NCBI GenBank assembly: GCA_034659995.1
Contig: JAYEIH010000085.1
Span: 1-47,078 of the forward strand
DNA length: 47,078 nt
Source of the DNA: Methanobacteriota archaeon
GTDB lineage: Archaea; Methanobacteriota_B; Thermococci; Methanofastidiosales; B48-G16
Direction: 5' to 3'
Part shown: positions 1-47,078 of the stretch, piece by piece
Layout: every line of letters starts with the position of its first letter
Numbering within the stretch: position 1 is the stretch's first letter
Program-made: the position numbers and the translations under genes
Notes under the pieces: generated by a model
Seen by the model: the letters and a program-made list of their open reading frames with translations, nothing else
Told to the model about the DNA's origin: nothing
The model's database searches: none

Positions 1-10
1 TGAACTCAGA

Positions 11-523
11 TTGTACAGGGAGAATAAACAAATGGGGATTTCAGATATGATAAAAACGAAGAAGTCCGAGAATATAAAGAATGGAATGTACGAATGGCAG
101 CTTAGCTTCGTGACAGAGTGGAAGGATAAAACGGAGTTTGAGTATGAAATTCAGTGTGGACTGGCCTACCGATTGAACCAGACGGAAAGAGAAAAGATAC
201 CAGTGGGTGTGGACCCACATACAATGCTCATCAGGGATACGGAGCTGACAATGCAGATGAAAAATGAGTACAATCTTATTCTCGTGGGTGGTCCTGGAAT
301 GGTACTTCAGTCCTCCGGAAAAAAGAAAACTGCAAACATGCTAACTGAAGAAGTTGTCTTGGGCAAACTCTCGGAGACAAACTGGTTTGTTACTTCGGGG
401 AAGTATGAGTACATCGAGCGGGCTTTTTCAGATAAAAGTGCGGTAATAGTCGCAGGAAGAGATAGGGACTGTACCGGTGCTGCCACAATACTGTTTATAG
501 AAAAAATAAAGGATCTTGCGTAG
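11..523 (+). CDS. Hypothetical protein, probably the 3' part of a longer gene running off the window
   Basis: The frame is open from nt 2 to the window edge. The track ORF begins at a TTG and ends at TAG 521-523. The C-terminal NLILVGGPGMV...AVIVAGRDRDCTGAATILFIE is vaguely like archaeal surface-protein C-termini, but I recognise no family. Confidence 0.4.
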   Translation: MYRENKQMGISDMIKTKKSENIKNGMYEWQLSFVTEWKDKTEFEYEIQCGLAYRLNQTEREKIPVGVDPHTMLIRDTELTMQMKNEYNLILVGGPGMVLQSSGKKKTANMLTEEVVLGKLSETNWFVTSGKYEYIERAFSDKSAVIVAGRDRDCTGAATILFIEKIKDLA

Positions 524-524
524 C

Positions 525-1028
525 TCAGTTAGCCTCTTCTACCACAGTAGAAGTTCCCAGGGGTATCTTCATGGCTGCCCGCCTAATAGCCTCCTTGGCA
601 TTTTGAAGATTACGTTCATCAACATATACGGTCATGACTTTCTGTCCTTTTTTCACCCGTGCAGCCCTGCTGGTGGCCTTACCGAAGGAGAGTCTCATGC
701 CATTCCCATACCGATCAGCCTTATGACCTGTAGCCATGGGGTTCATTCTGAGAATCTGAAAGGGATACACTCTAATCTTTAGATGATACTGTTCTCCTGT
801 CTTTTTTTCCATGTACCCATTTGCCGCAACTCTGGCAGCCTCCAGCGCGTTATGCCGTATCTGAATATCGTTTTTTACCGTTAAGGATACCTCATGAGAG
901 AATGAATCATTACTTCCTGAGTCAAAGTGTGATATCTTTATGGATGGAAGTGCTCCTATGTACTTGCTTCTCGTATAATTAGGCCTATTTGTTTTTCTAT
1001 CTATTTTTCCAGGTCGTAGTACTGCCAT
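525..1028 (-). CDS. rpl10e: 50S ribosomal protein uL16 (L10e)
   Basis: 167 aa, MAVLRPGKIDRKTNRPNYTRSKYIG...HKADRYGNGMR. N-terminus and length are typical of archaeal/eukaryotic L10e. Confidence 0.93.
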   Translation of the reverse strand: MAVLRPGKIDRKTNRPNYTRSKYIGALPSIKISHFDSGSNDSFSHEVSLTVKNDIQIRHNALEAARVAANGYMEKKTGEQYHLKIRVYPFQILRMNPMATGHKADRYGNGMRLSFGKATSRAARVKKGQKVMTVYVDERNLQNAKEAIRRAAMKIPLGTSTVVEEAN

Positions 1029-1082
1029 GATTATCGCCTCTATAGTTCTTATTTCAGCTATTTAAAAAGCTTATGCCCGAGA

Positions 1083-1553
1083 TCACACTTCTAATAATAG
1101 GGCTATTTCCTTCTCTATTCTTACCATTTTGGAAACATACTCCCGTTTTAGCTCAAGGTAATCGTCTTCGTCTATTTTTTCATTGGCGTATGACCATTCT
1201 ATCTCTTGTAAGGCATCTTTGATGTTATCAAACTCTACAGACAGAAGTTTTAATGTTTCTTCCACATTTTTAGATTTTTGCAGTTTAAGTGTGGATATAG
1301 ATCCCTTCAAACTCTCAAAAAAGGTCCTGCAAGCCTCATCCAGACAAAAATAAACGCGTACCTTTCCTCTTTTTACTAAACTCCGTTTATTGATCAGTTC
1401 GGATTCCAGAAGCTTAGAAAGATGCCTCTCCAGTCCCCCCCGTGTAATACCAAGTTCCTCCTTAAGTTCATTTGGGCTCATTTCGTTCTCTGAAAGGAGT
1501 TCCATTATCTTCAGCCGATATTCATTGGCGAGGGCTTGAATAATTTTTAGCAT
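1083..1553 (-). CDS. ArsR/SmtB-type winged-HTH transcriptional regulator with a coiled-coil/SHOCT-like C-terminal tail
   Basis: LKIIQALANEYRLKIMELLSENEMSPNELKEELGITRGGLERHLSKLLESELI is an ArsR-type HTH. I start it at ATG 1553 (M60 of the 215-aa track ORF 1083..1730). The upstream 59 codons look non-coding, and an AAATATATATT TATA-like box lies about 30 nt upstream. Confidence 0.75.
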   Translation of the reverse strand: MLKIIQALANEYRLKIMELLSENEMSPNELKEELGITRGGLERHLSKLLESELINKRSLVKRGKVRVYFCLDEACRTFFESLKGSISTLKLQKSKNVEETLKLLSVEFDNIKDALQEIEWSYANEKIDEDDYLELKREYVSKMVRIEKEIALLLEV

Positions 1554-1734
1554 GTGCGGTATACTCAAGGCAATATATATTTCTTTTGGCGTTAGGTTGG
1601 GATTTCCGTTTTCGCGAAAACGATAAAATATGAGATATTTTGTGCAAAAAAGCTTATATAATGGAGATTGATAGATAAGAGTGGTGATACACATAAGAGA
1701 GAAAGATAGGATACGAAATGATATTATCACCAGG

Positions 1735-2772
1735 ATGCTTGGTGATCTGGAACGGCTTCATAAAAAAGGAGAAATAACCGATGAGACATACGAAGAGCTC
1801 AAGGCAAAGTATGAAAAAAAGATGGGGGAGGTAGATGAGTATTATGGGTTTGCGGGTCTCGGCGATGTGATACGAGAAAAGGTGGAGAAGAGCATCCAAA
1901 AAGCGTTCAAGTCGACAAAAATACATTTTGGGGAAACGTTCACAAGGGAAGAAACAATAAAAGGGACCTTTGATTCTGAAGATATTGATATAGACTTTAA
2001 AGTTGAAAATGGAAAGATAGAGTTGAAAAAATCGGATACCGATGAGTACAATGTACTTATTAGAAAACGAGTAAAGGCCAGTGATAGCGAGGAGGCTGAG
2101 AAGGAGTTTGAGAGTATTGATCTTACCGTCGAACAGGAAAGCAATAGACTTGCTATCTATGCAACTGATATGGTCGATATTATCGCTGAAATCCCAGAAA
2201 AACGGTACAGAGTTCGTGCGGAAAGTGAGAATGGATCTGTCATGCTCTCGGACCTTAACGGTGAAACAAGCACACTGAAAACAGAAAACGGTAAAATTAT
2301 TGTAAAAAATGCAAAGTTCGCCGACCTCACTGGCACAACGGAAAATGGAAGGATAGAGGTACAGCATGTGGGGAGCACAACGGTGAAGATAGCTGCGGAA
2401 AATGGTTCGCTTCTTTTGGAGGAGATCAACACAGAAAATCTCACAGCGGAGACAGAAAATGGGCGAATATCCAGTACCCGTTCTAAGGCCAAAACCCAAC
2501 GACTGATGACAGAACGCGGAGCTGTTACCGCGGATATTTCCTCAGGTGAAAACTATATCCGGACCAAGATGGGCTCAGTGAAAATAAAGGTACCCGGAGA
2601 GACTAAAGCCAGTATCGAAGTGAGGACCTCCATGGGCAGCATACGGTCCGAAGGAAAGATAATCGAATCGAAAGACGGATACAAAAAGATTATACTAAAT
2701 GAAGATGGCATTAAAGAGGCAAAAATAAAGGTACAAACAGATTTCGGCTCAATAAAAATTGTGAGATCTTAG
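1735..2772 (+). CDS. DUF4097/LiaG-like beta-helix repeat protein with an N-terminal SHOCT-like helix
   Basis: Reiterated strands ENGKIELKK, ENGSVMLSD, TENGKIIVKN, TENGRIEVQH, AENGSLLLEE, TENGRISS and MGSVKIKV are typical of DUF4097. The N-terminus LERLHKKGEITDETYEELKAKYEKKM is SHOCT-like. I prefer ATG 1735 as the start; the track ORF begins at GTG 1681. Confidence 0.72.
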   Translation: MLGDLERLHKKGEITDETYEELKAKYEKKMGEVDEYYGFAGLGDVIREKVEKSIQKAFKSTKIHFGETFTREETIKGTFDSEDIDIDFKVENGKIELKKSDTDEYNVLIRKRVKASDSEEAEKEFESIDLTVEQESNRLAIYATDMVDIIAEIPEKRYRVRAESENGSVMLSDLNGETSTLKTENGKIIVKNAKFADLTGTTENGRIEVQHVGSTTVKIAAENGSLLLEEINTENLTAETENGRISSTRSKAKTQRLMTERGAVTADISSGENYIRTKMGSVKIKVPGETKASIEVRTSMGSIRSEGKIIESKDGYKKIILNEDGIKEAKIKVQTDFGSIKIVRS

Positions 2773-3437
2773 TACCTGACATAAACCGTTAGGTTTCCCT
2801 CCAACGTGCCGTCATAAACTTTTTTTAACTCTTCTATATACTTTGCGCTGAAAAAGTTCAAATGAAGCTTTTTTTCGTCTATTTCTATACCTTTGCAGTA
2901 GAAAAACTTTTTTCTTAGTTCATCATTAAGTTTTCTCTCTTCTATATGGTCCAGCTCCTTAAAATCCTTTAAAATTATAGTTCCCGATATCGCCGTGTTT
3001 ATGGGCTCCTGGATAGGATGGTCATCTATTCTTTCTTTGAGTCCGTCAAGGTCAGTGTCAATATCTATCTCGAATGTGTACACTTCATCGTTCAGTGTAT
3101 TTATCTCTACATGTGATGTCCGTATATCCGTTTTTAGATTGTGGAGGTCTCCAACTGAGACGATATCTCTCTTTTTTCCTATCACGGCAATCTCGTTTTT
3201 CGCATGATCTATAAGGAAAACCTCCTCTGTAAACTTCGAGTTGTCTGAGTTCCACCATCCCTTGATTGTCAGGGTATAGAAAAATCCCTCTCTATCCAGC
3301 TCTTCAGTTCTTTCCAAAGCAGTCTCCACATCCGTAAAAACATTCCCCTCAAACCTATGTTCTGAAAAATAAGGGTAGATAAATGAGACAATACACATGC
3401 CAACTAAAAAAATAACAAGATAATCCACTTTTCTCAT
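2769..3437 (-). CDS. Hypothetical N-terminally membrane-anchored protein
   Basis: 222 aa. The N-terminal hydrophobic helix is YLVIFLVGMCIVSFIYPYF. The start overlaps the alaS stop (ATGA), so it is probably co-transcribed with alaS. No family recognised. Confidence 0.55.
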   Translation of the reverse strand: MRKVDYLVIFLVGMCIVSFIYPYFSEHRFEGNVFTDVETALERTEELDREGFFYTLTIKGWWNSDNSKFTEEVFLIDHAKNEIAVIGKKRDIVSVGDLHNLKTDIRTSHVEINTLNDEVYTFEIDIDTDLDGLKERIDDHPIQEPINTAISGTIILKDFKELDHIEERKLNDELRKKFFYCKGIEIDEKKLHLNFFSAKYIEELKKVYDGTLEGNLTVYVRY

Positions 3438-6064
3438 TTTTTCACGCCCTGAGCCATCTTCTCAGTTCCTCCTCCTCTTCCAAATTTTTTTATATGCTCA
3501 TCTGCCCTGTATCCTTTCTTAATCGCTTCCTCACCACACATACATACGATATTTTTTCCGTTCGTAAGCACAACAACGGTGTTTTCTTCAGTGAGTGCAG
3601 TGGCAGTTTCTCGCAGTACCTTCGGTCCCCCTTCTATCTCCTGTTTCAGGAACCGGAGCCCATTCTTCTCCTTAAACTCTCCTTCAACCTGCTTCATTTT
3701 CAGCTTCGATATTTCTTCTTTCAAACGGTCTATCTCCTTCCCTCTCTCTTTCCACCCCTCAAAAAACCGTGTGACAGTTTTTGGTATGTTCTCTCGCGTG
3801 ACTCTGAGTATTTTACCAATGCTATCCATTATTTGCTCTGTTCCCTGTACGTACTCAAGCGCCTTCATTCCCGCGGTAAACTCCAATCTCACAACTCCAT
3901 CCTGAATTTTCTCAGATTTCAGGAGCTTAATAAATCCCACCTCGGAGGTGTTATCACAGTGGGTACCACCACACGCCTCCACATCAAAGTTCTCTATGTT
4001 CACAACGCGTATTTCCTTGCCGGGCACTGCACCTCCCTGATACAGCCTGAAACCGTATTTTTTCTCGGCCTCGGTTCTTCCTATGAACTCTTTATATATC
4101 TTCCTTCCCTCAAGAACGATCTTATTTGCCAATCTTTCTATTTCATTAAGTGTTTCTCTGTTCAGCCCCTCATAATGTGTAATATCAAGCCTTGCCTTCT
4201 CTTCTTTTTTTTCTGCTCCCGCCTGCCATATATGGTTTCCCAGCACCTTCCGGGCAGCTCCGTTGATGATATGCGTGGCGGTATGGTGTCTTGTCAAGAT
4301 CAGTCGTCTTTTCCAGTTTATAGTGCCGTGAACGCTCTGTCCTACGGCAAACTCGCCATCTACTTTATGCAACACCACTGCGCCGGCTTTTTTCACGTCA
4401 TAGACTTCATTTCCGTTGAGCACACCGAGATCATTTGCCTGTCCTCCTGACTCTGGATAGAAGGCTGTTCTGTCCAGCACAATCCAGCCATCCTCCACCC
4501 CTATAACCTTGGCCTTGAACTCTTTCATTTTCCAGTCCTTATAGAAGAGCAGCTCTGTTTTTGGATAGTTAAAGCTTTTTTCTTTTTTCTTTTCTTCCAC
4601 GACCTTTTTTTCATGCCTCGAAGCTATCGCAGCGTAAAAGTTTGACGGTATCTCTATATCTTCTCCTCTTTTCTGCGCTCTTTCCCGCAAATCCTCCGGA
4701 GATATGCCGTGAGAATCATAGAGCTCCAATAGTTTATCAGAACTTATTTTTTCCTTTTTTTTGAGTAAGTTCCCTATTATTTTTCCTGATTTTCTTTTCA
4801 TTCTTTTATATTTATCCTTTTCCACAGCAAGTATCTCTTCGATCTCATCCAGGCTCTCCGTTACCTTCGGAAACTCCTTTCTCAAAGAATTGGCATGTTT
4901 CTCAACGATTGTTTCTATCTCGATGTCCCAACCGTTCTTCTCTATGAATCCAAGGGCTCTTCTAAAAATAACCCTCAGATTGTATCCCCCTCCAACATTT
5001 GACGGAAGCGCACCGTCCGATAGGGCAAATAAAAGGGTCCTTGTATGATCGGCAATGCTGTATATCTCTGAGAGCGGAAGAATGATCTCCTTAAGTTCCT
5101 CTGGCTCAGTACCTGTTAGTTTGCCCACCTTTTTCCATACGTTTTCGATATCGTTTACCTCGTCGAGGTTTAAAAGCCCTGCATACGGTAAAAAATCTCG
5201 AATTTTTTCGTTGAAACTATGTCCCGTTTTTTTATAAAGATACTCGCAGAGATCGGGAAAAACGGCATCATACGATGTTTTTGAGGGATTGCAGTACCAT
5301 GCAAACCTCTCCTGCCCTGCACCCATATCCAGTACCTTTGTCTGTAAAGGGGTGAACCCCGCGGGCGTTGCCTCATACATCATATACACCTGGTTCCCAA
5401 GCTCAAGTCCCTTGGAAAAGAACTCCATACAGCATCCGCCGTTTCCTCCTCCTGCCCAGCCATCTTCATGGAAATATAGCTCAGTTTTTGGAATTTTAAG
5501 GCCGTCTCTCAGCCATCTGTATATGTCTTCAAAATATCTCTCCTGATCGTACCGTTCCGAAGGCTCAAAGGCATGCTGTCCAATCATGACAAATCCAGTG
5601 TAATGAGATCCCGTTATACCCACATTGTCGATATCGTTGAATCTCAGTGAAAACTGTGGAACAATCAGCGGATTGGCAGGAGGTTCCACCTCTCCAGAGA
5701 CAACATGAGGCTGAAAATCGTAAATAGATGCGTTGACAAAGTCCACATCCTTTCTCCATCGTGCAACCACGGGATATCGTGGGATAGAGGTATACCCCAT
5801 CTTTTCAAATAAGTTGGAAAACTTTTCCCACACCCCTATGTAATCTAATCGGGTATACGGTTTTTCCCCTATAAACCTGTATTCCCCCTGGCATGCGGGG
5901 TCACCACAGAGCTCCTTTTTTTCTATGCTCCAGAACTGTTTTCCACACTTTTTGCACCGATTTCTCTGGAATCCGTGGGCTCTCAGGGTTTCCACAGCAA
6001 AAAAATCCTCGTACTTTTGGGATGCCCTTTTTCTAAATAGTTCTTTGAGCTCTTTCGTGTCCAT
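3434..6064 (-). CDS. alaS: Alanyl-tRNA synthetase (archaeal type)
   Basis: About 876 aa. It carries an N-terminal CKKCGKQFWS zinc motif, the class II core, the editing-domain HHTATHI...CGGTHC motifs and a C-terminal DHHA1-like region. I prefer ATG 6064 over the track's TTG at 6073. Confidence 0.95.
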   Translation of the reverse strand: MDTKELKELFRKRASQKYEDFFAVETLRAHGFQRNRCKKCGKQFWSIEKKELCGDPACQGEYRFIGEKPYTRLDYIGVWEKFSNLFEKMGYTSIPRYPVVARWRKDVDFVNASIYDFQPHVVSGEVEPPANPLIVPQFSLRFNDIDNVGITGSHYTGFVMIGQHAFEPSERYDQERYFEDIYRWLRDGLKIPKTELYFHEDGWAGGGNGGCCMEFFSKGLELGNQVYMMYEATPAGFTPLQTKVLDMGAGQERFAWYCNPSKTSYDAVFPDLCEYLYKKTGHSFNEKIRDFLPYAGLLNLDEVNDIENVWKKVGKLTGTEPEELKEIILPLSEIYSIADHTRTLLFALSDGALPSNVGGGYNLRVIFRRALGFIEKNGWDIEIETIVEKHANSLRKEFPKVTESLDEIEEILAVEKDKYKRMKRKSGKIIGNLLKKKEKISSDKLLELYDSHGISPEDLRERAQKRGEDIEIPSNFYAAIASRHEKKVVEEKKKEKSFNYPKTELLFYKDWKMKEFKAKVIGVEDGWIVLDRTAFYPESGGQANDLGVLNGNEVYDVKKAGAVVLHKVDGEFAVGQSVHGTINWKRRLILTRHHTATHIINGAARKVLGNHIWQAGAEKKEEKARLDITHYEGLNRETLNEIERLANKIVLEGRKIYKEFIGRTEAEKKYGFRLYQGGAVPGKEIRVVNIENFDVEACGGTHCDNTSEVGFIKLLKSEKIQDGVVRLEFTAGMKALEYVQGTEQIMDSIGKILRVTRENIPKTVTRFFEGWKERGKEIDRLKEEISKLKMKQVEGEFKEKNGLRFLKQEIEGGPKVLRETATALTEENTVVVLTNGKNIVCMCGEEAIKKGYRADEHIKKFGRGGGTEKMAQGVKK

Positions 6065-6127
6065 GTATACCAACTTCTGTATGCCTTTAAATTTTTATTC
6101 CACGAAAGCTATTTTATCTTCATAAAA

Positions 6128-6141
6128 GAAAGGTTTATAAC
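6128..6141 (+). promoter_or_regulatory. BRE/TATA-like box GAAAGGTTTATAAC
   Basis: It lies 23-29 nt upstream of ATG 6163, implying a leaderless or very short leader. The same GAAAGGTTT(T/A)TAA pattern recurs before purE and hsp20. Confidence 0.4.
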
Positions 6142-6162
6142 TGAGCCGCTTGACCTTACTAT

Positions 6163-6756
6163 ATGCTTCAGCATATGGCGTTGGTTCCTCATGGAATACG
6201 GGAGTATGCAAAAAAATCCAAGCTCCCCCTGATGGATGCATACGACCTTTCTTCAAGAAAGTTTCTGAGACTGATTGACTGGGTCTTTAGGGAGCGTAAG
6301 ATAGAAACCTTCACATTTTATGGGCTCTCATATGAAGCCATAATTACACGAACGGAGGAGGAGCTTATCCCTATATTTGAGGTGGAGACCACAACGTACA
6401 AAAACCTTCTCTCAAACAAAACAATAAATGAGGGGGAGGTAGAAGTGCAGTTTGTGGGGGATTTCTCAAAACTCCCAAAATATTACCGCAGGGCAATGGA
6501 AGAACTTCAGGAAAAGACCAAAAATTTTGATAAAAAAAGCATGTACATATTCATAGGCTATAATTCCACTCAAAAAAAGATGAAAAACTTTGAGGAATGG
6601 AAAGAACAGAGAATAGATCTCCTGATAAACATGGGGGAAGATACGCCGCTAGAAATTGATGAGTTTGCAGAAAAACACTCTATAGATAAATTCTTTCCGG
6701 AGATAAACGAAGAGGACATAAACGAGGCCGTTAGTGAGTACTACTCTTCTCTGTAG
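6163..6756 (+). CDS. Cis-prenyltransferase (UppS)-like protein with degenerate catalytic motifs
   Basis: [19 protein letters not shown]...[26 protein letters not shown] aligns with UppS H(V/I)AIIMDGNRRWAKK...LTLYAFSxENWxRPxxEV. The DGNRRW motif and the C-terminal RxSNFLLWQ motif are not conserved. Confidence 0.5.
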
Positions 6757-7132
6757 CACCTAATATCCGCAGTGCCAGATGTGCCGCATTTTGTCCATTA
6801 TCGATCCCCACGCAGGCCACAGGGACGCCCTTCGGCATCTGAACTATGGAGAGCAGCGCATCCAAGCCGCCGAGCTTTGTGGAGACAGGGACACCTATTA
6901 CTGGCCTATTGGTATGTGATGCCACAGCTCCGGGAAGTGCAGCAGAAAGGCCTGCAACGCAGATAAAAACGCCATACTCCTTCTTTTTAGCCAGTTCCAG
7001 GACCTTTTCCGGTTCTCTATGTGCAGAAGCGATCTCCAGATCGTACTCCGCATTGTTCTCCTCCAGCACGCATGTTACCTTCTCCGCTATGGGCATATCA
7101 TTCTTACTTCCGAGAATAATTAAGATACTCAT
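6731..7132 (-). CDS. purE: N5-carboxyaminoimidazole ribonucleotide mutase (PurE)
   Basis: [16 protein letters not shown]...[10 protein letters not shown]...[25 protein letters not shown]...[19 protein letters not shown] are canonical PurE motifs. It overlaps the convergent upstream gene by 26 nt. Confidence 0.9.
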
Positions 7133-7150
7133 GAACTCCGTACGCTTTTT

Positions 7151-7169
7151 GGCATTAAAAACCTTTCTC
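7151..7169 (-). promoter_or_regulatory. BRE/TATA-like box (minus strand GAGAAAGGTTTTTAATGCC) for purE
   Basis: The TATA part lies 22-29 nt upstream of purE ATG 7132. It follows a T-rich tract downstream of the cdc48 stop. Confidence 0.4.
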
Positions 7170-7211
7170 TTTTTGAATGTTCATATTAAAAAATATAAAA
7201 AGAAAAAAAAT

Positions 7212-9353
7212 TCACCTGTAGACACTGTATCTTGAGGCATTCTTCTTCACCTTCTTCCAGTTCTTTTTCTGTTCTTCGTCAACAGATGGCATAATCTTCT
7301 TTAATGCGGCAGTAAAATCATCCATTGTCACGCTTTTCATCTTTTTCTTTCCCTCTTTAATAGTTCGTCTCAGGCTGTTCATTCCCGCCTCTCTGCACAG
7401 GGATGCGATATCCGCACCGGAGTAATCTGCTGTTTTCTCTATTAGAGTATCGATATCAACATCTTTTAGCTTCATTTTGTCCGTATGGACCTTAAATATC
7501 TCCTTCCGTCCATCTTTGTCTGGCATCGGTATAAAAATCATCTTTTCAAATCTGCCAGGTCTCAGTAACGCTTTATCTATCAGATCGGGTCTGTTTGTTG
7601 CTCCTATAACTACAACATCCTTGAGTGACGCAATACCATCCAGCTCTGAGAGTATCTGAGCGACAACTCTCTCGGTAATCTGCGTGGCACCTGAACCCCG
7701 TACGCCCGCGATACTGTCTATCTCATCAAAAAATATAATTGATGGTGCTACCTGTCTTGCTCGTGAAAATATCTTTCTCACACCTTTTTCACTTTCACCG
7801 ACCCATTTTGATAGGAGTTCGGGACCTTTAACGGAGATAAAATTTGCATCGCTCTCATTCGCTACTGCCTTTGCAAGGAGCGTCTTACCACAGCCGGGGG
7901 GACCATAGAGCAGAATACCTCTTGGAACCTCTATCCCTCCCTCATCAAAGAGTTCATGATACCTCAGAGGCCATTCCACAGACTCCCTAAGTTCCGTTTG
8001 TACCTCATCCAGTCCGCCAATATCCCCCCAGGTCATCTTTGGTATTTCAATAATGGCTTCTCTCATTGCGGAAGGCTCTATTCTTTTATAGGCGTTGTAA
8101 ACATCTTTCTCTGTGACCTTCAGGTTCTCTATAACATCTTTGGAAAGAACTTCCTCGCTCTCTTTCAGGTCAGGAATTATCCGTCTCAACGCGTTCATTC
8201 CCGCCTCTCTGCACAGCGAAGCAAGATCCGCACCCGAATATCCATGTGCGATATCCGCGTAATGGTCAAGGTCCACATCCTCCAGAGGCATATTTCTTGT
8301 GTGTATCTGAAGAATCTCCTTTCTACCGTTTCTATCGGGCATTCCAATCTCTATCTCCCGATCAAATCTACCCGGTCTTCGCAGTGCTTCGTCCACATCG
8401 CTGGGCCTATTGGTTGCGGCAATAACGACGATATCCCCTCTGGGATCCAAGCCATCCATAATTGTCAGCAGCTGTGAAACAAGCCGTTTCTCAACATCTC
8501 CTGTTACCTCCTCTCTTTTGGGCGCAAGGCTGTCAATTTCGTCAATGAAAACTATACTCGGGGCATTTTCCTTTGCCTGCTCAAAAATCTTTCGCAGATT
8601 TTGTTCGCTCTGCCCATAGAACTTTGACATAAGCTCGGGACCATTGATAACCAAAAAGTTGGACTCTGTCTCATTTGCCACTGCCTTCGCGAGAAGTGTT
8701 TTTCCCGTACCCGGAGGTCCATAGAGCAGAACACCCTTTGGTGGGTTAATTCCCAGTTTCTTGAAGGCCTCCGGATGGTTCATCGGTATCTCAATCATCT
8801 CTCTGACCCGCTCTATCTCTGCCTTCAGCCCACCAACATCCTCATAGCTGACAGCTGTATAACCTCCGCTCACAGGCTGAGGTTTTTTCGATATTTTTAT
8901 CGTTGTTTCCGGTACAACTCTAACAATACCCTTTGGTTTTGCGTTTGTGACGGTGAGCGGAAGTGCATTTCCCATTATACCTATTACAACCACGTTTCCG
9001 TTGACAAATGGCCTGTTAAGGATTTTGTTGTGTACATACGTAATAAACCCCTGATCAAATCGTATCTCCTGGGTTGGGGCGAGTTTTATCTCCTTTGCAG
9101 GTGCAGATTCTACTCTGCTTATCTCTACATTTTCATCTATGCTGACGCCTGCGTTATGCCGCAGAACACCATCTATTCGTATTATACTCCTCTCCTCATT
9201 TGACATCCAGGCAAGCCCCACTGCCTTCTTTTTTCCTTCTATAAGTACAGCATCTCCGGAGCTCAGTCCGAGCTTTTCGAAGACCTCATGATTAATTCGT
9301 ACAATTCCTCTACCATAATCTGATTTACGTGCATCTCTAATCTTTACCTTCAT
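7212..9353 (-). CDS. cdc48: CDC48/VCP-like AAA+ ATPase (two AAA domains)
   Basis: 713 aa. It has an N-terminal CDC48 double-psi barrel (VKVRDA...GRGIVRI) and two Walker A motifs [17 protein letters not shown] / [17 protein letters not shown], each with a Walker B DEID. Confidence 0.95.
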
Positions 9354-9357
9354 AAAA

Positions 9358-9774
9358 TCACCTCTTTTCTTTTGGTAGTCCCATCTCTTCGTCCAGTTCT
9401 TTCGCTATTTTTTCTACTCGTTCAAACATTCTTAATGTGTCTCTTCTCATCTCTAAGATGGTTCGTATCAAATTTTTTCTTCTCAGAACATAATAACTTC
9501 CTTCTTTTCTAATCATTCCCGCTTTTATCATCTTATTTATCTGATTCACCACAGCGCCTCTGCTCATATCTATATCCTCGCATATCTCTTTTGTAGTAGT
9601 AACTCCTTTTTCACTGGAGTGTTTCACTACTCTTTTGAAGACCCTGCACGATGTCCCCTTTCTATCTCTACCTGTGGTAATTCCCAGGGCATCACAGAGG
9701 AATTTTATGTACTTATCCGCATCCCTCTCAAAAGGTGGTTCCTCATCCTTTATTACTATTTTGAACCTTGCCAT
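9358..9774 (-). CDS. Winged-HTH regulator, candidate heat-shock regulator (HSR1/Phr-like by context)
   Basis: 138 aa from ATG 9774. TTKEICEDIDMSRGAVVNQINKMIKAGMIRKEGSYYVLR is a wHTH. The stop is 4 nt upstream of the cdc48 start, and the gene is divergent from hsp20. That gene set matches the known archaeal HSR1/Phr regulons. Confidence 0.6.
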   Translation of the reverse strand: MARFKIVIKDEEPPFERDADKYIKFLCDALGITTGRDRKGTSCRVFKRVVKHSSEKGVTTTKEICEDIDMSRGAVVNQINKMIKAGMIRKEGSYYVLRRKNLIRTILEMRRDTLRMFERVEKIAKELDEEMGLPKEKR

Positions 9775-9802
9775 GGTGATCAAGTAGTATATGCACACCT
9801 TC

Positions 9803-9829
9803 CTTTAAAAAGGTTTCGGTAAACCTTTT
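9803..9829. promoter_or_regulatory. Regulator promoter overlapped by the perfect palindrome AAAAGGTTT-cggt-AAACCTTTT (9808-9829)
   Basis: The minus strand reads ACCGAAACCTTTTTAAAG (BRE+TATA) 29-37 nt upstream of ATG 9774. The 9+9 bp inverted repeat covers this BRE/TATA, which makes it a candidate operator. Confidence 0.45.
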
Positions 9830-9871
9830 AGTTATTACCTATAAGTTTTGAATAAATTTATAAGATACTGG

Positions 9872-9889
9872 ACCGAAAGGTTTTTAAAT
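9872..9889 (+). promoter_or_regulatory. hsp20 promoter ACCGAAAGGTTTTTAAAT (BRE+TATA)
   Basis: It lies about 45-60 nt upstream of ATG 9933, which has a GAGGTGA Shine-Dalgarno. It matches the regulator promoter read on the other strand at 16 of 18 positions. Confidence 0.45.
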
Positions 9890-9932
9890 GCACAATGACT
9901 ATATAATAGTGAAAAAAAACGAGGTGATAAAA

Positions 9933-10367
9933 ATGGATGTTTTTGATGAGATACGAAGAATGCAAAAAGAGATGGACAGAATGTTCGGTGATCTATGCAC
10001 AAAACCCTCTCTTCCGTCAAGAGAGATTAGGCCCGCCAATTACCGAGAACCACTTCTCGATGTCGTTGACAAGGGAAACGAGCTTCTTGTGCAGGTGGAA
10101 CTTCCCGGTGTCAACAGGAATGATATCGAGTTGAACCTTGATGACGACTCGTTAACTATAAAAACCTCAAAAAAGAACGTAGTAACAGAGGAAAAAGAAG
10201 GGTATTTTTATCAAGAAAGGGACTACGCAGGATACTACCGAACGGTGCCACTGCCGATGAGGGTGAACACTGAGGATGTAAAGGCAAAGTACAACAATGG
10301 CATCCTTGAGATAACACTTCCAAAAATATCGGATGAGGTCTCAAAAAAGAAAATCGAAATAGAATAA
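9933..10367 (+). CDS. hsp20: Small heat-shock protein, Hsp20/alpha-crystallin family
   Basis: MDVFDEIRRMQKEMDRMF...DVVDKGNELLVQVELPGVNRNDIELNLDDDSLTI...AKYNNGILEITLPK is a canonical alpha-crystallin domain. ATG 9933 is preceded by GAGGTGA. Confidence 0.92.
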   Translation: MDVFDEIRRMQKEMDRMFGDLCTKPSLPSREIRPANYREPLLDVVDKGNELLVQVELPGVNRNDIELNLDDDSLTIKTSKKNVVTEEKEGYFYQERDYAGYYRTVPLPMRVNTEDVKAKYNNGILEITLPKISDEVSKKKIEIE

Positions 10368-10373
10368 ATGTCC

Positions 10374-10391
10374 TTTTTTTTTCTTTTTCTT
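10374..10391 (+). terminator. Oligo-T tract (T9 C T5 C TT) after hsp20
   Basis: Archaeal terminators are oligo-T runs. This one starts 7 nt after the hsp20 TAA. It may be leaky, because the next gene starts within 15 nt and has no TATA of its own. Confidence 0.35.
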
Positions 10392-10405
10392 ACCAGGTGA
10401 AAAAA

Positions 10406-11551
10406 ATGGAAAATATACAGGCAAAAGAGGTAGTTTCTGAGAATTTTGAGAAAATTGCATACAACACAAGTATAGGGGACGTAATACGGAAGTTTAGGAA
10501 GAGAAAGGTTCTCTATGCATTCAGAGATAAGGAGTTCAAAGGCGTTCTTCTCGACGGAAATGTGATTCGATCCCGTGTTAATCCTAAAACGAAGATAAAA
10601 AAATTTGTCTCTTCCGTGCCAAAGATCTCTCTGGATACGAATCTGGTAAAGATGTCAAAGCTTATGATAGAAAACAACATTAAGAACCTTCCTGTCTTTG
10701 ATAACGGTACAATGGTAGGGGTTGTTGATCAGGATACGATTCTGAAAAGGGTGATAGGAAAGGAGCTTGGTGAAAAGAGAATCCAGGAAGTAATGACTCA
10801 GGAACTTATTACTGTCCATGAGGATGATGTTCTGGCCAAAATAATAAATATATTTCATGAACACGACATATCTCATCTTCCTGTAGTAAATGACAAAGGG
10901 GAGCTCGTAGGCATTGTAAAGATGTTTGATGTGCTGAGAATGATAGCGGCTCCTCTAAAATCGATCGAGGAAGACTCTTACGTGGGAGAAAAACATTCCC
11001 GGCTTGATACTCCTGCCAAAAAAGTAATGAGTACTAGAACAGAGACAATGAAATACAACGCCAAGATAAGGGAAGTAATAAAAAAAATGCTCTCTACGGA
11101 TGCGACTTACATTATTATAATGGATAAGGAGAATATAGCTGGTATTGTAACGGGAAAGGATCTTCTTGAGAAGATAACGGTTCCTAAAAAGGGAAAAGGC
11201 TTCTATATAACCTTCTCAGGGAAGAAAACGATCCAGGATAAAGAAGAAATGCTTGCAAATCTCGAAAAGGTACTGCAGAAAAACGCCAAGATACTAAAAA
11301 GCGGTGATGTTTTTATCTACTTCAAAAAGCTTAAAGAGACCCCCCATGGTAAAAAGGTCTACAACTGCAGAATAAGACTGGGCACAGAAGGTGGGGTCTT
11401 TGTAGCTAAAGACAATGGATTAAGCCCCCAGGATGCCTTTTACTTGGCCCTGGACCACCTGGAAAGAAGACTGTACCGGCATAAGGATATGATGATGAGC
11501 AGATCGTATAGCAAGGAGTTCCTGAGGAATATCGGTCTATGGGAACATTAA
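10406..11551 (+). CDS. Four-CBS (two Bateman modules) protein fused to a C-terminal HPF/RaiA-like domain
   Basis: The CBS motifs include NLPVFDNGTMVGVVDQDTILKRV, HLPVVNDKGELVGIVKMFDVLRM and IIIMDKENIAGIVTGKDLLEKI. The C-terminus FYITFSGKK...VYNCRIRLGTEGGVFVAKDNGLSPQDAFYLALDHLERRLYRHKD resembles Ribosomal_S30AE/HPF. ATG 10406 is preceded by GGTGA; the alternative is GTG 10397. Confidence 0.7.
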   Translation: MENIQAKEVVSENFEKIAYNTSIGDVIRKFRKRKVLYAFRDKEFKGVLLDGNVIRSRVNPKTKIKKFVSSVPKISLDTNLVKMSKLMIENNIKNLPVFDNGTMVGVVDQDTILKRVIGKELGEKRIQEVMTQELITVHEDDVLAKIINIFHEHDISHLPVVNDKGELVGIVKMFDVLRMIAAPLKSIEEDSYVGEKHSRLDTPAKKVMSTRTETMKYNAKIREVIKKMLSTDATYIIIMDKENIAGIVTGKDLLEKITVPKKGKGFYITFSGKKTIQDKEEMLANLEKVLQKNAKILKSGDVFIYFKKLKETPHGKKVYNCRIRLGTEGGVFVAKDNGLSPQDAFYLALDHLERRLYRHKDMMMSRSYSKEFLRNIGLWEH

Positions 11552-11618
11552 TTTTTATTTTTATATTTTTTATAAGAAAATGGAAAAAGTTAAATACTAT
11601 AGTTTTTAGAGGTATTTA

Positions 11619-11876
11619 ATGGTAAACGATGTATTTGAGTATGGGGAACACGAGTCCGGACAGGTAGAGAAAGGTACTAATGGTCCCATTGAGCCGGAAC
11701 CTTCGTTTTCTTCCTGGACATGGATTATTATGGCCGCGCTCATTGTTCTTGTCGCTGTAACTCTCTTTTGGGAGGAAATAAAGACCATAGGGTTTGCGGC
11801 ACTGTCGTCCATGGGGATCTTCACACTGTTTATTATCTTAAACATTGTCAAATTCTTAAAAAAGAAGAAAAAATAG
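11619..11876 (+). CDS. Small hypothetical membrane protein (two predicted TM helices, poly-K tail)
   Basis: 85 aa. WTWIIMAALIVLVAVTLFW and IGFAALSSMGIFTLFIILNIV are the hydrophobic segments, and the protein ends KKKKK. A GAGGT Shine-Dalgarno precedes the ATG. Confidence 0.45.
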   Translation: MVNDVFEYGEHESGQVEKGTNGPIEPEPSFSSWTWIIMAALIVLVAVTLFWEEIKTIGFAALSSMGIFTLFIILNIVKFLKKKKK

Positions 11877-11930
11877 AACAGAAGATATTTTTATCCTCCT
11901 TCCTATGCCCTTCTGCAAAAACTGAGGCCC

Positions 11931-13369
11931 CTAAAGGGTATCCTTCTCCTTCCTAATAACTACACGCCATTTTTTAACCCATACACCGGGATGGAATACG
12001 ACAAGCACGGGGAATATCTCCAGCCGTCCGATCCACATATTAAAGATGAGCACAAGCTTTGACCAGAAGGAGAGATTGGAGGAGGTAAGCCCCACGGACA
12101 TCCCCACCGTGCCCTCGGCTGAGGCGACCTCAAAGAGCGTATCGGTAAGCGTTGAGCCCTCGATCCAGAGGATGGTCACAGTGGAGAGTGCCAGTATAAC
12201 CAGATATATCACAAAAAAAGCGGCGACAAACTCTGCCTCTTCCTTTTTTATCTTGATGTTCCTGAATCCAAGAGGAATTTTAGCCTCCTTCGGCAGAATT
12301 GATCGAAAGAACACTACACGGACAAATCCAAACAGAATGAGCAGCCGGAATATCTTGATCCCTCCCGCCGTAGAGCCGGTGCTCCCACCGATGACCATGA
12401 GGATCGTTGTCACAAACTTGTCGGCGTCTGATAAGGAAGCGGTAGGAACGGTATTGAATCCCGTGGTCGTTATCGAGGTTGTTGTCTGAAACATACCTGA
12501 GACGACCGAGTGAGGATCGGGGCCAAAGCTGAGAGAAAAGATCACGGTACCACCCAGGAGAAGCAGCAGCAGCGCCTGCACCTGCGTATCTTTAAAAAAG
12601 TTTCCAATGCCTTTCTTTACCGAGATGTAGTACAGCGGGAAGCTCACAGCACCAAGCACCATGAAAAATGAGACGGTAAGGAGATAAGATCGCTGTGATA
12701 ATGTCCAATGCTCTCAGAAAATCGTGAGAACCCGCCCGTAGGGATCGTGGTGAGGATATGGATGAGGCCGTCAAAAGGACCCATGCCTGCAATGAGGTAC
12801 GCAACAAATCCCACAACAGTGAGAATCAGATAGAGCCAGATTATCATCTTTGCCGTGGCTACGACACTGCCGATAATATTCTCCTCTCCGAACTCGGTCT
12901 CATAGAGTCTGAACGCTGCCTTTCCCGGTCTGAGAAGGATAGCGAGTGAGACAATGATAATCCCCATACCGCCCAACCACTGGGAGTATGCCCGAAAAAA
13001 ATGCAGACTGAGAGGGAGTGTAGCTTCCTCTGCCATGGTAAGGCCGGTGGTGGTAAATCCAGAGATAGCCTCGAAAAATCCGTTTATAGGGGGCATTATT
13101 GGAAGAAATGGAAGGGACCCCAGCAAAGCAAAGAGAAGGTATGTGAGCGCCGTTACAATGAGGGCATCGATAAGCTCGAGGTTCATACGCTGGTTCCAGA
13201 GTCTTCTTCCACCGAATCCCACTGCTACGGTAGAGAGAGACAGTGTTCCGAAGATCCATGAGTAGGTGTACTCGTGAAAAACGAGAGATGCAATAAAGGG
13301 GATAGTTAGTACGATCCCAAAAAGTCCTACTGCGCCGGCAAGATGGTAAATAATCACGGTGCCTTTCAC
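11931..13369 (-). pseudogene. trkH: TrkH/KtrB-type K+ transporter membrane subunit, split by a frameshift
   Basis: The N-terminal half is 12644..13369 (GTG start, ...ISGFTTTGLTM...TIPTGGFSRFSESIGHYHSDLI). The C-terminal half is 11931..12662 (...FMVLGAVSFPLYY...TTTGFNT...GSTAGGIKIFR...AEGTVGMSVG). The two are in different frames and overlap by 19 nt. One missing base near 12675-12685 would fuse them. Confidence 0.8.
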
Positions 13370-14075
13370 CGGTCGAATATGCTAATTTAATCTCATCGAG
13401 CTCTACAGACCTCCTTGTTCTCGTAAGTTCCCCAAAGATTTCCTTTATTTTCTCTGCTCTTTCTTCATCCTGAGCAAGAATGAGAAGTGTGTCATTTTCA
13501 TTCAGTTTTGTATTTTCCTGCGGTATATGCGCAATACCTTCGCGTAAAATTCCAATTGGGAGCGTTTTCTCAGGGAATTCTATCTCCTTCACTCTTTTAT
13601 TAGCCATCTCACCCGGCATGATCTCGATCAGCTGAATCCCTTCTTTAATGAGAAGGGAGAAATCCAGGACATTGTGGCCGTGGAGCAGGTTGATAATCTC
13701 CGTTGTTGCCGAGAGCGTTGGTGAGATCACATGGTCAATGCCGATCTCCTGGCAGGTTGTCCTGAGATCGAGCTTGTTGAGCTTCACGATTACCTTCTGA
13801 ATGGTAAACCGCTTTCCGAGAATGGCGATCACCATATTGAGCGTATCTGATTCGGTGGCTGCAATAAGAACATCTGCCTCCTTGGCTCCAGCCTTTTCAA
13901 GGATCGCCGGCTTGGTGCCATCGCCATGAATGACCAATGCATCAATCTCTTGAGAAAGCGCTTCGCACTTTTCTTCGTCCTTATCAATGAGGACAAGCTC
14001 AAATTCGCTGCGGGAAGAAAGCTCTTCGGCCAGCAAAAGTCCCGTGTCACCTATTCCCGTGATAAGTATTCTCAT
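12900..14075 (-). CDS. trkA: TrkA/KtrA-type K+ transport NAD-binding subunit (RCK N+C); the ORF lacks a stop at the expected end
   Basis: MRILITGIGDTGLLLAEEL (Rossmann GxGxxG) runs through ...LILAQDEERAEKIKEIFGEL, about 220 aa (nt ~13415-14075). After that the frame continues about 170 codons as junk-like sequence out of frame across trkH. A TAG at 13403-13405 sits in the +1 frame. Confidence 0.8.
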   Translation of the reverse strand: MRILITGIGDTGLLLAEELSSRSEFELVLIDKDEEKCEALSQEIDALVIHGDGTKPAILEKAGAKEADVLIAATESDTLNMVIAILGKRFTIQKVIVKLNKLDLRTTCQEIGIDHVISPTLSATTEIINLLHGHNVLDFSLLIKEGIQLIEIMPGEMANKRVKEIEFPEKTLPIGILREGIAHIPQENTKLNENDTLLILAQDEERAEKIKEIFGELTRTRRSVELDEIKLAYSTGERHRDYLPSCRRSRTFWDRTNYPLYCISRFSRVHLLMDLRNTVSLYRSSGIRWKKTLEPAYEPRAYRCPHCNGAHIPSLCFAGVPSISSNNAPYKRIFRGYLWIYHHRPYHGRGSYTPSQSAFFSGILPVVGRYGDYHCLTRYPSQTGKGSVQTL

Positions 14076-14268
14076 GATCCGTTCAACTCCATGCTTTCAC
14101 GGTTTTTGCGTATTTTTATATACTGCCTCTTTGCAATAGGTGCATGCGCATCTTTAAAAATCTATCCCAGTTGAAACGTCATGGCACAACCCACCTTTCT
14201 GTTTCCCGAAATTCTGAGAACCCGATCCTCTGTTCAGTCATAAGGTATTTAATTATAACTCCTGCGGT

Positions 14269-14730
14269 ATGTGCATGGATATCACCGATCCGATGACCGG
14301 AGAGTTTCTCGTCAGAATATTTCTATCTGTAGCACTCGGGGCTCTGGTGGGATTTGAAAGAGAGGTTGCCCGCAAGCCTGCGGGCATCCGTACCCATGTC
14401 TTTGTCTGTATGGGTGCGTGCCTGTTTACCCTCTCCTCTTTTTATTTCATACCTGAAGGCCTGGTCTCCGGGGAAACATCAAGCACCGCAGACCTCACCC
14501 GCATAGCTGCCGGCATAGTCACAGGCATTGGATTTATCGGTGCTGGAAGTATCATCGCCACCCGTAGCCATGTGAAAGGGCTGACGACGGCAGCAAGCCT
14601 CTGGGTCGTCTCTTCGATAGGACTGCTGGTAGGACTGGGGGGGTATCTCCTCTCCATCGTCGCCGCTATCATTTCCTTTGTCCTGCTGAGGCTGGGGAAG
14701 GTTGAGAAGGAACTGGAAGAAAAGAAGTGA
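14269..14730 (+). CDS. mgtC: MgtC/SapB family membrane protein
   Basis: RIFLSVALGALVGFEREVARKPAGIRTHVFVCMGACLF...AAGIVTGIGFIGAGSII...VKGLTTAASLWVVSSIGLLVGLG are canonical MgtC N-terminal domain motifs. Confidence 0.85.
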   Translation: MCMDITDPMTGEFLVRIFLSVALGALVGFEREVARKPAGIRTHVFVCMGACLFTLSSFYFIPEGLVSGETSSTADLTRIAAGIVTGIGFIGAGSIIATRSHVKGLTTAASLWVVSSIGLLVGLGGYLLSIVAAIISFVLLRLGKVEKELEEKK

Positions 14731-14781
14731 GAGGCTCTTACTGATGTCTCCCAAACATGGCGTTTCTTACGAATAAAATCG

Positions 14782-14790
14782 TTTTTTTTT
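14782..14790 (+). terminator. T9 run downstream of mgtC
   Basis: An oligo-T tract 52 nt after the mgtC TGA. Assigned from position only. Confidence 0.3.
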
Positions 14791-15206
14791 GAAAAAAGGG
14801 AATTTATATGCGGGGGCTACTGGTTCAATCCAGAGGATTAATACATCCTTTTTCATCGGGGGGGTGAAAAATACCCTCTTGGACTTCGACAGGGGGATGA
14901 GTGAGAGTTTGTTCTGATCTGGATGCTGAAGCATACATCGGAAAACGGACCGATATTGATGGGAAAGTGGCTTTGGTGAGGAAAGAGTAGTTGAATTTTA
15001 CGCTGCCCGGGAAAAGTTCCTGGCTTAGCTGGCAAATCCCAAGAAGCAACTGGATACTTTAATGGGCCGCGGACCTCATTCCAACTTTGCCATTGGTTAT
15101 TACAATTGGAGTGTTTTATCCATCAACTCAACATCAGAAGGCTCAAATCATTGCGGCATGCGATATCATCAAAAGCTATATAAATGGTGTGTTGCATGAG
15201 TAACAC

Positions 15207-15434
15207 ATGGCAGCGAAAACCATGATTCTCAATGTGAGAATAACAGAAAAACAGTATGATGAGTTAGAAAATCTTATTGAACGGGGTGAGTACACCTCAA
15301 AAGCCGAGTTTATTCGAGAAATTTTACGTGAAAAATTTGATGAATTCTCACTCTATCTCCACAAAAAGGCAGAGAAAGACAGAAAAAGCCATATTCCTCT
15401 TGAAAAGTACGGAAGATCACGAGGATTGGAATGA
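15207..15434 (+). CDS. Ribbon-helix-helix (CopG-family) antitoxin
   Basis: LNVRITEKQYDELENLIERGEYTSKAEFIREILREKF is an RHH fold signature. The stop overlaps the toxin start (ATGA). A TATATAAAT box lies about 25-30 nt upstream. Confidence 0.8.
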   Translation: MAAKTMILNVRITEKQYDELENLIERGEYTSKAEFIREILREKFDEFSLYLHKKAEKDRKSHIPLEKYGRSRGLE

Positions 15435-15691
15435 ATTATGCCGTGTTTCTCCATCCAGATGTGGAAAAGTATCTTGACAGCCTCTCACACGATGAGAGAA
15501 AGAGATGTTATAACGGTCTCAAAAATTTATCCACGGATCCCTATACATCTCGATCGGGGTGTGATATTAAGAAAATGAGTGGGGAAAAGGAATTTTATAG
15601 ATTACGAGTAGGAAATCACCGATTTTTGTATCTCATAAAAGAAAACAAACTTTTCATTGAAGAAGGATTTAAACGCGGGAAAGGATACTGA
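15431..15691 (+). CDS. RelE/ParE-family type II toxin
   Basis: 86 aa. ...DIKKMSGEKEFYRLRVGNHRFLYLIKENKLFIE contains the Y-R-(L/I)-R-V-G-x-(Y/H)-R motif typical of RelE/ParE. It is translationally coupled to the RHH gene. Confidence 0.82.
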   Translation: MNYAVFLHPDVEKYLDSLSHDERKRCYNGLKNLSTDPYTSRSGCDIKKMSGEKEFYRLRVGNHRFLYLIKENKLFIEEGFKRGKGY

Positions 15692-16067
15692 ATGTGAAAT
15701 TTGAAAGTATACGCTCTCTGAACAGCAAGAGATGAATCGGATCTTTAGTCTGGGCATGGTTCAATTCCATACGATGTTATTCCCAGAGCAAATACTGTGG
15801 ACACTTAGAGGCATTTTGTGAGGTAGAGAGGTAGAGGATGACTCATGAAAATAACAAAGCAATGGAGGATCCAGAGCGGGGGTGTGGGAGGTGGTGAAAA
15901 CTCTGGAGCCTCCGGTGTGTTATAGATGGCGGAGTTTTATAAATAACTCCTCCTCTTACCCTCTGTTTACTTGCAGACATGTATCGAGGATGGAATGCGA
16001 ACCCTGCACGATATTTGAGTACGGAGGAGTACCAATAAATTAAATAGTAAAAGTATCACTATGGATT

Positions 16068-17110
16068 ATGGCAGTCATCAAGAGAGAAAGTGGTACGAAA
16101 AAAGAGTTTTTGTTAAGAATAAATGATCTTCTTGCAGTGTATACAGTCCAAAATCTAGATGATATTAACCGTTTGAAAAGAGATATTCCACATAAAATAG
16201 AGAAGAAAAAATTAGAAAATGAAAAGAAATTGAGAAGTGAAAAGAAAAAAATTAAAGAAGAATATTGCTTTTTTAAAAAAGGAAATCATAAAAGAAGAAG
16301 AACAGGCTGCAAAAGTAGTAAATCGCATTATAAAAGAAATAGAAAGATCAATTAAAAATTTACGTTGCGATACCAATGAAAGTTCATTATTGGGGCGCCT
16401 AAAAAACTCTCTGAACAACTTAAAGATCGCTTCAGAAAAGGAAAAAAATAGAGAAGTTAAAGTCGTCTAGAAGTAAGTATGTGAAGAAGAGAAGCTTCAA
16501 GTTAAGAAAAAAACTTAAAAATTCCCATGAGGGGTTAAAAAACATTGAAGAAAACTCCCAAGAGTTAATTGACGATACGTTAGAAGATAGGCGTTCTGAT
16601 CTATAGATCATTAGCAACCTTCAAGACCATGGGCTGGCACGTTACTATAAAGGCGCTCTTGGTGAAGAAACTGTCATCTCTATTATTAAGGAAAACTTTG
16701 ATGAAGAATACGTGCTTATCAATGATTTTCAGTTCCACCTCTCAGATCCTGTATGGTATAACGATGCGTGGATCCGAAATGGCCAGCTCGATCACGTACT
16801 GGTCTGTCCCAAGGGAGTATTCGTCATTGAGACAAAAGCATGGAGTAATGAGTATATCAATGAAAGATTTTCAGATGGGGAGTATACACCAATAGATCAG
16901 GTAGAACGAAATGGTTACCTGTTATATAAGTTTTTAAATGGCCATACAAGTTCATACTCGCAAATCAAAGTCAAACAACTATTAATCTCAGCTGATAAAA
17001 AATTACCCGTGCCGAAGGGTTCATACGTAACATCAATAACAGCATCGTACTTAAAAAGATATTTAAAGCAACGCAAAAAGAAATTGAATCGCAAAAAATT
17101 GGGAAGATAG
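16068..17110 (+). pseudogene. Disrupted Lys-rich coiled-coil / NERD-domain gene
   Basis: Coding signal passes through frame 0 (16068-16355), frame 1 (16237-16470) and frame 2 (16481-16603). After an in-frame TAG at 16604-16606 it continues in frame 2 to 17110. The last part reads GLARYYKGALGEETVISIIKENFDEEYVLINDFQF...GQLDHVLVCPKGVFVIETKAW, which is a NERD domain. No ATG is in frame for the NERD N-terminus, and ATG 16629 is off by one base. Confidence 0.6.
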
Positions 17111-17216
17111 CAAGAAAATTGCTTAGCTCGTATAAAAAATTTTACCAGTAAAAATATGCGGGGCGAAAATGAGCTTATTGCGGTAAGGTCATTCTCTCAC
17201 GCACGAACGTAGTGAG

Positions 17217-18026
<810 letters not shown>

Positions 18027-18030
<4 letters not shown>

Positions 18031-18419
18031 ATTCTTCTTCCTCTCTTCCCACCTTTGGGTCGTGTCCCGTCATGGGGTATTGGCGTAACATCCTCTATTC
18101 GTCCTATCTTCATCCTTGCCCGAGATAATGATCGTATGGCTGCCTGTGCACCCGGACCGGGATTCTTACTCTTATTTCCGCCCGGTGCTCTAACTTTTAT
18201 GTGAACTCCTATGATTCCCTTTTCTTGAGCTCGTTCTGCTGCAATTGCTGCCGCTTTCATTGCAGCATATGGTGAAGACTCCTCTCTATCACTCCTCACC
18301 ACCATGCCACCGGAAACTCTCGTAATTGTTTCCGCACCGCTGAGATCCGTTATATGGATAATTGTGTTATTAAAAGACGCATATATATGTGCTACGCCCC
18401 ATTTTTTATCTTTTGCCAT
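18027..18419 (-). CDS. rps11: 30S ribosomal protein uS11
   Basis: [25 protein letters not shown]...; synteny uS13-uS4-uS11-RpoD. Confidence 0.95.
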
Positions 18420-18421
18420 TT

Positions 18422-18895
18422 TTACGCCTCCTTCCTTTCTATCCCTTCTTCATCGTTTTTGCTGACAAACATACCCGGACATGTGACAACTCTCTCCGCA
18501 AGGGTGATATGCCTGTGGACTATTAACTGTCGCGCTTCCCTTGGTGTTTTTGCCAGACCTTTCCGCAAGACCGAGGATTGAAGTCTCCTGTCCAAAATGT
18601 CCTGGATGGTCAGCTCCAGTATATTATCAAGATCGGCATTGTCCTTAAGCACACCCAGCCTCTGAAGCTTCTGGATCAGTTCTCGTTCCTCTTTTTTTGC
18701 TTCTTTTCCGCTGGAGGCCAGAAGAACTCTTGCCTGTCTTCTAAACTTTCTCAGCCTCGATTCGGCTTTCCAGATCTCCCGCTTATTCTTTAATCCGTAC
18801 TTCCTTAAAAGTTCATCTTCCTGCTCCATTCTATTTTTCTGCCAAGGATGGTGAGGGGTCTCATACTTTTTCCTTGAAGACTTTGGATCTCCCAT
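18422..18895 (-). CDS. rps4: 30S ribosomal protein uS4
   Basis: [43 protein letters not shown]...; archaeal S4 N-terminus and synteny. Confidence 0.95.
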
Positions 18896-18919
18896 TACAT
18901 CACCCTAAATCTTTGATAC

Positions 18920-18975
18920 ACACGAAACTTAAAAAAATTTCGTGTTCGGAATACAAAAGTCTTTAACTTTTGTAT
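18920..18975 (-). promoter_or_regulatory. Two perfect hairpins in the uS13-uS4 spacer
   Basis: Hairpin 1 is 18920-18945, ACACGAAA/TTTCGTGT (8 bp), with a loop holding a T7 run on the transcribed strand. Hairpin 2 is 18951-18975, ATACAAAAGT/ACTTTTGTAT (10 bp, 5-nt loop). Function unknown; an attenuator, processing site or protein-binding site are all possible. Confidence 0.35.
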
Positions 18976-19020
18976 GTTTTGTTTTAGGTGTTTACGTAAG
19001 AATTTTTCAAATTGTGACAT

Positions 19021-19503
19021 TTAATCACGCTCTTTTCTCAGTTTTTCTCTTTGCTTCTTTATTTTCTTTCGACTCACGCCTATGGAACCTCCTGTTCTAA
19101 AGCTTGACTTTGTCTTTTGTCCTCTGACAGGAAGCCCAAGCCCATGTCTGATACCTCTGTATGAGCTAATATTCTTAAGCCTATTAATATCCTCCCTCTT
19201 TGCCATTGTAAGCTCTGCCTCAATCACATGCTTATCTTCTCCGGTTCTATAATCTCTTCTTCTGTTCAACATCCACGAGGGGATATTAATCTCTTTTGGA
19301 TTGTCCAGTGCTTTTCGTATTTTTTCAATATCCGCATCCTCAAGATTACCAAGCTTTGCATCCGGGTCTATCTTCAGAACACGAACTACACTCTGGGATA
19401 TATTTGACCCTACACCTTTTAATTTTGTTAAGGCTATCTCTACCTTTTTGTTACCATCCAAATCCACGCCTGCTACACGAATTATGTGTCTGAACTCACT
19501 CAT
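19021..19503 (-). CDS. rps13: 30S ribosomal protein uS13
   Basis: MSEFRHIIRVAGVDLDGNKKVEIALTKLKGVG...; synteny. Confidence 0.95.
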   Translation of the reverse strand: MSEFRHIIRVAGVDLDGNKKVEIALTKLKGVGSNISQSVVRVLKIDPDAKLGNLEDADIEKIRKALDNPKEINIPSWMLNRRRDYRTGEDKHVIEAELTMAKREDINRLKNISSYRGIRHGLGLPVRGQKTKSSFRTGGSIGVSRKKIKKQREKLRKERD

Positions 19504-19540
19504 ATGATCTCACCTACATAACTTTTTTTTGTATGTACAG

Positions 19541-19625
19541 CGCCGGGGAAGGGATTTGAACCCTCGTTCTCCAAAGGAGAACGAGCTCTCCAGGCTCGCG
19601 CCTTTCCAGTCTCGGCAACCCCGGC
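19541..19625 (-). tRNA. tRNA-Ser (anticodon GGA), type II, no encoded CCA
   Basis: Sequence GCCGGGGTTGCCGAGACTGGAAAGGCGCGAGCCTGGAGAGCTCGTTCTCCTTTGGAGAACGAGGGTTCAAATCCCTTCCCCGGCG. Acceptor GCCGGGG/CCCCGGC, anticodon stem CGAGC/GCTCG with loop CTGGAGA, a 6-bp variable-arm stem, and discriminator G. Confidence 0.9.
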
Positions 19626-19630
19626 ATCTC

Positions 19631-20545
19631 TTATTTTTTCCAAACTTGGGGGTATATGCCCCGTTCCATAAGCACTCTATTTGTTACTACAGCAACAGCT
19701 TCCTTCTCCATCATCTCTCTGGAACCTACTGTCGCCTTTCCCAGTGCTACCAACTCATTTTTAAGCGTCATAATGGCAACCTGATCGCCCGAATGAATGG
19801 TTTCACATCTTTTAACTCCGACCGTCATCAGATCGGCACCATGACAGATTGCATCTACCGCTGTATCTTTAATCCATACCCTTGGTATATTTATACCTTC
19901 CTCTATCGGACGCACACATCTCCTGATCTCATCCTCTGTACCGCACTTCTTCCAAAACACATATGCATCCAAGAGGTCCTGGAGTGTCACCGTTTCCTCT
20001 TCAGTGAAACCCGCTACCATCGTTCTCCGAAGGTCTTCCATATTCGCTCCGGTTCCGAGTGTTTCGCCGATATCGTAGCACAACTTTCTGATATACGTCC
20101 CTGCCTCACATTTCACTCGCATAAGGACATTTTTTCCTTCTATCTCCAGTATATCTATACTCTTTATTTCTTTTATTCTTACTCTTCTTTTCACAGCTGA
20201 CTTGAGAGGGGGCTTCTGATATATCTTTCCTGTAAATTCCTTGCATACGCTTCGGAGCTTTTTTTCGGATACGGAATTGTGGAGACGCATTGCACATACA
20301 TACTCTTTGTCCGACTCAAGCATCAGTTTCAGGACTTTTGTGGCCTTCTTTGTTGCCACGAGCAGCACGCCCGTTACATGGGGGTCAAGAGTCCCTGAGT
20401 GTCCTGCTCTATCTATTTCCAGTATATCCTTTATCCACGCAACTATCTCATGGGATGTGGGCCCCAGAGGCTTATCAAGAATGATCAGGCCTTTATTTAT
20501 AAGCTCTTCCACTGTTCTATCTTTGGGACCCGTACCGTACTTCAT
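19631..20545 (-). CDS. cbf5: tRNA/rRNA pseudouridine synthase Cbf5 (TruB family, H/ACA RNP catalytic subunit) with a PUA domain
   Basis: LIILDKPLGPTSHEIVAWIKDIL...AGHSGTLDPHVTGVLLVATKKATK holds the TruB catalytic Asp motif. The C-terminal PUA domain reads IWIKDTAVDAICHGADL. Confidence 0.93.
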   Translation of the reverse strand: MKYGTGPKDRTVEELINKGLIILDKPLGPTSHEIVAWIKDILEIDRAGHSGTLDPHVTGVLLVATKKATKVLKLMLESDKEYVCAMRLHNSVSEKKLRSVCKEFTGKIYQKPPLKSAVKRRVRIKEIKSIDILEIEGKNVLMRVKCEAGTYIRKLCYDIGETLGTGANMEDLRRTMVAGFTEEETVTLQDLLDAYVFWKKCGTEDEIRRCVRPIEEGINIPRVWIKDTAVDAICHGADLMTVGVKRCETIHSGDQVAIMTLKNELVALGKATVGSREMMEKEAVAVVTNRVLMERGIYPQVWKK

Positions 20546-20550
20546 AAAAA

Positions 20551-20766
20551 CTAACTCATTGCCCTCTTGACCTCTTCGTCCGAGATATCCTTTTCTATTT
20601 CCTTCAGTTCGGGATGAAACTCAAGATGCTTTATATTGCACTTTCTTCTTTTAACATTCGGGCCTGAAATTAAAACATAGGTTTCATCTATGACATCAAT
20701 CACCATACATCTATTTCCTGCTTCTCTTCCTGCTAATTTAGTACAGATTCTTCCAATTTCTACCAT
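20551..20766 (-). CDS. rpl14e: 50S ribosomal protein eL14 (L14e)
   Basis: [53 protein letters not shown] 20766 is M19 of the track ORF and lies just after the cmk stop. Confidence 0.88.
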   Translation of the reverse strand: MVEIGRICTKLAGREAGNRCMVIDVIDETYVLISGPNVKRRKCNIKHLEFHPELKEIEKDISDEEVKRAMS

Positions 20767-21284
20767 TTTTTCACCTTGATCGCCTTTTCTATTATTTTGA
20801 AAACTCCTGCAGGTACCCATTTTTCCGTATTGATTACCAGATCATACGGGGAGAGATCATCCATATCTATTTTATAAAACTTCTTGTACCTCTTTTTTTC
20901 ACTTTTTTCTCTCTCTCTTATCTCTTTTTTGCTTTTTTTGAGGTTCTTTTTTTCTCTTCCGCCAACTCTCTTGGCCCGAACATCAATGGAGGCTGTAAGC
21001 CATACCTTCAGCTCAGCATCAACAAAGTGTGCCGCCATTCTCCCTTCGACAACACAGTTCTCATACCGCTCCGAGAGTTTTTTCTGTTTTTCATCTATCA
21101 GTCTATCAATCTCTTCATCCTTCTCGGCAAGATCACTGAACTCTTTCAGGCTCATTCCCTTGTTCTTTGCAAGATCGCGGAAGATCATTCCGGCATATAT
21201 ATGCTTGTATCCCAGATTTCTTTCTATGAGTCGTGCCGATGTTGTTGTACCGCTTCCCGGAAGCCCGCCTATTGCGATCTTCAT
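20760..21284 (-). CDS. cmk: Cytidylate kinase, archaeal type
   Basis: [49 protein letters not shown] has a P-loop and the archaeal Cmk pattern. Synteny eL34-Cmk-eL14-Cbf5. Confidence 0.88.
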
Positions 21285-21550
21285 AGCTTCACTCTTACTT
21301 TTTCCTTAATAAGCTTTCTCATGCAACTGGAGCATAAATAGCCACCATAAGGCCTCACCGGCCTTTTTTTGCTTTTACTGAGCTTTTTTATCTCATTTGG
21401 AGTCCCTCGAGAAACACCGTGAAGCTCCGCTCCACACTCTGCGCATACACGTTTACTGTGCTTTTTCTTCTTAAAATGAACGACTGCCCTTTTTCCTGGC
21501 GTTTTTACAGATTTTCTTTTTAATGATCGCGATCGATACATTCCTCTCAT
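21281..21550 (-). CDS. rpl34e: 50S ribosomal protein eL34 (L34e)
   Basis: [42 protein letters not shown] is the L34e zinc-ribbon motif. Confidence 0.9.
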
Positions 21551-21559
21551 CTTATCACC

Positions 21560-22174
21560 TCATACCATATTCAGGAGTTTTCTTGAGAACTGCCCAAATG
21601 TCATTGCACAAAGAAAGTACAGACCATATGCCCCAAGATGGTTTGCAGCCATGTCACCGTGGAAAAATCCAAAGAACCATCCTATTACAGGAAGGTCAAA
21701 GAAATTAAAAGGCATCTGGAGTATTGGTACGCCGTACGCTCCCGTTTGTCTGAACCATGCAAAGAAAATGAATATTAAAGGCATTGTAAGAAGCATTGGC
21801 TTCATGGTCTTGGATGTCATCTTTGCGTTCAAACTATTTATCCTTTTCTGCTGTACCTCTAATTTCCGTACTATTTTTTTATTTCCCTGTCTTTTGGCTT
21901 TCATCAGCTTACTTCTGAAATCCGATACCTCTTTTCTGATCTTTTTTATCTCGTCATAGTCCACAAAATAATAGTTTACAATGGTTATAAAGAAGGAGAC
22001 CATCGCGGCAACAAGAACAATTCCAAGTATATACTCCGTGTATATCTTCATTTCCGTTCCTTTTTCAACAAAGAACCCTGCGTTTTCCTGCGGAGGAAAA
22101 AATCCTCCGAAAATCGAGTTAAAGATTCCATAAAACGGTTCCGTTATCGTATTTATTATTCCCATATTACTCAC
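21560..22174 (-). CDS. DUF106 membrane protein (archaeal YidC/Oxa1/EMC3-like insertase family)
   Basis: 204 aa and three TM segments. The basic coiled coil KIRKEVSDFRSKLMKAKRQGNKKIVRKLEVQQKRINSLNAKM lies between TM1 and TM2. The position directly after secY is the conserved one. Confidence 0.75.
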   Translation of the reverse strand: MSNMGIINTITEPFYGIFNSIFGGFFPPQENAGFFVEKGTEMKIYTEYILGIVLVAAMVSFFITIVNYYFVDYDEIKKIRKEVSDFRSKLMKAKRQGNKKIVRKLEVQQKRINSLNAKMTSKTMKPMLLTMPLIFIFFAWFRQTGAYGVPILQMPFNFFDLPVIGWFFGFFHGDMAANHLGAYGLYFLCAMTFGQFSRKLLNMV

Positions 22175-23528
22175 TCCCTATAAATCTTCTAAGTGCGGGG
22201 AACATCTCACCCATCTGTTCTTTCATTAACTCCTCATACAGTCTCTGCAATATGCTAACTGTCAGTAAAATTCCTGTTCCTGTTCCTACAGCTCCGGTAA
22301 AATCGGCAAAAACAGCTATTAGACCCACTGTCGCTCCACCCATCACCGTAACCTGCGGTATATATCTGGAAAGAACCTTCCTTAAAATTCGTGGGTCTTT
22401 TCTGAAACCGGGAATCTGCATTCCCGAACGCTGCAGCTTCTTGGCCACGGCATCCGGCCCCATCTGAGTCAGTTCTATCCATAATACGGCAAAGAACATG
22501 GACAGCATAACCACAGCCAAAAGATAGAACAGTGCCTGAAATGGTTCCCCTGCAAGATATTTCAGGCCCCTGGGAGGACTGATGTACTTTACCAATCCGG
22601 AAACAGCTGTGTTACCAGAGAATGTGCCGAGCCATGTTATACCTCTGGTGTTCAGTATACGTGCCATGATATTTACATTGGCAAACATTGCCATTGTCAG
22701 GATGACAGGAATGTTGGATGCATAGATGAATCTAATGGGATATCTCCCCCTGATGCCTTTGAACTTCCCATAGGAAAGAGGTATCTCTACTCTAATTGAA
22801 ACCACGTAAACCACTATAAAAAACACAAGGATGGTAAAGAGCACCTGATCCATACCTGCCAGACCCTCCCTTGTCAACATAGGGTTTCCTCCAATAAATG
22901 ATTTGATAAACTGAGAGATTGCACCTATCATCTGTCCGGGCATCTGCTCGCTGGGGAGGAAACTGAGACTTCTCCACATTACCTGTGCGGAGACCCTTCC
23001 GGCAATAAATAGCGAGACGCCGGATCCGAATCCCCATTTTGTAATGACCTCATCCATAACCATTATTAAAACTCCGCCGAGTGCCATCTGAAATATGACA
23101 ACATATAGCATTGATCCCTGCGCCATTTTCTGTCCACTCGCCATGGAAAAGGCTTCGAAAACACAGAGAAAGATAGTCAGAAGTTTCTGTGTTCCCTGAA
23201 AAGTTTTCTTATCTTCGTGCGTTGTCATATCAAGATCAATAAGATCGGAGCCAACCAGAAGCTGCATCACAATTCCCGCTGTAACAATAGGGCCTATACC
23301 AAGATGAAGTATACTCCCACTGTTTCCTGCAAGAACTACTCTCAGCCCTGCAAGCCAGTCCGCCCTTTGTTCAACCACTCCATAGAGTGGTATCTGTGCA
23401 AGTCCAAAGTAGACGCTTAAAGCTACCACTGACCACATGATTTTTTCTTTAAAGGGAATTCGCCTTTTTGGCGAACGAACCTCCGGGATAAACCTAAACA
23501 AAGGAGAAAGCATCTCTAACTTAGACAT
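22167..23528 (-). CDS. secY: Preprotein translocase subunit SecY
   Basis: 453 aa and polytopic. FKEKIMWSVVALSVYFGLAQIPLYG...GIGPIVTAGIVMQLL; follows uL15. Confidence 0.95.
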   Translation of the reverse strand: MSKLEMLSPLFRFIPEVRSPKRRIPFKEKIMWSVVALSVYFGLAQIPLYGVVEQRADWLAGLRVVLAGNSGSILHLGIGPIVTAGIVMQLLVGSDLIDLDMTTHEDKKTFQGTQKLLTIFLCVFEAFSMASGQKMAQGSMLYVVIFQMALGGVLIMVMDEVITKWGFGSGVSLFIAGRVSAQVMWRSLSFLPSEQMPGQMIGAISQFIKSFIGGNPMLTREGLAGMDQVLFTILVFFIVVYVVSIRVEIPLSYGKFKGIRGRYPIRFIYASNIPVILTMAMFANVNIMARILNTRGITWLGTFSGNTAVSGLVKYISPPRGLKYLAGEPFQALFYLLAVVMLSMFFAVLWIELTQMGPDAVAKKLQRSGMQIPGFRKDPRILRKVLSRYIPQVTVMGGATVGLIAVFADFTGAVGTGTGILLTVSILQRLYEELMKEQMGEMFPALRRFIGSE

Positions 23529-23955
23529 TTATTGCCTCCCCTCCTCTCTCTTCAAGCTTTATCTTTGCTTTCGCGGAGAAATCGTCTGCTTTTACAGAGA
23601 ACTCTTTTGTAAGGCTTCCTCTTCCCAGTACTTTGGAGACTCCAAGTTTTGATGCATCTACCACTATTTTACTACCCTTTTTAAAGGCTACACCTTCCTT
23701 CAGAAGTGTTTCGAGATTATCATTAAGATAACGGAGATTAATTACGGGTTTCTCCTTTTTCAGATTCTGAGGCCTTTTGAAGCCGCGGCTGCCAACCTCA
23801 TGTAGCGCGGGATTATACTTATGTTTACTTCTCTTTCCTGTTCCTGCATTACCCCTTCCGCCTTTGTGGCCTGCACCCTTCCTATTTTTGGATGATCCGC
23901 CGCCGCAGCGCCTTGTACCTCTTTTTTTATAAGTTTTTTTGTTTTTTCTTTCCAT
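23521..23955 (-). CDS. rpl15: 50S ribosomal protein uL15
   Basis: KKRGTRRCGGGSSKNRKGAGHKGGRGNAGTGKRSKHK is the Gly/Arg-rich uL15 N-terminus; synteny. Confidence 0.93.
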   Translation of the reverse strand: MERKNKKTYKKRGTRRCGGGSSKNRKGAGHKGGRGNAGTGKRSKHKYNPALHEVGSRGFKRPQNLKKEKPVINLRYLNDNLETLLKEGVAFKKGSKIVVDASKLGVSKVLGRGSLTKEFSVKADDFSAKAKIKLEERGGEAINV

Positions 23956-23963
23956 GTGACCAC

Positions 23964-24434
23964 TTAAATAATCCTTGTGAGCAAAGAAATTATGTTTTTT
24001 CCTCTATATCCTGAGGATCCTCCCTGTTCATATCCCAATCTAACTTTCCTATAGCCCTTTGAGGGAGGATGCAATCTAAAAACTTTTTTTATTCCAATAT
24101 CATCAAAATTCATCTCTGACTCAAAAAACCTATCGATGAAATCATCCGCTATTTTTCCAGTTCTTTCCTTTATATACTTTTCATCAATTCTCTTATTTCC
24201 CGGAGCTCTCCCCCATTTCAAAAGGAGTTTCTTGAAGGTTTCCTTATCGATCTCTCCAAATGTTACATAATCCTTTACCTTCTGCAGCATGCCCCGGTAA
24301 CTCTCAGTATCCTCAAGGATTGTACAGTAATGCGGTCTTTCAAGACGAAGCATCTTCAAGGTATCCTTTATCTCTCTTTTCAGATTTACAGTTCCTCTGA
24401 TTCGTATCACTGCAATTTTACTCATCGGGCTCAC
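23964..24434 (-). CDS. rpl30: 50S ribosomal protein uL30
   Basis: KIAVIRIRGTVNLKREIKDTLKMLRLERPHYCTIL. The start may be M4 at 24425. Confidence 0.92.
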   Translation of the reverse strand: MSPMSKIAVIRIRGTVNLKREIKDTLKMLRLERPHYCTILEDTESYRGMLQKVKDYVTFGEIDKETFKKLLLKWGRAPGNKRIDEKYIKERTGKIADDFIDRFFESEMNFDDIGIKKVFRLHPPSKGYRKVRLGYEQGGSSGYRGKNIISLLTRII

Positions 24435-25122
24435 CCTCCTCTTTCTCCGATTTTTTAGATCTGGATTTTGCGGTACCGTCAGCTATGCCGAGCCTTCTGG
24501 AATGTCTTTCCTGATAACTCATATTACCTAGATTTATAATACAGTTAAAGATCGCCTTTGCAAGATTAATCGTTGTCTGAGTCCGCCCAAATGCCTGTGA
24601 CCAGATATCCGTAATCCCCGCAAGCTTCATTATTTTTTTGCCAACATCCCCTATGGCAAGTCCCAGTCCTCTAGGCGCTGGAAACAGTGTAACCTTAACA
24701 GTTGAAGATTTGCCGCTAACTTTAAATGGAATGGAATGTGCTGCGCCGCAGCCGCACTCCCATGACCCGCAGCCCCTTTTTACAGTTGTTAAATGAAGCT
24801 TTGCATCGTCCATCGAACTCCTGATCGCCGTTCCAACCTCGCCGGCCTTTGCCTGTCCCAGACCTACGATGCCGTCCTTGTTTCCCACTGCGGAGATAAC
24901 GTTAAACTTCACCCTTCTGCCTGAGTCTGTCATCCTCTGTACCATATTAATATCAAGGATCTCCTGGTTATCCCTACTTGTCAGCACGGGGAGAAGGGTA
25001 TCAACAATTTTTGATTCTTTGATAAGAAGTCCCTTTGAGAGTATCTCTTCTATATCTGTGATCTCTCCATTCTTTACCTTTCTGCCAAGGCCTGTCTTTG
25101 GTACCCACTTTTGCCTTCTCAT
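24418..25122 (-). CDS. rps5: 30S ribosomal protein uS5
   Basis: ...VQRMTDSGRRVKFNVISAVGNKDGIVGLGQAKAGEVGTAIR...FPAPRGLGLAIG; synteny. Confidence 0.94.
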   Translation of the reverse strand: MRRQKWVPKTGLGRKVKNGEITDIEEILSKGLLIKESKIVDTLLPVLTSRDNQEILDINMVQRMTDSGRRVKFNVISAVGNKDGIVGLGQAKAGEVGTAIRSSMDDAKLHLTTVKRGCGSWECGCGAAHSIPFKVSGKSSTVKVTLFPAPRGLGLAIGDVGKKIMKLAGITDIWSQAFGRTQTTINLAKAIFNCIINLGNMSYQERHSRRLGIADGTAKSRSKKSEKEEGEPDE

Positions 25123-25682
25123 TTAATCTCCTCTACTTTGTTCTTGATCTCATCAAAATGATCTGGAAGTTCCTCGGGTTTTAACCCTCTTGCGATATAG
25201 CCGCCAAACTGCTTAGAGTACGTTTCCTTATCAAGGTGGGAGGCATACTCTGCTATATGTTCTCCTCGTATCCTTTTTTTATCAGGAAGCACATTTTTAT
25301 TGTGAGGTACATCAATTCCCGCATCTATCATTCCCTTGAGAGCGGCAAAAATATTTGCTCCTTTGGTAGAGGATTTAAGACCAATATCCGCTATAATTCC
25401 ATCTGTGCCCTCTTTTTTAATCTTATATCCGCAAAGTAACCCCGTCAGATAAGCAGCGGTGCAGTTACCACAGTGCCCTTTATATCCAAGCTCTTCAAGT
25501 TCCTTGGAGTGCGCTGAGACCAAAGTTCTGTCTCCTTCCTTTTCCGGTCGTATAACCTGAACCTTCATATGATTCAAGGAGGGCCTGATCACCAGTCTAT
25601 CTTTTCCTGACATCACCAGTTTATACCGCTGATCATAATCCGTTATTCCCAGTTTTCTCCTTTTTAAAATCATTCTTTTCAT
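25119..25682 (-). CDS. rpl18: 50S ribosomal protein uL18
   Basis: MKRMILKRRKLGITDYDQRYKLVMSGKDRLVIRPSLNHMKVQVI. ATG 25682 is preceded by GGTGAT; the track ORF extends to 25706. Confidence 0.92.
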   Translation of the reverse strand: MKRMILKRRKLGITDYDQRYKLVMSGKDRLVIRPSLNHMKVQVIRPEKEGDRTLVSAHSKELEELGYKGHCGNCTAAYLTGLLCGYKIKKEGTDGIIADIGLKSSTKGANIFAALKGMIDAGIDVPHNKNVLPDKKRIRGEHIAEYASHLDKETYSKQFGGYIARGLKPEELPDHFDEIKNKVEEIK

Positions 25683-25686
25683 TCGA

Positions 25687-26136
25687 TCACCGCTCTGCAT
25701 ATCCATGGTCAGTTATATACGATTCCATGTGCGAAACGTTCCTGAACGCTCCACTTCCTGCCATTTTGTAAAGTTTCCGGTAATATGTAGGGTCTAATTT
25801 CTTATGTTCCTTTAACTCCTTGAGTTTTCTTCTTAAAGGTCGTATCTTATTTATCCATGCCCTTTTTTTATTCAATCTCGCTGTTTTTTTCCCTTTTCTT
25901 TTCCCTGATCCTCTTCGTCTTCCGAGTTTTCTTTTTTTGTGAAGCTCTCTTGCTCTGCCTCTACTTGTGGATGCTTTCGGCTTCTTTTTTATTACATCAT
26001 TTTTTATCAGATTTCTGATATCCACTCTTGTTATGGCCATGGATACTCTCTCATCCTCATCGGGATCTACCCAGACTCTATGAATACCACATCCAAGAAT
26101 TTCGGCTGCAAGTCTCTTCTGTACTTTTACATTCAT
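25687..26136 (-). CDS. rpl19e: 50S ribosomal protein eL19 (L19e)
   Basis: MNVKVQKRLAAEILGCGIHRVWVDP. ATG 26136 is preceded by AGGAGTGA; the track ORF begins at GTG 26145. Confidence 0.92.
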   Translation of the reverse strand: MNVKVQKRLAAEILGCGIHRVWVDPDEDERVSMAITRVDIRNLIKNDVIKKKPKASTSRGRARELHKKRKLGRRRGSGKRKGKKTARLNKKRAWINKIRPLRRKLKELKEHKKLDPTYYRKLYKMAGSGAFRNVSHMESYITDHGYAER

Positions 26137-26141
26137 AAAAA

Positions 26142-26666
26142 TCACTCCTGAAATTCAATTTCGAGCTCTTCAGCTTTTTCCTCTACTTTTTCTCTCTCTT
26201 CATCTATCAATTTTTTGGAAATGATAAAACGTTGAACATGATCCTTAATTACCATATTATCTGTCATATCCTCTTCACTGCTTACCTTGACAAACTTTAT
26301 TGTGGGATTTAAAAGCTTCAGATCCTTTTCAACTGCTTTTTTAAGAATTTCAATCTTCTTTTTTATCCCTACTTTCCCTATTCTGACAGCAACATTCTCA
26401 AGACCTTCCAAATCCTTCGTGTTATGGACAAGCACCTCCGGAAGACCGCTGGGATGGTACCCTCTCACATCTTTGGGACCTCTGTAACCTATTTTCACAA
26501 TTGGTGGTTTCCCTTTAAGCTCCCGTCTCATCCTTGATGAGTGTCCTCTTGGTTTTCTCCATGTTGGATTATTCTTGAATTTTATATGTTTCCATGTCTC
26601 CTGTCTCACGAACTCAGGTTTCTTTCTCTTTTTTTTCTCCTTTACTCTCAATAATCGCTTATTCAT
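26142..26666 (-). CDS. rpl32e: 50S ribosomal protein eL32 (L32e) with an acidic C-terminal extension
   Basis: KPEFVRQETWKHIKFKNNPTWRKPRGHSSRMRRELKGKPPIVKIGYRGPKDVRGYHPSGL is the L32e core. About 50 extra C-terminal residues end EEKAEELEIEFQE. Confidence 0.9.
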   Translation of the reverse strand: MNKRLLRVKEKKKRKKPEFVRQETWKHIKFKNNPTWRKPRGHSSRMRRELKGKPPIVKIGYRGPKDVRGYHPSGLPEVLVHNTKDLEGLENVAVRIGKVGIKKKIEILKKAVEKDLKLLNPTIKFVKVSSEEDMTDNMVIKDHVQRFIISKKLIDEEREKVEEKAEELEIEFQE

Positions 26667-26668
26667 CT

Positions 26669-27205
26669 TTAAGCACCCTCAACTATGTATATGCCATCCT
26701 GAAATACACGTACGTCCCTTTTAGATATCTTTGTTGCCTGTTCTATATTTGCAGATGTCTGACCTACGTCTTCCTTGTTTATTCCTGTCACTGTCACTGT
26801 ATCCTTTTTTACCTTAACTGCAGTATCTCCAACGATTTTTGCCAAGCGAGGGCTTTTTTCACCAAAAAAATTATTAATAATCACAGCATCTCCTTCAACC
26901 TTCACATTCATAGGAAAATGAGCATAAACAATCTTCAGTGTGTAGGTAAAACCCTTCTCCACGCCTATAATCATATTCATTATATGTCCCTTTGTCGTTC
27001 TCACCATCGCCTTATCTTTTTTTCTCTTGGAGGGGGAGGAAATTATAAGCGTTCCATCCTTCTCTTCAATTGCTACATGTGGATAGGTAAAGGATCTACT
27101 CAGCGTTCCATTTTTACCTTTAGTCTTAATTATATCCCCTTCAAACGTAATTTCCACATCTTCCGGAATGATAATCTCTTCTGTATGTACTACCATAATC
27201 ATCAC
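26669..27205 (-). CDS. rpl6: 50S ribosomal protein uL6
   Basis: [29 protein letters not shown]...; two-domain uL6 length; synteny. Confidence 0.93.
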
Positions 27206-27592
27206 CTAGTATACATAGGCTAGCAGTCTTCCACCTATGCCCTTCTCATACGCATTCCTGTGGCTCATAATCCCCTGTGGGGTCGACACCAACAGGATCC
27301 CAAAGTCTTTTGCAGGGAGATACCTCTTTTCCCATTTTTCAAACTCATCCTTTTTCACAGGCAGATGGGGTTTTATAACATTGCATCTGTTTATATTCCC
27401 TACCAGTTCTATCATAAAAACCCCTGACTTTGAATCATCAATAAACTCAAAAGAGCCTATATAGCCATATTCCTGCATTATTTTTAATATATTCCCAATT
27501 ACCTTTGATGCTGGAACTGTAACCTCTTGCTTCCTAGCAGTTTCGTGATTTGTCATGTTGGAGAGTGCATTTGCTAAAGATTCACTGGACAT
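27206..27592 (-). CDS. rps8: 30S ribosomal protein uS8
   Basis: [48 protein letters not shown]; synteny. Confidence 0.94.
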
Positions 27593-27601
27593 CCTGACAC
27601 C

Positions 27602-27739
27602 TCATACATATTTTTTAAATCCTAACTTTGGCGCTACCTCTCTAAAGCATCGCCTGCAGAGGTATAATCCGTACCTCCGTATCACAGCCTTGCGACTACC
27701 GCAACGTCGGCATCTTATGCCGGACTTTTTTTTATTCAT
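27602..27739 (-). CDS. rps14: 30S ribosomal protein uS14 (zinc-binding short form), 45 aa, below the ORF-track cutoff
   Basis: Hand translation gives [45 protein letters not shown] with CxxC...CxxC. It lies between uL5 and uS8 as expected, and its start overlaps the uL5 stop by 8 nt. Confidence 0.88.
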
Positions 27740-28241
27740 AGACATTCACCTTAAACTTCTCTTTAATAAAGTTTATCCCTTGTTTTTTTGTTATTCTATG
27801 ATCTAAAGATATTTTTCTCTTTTGTATTCTCCTCCTCTTGATCCTGTAGCCCGATCTCTCCAAGGCCACACAAACATCCATTCCAAAGATACCCATCTTA
27901 GGATCGTATTTTACTCCGGGAAAGTCAATATGCTCTTTAATACCAAATGAAAAATTGCCGTACTTATCAAAACTACTCGCCTTTATTTCATTTTCTACGG
28001 CTGCAAATGCGTTTTTCAGGAACTCCTGAGCTTTTTGACCTCTCAAGGTTACCTTTACCGCGATATTTTCGTTTTTTCTGATATCAAAATCTTTATTTGT
28101 CTGTTTCGCCTTTCTTTTTATTGGCTTCTGATCCGTAAGATTCGCCAGGAGCTTCTCTGCTTTTACAAGCATCTCGCCTGCCTCGCCGGTACATATATTA
28201 ATGACTACCTTGTGTATTCTCGGGCTCTCCATCTCGTGCAT
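27732..28241 (-). CDS. rpl5: 50S ribosomal protein uL5
   Basis: [17 protein letters not shown]...[19 protein letters not shown]; synteny. Confidence 0.94.
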
Positions 28242-28954
28242 CAGATCCCCTCCGGTATGGACACCGATGGCTTTCCTTTGCCGACAACATGCACATAATC
28301 TCTCAATGTTTTGAACATACCGTTTTCACTTTTTAAGAGAACCGTTCCTTGTTCCTCTTCAGCCTCTATAATCCTTCCCATTCTTGAAACATTGCTTCCA
28401 TCCACTGCGAATCCCAACACGCCTTTCTTAAATGGGATATGCTCCTTTATTTCCTTTTTATTCAGATCGTAGAGTATCATGTCATGGACTTTGTGAGTAT
28501 TTTCCCCCAGTACATTTGTTCCATCGTGTAAGTTCAGTTGTACAACTCCACCTTTCAAAATTTTTTTGCCTCGTATACTGAAAATTTTAAGGTCCTTCTC
28601 CTTTTTCTTAATCTTGTGGAGATAAAGCTCTCCTTTTTTATTCGGAAGAACTCTGTAATACTCATTCGCCTTTGGTACCTCTATAATATCCATTATTCCA
28701 ACAGGCCTTCTTTCATCTCTTACCAGTTTGCCATCCAAAAGAACCAGTCCTCTATTCAAAATCGTCTTTGTTTCCTTTCTCGTTCGTGTGTATCCAAGAT
28801 AATCTCTTAAAATAAGTAATATGGGAATCGATTTTAGACCTGAGTGTGGCCCTGGTTTAGTCTTCACTGTCCATGTCTTCTCTTTTCTATGAATTCTCCA
28901 GGTTTTTGGAGCCTTTGATCTTTTCATGCTCTTTCTTTGTCCCAAACGCGTCAT
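28241..28954 (-). CDS. rps4e: 30S ribosomal protein eS4 (S4e)
   Basis: KRSKAPKTWRIHRKEKTWTVKTKPGPHSGLKSIPILLILRDYLGY is the S4e N-terminus. Confidence 0.94.
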   Translation of the reverse strand: MTRLGQRKSMKRSKAPKTWRIHRKEKTWTVKTKPGPHSGLKSIPILLILRDYLGYTRTRKETKTILNRGLVLLDGKLVRDERRPVGIMDIIEVPKANEYYRVLPNKKGELYLHKIKKKEKDLKIFSIRGKKILKGGVVQLNLHDGTNVLGENTHKVHDMILYDLNKKEIKEHIPFKKGVLGFAVDGSNVSRMGRIIEAEEEQGTVLLKSENGMFKTLRDYVHVVGKGKPSVSIPEGI

Positions 28955-29307
28955 ATTCCTCTCCTCTCAATAATTCTTGCTCTTTCATCATCCTTAAGGT
29001 CCAGATCAACTATTTCGATATTAGATGGATGAAAAGGGAGATTCGCCTCTGAACCATCAGTTTTTTCTGTTGTGACATCCTCAATAAACAGCCTGTTTCT
29101 CTTCAGGTCAATCCTCATGATCTCTCCCTCGGAATAGATATAATCGCCTCTCAGCACCCGTACCTTATCTCCCTTCCTTACAGGTAGGTTCTTCACGCCG
29201 TGCTTTTCCTTTAGTTCTTCGGATAATGATGCTGACATAGACTTCTGTTTTTTATGAAGGGAGGCACCAAAATGATTTTTCCTTTGTTTCCTTCTTTTTA
29301 TAGACAT
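28951..29307 (-). CDS. rpl24: 50S ribosomal protein uL24
   Basis: MSIKRRKQRKNHFGASLHKKQKSMSASLSEELKEKHGVKNLPVRKGDKVRVLRGDY has the KOW motif. ATG 29307 is preceded by GAGGATGA and lies after the uL14 stop; the track ORF extends to 29358. Confidence 0.92.
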   Translation of the reverse strand: MSIKRRKQRKNHFGASLHKKQKSMSASLSEELKEKHGVKNLPVRKGDKVRVLRGDYIYSEGEIMRIDLKRNRLFIEDVTTEKTDGSEANLPFHPSNIEIVDLDLKDDERARIIERRGI

Positions 29308-29318
29308 AAAAATCATCC

Positions 29319-29744
29319 TCACAGTATCATACTTGCAATTCCAGATAGTTTTACCCATCTTTCGGCCGCTTCCTTGGCCAGAGGACCTTTTATCTCAGAA
29401 CCTTTGGGCATTCCCTCGGGTGTAACTGCCACTGCCGCATTGTCGTCAAACTTTACTCTCATTCCATCGAGCCTTCTGTATTCCTTTCTCTGCCTTATTA
29501 TAACCGCGTTGATAATTGTCTTTCTTATATCAGGTTTTCCCTTCTTTACCGAGGCCACAACCATGTCACCGACGCCCGCAGAAGCGTATCTCCTTAGAAC
29601 ACCCTTATATCCAATAACAGAAATTATTTCAAGCTCCTTTGCTCCCGTGTTATCAGAGCAGAGCAGCTTTGATCCTGTAATAAGTGGTCTTGTTGGCCTC
29701 ACAGGAGACTTAGCTTTGGTAGCACCAGCTCCCTTTTTTGCCAT
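29319..29744 (-). CDS. rpl14: 50S ribosomal protein uL14
   Basis: ...[24 protein letters not shown]...[17 protein letters not shown]; synteny. Confidence 0.95.
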
Positions 29745-30034
29745 TAAAGCACCTCAACTATAACAAAGCTCTTTGTTTTGCTTATTGGTCTGCACTTAGA
29801 AATTTTCACAGTGTCTCCTACCTTTGCATTGATACATGATGGATTATGAACGGTAATTCTTGAAGATTTCCTCGCGAATCTTTCATACTTCGGGAAAGCT
29901 TCTAAAAATTCTCTTTCTACCACTACACTTTTACGCATCTTATCGCTTACCACGACACATTCAATTTCTCTTTCTCGAGTTTTCAGGGTCCCGTGAAAAG
30001 GACAGTTCTTATCCTCACATTCCATTCGTCTCAC
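29744..30034 (-). CDS. rps17: 30S ribosomal protein uS17
   Basis: [37 protein letters not shown]...[30 protein letters not shown]. Confidence 0.94.
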
Positions 30035-30249
30035 CGTTTTATTCTATTTTCAGGTTTTCCTACTATTTTTTTCCCATTTACTACAGTTCCGTCCAGCTTG
30101 ATGATAACGTTTTTCTTTATAAGTTTTTTTCCTGTGTCAAGGACCAGCATATTTTTCGTCTCATCAACCACAACGCCACTGATGCCAATATACGCTCTAT
30201 TTGTACTTTTTATTACTGTGATATCCCTGCCAATAATCTCTCTTCTCAT
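30031..30249 (-). CDS. rnp1: RNase P protein component 1 (Rpp29/Pop4 homologue)
   Basis: IIGRDITVIKSTNRAYIGISGVVVDETKNMLVLDTGKK has the Sm-like Rpp29 core. It sits in the conserved slot between uL29/SUI1 and uS17. Confidence 0.85.
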   Translation of the reverse strand: MRREIIGRDITVIKSTNRAYIGISGVVVDETKNMLVLDTGKKLIKKNVIIKLDGTVVNGKKIVGKPENRIKR

Positions 30250-30548
30250 GTAATCATATCTTCATTGTACCCCATATCGATCAGTATCTTCTTTACCTTC
30301 TCAATCTGATTGCCCTGCAACTCAACCGTTCCATTTTTCACTGTTCCACCGCAGGCGCATTTTGACTTCAGCGTTGTAGACAGCTCATTGAGTTCTATAT
30401 CGCTGCTGCTAATCCCTTTTATGACGGTCATCAACTTTCCAAATCTTCTTCTTGAGGTATAGATCCGTATTTTCTGCTCCGGTTTGGCAATCTCCTCGCA
30501 GACACAGAGTTCCTTGGGCAATCCACATTTAGGACATATTTCAGACAT
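30246..30548 (-). CDS. sui1: Translation initiation factor aIF1 (SUI1 family)
   Basis: MSEICPKCGLPKELCVCEEIAKPEQKIRIYTSRRRFGKLMTVIKGI...LKSKCACGGTVKNGTVELQGNQ. Confidence 0.9.
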   Translation of the reverse strand: MSEICPKCGLPKELCVCEEIAKPEQKIRIYTSRRRFGKLMTVIKGISSSDIELNELSTTLKSKCACGGTVKNGTVELQGNQIEKVKKILIDMGYNEDMIT

Positions 30549-30754
30549 TACCCACTCCTCTCTGTTTCGGCTATTATAGTTTTCATTCTTGCTATCGTTC
30601 TCCTCAGTTCTCCGATCTTCCCCGGGTTTTCCGGTGCACTGCCCAGAGCAAGCATAGCCTTCTCTCTGGAGAACTCAGATTTAAACTCATCGAGTCTTTC
30701 ATACATCTCATTTATATTCATTTCTCTTATTTCTTCCTTTCTTAATATAGCCAT
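30548..30754 (-). CDS. rpl29: 50S ribosomal protein uL29
   Basis: MAILRKEEIREMNINEMYERLDEFKSEFSREKA...; synteny. Confidence 0.93.
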   Translation of the reverse strand: MAILRKEEIREMNINEMYERLDEFKSEFSREKAMLALGSAPENPGKIGELRRTIARMKTIIAETERSG

Positions 30755-30755
30755 C

Positions 30756-31436
30756 TTACTCCTCCTTGGCCTTTTTAACTTTTTTACCTTTTTTTTCGAC
30801 TTCCTCTTTTTCTTCTTCTTTTTCTACTTCTATATCTTCTTTTTGTTCAATAATATGGATCTCATCAGGTAAGGTAACATCTGGGGGCATTATTTTAACG
30901 GTAACACCCAGAATGCCGAGTTTCACACGGGCTGCTGCATAGCCATGGTCCACAAGTTTCAGCGCGGGATCGCCACATTTTTTAAGATAACCCTTTGTAA
31001 ACTTTACGGTTCGCGATCTCTGCCCTGTAAGTTTACCTGAAAGTACTAACTCCGCACCTTTGGCTCCGGAATCCATTATCCTTCTCAAAAGTTTATACGC
31101 TGTTCTCCTATAATGATAGCCTCTCTCAAGCTCAGAAGCAGTACTGTGTGCCATAATATGAGCATTTAGATCGGGCTTCTTGACTTCTTCCACTTCTATT
31201 TGCGGATTATCGATAGAAAATTTTTTTTCGAGATCTCGTGTCAGTTTTCTTACCGATCTTCCCTTCCTACCAATGGCCAGACCGGGAGTTTCTACATGCA
31301 CAATTATTCTCGTTCCCAGAGGACCTCTTTTTATCTGTACTCCTCCATATCCAGCTCTTTCCAGATTTTTTGCTAGATATTCACTGATGGAGGTATTTTC
31401 AAGGTTTTCCTCTATAATCTTTCTTTCAAGTACCAT
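30756..31436 (-). CDS. rps3: 30S ribosomal protein uS3 (K/E-rich tail)
   Basis: FIEENLENTSISEYLAKNLERAGYGGVQIKRGPLGTRIIVHVETPGLAIGRKG contains the KH domain. Confidence 0.95.
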   Translation of the reverse strand: MVLERKIIEENLENTSISEYLAKNLERAGYGGVQIKRGPLGTRIIVHVETPGLAIGRKGRSVRKLTRDLEKKFSIDNPQIEVEEVKKPDLNAHIMAHSTASELERGYHYRRTAYKLLRRIMDSGAKGAELVLSGKLTGQRSRTVKFTKGYLKKCGDPALKLVDHGYAAARVKLGILGVTVKIMPPDVTLPDEIHIIEQKEDIEVEKEEEKEEVEKKGKKVKKAKEE

Positions 31437-31888
31437 TACATTTCCTCCACTGCGATCTCTATATTCGTTGTATTCTTGTTGGACGGCGTTGCTCTTCCAT
31501 AAGCCCTAGGGATCATTCCCGGAATGATAATGCCTTTGTAAGCAGAGATGTGAATTATTTTCAGTTTGTCAGTATCCAGCCCCTTGTACTCCGCATTTGA
31601 TTCCACTTCCTCGAGCAGATCTAAGATCTTTTTAGAAGCCTTTACAGGATACCTTCCAGTATCCCATTTGTCCAATTTTTTATGACCCATCTTTCTTCTA
31701 TGTCTCTTAAAGGGTACGGCTCTCTTCTTTTCAATTACGTCCTGCAGATATCCTTTTACATCACTCAGTTTCCTCTCTCGGATCTCTCTACAGATTTCCA
31801 TAGCGTGTTTTGGAGATATCCGTAAGTTTTTCCCAAAAGTTTTTGCAATTTTCAGCTCATCCTCAAATGCAATAGAATATCCCATCAT
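31436..31888 (-). CDS. rpl22: 50S ribosomal protein uL22
   Basis: AKTFGKNLRISPKHAMEICREIRERKLSDVKGYLQDVIEKKRAVPFKRH. Confidence 0.94.
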   Translation of the reverse strand: MMGYSIAFEDELKIAKTFGKNLRISPKHAMEICREIRERKLSDVKGYLQDVIEKKRAVPFKRHRRKMGHKKLDKWDTGRYPVKASKKILDLLEEVESNAEYKGLDTDKLKIIHISAYKGIIIPGMIPRAYGRATPSNKNTTNIEIAVEEM

Positions 31889-31889
31889 A

Positions 31890-32288
31890 TCACCTCAACG
31901 GTACATACATCGATGTCTTTGTAGCTCCTACACCTGGGGACGAGTGTTTAACCCTCGTTCTTGTCAGCGCAAACTCACCGAGATAATGTCCTATCATTCT
32001 GGGGGGTATTGTAACGGTCTCAAATCCATTGCCCTTGTGTATGGCTATCTTGAGTCCTACCATCTCGGGCAGAATTATCATGTCTCTGGAGTGTGTTCTG
32101 ATGATAACATCACCTGATGTTTCTTTGACAGTTTTTATTCTCTTCAAAAGCTTTTTTTGCTGCTCTGAGAACCCTCTTTTCAATGATCTTCTTTTTCTTG
32201 CGGGAAGTAAAGTTATAAACTTATCCATCGCCATCTCTTCAAGTTCTTCCATTGAATACCCTCTGTACATAAACTCCTTTTTAGCCAT
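31890..32288 (-). CDS. rps19: 30S ribosomal protein uS19
   Basis: ...IIRTHSRDMIILPEMVGLKIAIHKGNGFETVTIPPRMIGHYLGEFALTR. Confidence 0.95.
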   Translation of the reverse strand: MAKKEFMYRGYSMEELEEMAMDKFITLLPARKRRSLKRGFSEQQKKLLKRIKTVKETSGDVIIRTHSRDMIILPEMVGLKIAIHKGNGFETVTIPPRMIGHYLGEFALTRTRVKHSSPGVGATKTSMYVPLR

Positions 32289-32289
32289 T

Positions 32290-32997
32290 CTATCTCCTCT
32301 TTCCTGTTCTTCGTGCAGATATAAGCCCTACTTTTCTTCCCGGGGGTCTATCCCTGGAAACGGTACTAGGTCTTCCAACATGCTGATGTCCACCGCCGCC
32401 AAAGGGGTGATCAACCACATTCATAGCCACGCCGGAAACTCTGAAAAATTTTCCTGCCTTACTTTTATACGCATGATACCGTTTACCAGCTTTAATAGTG
32501 GGCTTCTCTTTCCTTCCTCCTCCTGCTACAACTCCTATAGTGGCGCTACAGTTAGATTTAAATGGTTTTATCACTCCTGAAGGAAGCTGAACATTACATT
32601 TGTCGCCTTCTTTCGATAAAAGCGTAGCAAATCCTCCTGACGATCGTATAAGCTTGCCCCCATCTCCTGGAATAATCTCAATATTATGAAGGTATGTTCC
32701 TTCCGGTATATTTTTAAGAGGGAGTCTATTCCCCCTCCTTATTGGTGCATCCTCCCCTATCGTTATCTTTTGACCTGTTTTTATTGATTCAGGGGCTAAG
32801 ATAATTCCTTTCCCCTCATTCTCAAACCTTATTTTTGCCAAAGGTGCAGTTCTTACCGGATCAAAGAAGATATCAATAACTTCGCCCCGCAACGTTTTAT
32901 CTGTTCGGGGGTACTCAGTTTTATACTTATATTTGTGAGAGGGCGCTTTATAGATATCGCTGCGTCCTTTTCTCTGAGATCGTATTCTATGAGCCAT
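32290..32997 (-). CDS. rpl2: 50S ribosomal protein uL2
   Basis: ...GVAMNVVDHPFGGGGHQHVGRPSTVSRDRPPGRKVG is the uL2 signature. Confidence 0.96.
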   Translation of the reverse strand: MAHRIRSQRKGRSDIYKAPSHKYKYKTEYPRTDKTLRGEVIDIFFDPVRTAPLAKIRFENEGKGIILAPESIKTGQKITIGEDAPIRRGNRLPLKNIPEGTYLHNIEIIPGDGGKLIRSSGGFATLLSKEGDKCNVQLPSGVIKPFKSNCSATIGVVAGGGRKEKPTIKAGKRYHAYKSKAGKFFRVSGVAMNVVDHPFGGGGHQHVGRPSTVSRDRPPGRKVGLISARRTGKRR

Positions 32998-33258
32998 TTA
33001 GAACACCCCTATCTTTGTAGCGACTTCATCCGCAAGGTATTCCTCTTTTAGCCGCACATATACTTTTTTTTGTCCATTAGGAAGAACCATTGTATTTATG
33101 CTGGCTACCTCTACCTCATATAACACCTCAATAGCTCGTTTAATCGCCGGTTTTTCAGCAGTTCTTCTCACAGCAAACACAAGTTTGTTCTCTTCTTCCA
33201 TCATTGTAACATTTTTTTCTGTAATAAGAGGATACATAAGGATGTCATGTGGATCCAT
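32998..33258 (-). CDS. rpl23: 50S ribosomal protein uL23
   Basis: MDPHDILMYPLITEKNVTMMEEENKLVFAVRRTAEKPAIKRAIE. Confidence 0.94.
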   Translation of the reverse strand: MDPHDILMYPLITEKNVTMMEEENKLVFAVRRTAEKPAIKRAIEVLYEVEVASINTMVLPNGQKKVYVRLKEEYLADEVATKIGVF

Positions 33259-34032
33259 TTAGACACCTCCAAAAAGAGAGTTAAGTTCTTCAATCGCGGA
33301 CTTTGTCCAGATTGTGAGACGTCCGGGCCGTGCTCCTGGAGCAAGATCCTCTGCCCCGAGATTCTTTACCCTAATGATATCGACACCCGGATGATTTCTC
33401 GCACCGTAAACAATTCCCATATCCTTTGATATAACTATTAAAGGGCCTTTTTTTCTTTTATACTTCCTTCCTCTCATTTTCCCCTTGCCTGAACGTATCT
33501 TTTTCTTTTTTGCCCTTAAGATATCTTTCCAAACGCCCAATTTTTTGAATATCTCCCTCGTTTCTGCCGTTCTCTTCACCTTTTCAAACTCATCCTCGAC
33601 AACAATGGGGAACTGATCGGTACCGTTTACTTTGTGGCCTCTATCAATAACAGCCTCTTTGATTGAGGTAAAGGCTATTGCAGAGGCTATGGCAAGTTTT
33701 CTCTCCTTGTTATTTATCTTTTCCTTGTATACCTTTTCAACGCGTGGGGGAAAAGCCTTTCTTCCACCGACGACATTGGTTGCGAAGGCTGCTCTCCTTG
33801 GACCTGATTTCATCCTCGGTACACGGGATATTCCCCTGTTCTTTCCGGGCGACTCTGCAGATGTCCTTTTTCCCGCCTTCACAGATGAACCATACGGCTG
33901 GAGTCTATGAGTAATACTTGCCAGAACAGCCCTTTTTATCAAATCTTCCCGTTTAACAGTTTTAAAAACATTGGGGAGCTCAATCTCATCGACGACCTCC
34001 CCCTCTAAAGAATAAACATTAATTTCAGACAT
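33259..34032 (-). CDS. rpl4: 50S ribosomal protein uL4
   Basis: ...[32 protein letters not shown]...GGRKAFPP; synteny. Confidence 0.94.
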
Positions 34033-35004
34033 TTACACACCTTGTTGAGATTCTGTAGATATGTATGTTATATTCGGAGCCTCTTTTGGAGCATGAACGG
34101 GCTTTCGTACTCCTTCTCTCATCCTGATTAACCGTCTCTTGCTGCCCGGAACGCTTCCCTTCACAACGGCACACTCATTCTTCAAAACTCCGTAATTCAA
34201 AAAACCCCCTTCCGGTGTTACTTCCTCAGAACTGACCTTTAAAATCCGTTTATTATACTCTGTTCTCTTGCTATATCCCATCTGGCCTGCCATGGGCACA
34301 GTCCACATGGTTTTTCTCGGTTTCCATGGGCCTATACTGCCTACATGTCTCTGCGCATCGTTCGTTTTTCTACTCTGAATCTTCACACCCCATCGTTTTA
34401 CCTGTCCCTGAAATCCTTTACCTTTTGTAATAGCTATCACATCAATATAATCCCCGTCATCAAAAACGTCTTTAATACTAACTTCTTTCCCTAAAACATC
34501 CATACAATACTTTTTCTTTTCTTCTACGCTCTTTCCACCTACACCTATTTCCAATATCTCAGGTTTCTTTTTGATTCCTGTTCTTTGGGGTATCGTTACT
34601 GCTATAACTCGTATATCATCAGCATCCAATGTGTCAATGTCAATCTCTTTTTTTTTCTTGGGAATGCCGATCTTCCGTTCCATGCTCTCTGTCGGTTCAG
34701 TCCATACCTCTGTCAGTGCCGTTCCATCTTTATAAAATCTCACGCCGGCAATGTATACAGGTGGAGTCTCCACCACTGTCACAGGGATCTGAAGTTCCTT
34801 TCCCTTTGTAATCGCATGTTTTCTATCATCTACTTTAAACACGTGTGTCATTCCAGCTTTGTATCCTGGAAAATCCAAAAGTTTGCATTTTTCAATATTC
34901 GGCCAACTACGTATTCTTGGATAAATCCTCTTTGCCCTTTTTCTTGGGCTATACGCAAGTGATCCTCTTCGAGGTCTATGGCCTTTTCCACTAGATGTAC
35001 CCAT
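34033..35004 (-). CDS. rpl3: 50S ribosomal protein uL3
   Basis: HRPRRGSLAYSPRKRAKRIYPRIRSWP...FPGYKAGMTHV...KGKGFQGQVKRWGV. It is the first gene of the block and is preceded by a GGAGGT Shine-Dalgarno. Confidence 0.95.
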   Translation of the reverse strand: MGTSSGKGHRPRRGSLAYSPRKRAKRIYPRIRSWPNIEKCKLLDFPGYKAGMTHVFKVDDRKHAITKGKELQIPVTVVETPPVYIAGVRFYKDGTALTEVWTEPTESMERKIGIPKKKKEIDIDTLDADDIRVIAVTIPQRTGIKKKPEILEIGVGGKSVEEKKKYCMDVLGKEVSIKDVFDDGDYIDVIAITKGKGFQGQVKRWGVKIQSRKTNDAQRHVGSIGPWKPRKTMWTVPMAGQMGYSKRTEYNKRILKVSSEEVTPEGGFLNYGVLKNECAVVKGSVPGSKRRLIRMREGVRKPVHAPKEAPNITYISTESQQGV

Positions 35005-35036
35005 AACGCTAACCTCCGTTAATCTGGAAAAATGGA

Positions 35037-35061
35037 GAATGATGCCTTTATTACATCATTC
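35037..35061 (-). promoter_or_regulatory. 8-bp perfect hairpin (GAATGATG / CATCATTC, 9-nt loop) in the uL3 leader
   Basis: It lies 33-57 nt upstream of the uL3 ATG (35004) and downstream of TATA-like GGTTTATAAAG / GATATTTAAAG boxes at about 35120-35165 on the minus strand. Function not established. Confidence 0.3.
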
Positions 35062-35165
35062 TTGTATAATCCAATGTATTAGCTTCATATGCTTCTTATT
35101 TACTCAGCCAATTTACCCTTTTCATAAGGGCTTTAAATATCTTTCGTTTATCTCTCTTTATAAAC

Positions 35166-36881
35166 CTATTGCCCCATGGGTTTTCTGATTTCCACAATCT
35201 TTACCGTATAAGTTAATGTTTTCCCTGCCAGCGGATGATTGGTGTCCACAACAAATTCCTCATCATTTACCTCAATTACCTCACCATCTCCGTACTCCGT
35301 TCTTACCTCATCTCCTACAGAGTAACCTTCTATATCCAGTGCCACAACAAACTTTCCATTCTTCTCCTCTACGGTAGCAGAACCATTTTTCGTGGTAATC
35401 TTTTCTTTAAATACCCTCTTATATGTCAGAGTCTCCTCGGTTTCCCCAACAAGCTCTGCATTGAAGTACTCAAGGAATATCTCATTACTGATACCGGTCT
35501 GATTAATCCTCACATTCCCTTCCGATGTTATCTCTAAGATCTTTGCTTTACCAAACTTTGTGTAAATCTCTTTTCCTTCCAATGGTTGTCCATATTCTTC
35601 TATAAACTCTTTTTGTGAAATAACTCTCTCTTTTTTTACCGTCTTTTCTATGGGGACTTCCTCAACAAGGGGTATATGATATATATCCTCTTCTTTATAC
35701 TCCCCATACGCCTCCTCGGGAGTTAGTGTTATCGTTTTCTCATCTCCCTCCTTCATCCCTAGGAGCTGTTCTTCCAGTGCCATGAATGTGTCTACTCCTT
35801 CATAGTTAACAGAGCCTATTGTAAGGGGTTTATACACGCCCTTTTCCCTAAAAGTTTCCGCTTTTTTTGTTGAGTTATCATCTGCAATCTCCTTATACGT
35901 TGTGTCAAAGACAGTACCGTTCTCAAGTTTTCCTGTATAATCTATACTGACCTGATCGCCCTTCTCAATCTTCCACTTCCCCTCATATTTCTCCGTTATC
36001 TCTTCTATTTTCACCTTAAGTTTTATATACTTCAATCTTTTGAGCTTTATCTTTTCCTCGGTTACCTCAGTAATCTCCATAGGGAAAACCTGGGGCTGCC
36101 CCATTACACCGGTAATTGTTTCATATACAATATCTCCAATTTTAGGATCATGTTGAATATATATCTTATTCTCTTCCTTATTTATCTCCTTAACAACAGC
36201 CTTTCCATACAGAGAGTTAAACTCGTCTCCTTTTTTAGAAACAAACTCTATGGTGGTAGTTGCGTTATTCGCAGCAGCTACCACCGCCTTGCCATAGACC
36301 GTGTCTATCATGTCCCCCTCTTTAGCCGCCCCAAACTGCTGAGTAAAATAAGACGTAGGTATCGTGGAGTTCAAACTCGTGTTCTGCACGCGCTCCACCT
36401 CCTTGGTATCGGGCAGTTCATAGTAAAACGTGGGATCTCCCTGTATAAACACATCCTCTGTCCTAAGACTAAGCTCCACAACATCTCCAGTTTTTTTACC
36501 TACGAGATTCGTATCCTCATTGGCCAAAGCCCTCCAGAATCCCGCATCATACACGTACCCCACCCCATACTTTTTAGGATTGTATTCGTGGGAATCATCA
36601 AAGGTACTCTCCCATGTGGTGTTCTCATCAACAATGGTGGAAAGGGAAGGATCATGACCCTTGTACCCTCCTATAAAATTTATCTCTATGGTATCACCGA
36701 CACCGACAGTATTCCGCTGCTCTTTTCTTGCGCCCATATAAGTATAAAATAGAAAACTGCTGAAAACCACTATACAGATTATTACTGCTGAGTAAATGAT
36801 CTTTTTATTCTGATGATAAAAACTCTTTTGCTGTTTCTTTCTCTTCAATTTACGCTCCAGTTTCTTACTTTTCTTTGCCAC
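35166..36881 (-). CDS. Membrane-anchored multi-domain FKBP/SlyD-type peptidyl-prolyl isomerase-like protein
   Basis: 571 aa with a GTG start preceded by AGGTGAT. It has a K-rich N-terminal tail and one TM helix (IIYSAVIICIVVFSSFLFYTY). The FKBP core is IEKGDQVSIDYTGKLENGTVFDTT...LLGMKEGDEKTITLTPEEAYGEY, and the terminal VVDTNHPLAGKTLTYTVKIVEI is a SlyD-type signature. Confidence 0.7.
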   Translation of the reverse strand: MAKKSKKLERKLKRKKQQKSFYHQNKKIIYSAVIICIVVFSSFLFYTYMGARKEQRNTVGVGDTIEINFIGGYKGHDPSLSTIVDENTTWESTFDDSHEYNPKKYGVGYVYDAGFWRALANEDTNLVGKKTGDVVELSLRTEDVFIQGDPTFYYELPDTKEVERVQNTSLNSTIPTSYFTQQFGAAKEGDMIDTVYGKAVVAAANNATTTIEFVSKKGDEFNSLYGKAVVKEINKEENKIYIQHDPKIGDIVYETITGVMGQPQVFPMEITEVTEEKIKLKRLKYIKLKVKIEEITEKYEGKWKIEKGDQVSIDYTGKLENGTVFDTTYKEIADDNSTKKAETFREKGVYKPLTIGSVNYEGVDTFMALEEQLLGMKEGDEKTITLTPEEAYGEYKEEDIYHIPLVEEVPIEKTVKKERVISQKEFIEEYGQPLEGKEIYTKFGKAKILEITSEGNVRINQTGISNEIFLEYFNAELVGETEETLTYKRVFKEKITTKNGSATVEEKNGKFVVALDIEGYSVGDEVRTEYGDGEVIEVNDEEFVVDTNHPLAGKTLTYTVKIVEIRKPMGQ

Positions 36882-36935
36882 ATAATCACCTATCTACAAA
36901 ATTACTAATGGTATAAATAAAAAGGTTGTTCTGGA

Positions 36936-37289
36936 TCAGCCAAAAAATATATCGATTAGTACTGCACTGAGAATAAGGACAATACCCGCTATTGAGAATA
37001 CAATAAAAGAGCCATATCTCAATTCAATGTCTTCAATAGATTGTTGTGTTCGTTCTTCCATACTCTGACTGCCTGCCGAAGAAGCATACTGGTACTTAAA
37101 GTTGCGTGTCAAACCCCATAGACCCAAAAGACTGAGAATGCCAGTACAAATAACTGCAGCCCCTGCAACTGTTAGGGCATTCACGTAGTAAACCATTAGC
37201 CAATCCCTAAAAATATATATCGCCGTTACAGCAATCAAAATAACTGAGTCAATAAGCGCTACTTTTTTCACAATATCTTTCATGCTCAT
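36936..37289 (-). CDS. Small hypothetical membrane protein (3-4 TM)
   Basis: MSMKDIVKKVALIDSVILIAVTAIYIF...AGAAVICTGILSLLGLWG...FIVFSIAGIVLILSAVLIDIFF. ATG 37289 is preceded by GGAGGGAG and lies immediately downstream of trmO. Confidence 0.5.
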   Translation of the reverse strand: MSMKDIVKKVALIDSVILIAVTAIYIFRDWLMVYYVNALTVAGAAVICTGILSLLGLWGLTRNFKYQYASSAGSQSMEERTQQSIEDIELRYGSFIVFSIAGIVLILSAVLIDIFFG

Positions 37290-37304
37290 ACTTACTCCCT
37301 CCAA

Positions 37305-37748
37305 TTACTCTCGAATCGCCTCATCTCTTATCTTGCTATACGTTCTTTTTATACTTTCTTGTTCATTTCCATCTAAAGAGGAAGAGTACGGCTTTATATC
37401 CAGTACCGGTGTGCCGTCCACCGCATCCAGTCCTTTCACTCTCAACTCTCTCCCCTTCCTTTCGAGAAGCTTCACCGTGGTCACTCCTATTCTGCTCGGT
37501 CTTTTCGGGCTTCGAGATGCAAAGACTCCCTTAAAATTTCCACTATATGTGGTGCACTGCAAGGAGTACTCCTTGGAGATATGAAAATAAAAGACGATCT
37601 GAAGGTACTCGTTTTCCTCTATTTTATAAAGACCATCCTTGTACTCTTTATCTATGCGGATAAGGCTCTCGTGCTTTCTCATCGCAAGAGGATCTGCGGG
37701 CTCAGTGAACTTACTCTTTACTACACCAATTCTGGTAATATCATTCAT
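37305..37748 (-). CDS. trmO: TrmO/TsaA-family (YaeB, UPF0066) SAM-dependent tRNA methyltransferase
   Basis: IGVVKSKFTEPADP...LQIVFYFH...FASRSPKRPSRIGVTTVKLLERKGRELRVKGLDAVDGTPVLDIKPY are canonical TsaA motifs. Confidence 0.85.
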   Translation of the reverse strand: MNDITRIGVVKSKFTEPADPLAMRKHESLIRIDKEYKDGLYKIEENEYLQIVFYFHISKEYSLQCTTYSGNFKGVFASRSPKRPSRIGVTTVKLLERKGRELRVKGLDAVDGTPVLDIKPYSSSLDGNEQESIKRTYSKIRDEAIRE

Positions 37749-37816
37749 TTTTGCTCATCTCGCAGTTGTACTTTATAAGATGGAAAACATTTAAAGTTCC
37801 TCCCTGAAGGGGTAGC

Positions 37817-39097
37817 ATGAACGTTATAATCGGTACCCAATGGGGAGACGAAGGTAAGGGAAAGGTAACGGATTTCTATGCAAAAAAAGCAGATGTCGTT
37901 GTGCGATTCCAGGGTGGAAACAATGCCGGACACACTGTTATAGTTGGTGATAAGGTCTATAAGTTCCACATTATTCCCTCCGGATCGGTGGAAGAGAAGA
38001 TTCTCATCCTTGGAAACGGTATGGTGGTGGATCCAGAGATCCTTCTTGATGAGATAGAATCTCTGAAAAAAGATGGAAAGGAGGTCAGTTTGCATATCAG
38101 CGAGCGGGCGAACCTCATCATGCCGTATCACAAAAAAGAGGATGAACTTCATGAGGAACTCAAGGGAAATCTAAAGGCCGGGAGCACAAAAAGAGGAATA
38201 GGGCCATGTTATGCCGATAAAATAGCACGGTTCGGAATACGATTTGCAGACCTTATTGACGATGAGGTATTCAGAGAGAAACTCTCTATTGTGCTTCGCA
38301 TGAAAAACAAGATCTTCAGAGCGTTTGGGAAGGAACCACTGGATTACGATAAGATATACAGGGAGTATTGCGAGTACAGAGAAAAGCTCAGGGAAAACGT
38401 GGCAGATACCTCTCTTCTACTGGATAAATACAGAAAAGAAGGAAAAAACATCCTTATGGAAGGTGCGCAGGGGACACATCTTGATATCGATCACGGGATC
38501 TATCCGTACACAACATCATCTCACACCATCGCCGGAGGTGTCTCCATCGGTGCGGGGGTTCCGCCCGGAGAAATAGAAAATATTCTCGGTGTGGTGAAGG
38601 CATACACCTCCAGGGTGGGTACCGGCCCTGTGCCCACGGAGCTCACAGATGATGTGGGAAAACATCTCCAGAAGGTGGGGAAAGAGTTCGGAACAACTAC
38701 GGGAAGACCGCGGCGCTGTGGCTGGCTCGATCTCGTCATGGTGGACTACTCGCACAGGATAAACGGCCTCACAGGGATTGCGCTCACAAAGTTAGACGTA
38801 CTCTGCGGACTTAAAAAAGTAAAAGTAGGAATAGCCTATGATTGCAACGGAAAAAGAATAGATGCATTTCCTGCAAACATGAAGACTCTGGCTAAATGTA
38901 AGCCAGTATACAAAGAGTTTGACGGATGGGAACTTTTTGATAAGGAAAAGATAAAAAAAGAAGGGTATAAGGCTTTTCCAAAGGAAGCAAGAGAGTACAT
39001 GGAGTTCATAACAGATCATTTGAATGTTCCTATCTCACTGATCTCGTACGGGCCAAAAAGAAGCGAAACATTGGTACTGAAAGAAATATTCCTATGA
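37817..39097 (+). CDS. purA: Adenylosuccinate synthetase
   Basis: MNVIIGTQWGDEGKGKVTDFYAKKADVVVRFQGGNNAGHTV...GTTTGRPRRCGWLD are PurA signatures. Confidence 0.96.
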   Translation: MNVIIGTQWGDEGKGKVTDFYAKKADVVVRFQGGNNAGHTVIVGDKVYKFHIIPSGSVEEKILILGNGMVVDPEILLDEIESLKKDGKEVSLHISERANLIMPYHKKEDELHEELKGNLKAGSTKRGIGPCYADKIARFGIRFADLIDDEVFREKLSIVLRMKNKIFRAFGKEPLDYDKIYREYCEYREKLRENVADTSLLLDKYRKEGKNILMEGAQGTHLDIDHGIYPYTTSSHTIAGGVSIGAGVPPGEIENILGVVKAYTSRVGTGPVPTELTDDVGKHLQKVGKEFGTTTGRPRRCGWLDLVMVDYSHRINGLTGIALTKLDVLCGLKKVKVGIAYDCNGKRIDAFPANMKTLAKCKPVYKEFDGWELFDKEKIKKEGYKAFPKEAREYMEFITDHLNVPISLISYGPKRSETLVLKEIFL

Positions 39098-39597
39098 AAT
39101 CCTCAGAAATCACGCTGATAGCGCTTTTTGCCTCTCTCACTGCTATCGGTGCACAGATACAGCTGCCCATAGAGATAGTACCCATAAGCCTTCAGACGCT
39201 CTTTGTTCTTGCTGCCGGCGGCATCCTCGGAAGAAAAGGGGCTCTTGTCATGATGGTATACCTTTTTATTGGCCTCATCGGTATGCCTGTATTTGCAGGA
39301 TATAAAGGTGGTGCCGGTGTCCTCCTGGGACCTACAGGAGGATATATCATTGGATTTATCCCAGCGGCCTATGTTACAGGTTTTTTAACGGAGAAAAAAA
39401 AGAATATGTTCCTCGCTATGGTAACCGCAAGCTTTATTGTGTACCTCTTTGGTGTACCGTGGTTGTGCTTTTTTGTGGGGAGCACCAAAAAGGCCGTACT
39501 CATAGGAATGATACCTTTTATTCCAGGGGATATCCTCAAGTCCTTTGGAGCATCTGTTGTCACAAAAGAGGTACGGAGGTACTACTCATTCAGCTGA
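39094..39597 (+). CDS. bioY: Biotin transporter BioY (ECF S-component)
   Basis: LTAIGAQIQLPIEIVPISLQTLFVLAAGGILGRKGA...LLGPTGGYIIGFIPAAYVTGFL. It overlaps the purA stop by 4 nt. Confidence 0.88.
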   Translation: MKSSEITLIALFASLTAIGAQIQLPIEIVPISLQTLFVLAAGGILGRKGALVMMVYLFIGLIGMPVFAGYKGGAGVLLGPTGGYIIGFIPAAYVTGFLTEKKKNMFLAMVTASFIVYLFGVPWLCFFVGSTKKAVLIGMIPFIPGDILKSFGASVVTKEVRRYYSFS

Positions 39598-39659
39598 AAA
39601 CTGGGTATTATCAAAAAGATTAAAATTAAAGTAAGAAGTATTATTTCAATTTCTATTTG

Positions 39660-40049
39660 TTATTCATATATTACCGCCTCGATATCCGCCACCTTTGCTA
39701 TTTTCTCAAAGTCCTTATCACGTGAAATAATTTTTTCTGCTCCATTGGCCACAGCAATGCCTGCAATAAGTACGTCGAGTGCATTCACCGGCATCCCTAC
39801 CCTAAGAAGTCTTCCCATTAGCTCACCGGATTTTTCTGCTGAAGCTGTATTGAGATTAAGAATCCTAATCTCGCTAAAGAACTGTTTAAAAAATTTTTCT
39901 TCTTTTTTTGCTTTTTTGTGAGCCACGCCAGAGAGAATCTCATAGTACGTAACCACAGTTGTCACCAGATCCAAATCCTCGATAAGCGTAATAGTTTCCT
40001 TTTTCCCCTGAAAGAAATCAACGAGAAAACTCGTATCCAGTACATTCAT
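39660..40049 (-). CDS. vapC: PIN-domain toxin VapC
   Basis: MNVLDTSFLVDFFQG...DLVTTVVTYYEIL...NALDVLIAGIAVANGAEKIISRDKDF carries the PIN acidic residues. It overlaps the antitoxin stop by 4 nt. Confidence 0.85.
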   Translation of the reverse strand: MNVLDTSFLVDFFQGKKETITLIEDLDLVTTVVTYYEILSGVAHKKAKKEEKFFKQFFSEIRILNLNTASAEKSGELMGRLLRVGMPVNALDVLIAGIAVANGAEKIISRDKDFEKIAKVADIEAVIYE

Positions 40050-40264
40050 AGCCTCACCTTCACACGTGCTCGCATCTCTTTAGAATCCTCTTCTATAGAA
40101 TTAAGTATACTGTTGCCCTTTAAACGGCCAAAATACCTCATTAGATCGGTGTTCTTCTTTTTTAACAGAGAATCTATCGCATCGCTGAAGCTTTCGTCCT
40201 CTCGTTTCGATCGTTTGAGACGCCGGTATACGCTATCTTTTATTGATATGGTCTTCGTCCCCAT
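40046..40264 (-). CDS. vapB: VapB-type antitoxin (72 aa)
   Basis: MGTKTISIKDSVYRRLKRSKREDESFSDAIDSLLKKK... is a pattern common in archaeal VapB antitoxins. ATG 40264 is M70 of the track ORF 40046..40471, whose upstream part is antisense to dph2. Confidence 0.75.
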   Translation of the reverse strand: MGTKTISIKDSVYRRLKRSKREDESFSDAIDSLLKKKNTDLMRYFGRLKGNSILNSIEEDSKEMRARVKVRL

Positions 40265-40267
40265 GTT

Positions 40268-40287
40268 GCTGTGTATGCATACACAGC
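40268..40287. promoter_or_regulatory. 20-bp perfect palindrome GCTGTGTATGCATACACAGC, candidate vapBC operator
   Basis: It lies between the minus-strand TATA-like CTTTTTATAG (40287-40296) and the vapB ATG (40264). That is the expected place for TA autorepression. Confidence 0.5.
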
Positions 40288-40349
40288 TATAAAAAGATTT
40301 CGGTTTCAAACGAGAATCATCTTTAAATATATAAAATCCGAGATCGTCC

Positions 40350-41324
40350 ATGCTTCGGATCGACAGGGAAAAACTCCTCAGGGAGCTAAAGAAGTTAAAT
40401 CCAGAGAAAGTCGGGCTCCAGTTTCCCGAAGGCCTCAAATCACGAGCACCGGAGATAGCCGATTCTCTCAATTACGATACCTATCTCTACGGCGGGAACA
40501 CCTACGGGGCCTGTGATGTTGCGGATAAGGATATGAGCTTCTGCGACTGTCTGGTCCATTTCGGTCATGCTGAGATGCCGTTGGAATTTGAGATACCTGT
40601 GATATTCATGGAGGTCTTTGATGATATCGATCTCATTCCCTCGCTCCGGGAGAATCTTGAGTATTTGCAAGAAAAAGGTAGGCATATCGGACTGGCAACA
40701 ACGGTACAGCATATACCGCAGCTGAAAGCTGCAGAAACCTTTTTAAAAACCAATGGGTTTAATGTGTATAGAGGTAAAGGCACAGAACGAGTGAGGTACG
40801 ATGCTCAAGTTTTGGGCTGCAACTTCTCTGTGTGCAAAAATATAGAGGAGAACGTTGATTATTTCCTTTATTTGGGGACAGGAACCTTCCATCCTCTCGG
40901 TATAGGGCTCAGCACAGAAAAGGAAGTAGTCGTTATAGATCCATACACAAAAAAACTGAAAAATATAGAAGATGAAAAAATAATCCTGCTCAAAAAGAGA
41001 TACGCACTCATAGAAAAGGCGAAGGATGCAGAAAGATATGGGCTTATTATCTCAACAAGGAAGGGACAGTTCAGAATAAAAGAGGCATTATCAATCAAAA
41101 AAAGACTGGAAAAATTAGGAAAGAAGGCGTATATCTTTTTAACGAGAGAGATAAGTCCTGAAAAGCTTGAGGGCTTTAATATGGATGCGCATATTGTCTG
41201 TGCCTGCCCCAGGATAGCAATAGACGATCAGGCAAGATATAAAAAGCCTGTACTAACAGTAACTGAAGGAAGATTAATAGACACGATAGAAGACTATAAG
41301 TTTGATGAAATAGGAGGTATCTAA
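40350..41324 (+). CDS. dph2: Diphthamide synthesis protein Dph2 (2-(3-amino-3-carboxypropyl)histidine synthase)
   Basis: VGLQFPEGLK...YGACD...CLVHFGHAEM...GTGTFHPLGI. The conserved archaeal cluster dph2-csl4-rpoL supports the call. Confidence 0.88.
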   Translation: MLRIDREKLLRELKKLNPEKVGLQFPEGLKSRAPEIADSLNYDTYLYGGNTYGACDVADKDMSFCDCLVHFGHAEMPLEFEIPVIFMEVFDDIDLIPSLRENLEYLQEKGRHIGLATTVQHIPQLKAAETFLKTNGFNVYRGKGTERVRYDAQVLGCNFSVCKNIEENVDYFLYLGTGTFHPLGIGLSTEKEVVVIDPYTKKLKNIEDEKIILLKKRYALIEKAKDAERYGLIISTRKGQFRIKEALSIKKRLEKLGKKAYIFLTREISPEKLEGFNMDAHIVCACPRIAIDDQARYKKPVLTVTEGRLIDTIEDYKFDEIGGI

Positions 41325-41900
41325 ATGACAGATAAAAACGGAAATTTTGTTCTCCCGGGAGACATTCTGGGAGTGAGTGAGGAGTTTATCCCCAGATACG
41401 GAGCACATGAGGAGAACGGCAAGGTATACTCTTCAATCGCAGGAACCGCACACCTAAACTTTGAAAGAAAAAAAGCTTATGTTGACCCTCTCACGAATGT
41501 TCCACCGGTACCTGAAAGGGGAGATATTGCACTCTGTGAGGTAACGCGCATGCGAGACAAGATCGCGATGGTGGAGATCCTCGGGTTGAAAAAAAATCCG
41601 CTGAGGGAGATGGCCGCCTCTTCAAGAGCACGAATATACATATCCCAGACGAGCAAACGGTATGTAAAGGATCTCTTCAACGAGTTCAGGGTCGGAGATC
41701 TTGTGAGGGCCAAGATAGTAAAAACTGAAGATCCCCTTGAGCTTTCCACGGTTGAAGAGAATCTTGGCGTGGTAAAGGCATACTGCTCCAGGTGCAATCA
41801 TGCACTGGAAAAAAAGAAAAATAACATGCTGGAATGCCCAAACTGCGGAAAAAGAGAATCGAGAAAGGTCGCTTCAGATTATAGAAAGGGAGTTTTTTAA
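41325..41900 (+). CDS. csl4: Exosome complex RNA-binding subunit Csl4 (S1 + zinc ribbon)
   Basis: VLPGDILGVSEEFIPRYGAHEENGKVYSSIAG...GDIALCEVTRMRDKIAMVEI...VGDLVRAKIV...CSRCNHALEKKKNNMLECPNCG. Confidence 0.88.
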   Translation: MTDKNGNFVLPGDILGVSEEFIPRYGAHEENGKVYSSIAGTAHLNFERKKAYVDPLTNVPPVPERGDIALCEVTRMRDKIAMVEILGLKKNPLREMAASSRARIYISQTSKRYVKDLFNEFRVGDLVRAKIVKTEDPLELSTVEENLGVVKAYCSRCNHALEKKKNNMLECPNCGKRESRKVASDYRKGVF

Positions 41901-41909
41901 GGTGGAATA

Positions 41910-42188
41910 ATGGAAATAAAAGTAATAAACTCTCAGGAAAATGAGCTGGAGTTCAAAATAATCGGGGAGGACGACAGCTTTGCAAACCTCCTGAGAAAAA
42001 TACTTCACGAGGATGAACACGTGGAGTTTGCAGCATATAGGATAAACCATCCTCTTATAGAAAAGGAAAAACCTGTTTTCAAAGTAGAAACAGATGGAAA
42101 AGAATCGCCCGGAGAAGCACTGAAAAAGGCAGCAGAACGATCAAAAGAGCTTGCAAAGAGCTTCAGAGAAAATTTCGAAGCGGTCTAA
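41910..42188 (+). CDS. rpoL: DNA-directed RNA polymerase subunit L (Rpo11)
   Basis: MEIKVINSQENELEFKIIGEDDSFANLLRKILHEDEHVEFAAYRINHPL is a typical RpoL sequence. Confidence 0.9.
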   Translation: MEIKVINSQENELEFKIIGEDDSFANLLRKILHEDEHVEFAAYRINHPLIEKEKPVFKVETDGKESPGEALKKAAERSKELAKSFRENFEAV

Positions 42189-42190
42189 CA

Positions 42191-42541
42191 ATGTCTCTGG
42201 AAAAGTTTGGAGATGCCTTTGTAAACTTTATTTACTCCCTCGCTAAATCCCTGGCGCTGGGGAAATACGACGGGATGAAGGTGCCAAACTCCTCCTTAGC
42301 TATAGCACTAACAAATTCAAATGTGCGGTCGCCGAGAAGAAGCGATAAGCATAAAAAGGGAGATTATGTAGAAAAAACCATTGCAAAGGCATGGATAAAT
42401 GGGAAAATAACGCAGGAAGAGTGTGTGGAGGTTCTAAGATCCGTACTCGTAAAATATGATCTGGGGGAGAGAATAAAAGAGAAAAAAGCAATTGCAGAAG
42501 CGTTTACATCTCTTTTAAATGAAATAAAAAAAAGAGATTAG
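42191..42541 (+). CDS. Small RNase III-like (mini-III-like) domain protein
   Basis: 116 aa. LEKFGDAFVNFIYSL resembles the RNase III signature E-x-L-E-(F/Y)-L-GDA. KKGDYVEKTIAKAWI resembles the second catalytic block (A)D-x-x-EA-(L/I)-I-G-A-(I/L)-(Y/F). Assigned from motifs only. Confidence 0.45.
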   Translation: MSLEKFGDAFVNFIYSLAKSLALGKYDGMKVPNSSLAIALTNSNVRSPRRSDKHKKGDYVEKTIAKAWINGKITQEECVEVLRSVLVKYDLGERIKEKKAIAEAFTSLLNEIKKRD

Positions 42542-45500
42542 GTTTTAGGTTTTCTTGGAAGTCCACCGCGTCTTTTAGGCTTGGATTTAAGTTTTGGTTT
42601 CTTCTCTTCCTCTTTGAAAGGCATTTTTCTTTTTGGAATCTCCGGTGTGATCCTCTTTGTTTTCACAAGGTAAAACAGGACAGCTACAATAAGTATCACC
42701 ACAGCCACAACATAATGCCATAACGGCCTTCCGGGCTTTGAAACTTCTTCTTTTGAGATTTCAGTGGATTCCTCTATAGTTTGGCCTGCAGCCACAGTTT
42801 TCGTAAATGATTTATCTGCAAATCCTGCCTTTGTAAGTCGTATCTGGTGTTCTCCCACCGGAATGTCCTCCATCGTAACTGTGCCATTCTCATCGGTTTC
42901 ACCCTTCATCTCATTATCGACAAAGATATTTACGTTCGGGACGGGATTTCCTTCATCGTCTGTAACAGTTACCTTCAGACCTCCCGTTTCGGGCGGAGGC
43001 GGTGTGGTAGTCGTACTCTCAGCAGTGAGTACCACATTCTTCGAGACAGTTTTTCCTCCAAAGACATCCACAGTTCCCGTTCCTTTCTCATATCCTTCGA
43101 GAGATGCTTCTACGGTATAACTGCCGCCAATCAGCTGGAATGTAACTTCACCATTCTCTGCGGTCTTCTCCTCTATGAGCTCATCTCCGCGCAAAACCCT
43201 GACTGCTGCATTGAGCTTGTTCCCATCACCGTCCTGTACCACCACAGTAAGTGAACCTTTCTGGGTCTCTATTTGCAGTGTCTCCAGATTGTACCTCTCC
43301 TGAGGCTTAACAGAGAACACACTGGATATGAATGTTTTGTATCCCTGTAACTCTATTTTGACATAGTAACTTCCGGGAGGAACATCTCCGAGAGTGAACC
43401 CTTTGTTAGCAGAAGTCACCTCGCCAACAAGTTCGTCAGACTGTGTATATAGCTTCACACTGGCTCCAACTACTACATTTCCAATCTCATTGGAGACCAC
43501 ACCGTACACAGACCCTGCGTTCGTTATTGTGATTGGGTTTGTCTTTGGATTATCGATCGTCTGGCTGAGAACTACCTTCACCTTCTGGTCCTCATAGCCC
43601 ACAACACCAACCTCGTACTCATGACCTGTTTCCACCTCCATCTTAAACTCTCCGGTAGAGCTGTTAGGAGTAGCTGTTTTGTATGAAGATGTCTTACCGT
43701 CCTGATATGCAACCGCCTGATAAGGCACGCTGCCATCGCCAAAATGGATAGTCCCTACAATAAGATCGTATCCCGCCTTGTAGAGCTTAACCGTCCTCTC
43801 TGTGTCCGAACCTACCGTAATGACCTTCGTATATCCTGCTCCTGTCCCATCATCGTACCCCTCCTTTTCAACTCGCACATTGTATGTTCCCGGCTGCAAT
43901 GTGAACATAGCTTTTCCTTGCGCATCCGTAGTTTTCTCCGGCAGTTCTTCCACTTTAATATTTGCACCACTTAGATGAGCTTCTTCAAAGGCATCAACAA
44001 CGGTAAAACTCAGGTTGTACCTGGATTTTATGGTGGCGGTGAATGTATTATCTCCTGTAACATTTACGGTTTTTGTATAGGTAGAGAATCCGGATTTCTC
44101 AACTTCCAGTGTGTAGCTTCCACTCTCAAGATCGGTAAATATCACTTTCCCCTGCGAGTTTGTGGTATCGCTCATTGAAGCTCCGACCGAGGGACTGAGT
44201 TTCACCTCCGCACCTTCTATCTTACTGCCATCTCCATCCTCCACAATGATTGTAACATCATTCTTTTTTGTTGAGGTAAGCGTCACCGGGATCGTTGTAT
44301 TTCCTGTTATATCATATACATCGGAGTAAGATGTGTACTCTTCTTTTGAAACGGTAAGACTGTAGCTCCCATTCGGTACATTCTCAAAGATAGCTCTTCC
44401 TTCTGAGTTACTGGACATCGCAAAGGGACCCAGCTGCACGGCTGCGTTTGCTATTTCGTCTCCTACTGAGGATTTTGCAACGATTGTTACCGTGTTCTGT
44501 CCGGGAACGTTGATTATGGCTATCAGAGAGTCTGAATACTCACTCTCATTTCCCGCCTTATCGACAGCTTTGACCCTCCAGAAGTAGGTGTCGTTCTCCA
44601 GACTTACCGTGGGTGTGTAATAAGAAACATAGAGGTCCGTTGCTGTGGCGGCATCTGAGAACACGCTGTCAGTAGCATACTGGAATGTATACTTTTCCAC
44701 GCCTGAGCCTGTATCTGAGGCAGATGGCCACTGGAACTTCGGTGTGTTGTCCTCTACTACCTCCCCATTGGACGGCGACCAACCCGTACCAAGACTCGGC
44801 ATGGTGGGTGGTGTTTTATCGATTATAACAGACCATTCGTCAGACCACCCACTCTCTATATCCTTAGAATTTCTGCACTTAACTCTCCACTTATACTCAC
44901 TTTCGTCCAGAGGCGAACCAACGGTGTAGCTTGTATTTGTACTCCCTATGAGTGTTTTTTCCTCCCAGGTACTGGCTGTGGTCTTTTTGTACTGTAACGT
45001 ATAAGACGAAGCCTCTGTAACAGTCTCCCAGCCGAACGCAGGTGTTGTATCCTGTATTGCTGAGTTATCGGAAGGAGAGGTAAGTACAGGTGTATCCGGT
45101 GCCACAGCACCAATGGTAAACTTAAAATAGTCCGAGTAGGGTCCACCATCCGCAGAGACCTGCCAGTAATAGGTGCCATCCTCGAGGGCGGAGGTCATCG
45201 TATATGTAACATTTGGGCCTCCTGTGTTAAATTCTGAGATAATATTATATGTACTCTCGGGTGGGAACGAGGAAGAAGGAGATATCTGTAATTTATAGGA
45301 ACTTGCACTGCCAATCTCCGTAAACTCAAATGTGGGCGTTGAATCCGTGATCTCAGCATTATTCTCCGGAGATATAAGATTCGGAATACTCTGGTCGACT
45401 TCAAGGGCGTAGTAATCCGAGTATCCGGAAGAAATATCTGTCTTTACCCTCCAGTAATATATGCCATTGGAAAGACTTTCACTGGATTCAAGTTCATACT

Positions 45501-46422
45501 CCGTAGCACTCATAGTTTTTTGGAGCACTATAGTCCCAAACCCAGAATCTTCAGCTATCTGCAGAGTATAACCCGCTGCATACGGTACCGAGTCCCAGTT
45601 AAATAGAGGGGTAGGATCATTTGTCATTGTATTATCCGACGGTGATACGAGATCGGGGACGGGAGACACATCGAAACTTCGTACTGTGGACGCGGAACTC
45701 ATGTTTCCGGCGTTATCCACAGCATAAACCCTCCAATAATATGTATCCTCACTTAGCTGCTCGCTTGCCTCGATTGAGTAGGACGTATTCGTAAGATCTG
45801 CCTTTGTTATCGTTCCAGGACCTATAAAATCATCATCCGGGGAAACCTGGAGTGTATAACTCTTAATTCCTGAACCAGAGTCAGATACGGCATTCCATTC
45901 CAGTGTAGGCCTGACATCATCTATTGTTGCCCCATTTGCCGGTGACTGAAGTGATGGCGAAGAGGGTTTTTGGGTATCGTAAGTAATGGTAAACTGCTTT
46001 GAGTCCGTAGCACTGACCGTATCCTTTGTCACCACTCTCATTTTCGCCGTCTCGCCCGAACTATCGAAATTCGCAACTTTGGCACTTATAGTAATAGTAA
46101 GTGTTTCTCCGGCCTCAATATTATAACCAGATGTATTCGGCGTTCCCGTTACAGAGAGATGATTGCTTGCGATGGTGAAATTCCAGTTGGGCGCATCGAC
46201 GATGTTATAGTAAAATTGTCTGTCTCCATCCCCTGAGACATTTGTAAGCTGTATCTCATTAATGGGATCTCCAGAGGTGTTATAGATCGTCACGGAGTAG
46301 GTCACATAGTTGTTCGTAGTTACGGCTTCAGGGCTTATCATTACATTGCTCAAATGACCTGCACTGAGAAATGTCAGAGATGACAAAACAATAAAAATCA
46401 AAAAGATGCCCTTTTTATTCAT
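42538..46422 (-). CDS. Giant (1294 aa) secreted, C-terminally membrane-anchored surface protein with two repeat families
   Basis: Signal peptide MNKKGIFLIFIVLSSLTFLSAG. Five ~95-aa Ig/FN3-like repeats each carry Y(Y/F/K)W(R/Q)V. About seven ~85-aa repeats resemble carboxypeptidase-regulatory (prealbumin-fold) domains (GAEVKL...TTNSQGKVIFTDLESGSYTLEVEKSGF). A TTTPPPP linker, a C-terminal TM helix (WHYVVAVVILIVAVLFYLV) and a K/R/P-rich tail follow. Confidence 0.8.
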   Translation of the reverse strand: MNKKGIFLIFIVLSSLTFLSAGHLSNVMISPEAVTTNNYVTYSVTIYNTSGDPINEIQLTNVSGDGDRQFYYNIVDAPNWNFTIASNHLSVTGTPNTSGYNIEAGETLTITISAKVANFDSSGETAKMRVVTKDTVSATDSKQFTITYDTQKPSSPSLQSPANGATIDDVRPTLEWNAVSDSGSGIKSYTLQVSPDDDFIGPGTITKADLTNTSYSIEASEQLSEDTYYWRVYAVDNAGNMSSASTVRSFDVSPVPDLVSPSDNTMTNDPTPLFNWDSVPYAAGYTLQIAEDSGFGTIVLQKTMSATEYELESSESLSNGIYYWRVKTDISSGYSDYYALEVDQSIPNLISPENNAEITDSTPTFEFTEIGSASSYKLQISPSSSFPPESTYNIISEFNTGGPNVTYTMTSALEDGTYYWQVSADGGPYSDYFKFTIGAVAPDTPVLTSPSDNSAIQDTTPAFGWETVTEASSYTLQYKKTTASTWEEKTLIGSTNTSYTVGSPLDESEYKWRVKCRNSKDIESGWSDEWSVIIDKTPPTMPSLGTGWSPSNGEVVEDNTPKFQWPSASDTGSGVEKYTFQYATDSVFSDAATATDLYVSYYTPTVSLENDTYFWRVKAVDKAGNESEYSDSLIAIINVPGQNTVTIVAKSSVGDEIANAAVQLGPFAMSSNSEGRAIFENVPNGSYSLTVSKEEYTSYSDVYDITGNTTIPVTLTSTKKNDVTIIVEDGDGSKIEGAEVKLSPSVGASMSDTTNSQGKVIFTDLESGSYTLEVEKSGFSTYTKTVNVTGDNTFTATIKSRYNLSFTVVDAFEEAHLSGANIKVEELPEKTTDAQGKAMFTLQPGTYNVRVEKEGYDDGTGAGYTKVITVGSDTERTVKLYKAGYDLIVGTIHFGDGSVPYQAVAYQDGKTSSYKTATPNSSTGEFKMEVETGHEYEVGVVGYEDQKVKVVLSQTIDNPKTNPITITNAGSVYGVVSNEIGNVVVGASVKLYTQSDELVGEVTSANKGFTLGDVPPGSYYVKIELQGYKTFISSVFSVKPQERYNLETLQIETQKGSLTVVVQDGDGNKLNAAVRVLRGDELIEEKTAENGEVTFQLIGGSYTVEASLEGYEKGTGTVDVFGGKTVSKNVVLTAESTTTTPPPPETGGLKVTVTDDEGNPVPNVNIFVDNEMKGETDENGTVTMEDIPVGEHQIRLTKAGFADKSFTKTVAAGQTIEESTEISKEEVSKPGRPLWHYVVAVVILIVAVLFYLVKTKRITPEIPKRKMPFKEEEKKPKLKSKPKRRGGLPRKPKT

Positions 46423-46556
46423 AATTTTTCCTCCTCCATTCTCTTAACAACTTTTTCGAGAAACTCCTGCCAGTTTTTGGCACGAAGTTTACCTTTAAGT
46501 TCTACCGCCTTAAAGTATAACTCATCCGGGATATTCTTGAATGTTATGTTTTTCAT
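46419..46556 (-). CDS. 45-aa ribbon-helix-helix-like micro-protein, translationally coupled to the giant surface protein gene
   Basis: Hand translation gives MKNITFKNIPDELYFKAVELKGKLRAKNWQEFLEKVVKRMEEEKL. ITFKNIPDELY... is the beta-strand/helix-1 pattern of RHH (FitA/VapB/Arc-like) proteins. A GGTGG Shine-Dalgarno precedes it, and its TGA overlaps the downstream ATG (ATGA). It is below the ORF-track cutoff. Confidence 0.55.
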   Translation of the reverse strand: MKNITFKNIPDELYFKAVELKGKLRAKNWQEFLEKVVKRMEEEKL

Positions 46557-46627
46557 ACATTTCCACCTTTGCTTTAAATACCGTATATCATATCAATATT
46601 GTTTATCCTTTAAATAGTTTTCGGTCG

Positions 46628-47053
46628 TCAGTGTTGATTATCAGTGATATTGGGTTTAGATTCAAAACGTTGTATAACTATATGGGCCGATGTTTCTTCA
46701 ACACCCTCTATCAAATTTATCTCATTAAGTGTTCTGTCAAGCTGGGACTCATTTATGATCACTATGGCATCCAACTCTCCGGTAACTCTAAATATCTTGG
46801 CAAAATCGATCTTTTTCAGTTTTTCGAAGGCCTCGTTTCTCAAATTTGGTTTTATCTTAACAAAAATATATGATTTTCCGTCATCTTTTTCCAGATATTT
46901 TATTGCATCTTCTGTTAGATCAACAAATTTCCTACCTGTTCTTATAAAATTAAGTTTTTTTAATTCTCTCAAATGATTATTCAAGGCCTGTCTTGTAATA
47001 CCTAACTCATTGGATATCTCTTTCTGTGATTTTTTTACAGTGTGAATACTCAT
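46628..47053 (-). CDS. Lrp/AsnC-like regulator (HTH + RAM-like ligand domain); the 5' end may lie beyond the window
   Basis: SQKEISNELGITRQALNNHLRELKKLNFI is an HTH. YIFVKIKPNLRNEAFEKLKKIDFAKIFRVTGELDAIVIINESQ...IEGVEETSAHIVI is an AsnC-type alpha/beta domain. The frame stays open from 47053 to the window edge at 47078. Confidence 0.7.
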   Translation of the reverse strand: MSIHTVKKSQKEISNELGITRQALNNHLRELKKLNFIRTGRKFVDLTEDAIKYLEKDDGKSYIFVKIKPNLRNEAFEKLKKIDFAKIFRVTGELDAIVIINESQLDRTLNEINLIEGVEETSAHIVIQRFESKPNITDNQH

Positions 47054-47078
47054 TTTCTGGCTTTCCTCATACAGCTTC

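Follow-up and report, generated by a model that had tools for sequence, protein, structure and literature searches.

The window analysed here, a 47,078-nucleotide stretch of archaeal DNA, carries a gene of the hibA/AHA family directly downstream of hsp20, which encodes a small heat-shock protein. A gene for a winged helix-turn-helix (wHTH) regulator and a cdc48 gene are encoded on the opposite strand, and the region between the regulator and hsp20 contains promoter-like elements (Table 1). Scanning the window for Rfam families and tRNAs gave no match near the locus; the only tRNA genes, two in number, lie at about 17.2 kb and 19.5 kb. An 85-aa ORF downstream of hibA is not homologous to the 88-aa ORF that follows hibA at L009, one of the loci used for comparison.

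Table 1. Features of the hibA locus and their coordinates in the window.
Feature	Coordinates	Strand	Basis or remarks
cdc48/VCP-type double AAA+ ATPase	7212..9353	-	two AAA modules in translation
Winged-HTH regulator	9358..9774	-	divergent from hsp20, 4 nt upstream of cdc48; weak Pfam HTH_20/MarR_2/HTH_5 matches
Putative divergent promoter region	9804..9888	.	inverted pair of 17-nt BRE/TATA-like motifs
hsp20, small heat-shock protein	9933..10367	+	Pfam HSP20, E 2.4e-18; directly upstream of hibA
T-rich tract (T9, C, T5, C, TT)	10374..10391	+	candidate archaeal terminator or attenuator in the hsp20-hibA spacer
Shine-Dalgarno-like AGGTGA	10395..10400	+	5 nt 5' of ATG; sequence read directly
hibA/AHA-family gene	10406..11551	+	381 aa + stop codon; ORF listing, Pfam, PDB 9SR9_H match
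CBS tetrad, two Bateman modules, residues 1-258	10406..11179	+	Pfam, AF2 model, Foldseek
Extended CBS3 loop, residues 184-201, LKSIEEDSYVGEKHSRLD	10955..11008	+	corresponds to the 'PTC loop' of HibA and 'loop 3' of AHA
HPF/RaiA-like C-terminal domain	11198..11530	+	PF02482, PDB-sequence profile search, models, Foldseek
C-terminal tail, residues 376-381, NIGLWEH	11531..11548	+	follows the long last helix; low model confidence

In the ORF listing, the plus-strand frame is open to 11551 from either a GTG at 10397 or an ATG at 10406. The ATG is the likely start codon, giving a 381-aa product; AGGTGA precedes it, and the layout GGTGA-N5-6-ATGGAAAA is kept across four related loci, with GGTGA at the equivalent position in L001, L003 and L004. 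The GTG falls within the Shine-Dalgarno element itself. An earlier note on this DNA had counted from the GTG and placed the C-terminal domain at residues 268-364, which become 265-361 with the ATG start. The peptide it quoted, FYITFSGKKTIQDKEEML...LERRLYRHKD, is present as an exact string in the translation, and its figure of 38 nt between hsp20 and hibA agrees with an hsp20 stop codon at 10365-10367. Within this spacer, the Shine-Dalgarno element comes after a T9+T5 tract (10374-10388).

The N-terminal part of the protein is a CBS tetrad, in keeping with the four CBS motifs and two Bateman modules proposed at the outset. Pfam finds four CBS stretches (E 4e-33), and the AF2 model has four beta-alpha-beta-beta-alpha units over residues 1-258. 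In a Foldseek search with the full-length model, the 50 matches listed are all CBS tetrads, with best matches to ribosome-bound SriA (9znf_4, E 7e-23), AMPK-gamma, Dri (9e6q) and MJ1225 and TM-scores of 0.77-0.83 (normalised to target); there is no HibA entry among them (library to 2026-04-08). The tetrad is predicted to bind the large ribosomal subunit and adenine nucleotides. In an alignment of 10 diverse homologues, there is no variation in the G-h-h-x-x-x-D motif of CBS3 (G169..D175) or in that of CBS4 (G246..D252). Only the CBS4 motif of the window protein, GIVTGKD, is fully canonical, and the CBS3 motif, GIVKMFD, carries a Lys at the Ser/Thr position of the canonical ribose-phosphate motif.

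The C-terminal part resembles the HPF/RaiA family, as had been suggested from the sequence. The Pfam model PF02482 (Ribosomal_S30AE) matches residues 279-361 with 25.6 bits, above its gathering score of 23.7, and the C-terminal 117 aa alone reach 27.5 bits (E 5e-6). With the NCBIfam yfiA model the score is 19.4 bits, short of the cut-off at 40.9. Modelled secondary structure in this region comprises beta 266-271, alpha 279-297, beta 300-311, 317-327 and 330-338, and alpha 341-375, with the last helix present in both the full-length and the C-terminal model. The latter covers the C-terminal 123 aa, which were modelled separately for Foldseek because the CBS module dominates the full-length fold score. 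With this model, the fold comparison proposed in the earlier note yielded HPF, RaiA or pY proteins as all of the best 28 PDB matches (E 2e-6 to 4e-4), with TM-scores of up to 0.75 (normalised to target). A profile of the C-terminal domain, when searched against PDB sequences, recovers archaeal HibA (1.4e-25) and 9l96 (3.5e-10) and then bacterial HPF/RaiA proteins (0.003-0.5). At E <= 1e-3, this profile also finds 715 clusters of proteins. In these clusters the domain mostly forms the C-terminal end of a protein about 380 aa long, and 95 of 149 further listed clusters have lengths of at least 340 aa. [quoted passage not shown]

Beyond the individual domains, the whole protein matches PDB 9SR9 chain H (E 1.4e-47), with residues 2-379 aligned collinearly against residues 2-391. 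This chain was identified as P. abyssi HibA from the data-availability section of the corresponding paper and from agreement of 81 of 81 residue numbers. Given a full-length homologue at this E-value and the 715 clusters with the C-terminal profile, the match to four CBS motifs plus an HPF domain is not due to chance. Both domains also match a second solved relative, 9l96_a, and orthologues at 70-75% identity are present in archaeal MAGs; relatives carry only the label 'CBS domain-containing protein' in public records. We conclude, at a probability of about 0.88, that the gene product is orthologous to HibA, also named AHA, the factor for ribosome hibernation in archaea. By analogy, the window protein would bind ribosomes and nucleotides and would share the physiological role of this family.

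HibA was described from P. abyssi (PAB0961/Q9UYR4), where the protein was solved on the 70S ribosome, and also from T. barophilus (PDB 9SR9-9SRF, 9T7H; Madru et al., Nat Commun 2026; PMC13324472). AHA is the name of the same family in Haloferax volcanii (PMC12934967). Ribosome binding, translation inhibition and binding of AMP, ADP and ATP have been demonstrated experimentally for HibA (PMC13324472). The demonstrations of 30S/70S binding and translation inhibition are for the P. abyssi and H. volcanii proteins only, as are the adenine-nucleotide ITC and cryo-EM data. Nucleotides caused no visible change in how HibA is seated on the ribosome, which leaves the 'sensor' step putative. In T. barophilus and H. 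volcanii, deleting the gene affects the recovery from stationary phase, the regulator Phr controls hibA in Thermococcales, and pull-downs connect HibA with proteins of DNA replication and recombination. Of 4026 archaeal genomes surveyed, 47% are reported to contain a family member; for archaeal species, the reported count is 2,723 of 6,968. The idea of an archaeal hibernation factor that fuses a CBS tetrad to an HPF/RaiA domain was correct. However, the same architecture was already published as HibA/AHA in 2025-2026 and is not new, and a presence in about 40-47% of archaeal genomes runs counter to the premise that the HPF family is bacterial or plastid only.

At the level of residues, the extended CBS3 loop (184-201) aligns without gaps to P. 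abyssi HibA 190-207 and retains the GEK motif, with E195 and K196 corresponding to E201 and K202, which contact the peptidyl-transferase centre (PTC). The extended loop is found in all 10 of the aligned homologues. Residues 185-197 have low pLDDT in the AF2 model, which is expected if the loop becomes ordered only on the ribosome. Tyr195 of P. abyssi, which stacks on A2834, is unmatched by a Tyr; the loop Tyr of the window protein is Y192, displaced by three positions. HibA contact residues conserved in the C-terminal part include F266, Y267, Y305, E311, R324, K335, R354, Y368, K370 and F372, the last three of which lie in the last helix and correspond to Y380, K382 and F384 of HibA. Similar residues are found at 31 of 53 C-terminal contact positions (58%) versus 27 of 65 other positions (42%), a difference that is not significant (Fisher p about 0.1), and no enrichment is seen at N-terminal contact positions (12/28 versus 134/241 for the others). 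P. abyssi HibA has two archaea-specific insertions in the HPF domain, at 283-285 and 324-330. The region of insertion 2 is gap-free in the window protein (TPHGKKV, 312-318), and a 3-residue gap lies beside insertion 1. The HibA variant with both insertions deleted retained translation inhibition, which indicates that the insertions are dispensable for function.

Overall, the window protein (381 aa) and P. abyssi HibA (392 aa) agree in architecture: about 260-270 aa of CBS tetrad are joined through a short linker to an HPF/RaiA-like domain whose last helix is long. Both have the PTC loop of CBS3 including GEK, the region of insertion 2 that separates the second HPF strand from the third, a ..LW ending (ELWR in P. 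abyssi and also common to close relatives) and a link to heat-shock regulation. The differences are a global identity of 28%, an insertion 1 region that is 3 aa shorter, the shifted loop Tyr, the CBS3 Lys in place of Thr and the host, here an uncultured archaeon whose MAG records carry the label 'Thermococci' or 'Methanomicrobia'. AHA of H. volcanii likewise combines 4xCBS, in a module related to AMPK-gamma (a strong match of the CBS tetrad model here as well), with an HPF domain, and its loop 3 enters the PTC; this haloarchaeal protein is more distant and is likened here by description. Bacterial and plastid proteins of PF02482 (HPF, RaiA (YfiA, pY) and PSRP1) differ in that the S30AE domain of the window protein makes up the C-terminal one of two modules, follows 260 aa of CBS motifs, has a much longer last helix and contains an extra inter-strand loop. 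Pfam detects no domains other than CBS and S30AE in the window protein, and there is no sign of a dimerisation domain of the kind that follows an N-terminal S30AE domain in long HPF; HibA-type factors clamp 70S ribosomes without forming 100S dimers, unlike bacterial HPF. Hibernation factors built of one or two CBS tetrads, namely SriA-D of M. acetivorans, ARC-A/P of Methanolobus and Dri of Thermoproteota, include the closest structural matches to the tetrad (SriA and Dri) but lack an HPF/RaiA domain, and sequence matches to Sri chains are confined to the CBS region (e.g. 9znf_4, residues 21-255). These factors bind ribosomes, some respond to adenine nucleotides, and in published surveys they mostly do not co-occur with HibA.

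On this basis, a single polypeptide would clamp both ribosomal subunits. The last helix and tail of the HPF domain would extend toward the mRNA exit, where HibA contacts uS7, uS11 and eS28. The CBS tetrad would lie on the 50S side and cover the tRNA sites, with the GEK-containing loop of CBS3 (184-201) able to enter the peptidyl-transferase centre. Binding of mRNA and tRNA would thereby be blocked, and idle 70S ribosomes would stay intact under stress. Judging from motifs and from homologues, AMP, ADP or ATP is probably bound where CBS3 and CBS4 meet, which would link the factor to energy status. Production of the factor would accompany the heat-shock response, most likely because part of the transcription continues past a T-rich attenuator that follows hsp20.

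The genes around hibA resemble the Phr/HSR1 heat-shock clusters of P. furiosus and A. fulgidus, in which a small wHTH regulator located by cdc48 is likewise accompanied by hsp20 (PMC5852551). The wHTH regulator of the window occupies the position of Phr/HSR1-type regulators, and a homologue (26% identity, E 5e-22) is divergent from hsp20 in L006. Neither the regulator sequence by itself nor a profile of 5 sequences matched a solved Phr chain in PDB; both searches returned generic wHTH proteins only. Between the regulator and hsp20, BRE/TATA-like motifs occur at 9804-9820 (TTTAAAAAGGTTTCGGT) and 9872-9888 (ACCGAAAGGTTTTTAAA) as inverted repeat I1. Both blocks are kept in L001, L003 and L004, and their position suggests that they are promoters. 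A palindrome at 9809-9828 (AAAGGTTT-N4-AAACCTTT) was considered as a heat-shock operator and rejected: it lacks significance, with 14 of 100 shuffles reaching two matches, its 8-mer is the BRE/TATA-like junction present in the two divergent promoter-like blocks, and AAAGGTTTAAAT forms the likely hibA promoter in a Thermococcales locus.

An oligo-T tract is the usual signal for archaeal transcription termination. The T-rich tract between hsp20 and hibA is kept in four loci, and sense-strand T runs of 6 or more are also found after cdc48, hibA and mgtC within the window. Given this usual role and these additional T runs, the tract favours termination or attenuation over plain co-transcription. 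The earlier assignment of hibA to the heat-shock transcription unit therefore stands in part: it is supported by conserved synteny and by Phr control in Thermococcales, whereas the oligo-T tract suits a terminator.

Conserved synteny was evident from comparison of hibA loci. The hsp20-hibA adjacency is present at all 11 clade loci with upstream sequence, and at least four divergent HibA lineages have hibA as the next gene after hsp20 and/or cdc48. Homologues of cdc48 (55-57% identity) are directly upstream of hibA in L006, L009, L020 and L021. Three other lineages have hsp20-cdc48-hibA arrays in which cdc48 and hibA are separated by 4 nt (L009), overlap in ATGA (L020) or overlap by 23 nt (L006). 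In several divergent lineages, hibA may be translationally coupled to cdc48, or it is positioned after hsp20. Loci L007, L008, L024, L025, L028, L034, L035 and L040 are without linkage to hsp20 or cdc48. The last of these represents the Thermococcales context (taken from P0039, 82% identical to P. abyssi HibA), in which hibA is solitary and lacks the regulator, cdc48 and upstream hsp20 that accompany it in the window. In a keyword search of the main text, linkage of hibA to heat-shock clusters is unmentioned in PMC13324472 and PMC12934967, and the recurrent placement of hibA in the hsp20-cdc48 cluster is possibly the one new point of this analysis.

Alternatives to a HibA-type hibernation factor were weighed against these data. 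An ordinary CBS regulatory protein, for instance a metabolic sensor or a transcription factor like HhpR, might resemble HPF by chance and have no ribosome function. Such a protein would account for a single-sequence S30AE score that exceeds the cut-off by about 2-4 bits, for the yfiA score below its cut-off, and for relatives that are annotated only by their CBS domains. Yet the match to ribosome-bound HibA runs from end to end and includes the C-terminal domain and tail, the top fold matches of the C-terminal model are exclusively of the HPF family, and the domain recurs in hundreds of clusters, mostly at the same C-terminal position. The HhpR model itself (NCBIfam NF053603, a CBS-tetrad transcription factor) gives 40 bits against a cut-off of 520 and matches two CBS motifs only. 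We regard this explanation as highly improbable and close to refuted. It is unlikely, to a lesser degree, that the protein is a HibA homologue that serves mainly in proteotoxic stress alongside Hsp20 and Cdc48, where it might park ribosomes under heat shock or help Cdc48 to deal with stalled ones, or that it is titrated by non-ribosomal partners. Such a role would fit the repeated occurrence of hibA with hsp20, cdc48 and a dedicated regulator, seen in at least four HibA lineages, the Phr control, the pull-down partners and the lack of a clear nucleotide effect on HibA-ribosome complexes. However, it differs from ribosome hibernation in trigger and not in mechanism, the ribosome-binding modules are intact, the known deletion phenotypes concern stationary-phase recovery, and the linkage is absent at the unlinked loci named above.

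A further alternative accepts the protein as a HibA-family member and concerns only its expression. If the T9+T5 tract ends the hsp20 mRNA, hibA could be transcribed alone from a promoter within the 3' end of hsp20 and would then be a neighbour of the heat-shock unit, not a member. This would agree with the T runs that fit transcript ends elsewhere in the window, with the BRE/TATA-like string CGAAA + AGAATAAA at 10353-10368, which overlaps the stop codon of hsp20 and lies about 25-30 nt before the Shine-Dalgarno element, and with the stand-alone Thermococcales hibA (L040), which has its own BRE/TATA-like promoter. The string is not kept beyond coding needs, however, since L003 has GATAAAAGTGGAGTAA at this position, and a 26-nt insertion in L001 would shift it from the start site. 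This promoter candidate was rejected, as neither its sequence nor its spacing is conserved. Separate transcription is also at odds with the invariable hsp20-hibA pairing in the clade and with the loci in which hibA abuts or overlaps cdc48. We consider it doubtful, while granting it an appreciable chance. Tentatively, and leaning slightly against it, we also entertain that hibA is an integral and possibly ancient part of the archaeal hsp20-cdc48 heat-shock operon, beyond being an energy-stress gene.

Identification as an orthologue of HibA/AHA means that this gene and its relatives can be assigned to that family instead of being left as 'CBS domain-containing protein' genes, and that a HibA/AHA function can be proposed for an uncultured archaeal lineage. 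The placement with hsp20 and cdc48 offers a straightforward way of testing when HibA is deployed. If the linkage holds more widely, ribosome hibernation would be part of the core archaeal heat-shock response. Should hibA indeed be an ancient member of the hsp20-cdc48 operon, the conserved oligo-T tract may serve as an attenuator and set the Hsp20:HibA ratio in the clade of the window, and Thermococcales would have kept the link only at the level of the regulon, through Phr. Proteotoxic or heat stress would then both silence and protect ribosomes by way of the chaperone regulon.

The hibA reading frame of the window likely begins at the ATG codon, giving a product of 381 aa. The alternative GTG codon lies inside the Shine-Dalgarno-like element, and the order of T-rich tract, GGTGA and ATGGAAAA is kept in four related loci. 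Pfam places CBS domains in four stretches of the protein (E 4e-33) and Ribosomal_S30AE (PF02482) at residues 279-361, with 25.6 bits against a curated gathering score of 23.7; the C-terminal 117 aa submitted alone reach 27.5 bits (E 5e-6). The description in the earlier note, four CBS motifs joined to an HPF/RaiA-like sequence, was accurate. NCBIfam returns only generic CBS matches, all far under their cut-offs, and a sub-threshold match to yfiA (19.4 against 40.9 bits). Ten diverse homologues, when aligned, all retain the G-h-h-x-x-x-D motifs of CBS3 and CBS4 without variation. In the window protein the CBS4 motif is the canonical GIVTGKD, and the CBS3 motif has Lys at the position where the canonical nucleotide-binding motif carries Ser or Thr.

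Coordinates of hibA and the adjacent heat-shock genes in the window
Feature	Position	Strand	Remarks
cdc48-type double AAA+ ATPase gene	7212-9353	-	4 nt after regulator
Winged-HTH regulator gene (138 aa)	9358-9774	-	divergent from hsp20
hsp20	9933-10367	+	same strand as and upstream of hibA; Pfam E 2.4e-18
Shine-Dalgarno-like AGGTGA	10395-10400	+	5 nt 5' of ATG 10406
hibA ORF	10397 (GTG) or 10406 (ATG) to 11551	+	ORF listing

Structurally, an AlphaFold2 model of the whole protein (mean pLDDT 79.4, with low confidence only in the loop at 185-197 and the tail) contains four CBS units followed by a beta strand (266-271), a helix (279-297), three further strands (300-311, 317-327 and 330-338) and a long last helix (341-375). 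Foldseek searches with this model return CBS tetrads, including ribosome-bound SriA (9znf_4, E 7e-23), AMPK-gamma, Dri and MJ1225. For a separate model of the C-terminal 123 aa (pLDDT 80.2), the best 28 matches are all HPF/RaiA/pY/PSRP1 proteins (E 2e-6 to 4e-4), with target-normalised Foldseek TM-scores of up to 0.75. The HPF fold proposed for this domain is borne out by both profile and modelled structure. A profile built from eight such C-terminal domains finds, among PDB sequences, HibA (1.4e-25), 9l96 (3.5e-10) and then about a dozen bacterial HPF/RaiA chains (E 0.003-0.5). Among 1.84 billion representative proteins it matches 715 clusters at E <= 1e-3. Of 149 further proteins among the matches listed, 95 are at least 340 aa long, and the HPF-like domain is C-terminal in most of the long proteins listed.

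Searches of PDB sequences yield an end-to-end match (residues 2-379 against 2-391, E 1.4e-47) to chain 9sr9_H, a 392-aa protein deposited as 'Dehydrogenase'; a second match, 9l96_a (406 aa, E 5e-30), also spans both domains. Entry 9SR9 comes from Madru et al. (Nat Commun 2026, PMC13324472) and shows the HibA-ATP complex; all 81 residue numbers in the contact table of that paper agree with the sequence recovered from the alignment. [quoted passage not shown] This module binds adenine nucleotides, with Kd values of 12 uM for AMP, 65 uM for ADP and 113 uM for ATP. HibA inhibits translation, and deletion of hibA in T. barophilus leads to a smaller 70S pool and slower recovery from stationary phase (PMC13324472). 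The same family was named AHA independently in a preprint on Haloferax volcanii, which reports kinship with AMPK-gamma and two AMP molecules bound at CBS3/CBS4 (PMC12934967). Published surveys place the family in 47% of 4026 archaeal genomes and in 2,723 of 6,968 archaeal species.

Judged from sequence comparison and modelling, the window protein is a member of the HibA/AHA family, and the interpretation in the earlier note is essentially correct. It shows the testable defining features: a CBS tetrad, an HPF fold at the C-terminus, homology to a characterised member over the full length, the PTC loop and the long last helix. Global identity to P. abyssi HibA is 28%. The PTC loop corresponds to residues 184-201, in which E195 and K196 take the places of HibA E201 and K202. 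No gap falls in the insertion 2 region, and the insertion 1 region is 3 aa shorter than in HibA. Conserved anchor contacts include F266, Y267, Y305, E311, R324, K335, R354, Y368, K370 and F372. Across the C-terminal domain, 58% of ribosome-contact positions are similar compared to 42% of the rest, a difference that is not significant (p about 0.1). From homologues at this level of identity, we infer that the window protein would bind ribosomes and nucleotides. It is not a bacterial HPF/RaiA proper because its architecture differs, nor a member of Sri/ARC/Dri because those lack the HPF domain, nor HhpR because it scores 40 bits against a cut-off of 520. The claim that the fusion is a new architecture does not stand, since it was made public as HibA in an October 2025 preprint, followed by the Nat Commun paper of April 2026 (PMC13324472); the window gene adds a further member.

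Environmental contigs, as well as MAGs carrying the label 'Methanomicrobia archaeon' or 'Thermococci archaeon', encode proteins 70-75% identical to the window protein, and remoter homologues (24-34% identity) are numerous. Relatives are publicly named only 'CBS domain-containing protein'. The G+C content of the window is 42%. The 118-aa protein P0022 is nearly identical in sequence to the C-terminal HPF-like domain of P0013, a full-length homologue of 385 aa (locus L006). Either its gene call is truncated, or it is an HPF/RaiA-like protein that stands alone after its CBS module was recently lost; the HibA paper (PMC13324472) proposes such a route.

The spacer between hsp20 and hibA measures 38 nt, as had been noted. 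Its T-rich tract is conserved in four loci with spacers of about 23 to 65 nt. The oligo-T tract and lack of a TATA box had been taken to indicate co-transcription, an argument that needs correction because archaeal transcription usually terminates at oligo-T; in the window, sense-strand T runs also lie 3' of cdc48 (T8), hibA (T6) and mgtC (T9). That an independent promoter drives hibA has an appreciable, if minority, chance of being right, and the BRE/TATA-like string over the hsp20 stop codon is conserved neither in sequence nor in spacing in the related loci compared. On the best reading, hsp20 and hibA would form a bicistronic unit, separated by an attenuator or a leaky terminator. Between the regulator and hsp20, at 9804-9888, two 17-nt motifs, TTTAAAAAGGTTTCGGT and ACCGAAAGGTTTTTAAA, stand in inverted orientation to each other, and each is conserved in three related loci (L001, L003 and L004). 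The pair resembles two BRE/TATA promoters arranged as mirror images, and if the heat-shock regulator has an operator, it is probably embedded here.

Several other features of the window were recorded. An 85-aa ORF (11619-11876, +) follows hibA after about 70 nt; the C-terminal half of its product is hydrophobic, and it may encode a small membrane protein. It has no match in Pfam and occupies the same position in 10 window-clade loci (41-45% identity). Beyond it, trkH is split into two overlapping ORFs (-), 12644-13369 and 11931-12662, covering TrkH profile positions 59-221 and 228-491. The upstream trkA ORF (-, start 14075) has TrkA_N and TrkA_C in its first ~215 aa and runs to 12900 across the trkH start. 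The region 11931-14075 (-) suggests frameshifts, via pseudogenisation or assembly errors. The sole Rfam/ARAGORN matches are tRNA-Leu(GAG) at 17216-17301 and tRNA-Ser(GGA) at 19540-19625, both on the - strand.

The regulator, cdc48 and hsp20 are the kinds of gene that make up the Phr/HSR1 heat-shock clusters of Pyrococcus and Archaeoglobus (PMC5852551). PDB sequence searches with the regulator, as single sequence and as profile, do not place it in the Phr/HSR1 family. The four-gene block including hibA is kept in all 11 window-clade loci that have upstream sequence, and heat-shock linkage is found again in divergent lineages whose HibA shares 27-34% identity with the window protein. In L006, a regulator (26% identical, E 5e-22) is divergent from hsp20, followed by an M50-like gene, cdc48 and hibA, the last two overlapping by 23 nt. 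L009 has a regulator divergent from hsp20, then cdc48 and, after a 4-nt gap, hibA. In L020, L021 and L023, hibA is directly downstream of cdc48 (in L020 the stop and start overlap as ATGA), with hsp20 further upstream in the first two; the sequence of L023 ends short. Other HibA loci, including the Thermococcales genome L040, have no hsp20/cdc48-type neighbours. In Thermococcales, hibA is stated to be under Phr control (PMC13324472). Upstream of the solitary hibA of L040 (GCA_012027415.1), at 5954-5983, is an imperfect 30-bp palindrome, TTTAAATTATTGGGCGCCCTAATAATAAAA, overlapping a TATA-like box and the expected transcription start. This palindrome is a candidate operator for a repressor and might be the Phr site that the literature implies.

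In L009 (6626-9192) and L010 (2230-4796), three more reading frames come after hsp20-cdc48-hibA on the same strand, an 88-aa ORF and the genes for a proteasome subunit and an aCPSF1-like beta-CASP/KH ribonuclease, so that in this lineage the cluster is extended by protein- and RNA-turnover functions. The 88-aa ORF of L009 was considered as a counterpart of the 85-aa ORF and rejected as not homologous. At keyword level, hsp20, cdc48, operon, synteny and genomic context are unmentioned in the main text of the HibA and AHA papers (PMC13324472, PMC12934967), and therefore the physical linkage may be a small addition to published knowledge. The residual interest of the gene lies in this conserved position of hibA within an hsp20-cdc48 heat-shock cluster.
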